A DNA stretch of 14,484 bases from Thermodesulfovibrionales bacterium (GTDB lineage: Bacteria > Nitrospirota > Thermodesulfovibrionia > Thermodesulfovibrionales > UBA6898): the NCBI GenBank assembly GCA_044450345.1, contig JBIOIY010000064.1:1-14484 (forward strand), read 5' to 3'. A program made the position numbers and the translations under genes. Under the pieces are notes generated by a model. The model was not told where the DNA came from, did not search any database, and saw only the letters and a list, made by a program, of their open reading frames with translations. Below, piece after piece: positions 1-14,484 of the stretch. Each line of letters opens with the position of its first letter. The first letter of the stretch is position 1.

Positions 1-741
1 ACCACGGCTGTTTCCACTATTGCAGGGGATAGTACCGGTCTGCCCAGCTGGCTCTGGAGTTCCGTTACAGTCAATCCTGTAGGAGGCGGCACCTCCCGCT
101 CGAAATACTTTAACAGTTCCGGCACATGGACGGTGCCTACCAATGTGTCTCTCATCTGGGTCACCGCTTGGGGAGGAGGAGGGGGCGGCGGCGGCGGTCA
201 AAACAATAATGGCTGGGGTATATGTTCAGGCGGCGGCGGCGGTAGCAGCTCTTTTGTATCGGCCTATCCTTTGGCTGTGACGGCTGGAGGCACTGTCACA
301 ATAACTATCGGTGCCGCAGGCCCTGGCGGTCCCGCAAACGGTAACGGCTCATACGGTGGGACTACAACTGTCACTGGCAGTATTAATTCGGTAAGTGTCC
401 CCGGGGGGCAGGGTGGTTGTGGCTATAGTAGCTGTCCCGGAAGCTATCCATCCACTAACTGCTCCGGGGGTAACGGCGGCAGTCCCAATTATTGGACTGG
501 AGGGGCAATGGCTGGAATCAACGGCATTGACGGGTTGCTTTCCTCTATGGGGTCGAAGGGGGGAAACGGCGGCGCAGGATATAACGGCCCGGGCGGTGTG
601 GGCTCGAGTACGGGCAACGGTGCCGCAGCTACAGCCAATACCGGCGGAGGTGGTGGAGGAGCAAAGTATAACATGGCTTTCGAGGGTTACGTGGGAGGGG
701 CTGGCGGCTCCGGCGGTGTCATAATCGCATGGATACAATAA
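1..741 (+). CDS. 5'-truncated protein with a C-terminal glycine-rich domain (adhesin, tail-fibre or pilus-tip-like)
   Basis: Frame +1 is open from base 1 (TTAVSTIAGDSTGLPSWLWSS...), so the real start is probably upstream of the window. It contains the motif YFNSSGTWTVP..V..IWVTAWGGGGGGG and ends ANTGGGGGG...GGAGGSGGVIIAW, typical of Gly-rich domains of tail fibres and adhesins. Confidence 0.75.
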   Translation, partial: TTAVSTIAGDSTGLPSWLWSSVTVNPVGGGTSRSKYFNSSGTWTVPTNVSLIWVTAWGGGGGGGGGQNNNGWGICSGGGGGSSSFVSAYPLAVTAGGTVTITIGAAGPGGPANGNGSYGGTTTVTGSINSVSVPGGQGGCGYSSCPGSYPSTNCSGGNGGSPNYWTGGAMAGINGIDGLLSSMGSKGGNGGAGYNGPGGVGSSTGNGAAATANTGGGGGGAKYNMAFEGYVGGAGGSGGVIIAWIQ

Positions 742-761
742 AAAAATTTTTGGAGGTTGCT

Positions 762-1403
762 ATGCACCTACGATTATCAATTCTTTTTGTTTTACTTTTG
801 TCATCCTGTGGCGGCGGCAGCGCAGGGAATCCAGGCACACAGATAGGCGGAGGTTCTTGGGGCGTTATCACTGCTTCCATCGCGCCAGGGGTTGATTCCA
901 GTTCCAGTTCATCTTCTTCCACAACGACTCTGGCGGCCAGAGGCAGGGATGTGGACATTTTCCAGACAGCAAACTGTAGTACTAGCCCGACCACTCCTGT
1001 GCCTGAGCCGTTTACCGATCACGATTCAATCGTAACACTCACTTTGAGCGCAGCCAATCCTAAAGAGCCGGTTCAGAACTACATAGTTGAAGGCTATCGT
1101 ATTGACTACACCACCGAAACTCCTGGAGCTCCTCCTATAGCGTCTTTCACATCGGGATCGCAAAGTATGATTTTAGAACAGGACAAGTCCCTCACACAGC
1201 AGGTGGTCATGGTGGATATCAGCCGCAAATTAAAACTGGCGCAGGATCTTACTTCGGGACAGTACCAGCCGGCAGCGACATATCCGACCTACACGGCGAT
1301 ATACACATTTTATGGCCATGATATCTACGGCAACGCTTTTCAGACCGTGGTTCAGACAAACTTTGAGGTCGGGGATTTTAACTATTGCCCCGCGGGGGCA
1401 TAA
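762..1403 (+). CDS. Hypothetical lipoprotein (213 aa)
   Basis: RBS GGAGG at 752-756 precedes ATG 762, a better start than 729. Signal peptide MHLRLSILFVLLLSS-C with lipobox, poly-Ser linker, beta-rich body and a possible Cys pair (ANC...NYC). Confidence 0.8.
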   Translation: MHLRLSILFVLLLSSCGGGSAGNPGTQIGGGSWGVITASIAPGVDSSSSSSSSTTTLAARGRDVDIFQTANCSTSPTTPVPEPFTDHDSIVTLTLSAANPKEPVQNYIVEGYRIDYTTETPGAPPIASFTSGSQSMILEQDKSLTQQVVMVDISRKLKLAQDLTSGQYQPAATYPTYTAIYTFYGHDIYGNAFQTVVQTNFEVGDFNYCPAGA

Positions 1404-1412
1404 GGGACTGAG

Positions 1413-3239
1413 ATGAAAAAATATATTCGCCATAGCATGTTCCCCAGGATCTCTTCAATGTGCTTCGCTGTTGCGCTTCTTCTTTCAATAGCGTCGTGTA
1501 GCGGGGGAGGTGCCGGTTCACCGACCGTTTCACAGGGTGTAGGCACACCTGCTACAAACCTTTCCCTTTTTGCCGATAAAGTGGTCGTTGGGACCGGCAA
1601 TCCCATACTCCTACAGGCGGTCCTGAGTGACGGAAACGGTAAACCCCTGGTCGGGCAGCCTGTCGCATTTTCAGTTGTAAGCGGTGCTGCTACTATTGCG
1701 TCGCCTCAGGCCACGACAAATACAAAAGGCGTTGCCACGTCAGTGCTTTCCAATGTAAATCTTCTGCCCGGGATTGTCGTAGTCACCGCTCAGACAGCCG
1801 CCGCCGGGGCCTCTCGGGTCCTCTACTTTTTAAGTTCTCCTGATAGCTACCCGGCGTTATCTTTAGTGCCGGATGCAAACGGCGATGGCCGTTTCGGGGA
1901 GCCCGCGGACTATACGGTCGAAGCAGACGGACATAGCAGTGTTCTTCTGAAAGTCACCGATTACGACATGACCGGCACCCTTGCGCCCGGCAGGTCCATT
2001 ATTTTTGGCTCAGACTTTCAGGGTCTTACTTTCGATAAGTCCAGGGCGGTCACAGGTTCTGACGGAGCTGCCTACGCCTCTTTCACTATTTCTGCCGCTT
2101 CTGTGAACAATAAAACAGCAATCACCGTTTACGCAACGGACTCCACAAACGGAGTATCCGATTTAATAACGGTCAATGCCACGCCTATTACCGCTGGCAG
2201 CATAAATATGACGGCGGGCAATGTGTCGATCACTACCGCCCTACAGACAACCGTCACCGCGTGCGTGCTGTCGACGGATGGCCTCGCTATGCCTGACGGT
2301 ACCCTCGTCCGCTTCGGCGTGTCACCGCAATCCGGAGGCAGCATCGACCAGATTCTTGCCAATACCAAAGTCGGCTGCTGTAGCGTTAACTTTACGGCAG
2401 GGCAGACCCCAGGTCGCGTCTCCGTGACTGCAAACAGCCAGGGCGTCTCGGGAAGCATCGCACTTACTGTAAGCAATCCCCCGCGACCGCTTGCTCTTAC
2501 GCCCGCGACGGGCAACGCCTCCATTAATACGTCTCTTACGATGATGGTTACCGGCGGTGTCGCCCCTTATCATGCGCTTGCAAATACATCCACTGCTTCA
2601 GTAAAAGGTGGTAATGTGACAAGCGACGGCGGTACCTTCACCGTGTCTGATTCCGCTGCGGAAAGCGTGGGTATCACCGTTCATGACTCCGTGGGCAATA
2701 CTGCCACTGGTTCGGTTGTATTTACGGACAATACGTCTCCCCTTCTGATCTCGCCAGGTGCGAGCTCTGGAACTATGGGGAAGAATTATCTATTTGCGGT
2801 AACAGGTGGTGTGCCGCCCTATCAGATCATGGCGGGGTCGACAACTGCAACGATTAACCCGTTGAAGGTTATTACTAACGGAGGCACCTTCCAGGTCAGC
2901 GATACTGCGGCAGAGATTGTTACGATTACCGCACTCGATTCACGTATGACAGCGGCCACCGCGACAATGACTTTCACTGATAATACGCCCCTTGTCGGGG
3001 TATTGCCTCAGGGCGCTTCAGTTGCTATTGGGGTTCCAATCTCTTTTTTTATTACGGGAGGGACTGCTCCCTTTAGCGTATTTCTAACCTCTACTACGGC
3101 TGTCGCAGTGCCTGCCACTGGGATCCCATCAGGAGGAACGTTTACGGTTACGGACACAGCCCCTGAGAGTGTCATCGTAACCGTTGAGGATGCTCATAGC
3201 CAAACAGCTACCTCTACCTTAACCGTGGTAGGGCCATAA
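1413..3239 (+). CDS. Surface lipoprotein with Ig-like (invasin/Big_1-like) domains and three C-terminal ~84-aa repeats; putative adhesin
   Basis: Lipobox IAS-C. Big_1-like segments (A.LSDGNGKPL.GQ.V.F...ATTNTKGVA; DG.AMPDGT.V.F). DANGDG Ca-binding-like loop. Thr/Ser/Val/Gly-rich. Three TGG.(A/P)P(Y/F) repeats. Confidence 0.8.
   Translation: MKKYIRHSMFPRISSMCFAVALLLSIASCSGGGAGSPTVSQGVGTPATNLSLFADKVVVGTGNPILLQAVLSDGNGKPLVGQPVAFSVVSGAATIASPQATTNTKGVATSVLSNVNLLPGIVVVTAQTAAAGASRVLYFLSSPDSYPALSLVPDANGDGRFGEPADYTVEADGHSSVLLKVTDYDMTGTLAPGRSIIFGSDFQGLTFDKSRAVTGSDGAAYASFTISAASVNNKTAITVYATDSTNGVSDLITVNATPITAGSINMTAGNVSITTALQTTVTACVLSTDGLAMPDGTLVRFGVSPQSGGSIDQILANTKVGCCSVNFTAGQTPGRVSVTANSQGVSGSIALTVSNPPRPLALTPATGNASINTSLTMMVTGGVAPYHALANTSTASVKGGNVTSDGGTFTVSDSAAESVGITVHDSVGNTATGSVVFTDNTSPLLISPGASSGTMGKNYLFAVTGGVPPYQIMAGSTTATINPLKVITNGGTFQVSDTAAEIVTITALDSRMTAATATMTFTDNTPLVGVLPQGASVAIGVPISFFITGGTAPFSVFLTSTTAVAVPATGIPSGGTFTVTDTAPESVIVTVEDAHSQTATSTLTVVGP
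2487..3236 (+). repeat. Three tandem protein-level repeats of about 84, 83 and 83 aa
   Basis: Units start at 2487 (PLALTP), 2739 (PLLISP) and 2988 (PLVGVLP). Each has TGG.(A/P)P(Y/F), GGTF.V(S/T)D(S/T)A.E.V and (I/V)T..D....AT. Confidence 0.9.
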
Positions 3240-3240
3240 A

Positions 3241-4107
3241 ATGTGTCACCCGGGATTGAAAACGGCTTGGGACCGAAGGTTCTTTGAGTCCTGCCTTTTC
3301 GCGTTCTTTGCTGTTTTCATCCTGTTTACCCAGATACCGATATCCTCTGCGGGCGAGTACTTCTCCTGTGATCAGATGGACCACTTCGCCTCGGAGAGTT
3401 CCTGTGCCCAGGCGCAGACGGCACGAAGAGCCGCGGCGCAGCAGCAAAATTCCACAGGCAAACAGCAGGAAAATGGCGGATTCACGAAAGAACAAATTGA
3501 GCTTTGGGCGGAGCCTACCGTAGACAGCAGCGGAAAAGTGATTTCCAAGTTGCCGCCTCTTCCAGTTCTAAGGGCCCTTGCGGATCCCACCCCGGAAAAT
3601 GCGCAAGCCTATATTGAGTGGAACAAAAAAAGGGCTGATGCGCTTTCCAAATTCGTACATCTGACTTCTCCCGGCGAGGATAAGACGCTTACGCTTCAAA
3701 ACGTCAGCGAGATCAAAAAAGTTGATTTCTATTTCTCACCCACATGCCCTTATAGTATGCAGCAAGCTCCCGTTGTTGAAGGGCTTGCAAAGAAGGTAGG
3801 GTATACAAAGGTTGCCGCATTTACTGCTTCAACGGATATCCGGTCCATACAGGACTTCGTGCAAAAAACAGCGATTATGATGAAAATATTTATTGCCCCG
3901 GATAGACTGTCCCAAAATGGAGTAACCGCTGTTCCTGTCACAATTATAGAGACTATTGATGGTCGCAAACTTAGGTATGATGGCTTCACAGATAATTTTA
4001 TCGGCAGCCCATCAGGGCAAAACGCTGCGGATACTGCAGCGGGGATATCGCAGTCCCTTTCACAGGGTAACAATCAAGGGGGGAAACAGCAATGCGGAGC
4101 AAAATGA
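3241..4107 (+). CDS. traF: TraF-like pilus assembly protein with a thioredoxin-like fold
   Basis: N-terminal hydrophobic signal. TraF-type motif ALADPTPENAQAYIEW. Thioredoxin-like FYFSPTCPYS and GVTAVP. Lies directly upstream of traH/traG-like genes, as in traFHG operons. Confidence 0.7.
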   Translation: MCHPGLKTAWDRRFFESCLFAFFAVFILFTQIPISSAGEYFSCDQMDHFASESSCAQAQTARRAAAQQQNSTGKQQENGGFTKEQIELWAEPTVDSSGKVISKLPPLPVLRALADPTPENAQAYIEWNKKRADALSKFVHLTSPGEDKTLTLQNVSEIKKVDFYFSPTCPYSMQQAPVVEGLAKKVGYTKVAAFTASTDIRSIQDFVQKTAIMMKIFIAPDRLSQNGVTAVPVTIIETIDGRKLRYDGFTDNFIGSPSGQNAADTAAGISQSLSQGNNQGGKQQCGAK

Positions 4108-5303
4108 TTTTCATCGTGACCATAGCGGCCCTTTGGTTCGTAAATCAAGCTGCCGCCGGCGATCTGATGCAGCAATACCTGCAAAATAATAGCCAGTACT
4201 CAAAGGGACAAATCAGCTATAGCTTAGGCCCGACTATCCCTGCTCCAAGTGGTCAAAGCACCACTGTGAATCTGAGTGCAGGAATTGTTCCTAATGGAAG
4301 CTGCGGAGCCCTTTCGCTCAAGGCCGCGTTGCCGTCCATATCGCAGACAGTTCAGGGGCTTGAAAACCAAGCCTTCGGGATACTGAATGGCGTAATTACA
4401 AGTGCGCCGATGCTGGCTATTTGTTATGCGAGTCAAACGTTGTGTGATATCTATAAGTATTACAGGGCGAACGCCAACGCCGCACTTACTTTTAAGCAGA
4501 GCCAGTGCCAGGCCATAGAGAAACTTGCGGCCGATGCAGGAAGCTCGCTCAGAAATCAGAGAATCATGCAATGCATACAGGAGCACGGTGGTGACTATAC
4601 CGCCGCACTCGATGATTGTGGGACACCAACTGACCTACACGACCCTGTTACCGGACAGCTTACTGCAGGGTATAAACTATCTGACGTTGTGGGAAACGTT
4701 GCCCCTGATAATCCTGCGGTGAACCAATACGTTACCCAATTGTTAGGCGACATTCAATTCAACGCATCTGCCGGCATGAGCACATTGAATGCCCAAAGGT
4801 TAGGGCAGGAATACATGCTGGGGGACCTTACAAAGAAATACTATAACGCCTTAAAATCATACGACGGCACGGTTCCCCCGGCCGGAGATCCCTTTTATCA
4901 GACAGTATCAACCCCGGGGTTTCCTCTGAATCCGATGATAATGAATAAAATTGTGCTCTTAGACCCCGCAACCAGAGACAATTTTTATCAGGGATATGCA
5001 ACTGTAGCATCGATGACGGAAATGACTTACAGGATAGAAGATGCGACAAACGCCTTAGAGACAGCAAAAAATTCTCAAAAAGATAAAGATTCAATCGCCA
5101 AGACTGAGCAGTTTATCACGCAATTGCATAGGGAATATGACATGCTGGAAAAGAAGATGGCTCTCCAAAGAGATTATCTCGTCCCGATGTTCACAGCATT
5201 AATGGCTACCCAGGTTCCGGGGCGACCGGGGATTGTTACACCGGTCGACGTCCAGAACTCGCGGCCTCCGTTGCCTACACTTAATTCGCCGTGGTCCAAA
5301 TGA
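4092..5303 (+). CDS. traH: TraH-like periplasmic conjugation protein, resembling the PFGI-1-class ICE PFL_4711-type family
   Basis: Signal peptide; SCG motif; APMLAICYASQTLCDIY...QCQAIEKLA segment; C-terminal coiled coil; position between traF and traG. An alternative start at ATG 4104 overlaps the traF stop (ATGA). Confidence 0.65.
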   Translation: MRSKMIFIVTIAALWFVNQAAAGDLMQQYLQNNSQYSKGQISYSLGPTIPAPSGQSTTVNLSAGIVPNGSCGALSLKAALPSISQTVQGLENQAFGILNGVITSAPMLAICYASQTLCDIYKYYRANANAALTFKQSQCQAIEKLAADAGSSLRNQRIMQCIQEHGGDYTAALDDCGTPTDLHDPVTGQLTAGYKLSDVVGNVAPDNPAVNQYVTQLLGDIQFNASAGMSTLNAQRLGQEYMLGDLTKKYYNALKSYDGTVPPAGDPFYQTVSTPGFPLNPMIMNKIVLLDPATRDNFYQGYATVASMTEMTYRIEDATNALETAKNSQKDKDSIAKTEQFITQLHREYDMLEKKMALQRDYLVPMFTALMATQVPGRPGIVTPVDVQNSRPPLPTLNSPWSK

Positions 5304-6784
5304 CTAAAGCGGGAGTCTTTTCTATAATTGTCGCTGTCTTTGTCTCTTTACCTGCCGTTAAAGCACATGCCTTTATGGATGGCCAGAACTTTGCCTGCCC
5401 GATTGAATCTGGAGCCACAATCGGGCAGCAAAACCTCGGGCAACTGATCAATCAAGATTTTCACATTGTCACTAGTTCTGCTCTAGGGGGCTCTGCCTTT
5501 AAAGCCGCTTTTGCCCTTGCTGTTTTTGTCATGATTGTTAAATTTGCTTTCGGGAAGGGGCAGGAAAGCTTCGTCGAATTTGTTGCTTACTTTTTGATAG
5601 CCGGGGCGTTAGTCGCGCCGGTACCCGGGGCAGGGAAATCTATCCTGCTCCTGGGCGCTGACATGGGGGATTCAATATTTCAAAATATCGTGCAACAGAT
5701 TGGCGGACTCGATAACAGAGTCCCGGGCGGCGGTGCAGGCGCCCTAGCCGCTTTCAATACGAGTCTACAGGCTGCCGCAAAAGATCAGCAAGCGAACATG
5801 AACTGGTTCAATAAAAATTGCTATGGGCCGGTCACCCAATTGGCCGCCCAGTCAGGCATCCAGTTTACGGGCCCTACCGACCCGGCTTTGGATAATTTCA
5901 CAGCTACTGTAAGTAACCAGTCGGTACAGAGCGGATATAACAATTTAGTAATTGAACCGCCTACCTGGGCCATGAAAGCCTTTACGCCGCTTACCTCAAC
6001 CCCCGGACAGATCTCATGTTCTGACCTCAAAAAAGAGATAACGTCCAATCTGGGCACTGCATATTCAACAACTCTTCAGGCTTACCAGACTCAGTTAAAC
6101 CTTCCGGCCGGTTCGCCAGCCGGTCAACTCTTTTCGAAATATCAACTTTCAAACGGTAGTTCTGGTATTACCCCGGATGAAGTTTTCAAGGATGCTTTCG
6201 CACAGAGCAGTGCCCGCTATTCGATGGATCAAACAGACTTGATGCCCTCCTGGCTTAGGCGTATTGTGGGCAACGCCCCGGGCGAAGTCGGTCAAGGTGG
6301 ATATAGTTGGGGCGATATTAGTAGGGGTTTTGCCACGTCCCCTTTCAGGCTTGTGATGATGGAGTTGGGTGAGCTTTTTGTTTTTATATTCGATTATTAC
6401 ATATACAATATGGTATCCGTTATAAAAATGTTTTCCGCGATGGGAATGGCTTTTGGCATCCTTTATTATATGTGGTTCAAGCGCCTTGACCTGCCTCTTG
6501 GCGCTCTTGGGGTATGGCTATCCGCTAACGGATTTTATGTGGTTGCCGCCATTGCTCTGGATCAGTTCTATAAAAAGGCCGACTACACTGTCTATTCAAC
6601 CTCCCTAACTATAGGGGGAGCGAAAAATGCACTTCAGGATGCGCTTTTTACAGTGGCGCTAATGGGGACTATGAGTACTGTATTAGCGGGTTTGCTGTCT
6701 TGGAAAGGAGCGTCTTTCGCAATGCACCACTTCGCCAGAGGCGGTGACGGATTCACTAAGGCGGCAAAACTGGCGATGAAATAG
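5300..6784 (+). CDS. traG: TraG N-terminal-domain (VirB6-like) inner-membrane protein, short form (494 aa)
   Basis: ATG 5300 overlaps the traH TGA (ATGA). N-terminal TM helices, a periplasmic region with the Cys pair FNKNCY...ISC, and several C-terminal TM helices. Follows traF-traH. Confidence 0.65.
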   Translation: MTKAGVFSIIVAVFVSLPAVKAHAFMDGQNFACPIESGATIGQQNLGQLINQDFHIVTSSALGGSAFKAAFALAVFVMIVKFAFGKGQESFVEFVAYFLIAGALVAPVPGAGKSILLLGADMGDSIFQNIVQQIGGLDNRVPGGGAGALAAFNTSLQAAAKDQQANMNWFNKNCYGPVTQLAAQSGIQFTGPTDPALDNFTATVSNQSVQSGYNNLVIEPPTWAMKAFTPLTSTPGQISCSDLKKEITSNLGTAYSTTLQAYQTQLNLPAGSPAGQLFSKYQLSNGSSGITPDEVFKDAFAQSSARYSMDQTDLMPSWLRRIVGNAPGEVGQGGYSWGDISRGFATSPFRLVMMELGELFVFIFDYYIYNMVSVIKMFSAMGMAFGILYYMWFKRLDLPLGALGVWLSANGFYVVAAIALDQFYKKADYTVYSTSLTIGGAKNALQDALFTVALMGTMSTVLAGLLSWKGASFAMHHFARGGDGFTKAAKLAMK

Positions 6785-6818
6785 TTAGCCAGTTACCGAG
6801 AGAGGTATCAGTCCCAGC

Positions 6819-7028
6819 CTACGTGTGCTTGCGCAAAAATTGTATGAAGGCACCCAACACGATGATTGCCAATATAAAATCGCTTGTGTCGGAATGGCCT
6901 ATAAAAGGTGTCAGCAACCAGCGCAATCCGAAAAATAATGAGCCACAAGCCAAAAAAGCCACCCCATAAAGCCCCCATAAATAATCCCCTGCGTCTATCG
7001 TAACCATGAACCGTCTTTTTCTCTCCAT
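6819..7028 (-). CDS. Small 2-TM membrane protein (69 aa); candidate entry-exclusion protein
   Basis: Strong RBS AAAGGAG and its own sigma70-like promoter. Two hydrophobic helices with basic termini. Convergent with traG, the arrangement of eex in SXT/R391 elements. Confidence 0.65.
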   Translation of the reverse strand: MERKRRFMVTIDAGDYLWGLYGVAFLACGSLFFGLRWLLTPFIGHSDTSDFILAIIVLGAFIQFLRKHT

Positions 7029-7053
7029 ATCTAATACTCCTTTCTATACTTTA

Positions 7054-7081
7054 TTTATAGGTTTTTTAAACATTTTGTCAA
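7054..7081 (-). promoter_or_regulatory. Sigma70-type promoter for the small membrane protein gene
   Basis: On the minus strand: TTGACA (7081-7076), 16-nt spacer, TATAAA (7059-7054). Confidence 0.65.
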
Positions 7082-7119
7082 TACCCCCTCAGTCGCGGAG
7101 TCGTTTTTAATATCTCCTA

Positions 7120-7239
7120 TATCGCCATTGCCAAAACCCTCTAGCAAGGAAACAGGCAGGGCGATACGGGTGCCTTCTTCGGAAGGTGCAGGGTGAGTCA
7201 CTCTGCTGTACTCTCTCGGGCGTGCGGCGGGGTGACTCA
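7120..7239 (+). promoter_or_regulatory. Structured 5' leader of traT with three consecutive hairpins
   Basis: Hairpin 7120-7166 (TATCGCC-A-TTGCC/GGCAG-GGCGATA). Hairpin 7170-7189, 8 bp with a C(UUCG)G tetraloop. Hairpin 7194-7239, 18 bp, whose four non-Watson-Crick positions are all U-G pairs on the + strand. Confidence 0.75.
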
Positions 7240-7269
7240 AATTCTCCCACGAGCGGAAAGGAGTATTTC

Positions 7270-8004
7270 ATGACAACTAAGTATAGAGTGTTGCTCTTGG
7301 CAGTTTTCGCCTTGGCAGTCGCTCTGCTGTCCGGCTGTGGCGGTACCATCCAGGCTATTCAGAACAGGGATATGTCTCTTTCGGCCAAGATGACTGACAC
7401 AATCTTCCTTGACCCGGAAACGATCATAGACCACCGGAATGTTTTTGTTCGTGTCACAAACACATCAGACTTCCAGGAGATAGATTTCAGCAACATACTT
7501 AAGAACAAACTGGCTTCGAAAGGATTCACGGTCACTACTATAGCGAAAGGCGCCTATATCGTACAGGCCAATCTGCTGTATATGGGGCAAGAAAAGAAGG
7601 ACCTCACGGCTGACGGCATGATCGCGGGCGGTTTCGGAGGCGCACTATTGGGGAGTACCGTAGGCTCCGGCTGGAAAGGCCCCTCCCTCGCCGCTGCGGG
7701 AGCAGGAATTGCCGGAGCTGTGGCCGGGGCTGTTGTCGGCTCCATGATACATGTGGATACCTACTTTGGCGCTGTCGATATCCAGATTAAGGAGCCAACA
7801 GACGAAGCAGTAGAACGAGCTGTCCGGACTGATGCCCAGCAGGGATCTTCTACTACTGTTAGTACTACCAGTTCTAAAGTGACGGATAAACAGGAATACC
7901 GTACCCGCATCGTTGTGAAGGCTACACAGACCAATATCAACCGCATGGAAGCTTGTAACGCAATAGCCGATCGGCTGGCAAATCAGATTGCCGGCTTGTT
8001 CTGA
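7270..8004 (+). CDS. traT: TraT surface-exclusion / complement-resistance outer-membrane lipoprotein (244 aa)
   Basis: RBS AAAGGAG at 7257-7263 before ATG 7270. Lipobox LSG-C; AIQNRDMSLSAKMTDTIFLDP; NTSD; YIVQANLL; Gly/Ala zipper; DIQIKE; YRTRIVVKA; C-terminal IAGLF. All match the TraT family. Confidence 0.93.
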   Translation: MTTKYRVLLLAVFALAVALLSGCGGTIQAIQNRDMSLSAKMTDTIFLDPETIIDHRNVFVRVTNTSDFQEIDFSNILKNKLASKGFTVTTIAKGAYIVQANLLYMGQEKKDLTADGMIAGGFGGALLGSTVGSGWKGPSLAAAGAGIAGAVAGAVVGSMIHVDTYFGAVDIQIKEPTDEAVERAVRTDAQQGSSTTVSTTSSKVTDKQEYRTRIVVKATQTNINRMEACNAIADRLANQIAGLF

Positions 8005-8019
8005 TTAAATACATTTACC

Positions 8020-8041
8020 CGACTGGCCTAACAGCCGGTCG
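8020..8041 (+). other. Stem-loop downstream of traT without a U-tract (possible 3' mRNA stabiliser or attenuator)
   Basis: CGACTGGC-CTAACA-GCCGGTCG forms an 8-bp stem with one U-G pair. Confidence 0.5.
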
Positions 8042-8067
8042 CTGTCGTTAACCAACTGGAGGAATAT

Positions 8068-8832
8068 ATGACTCAAAGGATTCGAACAAAATTAAGGGCT
8101 GGACTGCGATTCCTGCTGACTACTGGAATTGCAGCTATGTTATTGCTTTCTCTCACAGTATACGCTCAGGCAGCCGGATCGGCTAAACAAAAATATGTGA
8201 GCGTCGATGATACGATGAAGCTCCTCGACCGGCTCGGCGTAACCAAAGGGAACCCTCTCACCTACGTGAAATCGTCTGACACAGGGGAAAAGGAATGGCG
8301 CGCGCACTTATTCACCTTGAACCAGGGAGGCGTAAACCTTCCTCTTATCACCTACGTCAATAAAAGTGATGTCGTAGTCGGTCTGCTTATACGCAACGGT
8401 AAGCTCGTTATCCCTAAGATTCCCGTCGAGGAGATGATGCCGGCTATGAATATGAGCCAGTCAAAGGTTACCTCCGAAGGGAGGATATCCTTCAACCCTG
8501 CCGGGAAAGAGACAATTTATATGTTTACGGACCCGGACTGCCCTTACTGCCAGCCTATCGAGAAACTCTTGGCCAGCTATAAAGGCAAATACAAAGTAGT
8601 GCTCAAACATTTCCCGCTCGAACAGATTCATCCCGGGGCGAAGGAAAGAGCTCTAGAGAAACAGTGCATGGCGATGAGCTCCGGATGTGACGACAAATCA
8701 CGCCAGGTTGCGGCCGCAATCGTTGATGAGGACATGAAAGAAGCATCAGCGCTGGGGGTTGACGGCACGCCCTTTTTTATTACCGACAAGGGCAAGGTCA
8801 TTGCACAGATCCCTGACCTGGGCGCCCAATAA
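8068..8832 (+). CDS. dsbC: DsbC/DsbG-like periplasmic thiol:disulfide isomerase
   Basis: RBS GGAGG; signal peptide; FTDPDCPYC active site; HFPL..IHPGA; GVDGTP cis-Pro loop. Such genes commonly accompany Cys-rich F-type Tra proteins. Confidence 0.85.
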   Translation: MTQRIRTKLRAGLRFLLTTGIAAMLLLSLTVYAQAAGSAKQKYVSVDDTMKLLDRLGVTKGNPLTYVKSSDTGEKEWRAHLFTLNQGGVNLPLITYVNKSDVVVGLLIRNGKLVIPKIPVEEMMPAMNMSQSKVTSEGRISFNPAGKETIYMFTDPDCPYCQPIEKLLASYKGKYKVVLKHFPLEQIHPGAKERALEKQCMAMSSGCDDKSRQVAAAIVDEDMKEASALGVDGTPFFITDKGKVIAQIPDLGAQ

Positions 8833-9833
8833 TGCAAATGAAAAACGCCTCTGTAATACTGATTCTGTCGCTAATGCTTCTGATGGCGCTCGCACCCCCT
8901 GCCGGCGCCGATGACACCGTTGACTTGTTCAATTTCCTTAAAGTTCTCGACCTCGAGCAGTGTCTGCTCAAAAGTTATCGCTGTATGCCTTTTGCGTGCG
9001 TCGATAAATGGGGTATACCTATAGGCGACCGTATCTGCCATAACGTGCCCGTGGGCTTTGTAGAGACTCCTACGGCCCCTTTCACCACTGTTGTGCCCAT
9101 GGTAGGAGTAATACTGGATGCCCTTTCAAGCTCTCTTGGACAGTTTCCGGGATCTGGCGGCAGCTCGACTTCATCCTCCGGGGAAACACACCTTAAATTT
9201 TTCGAAGCGCATGTGTTCAATATGCCGACGAGGACCTTTATAAAGTTCAGATATCCCTTCCTCAAAATGTGCTACTACGGCAGCACGCCCTGGGAGGTAA
9301 ATTATGTGTCTGAGGCCGACGAGCCCAACTGGCGCATGGGGTTGGCTGATTTCCTTACAATGGACTTCCTGACGGGTGCAATAATGCAAATATCGCAGGC
9401 CTGCAGTGTCACCGCAGTTGCCGACAACATAGGCGATACCATCGGTGAGAATATTTCGATCGGGGGCCAACTGTTGGGCGATGCATGTATGGGAACCTGG
9501 GGAGTGACATACCCGAGGACCGGTTACTCTAACGCCTATTCCGAGCCGGTTGCTTCAGGCATTGCCGCCTATAGGGCAAGCAGGGTGGTGGCTAAACCGC
9601 TTATGCGACTTGTATTTATGCCTAAGTTATTCGACCCAAATTTAAAGATGCAGCTGGGATATCCCTCTTACGGGAAACCGCTGAACTGTTTCAGTAAGGG
9701 CGCTACCCCACTGGTATGGGACAATTTCACAACCAAACTTCCAAAAGGAACAGGTTATATATGGGTACTATGGGAAAAAACATGCTGCTGCTATCCGCCA
9801 ACAGGATGCGTGGGGTTGCCCGGTACTATGTGA
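8832..9833 (+). CDS. traU: TraU-family conjugative transfer protein
   Basis: Signal peptide; Cys-rich; YVSEAD..NWR; CMGTWGVTYPRTG; C-terminal YIWVLWEKTCCC. The start overlaps the dsbC stop (TAATG). Confidence 0.85.
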   Translation: MQMKNASVILILSLMLLMALAPPAGADDTVDLFNFLKVLDLEQCLLKSYRCMPFACVDKWGIPIGDRICHNVPVGFVETPTAPFTTVVPMVGVILDALSSSLGQFPGSGGSSTSSSGETHLKFFEAHVFNMPTRTFIKFRYPFLKMCYYGSTPWEVNYVSEADEPNWRMGLADFLTMDFLTGAIMQISQACSVTAVADNIGDTIGENISIGGQLLGDACMGTWGVTYPRTGYSNAYSEPVASGIAAYRASRVVAKPLMRLVFMPKLFDPNLKMQLGYPSYGKPLNCFSKGATPLVWDNFTTKLPKGTGYIWVLWEKTCCCYPPTGCVGLPGTM

Positions 9834-10801
9834 TAGGTCTGCTCTTCCTGGCCTTCTGTTGTCCCGCATACGGCGACGACGCTACGACGAAGGCCCAGGG
9901 CGACCTTATCATACGTACTAAGAAATCAGGGGATTTACTTACGTCTCCAAAAAAGACAGCGTCTCCTCAGGATAACGCTATAAAGAAAACGGTCGCTGGG
10001 AGCAAACAGCCGGCTGCGGCGCAGGCGAGCTCTGTTTCCGCTGAGGAGCTACTTAAACCCTCTAAAAATTACCTGGACGTCTACCTGGGTGCCTGTCAGC
10101 CCACACCGGAGGCCATCAGCGCGGTAAAGCGTTTTCTTGCGAGCCACACTGGTTTTGCCGCCCAATATTTTATGATGAACACACAGTCTGATAAGGCACC
10201 AGACATGAGCGGAGCTAAGGGCATAGAGTTCTATCTGCCACTGGATGCCCGCCGCTATGACATAAGAACTGTGCCATCTTTTATCCTCAACAAAGATGGT
10301 GTCTCTTACAAGATAACGGGGGTTGCTGAGATCTCGGACATATATGACGAGATAGAAAAAAAGACTGTTCAGGGAGAAAAGAAGGGAGAGTACATCGACC
10401 TAGGGGAGCGCGGCAGAGGTTGTCGCGCCTTAGCACCCGATTTCAGACCTACCTCTCTTACTGCTGAGCAGCGTAAAGAAGTGATGAGGGAACAGCAGTT
10501 GCCCCCCCGGGGCCTTACGCTTCGAGATCCTATCACGTTGCCGGAGCAAAACGCCCCGGTGCATATCGTCAAGGAAGCTGACGCGATCCGGGGGCTTAAG
10601 ACTTTTGTGGTGTTTTCCGAGCGACATAAGACATGGGCCAAGCAGCAGTTTGCAGCCGGGGCCACCGGCTGCTGTACAGACTGTGTAAAGCTTGATGGCC
10701 TGTGGCCTCATGCGCAATATTGCACAAAAGAAATGCTCGCTAAACTGGGAGTGAACGGGGTACCAACTACAATAACCTTTGGGAGAAATGCCGCTAACTA
10801 A
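9806..10801 (+). CDS. traW: TrbC-TraW-like fusion pilus assembly protein
   Basis: Signal peptide from ATG 9806 (GTG 9830 is an alternative; 9716 overlaps traU too far). TrbC-like PLDARRYDIRTVPSFIL...ITG. TraW-like DLGERG......PDF and C-terminal LAKLGVNGVPTTI. Confidence 0.55.
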   Translation: MRGVARYYVIGLLFLAFCCPAYGDDATTKAQGDLIIRTKKSGDLLTSPKKTASPQDNAIKKTVAGSKQPAAAQASSVSAEELLKPSKNYLDVYLGACQPTPEAISAVKRFLASHTGFAAQYFMMNTQSDKAPDMSGAKGIEFYLPLDARRYDIRTVPSFILNKDGVSYKITGVAEISDIYDEIEKKTVQGEKKGEYIDLGERGRGCRALAPDFRPTSLTAEQRKEVMREQQLPPRGLTLRDPITLPEQNAPVHIVKEADAIRGLKTFVVFSERHKTWAKQQFAAGATGCCTDCVKLDGLWPHAQYCTKEMLAKLGVNGVPTTITFGRNAAN

Positions 10802-11432
10802 CGCACCAAAAAATTCTATGAATGGTCATGCATATGAAATAAATATACGCGAAGAAGGAGAGAGAGTCTCATGTCCTGTCACATTGGGGATACTCCAGAC
10901 GATAAACCTAAAGGGTGAAGCGCTCTTTGCCCACTCTGTTATGGTGGGTACGTTGGCGGAACTCGTAGGCACTTCCCTTGGACTTGATAGCCGAAGTATC
11001 GCTGTTTTAAAGATTGCTGGCCTACTGCACGATATTGGGAAGATCGCTATCAGTAACGAAATCCTGTTGAAACCATCCCAATTAAATAAGCGGGAGATGG
11101 AGCAAATCAGGGCGCATCCCGAGCAGGGCGCAAAGGCCCTCGCTAGATTGGAGGGATTTGGGCAGATTGCGAAAATAGTACTCTATCATCACGAAGCCGA
11201 TAACGGTGAAGGATATCCGCACGGCCTCAAAGGAGACCAGATTCCGCTCGAATCAAAAATAATTCGGTTTTGCGATATGTATTCGGCTATGACAAGCGAA
11301 AGACCTTATAAGCCGTCGTATTCGCATCGACATGCCCTTCAACTCTCGATAGAGGCGTTCAGCGTCCCTGCACACGATCGCAGGATAGTACAGGGGGTCC
11401 TAGACGGCGTGATGGTTGTAAAAGGTGTTTAG
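10788..11432 (+). CDS. Stand-alone HD-GYP domain protein (cyclic-dinucleotide phosphodiesterase family)
   Basis: HS..V, GLLHDIGK, IL.KP..L...E, HPEQG, HHE..NG.GYP.GL.G.QIP, D.Y.AMTS.RPYK. Start is uncertain (10779, 10788 or 10818). Confidence 0.9.
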   Translation: MPLTNAPKNSMNGHAYEINIREEGERVSCPVTLGILQTINLKGEALFAHSVMVGTLAELVGTSLGLDSRSIAVLKIAGLLHDIGKIAISNEILLKPSQLNKREMEQIRAHPEQGAKALARLEGFGQIAKIVLYHHEADNGEGYPHGLKGDQIPLESKIIRFCDMYSAMTSERPYKPSYSHRHALQLSIEAFSVPAHDRRIVQGVLDGVMVVKGV

Positions 11433-11460
11433 TGCATCGGGGCAGGGGAGGGCGCGATCC

Positions 11461-11489
11461 TTCATGCGCAAACCCACTGGACTTATAAT
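11461..11489 (+). promoter_or_regulatory. Possible sigma70 promoter for the ATPase gene
   Basis: TTCATG (11461-11466, weak -35), 17-nt spacer, TATAAT (11484-11489). Purine-rich RBS GAGGGGGAG before GTG 11540. Confidence 0.45.
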
Positions 11490-11539
11490 TGTCTGTAGAG
11501 TGCTCTTAATTTGTTGTGACAGAGAGGGGAGTATAGGCA

Positions 11540-12805
11540 GTGATCATCGAGATCGGGCGAAGTAAGCACGATTCCCATCCGGTAGTATTCAACTCGGCCG
11601 ATGTAGTCAATCCTCACGTCATGGTCGTCGGTACGACCGGCGTCGGGAAGACTTATACTCTGCGCAATATTGTGAGCCAGATAGCGCGTCACAATTCTGC
11701 CCGCGCTCACGTCTTTGACTCGCAAGGAGATCTCGGTATTAATCCCGCATTACAGTCGGCCGCGAAGTTCAGTGAGGTTTCCCTTTTTGGCATAAATCCT
11801 CTGGAAATTGATGCCGACGTCGATTTTGGGGGAGTACGGCGTTCCGTTGCACGCTTTCTCTCCATGCTGGATAGATACTCTGCGACCCGCCTCGGCGAAC
11901 GCCAACAGGTGGTACTCAGGAATCTGCTTTACGACCTCTACGCAAAGCATGGCTACTATTACAGCAAACCCGAGAGCTGGATCCCAAATGGTAAGACTCC
12001 GCCTACATTAATGAACCTGAAGACTTTTGTTGAAGAAAAGAGACTCGCTCTTTCGATCGGGGGGAATAACGCATCCTTTAAAGCTATTGAATCGCTTGCG
12101 GATAAGTTATATAAGTTGAACGAAAATGGTGAGCAACTGAGCCCCATGGATGCGGAGGAAATAGCGGAGCTGAAGGAGAGGTACGTCGACGCCAGTCGGA
12201 CTTTTGCGGAGAGCATAAGCACCGGTCGCGAAATCAAGGAACTCAAAAGGTATAGCGACGCGGATCTCGTTCAGTCGGTTCTAAATAGGATCGAAAATTT
12301 ATACCATACAGGGCTTTTTAAAAATACTCCGCCTATGTTTGCGAAGACGAAACCGGTATGGTTATATGACATAGCGAGCTTAGGAAAGAACGAGGCAGGA
12401 TATTTGGTCGAAATTTATCTTTACAAGGTTTTTTCACGTTCAAGACAGGCTGGAATTTCTCCTTATGCCGCCGTTCGTCAGATTTTTTGTATAGATGAGG
12501 CGCAGCGTTACATTTCGAGCGAGTCTGACCATATAATCAACACTGCTGTGCGTGAGGGGCGTAAGTATGGGTTGTCTCTTGTTTTTGCCAGTCAAAATGT
12601 CGATAACTTTTCAAAAGACATAGTGAGTAATTGCGCGACAAAAATACTACTCGGGATCGATGAGACCGATCACGCAAGGGTTGCAAAGAAGTTCGGGCTG
12701 AAAGTTTCTCAGCTTAAAGCCATTGAACCTCAACACACGGCTTTGGTTCAGATAAAGACTAAGGGGAACCGGCTTTCGAATGACTTTGTTGAGGTTGTGC
12801 TTTGA
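11540..12805 (+). CDS. FtsK/HerA-superfamily (HerA/VirB4-like) P-loop ATPase, 421 aa
   Basis: NPHVMVVGTTGVGKT (Walker A), FDSQGD, INPL, IFCIDEAQ (Walker B), REGRKYGL (Arg finger), ASQ. No TM segment. Confidence 0.85.
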   Translation: MIIEIGRSKHDSHPVVFNSADVVNPHVMVVGTTGVGKTYTLRNIVSQIARHNSARAHVFDSQGDLGINPALQSAAKFSEVSLFGINPLEIDADVDFGGVRRSVARFLSMLDRYSATRLGERQQVVLRNLLYDLYAKHGYYYSKPESWIPNGKTPPTLMNLKTFVEEKRLALSIGGNNASFKAIESLADKLYKLNENGEQLSPMDAEEIAELKERYVDASRTFAESISTGREIKELKRYSDADLVQSVLNRIENLYHTGLFKNTPPMFAKTKPVWLYDIASLGKNEAGYLVEIYLYKVFSRSRQAGISPYAAVRQIFCIDEAQRYISSESDHIINTAVREGRKYGLSLVFASQNVDNFSKDIVSNCATKILLGIDETDHARVAKKFGLKVSQLKAIEPQHTALVQIKTKGNRLSNDFVEVVL

Positions 12806-12814
12806 TTATGCGAG

Positions 12815-12849
12815 AAGGGCAGGACTAATCACCCTGCCCTTTAGTTTTT
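12815..12849. terminator. Intrinsic terminator between convergent genes, possibly bidirectional
   Basis: Perfect 9-bp inverted repeat AAGGGCAGG (12815-12823) / CCTGCCCTT (12833-12841), followed by TAGTTTTT on the + strand. Confidence 0.8.
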
Positions 12850-12853
12850 AATA

Positions 12854-13276
12854 TTAGGGATTAGTTTCCTTAAAAACATCCCTGCATCCCTCTTTAAATT
12901 TATCTGCTTTCCACTTCTCTGAAAGCCACTGAGGTAGTTTACCTTGATAATATTTTAAAGCATCCGTTTTTAGATCGTCTTTATCCCTATAAAATTTTTC
13001 CCGTTCCTTTTCAGCGGTAGTTCCTTCCTCTTCTGCTTCTTTTAAAGTCTTCTGATTATCACGGTCATGAGGATACTTAAGTAAAAAGTTGCGTGAGATT
13101 TCGGCTTTCTTCCCTGCGTATTCTATGCGTATTCCTCGCACCTCAATGTCCCTAGCAATATTACACATCTTTGATGCATATTGTAATTGTAATTCATCGG
13201 GGGCTTTTGTTTCTGCCCATGCCATCCCCGTACATAATAAGATAAGAACCACTGCTAATAGCATTAACTTTCTCAT
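12854..13276 (-). CDS. Hypothetical exported protein (140 aa), helical and charged
   Basis: RBS GGAGGG; Sec signal peptide ending AWA; Lys/Glu-rich; two Cys in the mature part. Confidence 0.75.
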   Translation of the reverse strand: MRKLMLLAVVLILLCTGMAWAETKAPDELQLQYASKMCNIARDIEVRGIRIEYAGKKAEISRNFLLKYPHDRDNQKTLKEAEEEGTTAEKEREKFYRDKDDLKTDALKYYQGKLPQWLSEKWKADKFKEGCRDVFKETNP

Positions 13277-13308
13277 AAAATTTCCCTCCGGTTAATTGTT
13301 TATGGATA

Positions 13309-13851
13309 CTATAGGTCTTGAAGAATCTTTTTTCTAGCTGCGGTGTATTCTTCCTCTGTTATCAAACCTTGCTCTTTTAGAGACTTCGCTTTTTTTAGAC
13401 GTGACTCAACATCACCGTTATCACTAGAATTAGGTTGTTGTTGCTGTAGTGGTGCAAACGAGATTGTATCTATCATGTCGCCTGATGCACCTGTAGTAGA
13501 TACCGCTAAAAGTTCGTCTGATACAGTAATGGTCTTACCCGTTAGGTTCTTAGAGGCTGAATAAAATCTTAAACTATAGGTCTGTCCTGCTTGGTCTTTC
13601 AGAATAATACTATCCCAATTGGCTGCTACAATCTTACCAATAATTGAAGGAATAGGTTGTGTAGTTGGATATTGTGGTGGATTTGATTGTTGGGGTTGTA
13701 CAACCACCACAGTAGGTGCAGGTGGTTGTGCCATAGAATTTGCAAGAGAACTCCCAGCATAAGCACCCCAAAAACTACTACCCCAACCTGCTTCTGCTAC
13801 TGCTGAAAATAACATCATTACTATCACTGCTAGAAACATTACTCTTTTCAT
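13309..13851 (-). CDS. Exported protein with a C-terminal SHOCT domain (180 aa)
   Basis: RBS GGAGGG; signal peptide ending AEA; Pro/Gln linkers around a small beta domain; C-terminal RLKKAKSLKEQGLITEEEYTAARKKIL matches the SHOCT pattern. Confidence 0.8.
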   Translation of the reverse strand: MKRVMFLAVIVMMLFSAVAEAGWGSSFWGAYAGSSLANSMAQPPAPTVVVVQPQQSNPPQYPTTQPIPSIIGKIVAANWDSIILKDQAGQTYSLRFYSASKNLTGKTITVSDELLAVSTTGASGDMIDTISFAPLQQQQPNSSDNGDVESRLKKAKSLKEQGLITEEEYTAARKKILQDL

Positions 13852-13881
13852 AATCCCTCCATTAAAGTCTTTACTAACCCG

Positions 13882-13910
13882 ATTATACTCCTAACATCAT
13901 GTCCAAGCAA
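13882..13910 (-). promoter_or_regulatory. Sigma70 promoter for the two-gene minus-strand unit
   Basis: On the minus strand: TTGCTT (13910-13905), 17-nt spacer, TATAAT (13887-13882), about 30 nt upstream of the ATG. Confidence 0.75.
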
Positions 13911-14046
13911 TTTTAGGTCTTATTCTTCCGTAGAAGGGCTAATAAAGCCTTTGTCTATAAGTAGCTGCACTCCACGGTCTCTTCTTTTCCTCCTTTTTTT
14001 CTACCCTCCTTTGCTACTATTGACCTTGCATTATGCTTCCCCTGAG

Positions 14047-14120
14047 CTTCTGGAAATTCCGGAAGGGTTCGGACATCTTATTCCGAAGCAGTTCGAACAG
14101 GCGTTCAAAGAGTTCGGACA
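14047..14120. repeat. Cluster of phased short direct repeats and palindromes
   Basis: GTTCGGACA 14067-14075, GTTCGAACA 14091-14099 and GTTCGGACA 14112-14120. Palindromes TTCCGGAA 14057-14064 and GTTCGAAC 14091-14098. Confidence 0.6.
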
Positions 14121-14484
14121 CTATTGCAGAGGGCCTGAGATGCCTTAAGCGCGGAGAGACAATATCAGTCAGGCCCAAACGCAGGAGTACACCGACGAAC
14201 ATCCATTGAGAGCGACCGTGTCAAGCGAAAAAGCCTGCCTTTAGTCTTTTTCTTTTAAGACCACAAATTATTATCAGGGTCCTTTAACACAAAGTGAATC
14301 TGACTCGTTCTTTCTAAAAGCGATGCAGAGAACTTATCTGCACCAAACATCCATACGGGCTCTGTGGGATTGCTCCCGTGCAGGGGCGATGCGGCTACCT
14401 CTGCGGCACCAGAAAGTTATCGGTACCTGAACCGGCCTCATTCAGCAAATGCAGTCGATGTCTGCACAAGGCAGCATCAGTTAT

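Follow-up and report, generated by a model that had tools for sequence, protein, structure and literature searches.

Conjugation systems have been sorted into eight MPF classes from 2013-era complete genomes, in a classification that already reports homology of TraU, TraW, TrbC, TraF and TraH between MPF_F and MPF_G (PMC4027160); a 2025 review notes a lack of data for phyla uncovered recently (PMC12282955). Type IV pili are described as serving conjugation in R64 and PAPI-1 (PMC12857230). Our literature search, with subscription journals and supplements outside its scope, found no description of the subtype presented here, and ICEAfe1 was rejected as a known match, being described with TraN and a 1218-aa TraG (PMC6370655).

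Comparison of the window (positions 1-14,484 of contig JBIOIY010000064.1, from a Thermodesulfovibrionales assembly) with its relatives suggests, from sequence, that this Nitrospirota DNA-transfer machine is probably a conjugation subtype that has yet to be classified. Our joint reading, held with moderate confidence, is that the window carries accessory genes of a conjugative element, for pilus maturation and the membrane channel, that the machine forms a third lineage next to MPF_F and MPF_G (a part that we consider likely), and that the system has its own type IV pilus. Every ORF named in a first-pass annotation was found where it had been placed, on the + strand, and the motifs quoted there are present in the window translations (Table 1); the traF-, traH-, short traG-like, traT, dsbC, traU and trbC/traW-like genes are real. 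The TraF-like protein aligns with F TraF by hhalign (97.9%), and its gene is not adjacent to traH in either of the full relatives described below. The contig is a fragment.

Table 1. Features of the window, contig JBIOIY010000064.1
Feature	Position	Strand	Basis or remark
Gly-rich (PF21722) protein, 5'-truncated	1..741	+	putative pilus-associated adhesin or minor pilin partner
Lipoprotein-like protein	729..1403	+	homolog in relative G061, 27%
Ig-like (Big_1) surface lipoprotein-like protein, candidate adhesin	1413..3239	+	G061 homolog, 27%
TraF-like thioredoxin protein, CPYS	3241..4107	+	PF13728 27.0 bits (cut-off 23)
TraH/TIGR03755-superfamily Cys-rich periplasmic protein, unclassified family, 403 aa	4092..5303	+	sequence, profiles, tree
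Short TraG/VirB6-like inner-membrane protein, 497 aa, without long C-terminal domain	5291..6784	+	position, hydropathy, weak similarity
TraT surface-exclusion-type lipoprotein	7270..8004 (likely start; ORF open from 7186)	+	PF05818 184 bits
DsbC-like disulfide isomerase, CPYC	8068..8832	+	profile match, CPYC motif
TraU-family protein with G-like motifs	8832..9833	+	PF06834 78 bits; outside F and G clades
TrbC/TraW-like thioredoxin-fold protein	9716..10801 (true start probably near 9806)	+	profile, predicted fold
HD-GYP protein	10779..11432	+	adjoins the module in relatives too
HerA/DUF87-like ATPase, 421 aa	11540..12805	+	38% homolog near left end of G061 ICE

Fuller copies of the system were found in two Nitrospirota MAGs, G061 and G062, whose core consists of a small pilin-like/TraL-like pair and then traE-K-B-V-C, that is, traA-L-E-K-B-V-C in F-like order (TraE, TraB and TraV named by Pfam, TraK by a profile of our own, the TraA/TraL-like proteins by size and position only). 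Best matches for TraE, TraB, TraV and TraC are F-type, TraB matching F-type PRK13729, and the G-type core families TIGR03746/49/52/51 gave no match at E ≤ 0.01 among the core proteins of either relative. Both also carry a MOBH relaxase, the coupling protein TraD, a lytic transglycosylase, TraF, DsbC, TraU, TrbC/W-like, TraH-like and ~500-aa TraG-like genes, as well as a cluster encoding a type IV pilus (secretin, PilB, PilC, PilT-like, N-methyl pilins); TraX is present in G062, whose pilus cluster has a PF21722 gene at its end. The G061 element is an ICE of ~86.6 kb, with a tyrosine integrase, att repeats at a tRNA gene, relaxase, coupling protein and T4SS, bounded by a 48-bp repeat at tRNA-Gln (contig C5, 12933-12980 vs 99496-99543, 93.75% identity; tRNA-Gln at 99497-99570). 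Distribution is patchy: among 60 relatives one other genome gave a match, a weak one of F type. The top-ranked plasmid VirB4 is 23.9% identical.

The TraH-like protein had been thought to resemble the PFL_4711-type family, and its best NCBIfam match is indeed TIGR03755, at 20.7 bits against a cut-off of 270; by profile score the family is likewise nearer to G (family-G 151.8, family-F 103.4, G-F 54.2). The motifs cited for that resemblance do not discriminate, and we rejected them as class markers: SCG occurs in 2 of 17 family members, 1 of 8 G references and 1 of 19 F references, and L.RE...L in 1/17, 1/8 and 2/19, respectively. The family is homologous to F TraH by hhalign (98%). The window protein matched no Pfam family at E ≤ 1 and, in the curated profile search, not PRK13723 TraH; PF06122 TraH was found in 0 of 4 carrier genomes vs 9 of 10 plasmids. 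There was no match to the TraH-like protein among 72,556 plasmids, none in the PDB by Foldseek at E ≤ 0.001 for its predicted model (pLDDT 78), and no relative in viral-contig scans with three sub-alignments. For TraU, the proposed likeness to the PFL_4710-type family held at the level of motifs, which separate the family from F (WR.G in 15/15 family members, 6/8 G references and 0/21 F references; YPR.G in 15/15, 4/8 and 0/21); the window protein scores 26.7 bits on TIGR03756 (cut-off 188), and the family is equidistant by profile (family-G 145.6, family-F 145.9, G-F 90.3) and lies outside the G clade. PRK13737 was not matched by the window TraU.

The genes called TraG and TrbC/TraW are present, but their profile links are weaker than those names imply. 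The window TraG-like protein has no real family match (PF07916 was matched neither here nor in G061 or G062), and the family profile reached F TraG at 66% and G TraG at 43% probability (hhalign). Its ~500-aa length, correctly described by the first-pass annotation as G-type, and its position after the TraH homolog agree with G systems, while the sequence link to G is that weak 43%; lengths are 464-500 aa in 12 family members vs 912-1469 aa in 17 F references. A pooled profile of our own (TraG_new, 28 of 80 loci) was rejected as one family, and its count does not represent one, because hhalign links the Nitrospirota and the other short TraGs at only 17%. The TrbC/TraW-like protein has no family match in curated profiles; its profile aligned with pooled F TrbC/TraW at 89% over 56 columns, and a thioredoxin fold is predicted. 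None of the TraH-like, TraG-like and TrbC/W-like proteins scored above any curated family cut-off, so that the lineage would be undercounted and gene flow in Nitrospirota and soil phyla consequently underestimated.

Best matches are mixed, with the G061 VirB4 at 292 bits on F-type TIGR02746 vs 74 on G-type TIGR03744 (73.6; cut-off of the latter 520.6) and the G061 TraH-like protein and TraU scoring best on G-type TIGR03755/03756, all far below cut-off. Trees of VirB4 (with sequences from the relatives, not from the window), TraH and TraU contained 13-18 F and 5-8 G references, with support given as SH-aLRT on quick trees. In the VirB4 trees the F references formed one clade (98-100) and the G references another (99-100), and the window family stood apart from both (98; 85 with G418; 96.8/86.8 in a further tree); in the TraH and TraU trees F and G references again had their own clades, with the family outside both. 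AU tests, under a non-mixture model and for a few chosen nestings, rejected placement of VirB4 with two F subgroups, and of TraH and TraU with one F and one G subgroup (P < 0.001). The mixed matches, the low scores and the deep branching in three trees bear out the earlier suggestion that this T4SS subtype is divergent and poorly typed. It has the look of an ancient third lineage, intermediate rather than a recombinant mosaic; such a lineage would resemble both F and G, given the homology already published for TraU, TraW, TrbC, TraF and TraH of the two classes (PMC4027160).

A sister-to-F position was never rejected, for any marker (P 0.19-0.61), and sister-to-G was rejected on the VirB4 ATPase domain only (P = 0.028) and not for TraH or TraU; the family could therefore be a basal, simplified MPF_F subgroup that has lost TraN and the TraG C-terminus, making a separate class needless. 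The F-like gene order and best matches of the core, TraX in G062, TraT in the window and the top Atlas cluster for the TraH-like protein (50% PF06122) are consistent with this. Yet all F references, those from Nitrospirota and Desulfuromonadia included, cluster to the exclusion of the window family, PF06122 misses its TraH-like protein, and the WR.G and YPR.G of its TraU are absent from 21 of 21 F TraU proteins; we regard a basal subgroup as rather unlikely. Much of the difference between it and a third lineage is a matter of where the class boundary is placed.

One reading of the mosaic or intermediate that the first-pass annotation had proposed, an F-derived core joined by recombination to G-derived TraH, TraU and TraG, would account for the split of best matches between VirB4 and TraH plus TraU, for the TraH profile being closer to G than to F, and for the AU rejection of sister-to-G being confined to VirB4. 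No marker nests within either class in the nestings tested, however, the family is apart in all three trees, and TraU is equidistant by profile, so that true recombination of F and G parts seems improbable; an ancient swap before the two classes radiated is possible.

The assembly that contains the window is 91% complete and has the type IV pilus cluster on a different contig, which ends, past that cluster, in a gene start 91% identical to the window's PF21722 gene. No VirB4 or VirB10 was found in this genome; TraE/K/B/V/C, TraD and MOBH, sought by tblastn and with profiles, gave weak unrelated matches and the window's HerA/DUF87-like ATPase only, which at 421 aa is too short and was rejected as VirB4. 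The combination that marks an ICE in G061 is not found there. As the assembly shows no VirB4, TraB, TraD coupling protein or relaxase, the sequence suggests that the window copy may be a remnant, perhaps no longer self-transmissible. A domesticated or secretion/uptake T4SS, for which the missing relaxase and coupling protein of this assembly and some distant metagenome loci consisting of a TraF-TraH pair alone among chromosomal-looking genes might speak, is nonetheless very improbable, given MOBH relaxase and TraD in both full relatives, integrase and att repeats in G061, and the patchy distribution.

TraN PF06986 was found in 0 of 5 carrier genomes, and our own TraN profile found none in the ORFs of the window's assembly, in the G061 and G062 stretches, or in 80 mostly short metagenome loci; a missing match is no proof of absence, because the carrier genomes are incomplete MAGs and the profile could fail to recognise a divergent adhesin. 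Cells are likely held together by a type IV pilus of the system's own. In the scheme that we propose, the element would excise, and relaxase and TraD would hand its DNA to a TraC-powered TraB/K/V channel like that of F; DsbC and TraF would fold the Cys-rich TraH and TraU, which would aid assembly of the conjugative pilus; a type IV pilus able to retract, together with Gly-rich and Ig-like adhesins, would draw donor and recipient together, standing in for TraN and the TraG C-terminal domain; and TraT would confer surface exclusion. A type IV pilus need not replace TraN, since in the Ca. Manganitrophus plasmid one accompanies an F system of the ordinary, TraN-carrying kind, and the present system offers a natural test of whether it can.

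More tentatively, and with less than even confidence, we suggest a ninth MPF class that would rank equally with F and G, in little-studied phyla (Nitrospirota, soil lineages and probably Planctomycetota). It would have a channel and pilin resembling those of F, a TraH radiation (at least 254 clusters at 50% identity) that includes MPF_G's TIGR03755 as one branch, a type IV pilus encoded by the element for contact between cells, and no TraN. If true, this would tell what form the common ancestor of F and G had, and the class may include the IncP-2 megaplasmid system. The lineage is relevant, too, to the question of why F and G have accessory proteins in common without being neighbours by VirB4.

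Among described systems, MPF_F (F, IncC, R27, pCAR1, pPRO1, ICEAfe1) shares with the window family the core gene order, the best matches of TraB, TraV, TraE and TraC, the TraF, TraU, TrbC/W-like, DsbC, TraT and TraX proteins and, in IncC and R27, MOBH; unlike it, the family has no detected TraN, a far shorter TraG-like protein, a TraH that fails PF06122, and VirB4, TraH and TraU outside the F clade. The Ca. Manganitrophus plasmid CP114554 is likewise a Nitrospirota element with T4SS, type IV pilus cluster, and traU followed by a trbC-like gene, but is of ordinary F type, with annotated TraN, TraH and long (split) TraG, its TraH and TraU falling in the F clade. IncI1 R64, likened here without sequence comparison, also encodes a type IV pilus used in conjugation, beside an MPF_I machine. 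The IncP-2 megaplasmid pBT2436 and the Comamonadaceae plasmid pOS401 share TraD, TraE, TraB, TraV, VirB4, SLT, TraU, a type IV pilus cluster and the lack of a TraN match in the stretches read; unlike the family, they have no TIGR03755 match and, in those stretches, no TraH-profile match; their VirB4 is also outside F and G, and its grouping with the family is unsupported (SH-aLRT 31-54) and not rejected by AU. MPF_G (pKLC102/PAPI-1, ICEclc, ICEHin1056) differs from the window family, which has an F-type-scoring core, F-type TraB, a TraF-like gene, TIGR03755/03756 scores far below cut-off and a position outside the G clade, but resembles it in the ~500-aa TraG, TIGR03755-like TraH, WR.G and YPR.G of TraU, MOBH relaxase, tRNA-integrated ICE, lack of TraN and, as in PAPI-1, a type IV pilus.

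Phylogenies of VirB4 (TraC, taken from relatives of the window system), TraH and TraU, proposed in the first-pass annotation as one check on its idea of an F/G intermediate or mosaic, set the family (the window-type conjugation system and its relatives) apart from the F and G (MPF_F and MPF_G) references in all three cases. In VirB4 trees, from which near-identical or partial rows had been removed, the F references formed one clade (SH-aLRT 100 with 13 rows, 98 with 18 rows, 99.8/99.9 with 13 rows), the G references a separate one (99-100), and the family, joined by relatives from soil metagenomes, yet another (98; 85 when G418 is included; 96.8/86.8). In the TraH tree the 18 F rows stood apart from the remaining 35 (99), the 8 G rows being a single branch amid the new families, and the TraU tree gave F (100), G (99) and the family (100) as three separate groups. 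G418 is a genome with another odd system, in which TraE/K/B lie ~55 kb off, a further pilus cluster is present and TraN is missing; its long branch falls in neither the F nor the G clade in any of the three trees.

AU tests of chosen nestings (LG+F+G4, 10,000 replicates) rejected the family within two F subgroups for VirB4; for TraH and TraU they likewise rejected it within a single F subgroup and within a single G subgroup (p<0.001 throughout). Sisterhood to F was rejected for no marker (p 0.19-0.61), sisterhood to G on the VirB4 ATPase domain alone (p 0.028), and F+G as one clade was not rejected for TraH and TraU either; the apparent G-side place of TraH is therefore not established by the tree. 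Profile scores bring the family's TraH closer to G (151.8) than to F (103.4; F-G 54.2) and leave its TraU equidistant (145.6 to G, 145.9 to F; F-G 90.3), both being closer to F and to G than F is to G. The proposal is thus supported as a divergent F/G intermediate outside both clades and not supported as a recombinant mosaic. The family looks like an old lineage, not a recent F/G chimera, and is probably a real conjugation subtype, apparently undescribed; it may plausibly stand as its own MPF class.

The window makes up all of contig G000:C64. The seven genes first named in it (traF, traH, traG, traT, dsbC, traU and trbC/traW-like) are indeed intact ORFs. Pfam cut-offs are passed by TraF (27 bits, cut-off 23), TraT (184), the DsbC-like protein (42) and TraU (78), and by none of the TraH-like (403 aa), TraG-like (497 aa) and TrbC/W-like (361 aa) proteins. 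Scoring against NCBIfam, as had been suggested, gave G-type models only, below their cut-offs: TIGR03755 for the TraH-like protein (20.7 bits, cut-off 270) and TIGR03756 for TraU (26.7 bits, cut-off 188). As class markers the proposed TraU motifs held up, WR.G occurring in 15/15 family members, 6/8 G and 0/21 F references and YPR.G in 15/15, 4/8 and 0/21; the TraH motifs did not separate F, G and the family. The 497-aa protein is TraG_N-like in position and hydropathy, with profile probabilities of 66% to F TraG and 43% to G TraG and Atlas leads (including TraG_N, TrbL and CTnDOT TraJ clusters) that all fall under the bar; short TraGs from other lineages match G TraG (98.5%) and F TraG (97.4%) by profile. 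The 361-aa protein has a predicted thioredoxin-like fold (pLDDT 68; best E 9e-4) and reaches 89% against a pooled TrbC/TraW profile. TraT was seen in the window alone, being absent from the fetched stretches of the fuller relatives G061 and G062 and from 80 metagenome loci, and is probably a separate acquisition. The HD-GYP gene is kept with the module in Nitrospirota relatives (L002, L003, L005), a neighbourhood hinting that c-di-GMP controls the pilus or transfer.

Coordinates and gene content of the features discussed
Feature	Location	Strand	Remarks
Seven-gene module	window 3241-10801		
Gly-rich (PF21722) gene start	window 70-172		
Gly-rich (PF21722) gene start	G000:C50:1-103		pilus-cluster end
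Membrane-like ORF, 69 aa	window 6819-7028	minus	between traG and traT
TraT	window 7270-8004		
HD-GYP gene	window 10779-11432		
Integrase, coupling protein, relaxase	G061:C5		tyrosine integrase, TraD, MOBH (TraI_2) relaxase
Pilin-like ORF (104 aa), TraL-like ORF (85 aa)	G061:C5		by size and position only
Core	G061:C5		TraE, TraK-like, TraB, TraV, TraC, then type IV pilus cluster
After pilus cluster	G061:C5		Ig-like proteins, SLT, TraF, DsbC, TraU, TrbC/W-like, HD-GYP, TraH-like, TraG-like
NusA-like protein	L010:9576-10757; L016:10422-12347		upstream of transfer genes, both full elements
Odd system	G418:C4 (L035, L036, L139-L141)		pilus cluster, TraU(283)-TraF-TraH-638-aa TraG-like-SLT-PilT-VirB4-TraD

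Fuller copies occur in the Nitrospirota MAGs G061 and G062. In G061 a 48-bp repeat (93.75%) lies beside the integrase and at tRNA-Gln, enclosing ~86.6 kb, which marks the element as an ICE. On G062:C2 these conjugation and pilus genes recur in a different order, together with TraX; the ends of that element were not found. For the G061 VirB4, F-type TIGR02746 gives 292 bits and G-type TIGR03744 gives 74, neither reaching the cut-off, and its top-ranked plasmid match has 23.9% identity. TraN (PF06986) was found in 0/5 carrier genomes, and PF06122 TraH in 0/4 vs 9/10 plasmids. The NusA-like protein of both full elements is a possible antitermination factor.

From this observed gene content and tree position we infer function step by step, and on balance favour a conjugative ICE. 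An F-like channel and F-like pilin would form its conjugative machine; TraH, TraU, TraF, DsbC and TrbC/W would serve pilus maturation, by analogy with F (PMC7555446); the short TraG would be VirB6-like; and in place of TraN the element may use a type IV pilus and its adhesins, by analogy with R64 and PAPI-1, whose conjugation is described as served by type IV pili (PMC12857230). Against this substitution counts the Ca. Manganitrophus plasmid, which has TraN and a type IV pilus together.

In the window's own assembly (G000) contig C50 carries the type IV pilus cluster, directed toward the contig end; at that end is the start of a Gly-rich gene, a second copy, 91% identical, of the one with which the window opens. 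The two contigs share no exact overlap and are probably neighbours; the assembly may have been interrupted at this gene by adhesin paralogs in tandem or by pilus-tip cassettes that vary. At its right end the window shares a 141-base overlap with C33, beyond which lie what we take to be an IS110-type transposase and housekeeping genes. VirB4, TraE/K/B/V, TraD and MOBH were all absent from the assembly (91% complete), and this copy may be a remnant or the assembly incomplete.

A GTDB scan based on a TraU alignment gave 44 pattern matches, of which 5 loci were confirmed, in four Nitrospirota MAGs and on a 4-kb contig labelled uncultured archaeon (L001, CABMDX010000091.1), whose dsbC-traU-trbC/W are 44-71% identical to the window's and which is likely mis-binned. 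One of these genomes, G312, belongs to the same taxonomic order as G000, so the window's host is probably a Nitrospirota. Sixty relatives examined yielded one weak TraU match, belonging to an F-type system. The TraH profile matched 21 of 401 genomes of the phylum, strongly in three (G000, G312, G126) and oddly in G418; 11 of 13 inspected among the remainder carry a TraN-like gene and appear to be ordinary F systems. A profile built from five TraH-like proteins found 254 clusters at 50% identity; in the 92 scanned from 150 listed, TIGR03755 matched 74, all below its cut-off with a top score of 53.8 bits, F TraH PRK13723 matched one (15.6 bits), and the members with a taxon name (3/20 looked up) were Nitrospirota and Planctomycetota. 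The G061 TraH-like protein had no match among 72,556 plasmids. The metagenome loci (80 kept out of 87 confirmed), mostly short, held TraF-like genes in 44, TraU in 20, VirB4 in 12 and TraN in none. Five high-GC loci (L080, L123, L127, L130, L132) have a TraF-like and TraH-like pair alone amid chromosomal-looking genes, presumably ABC transporter, LexA-like and MoxR/DUF58-like, with the TraH-like gene near 9.0-11.0 kb and no further T4SS match in the fetched flanks; their TraH groups with Planctomycetota-like sequences, and the pairs are possibly domesticated or scattered conjugation genes.

Our literature search, which covered text passages, found no description of the family's subtype. The eight MPF classes are defined on VirB4 phylogeny, and homology of TraW, TraU, TrbC, TraF and TraH between F and G was reported in 2014 (PMC4027160). 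In ICEclc, the TIGR03755 protein and IceU are both described as essential (PMC10018362), and 38 Planctomycetes chromosomes are reported to hold MPF proteins and no complete system (bioRxiv 2024.01.22.576637). For IncP-2 megaplasmids, traGBV and type IV pilus genes have been described (PMC7070040, PMC8849076). One of them, pBT2436 (L204; examined alongside pOS401, L183), is typed MPF_I by MOB-suite; with TraE/TraB/TraV-like genes, TraU and a VirB4 of 186 bits on F-type TraC, it looks mis-typed. The IncP-2 VirB4, like the family's, lies outside both F and G in the trees built here; its grouping with the family's VirB4 is unsupported.
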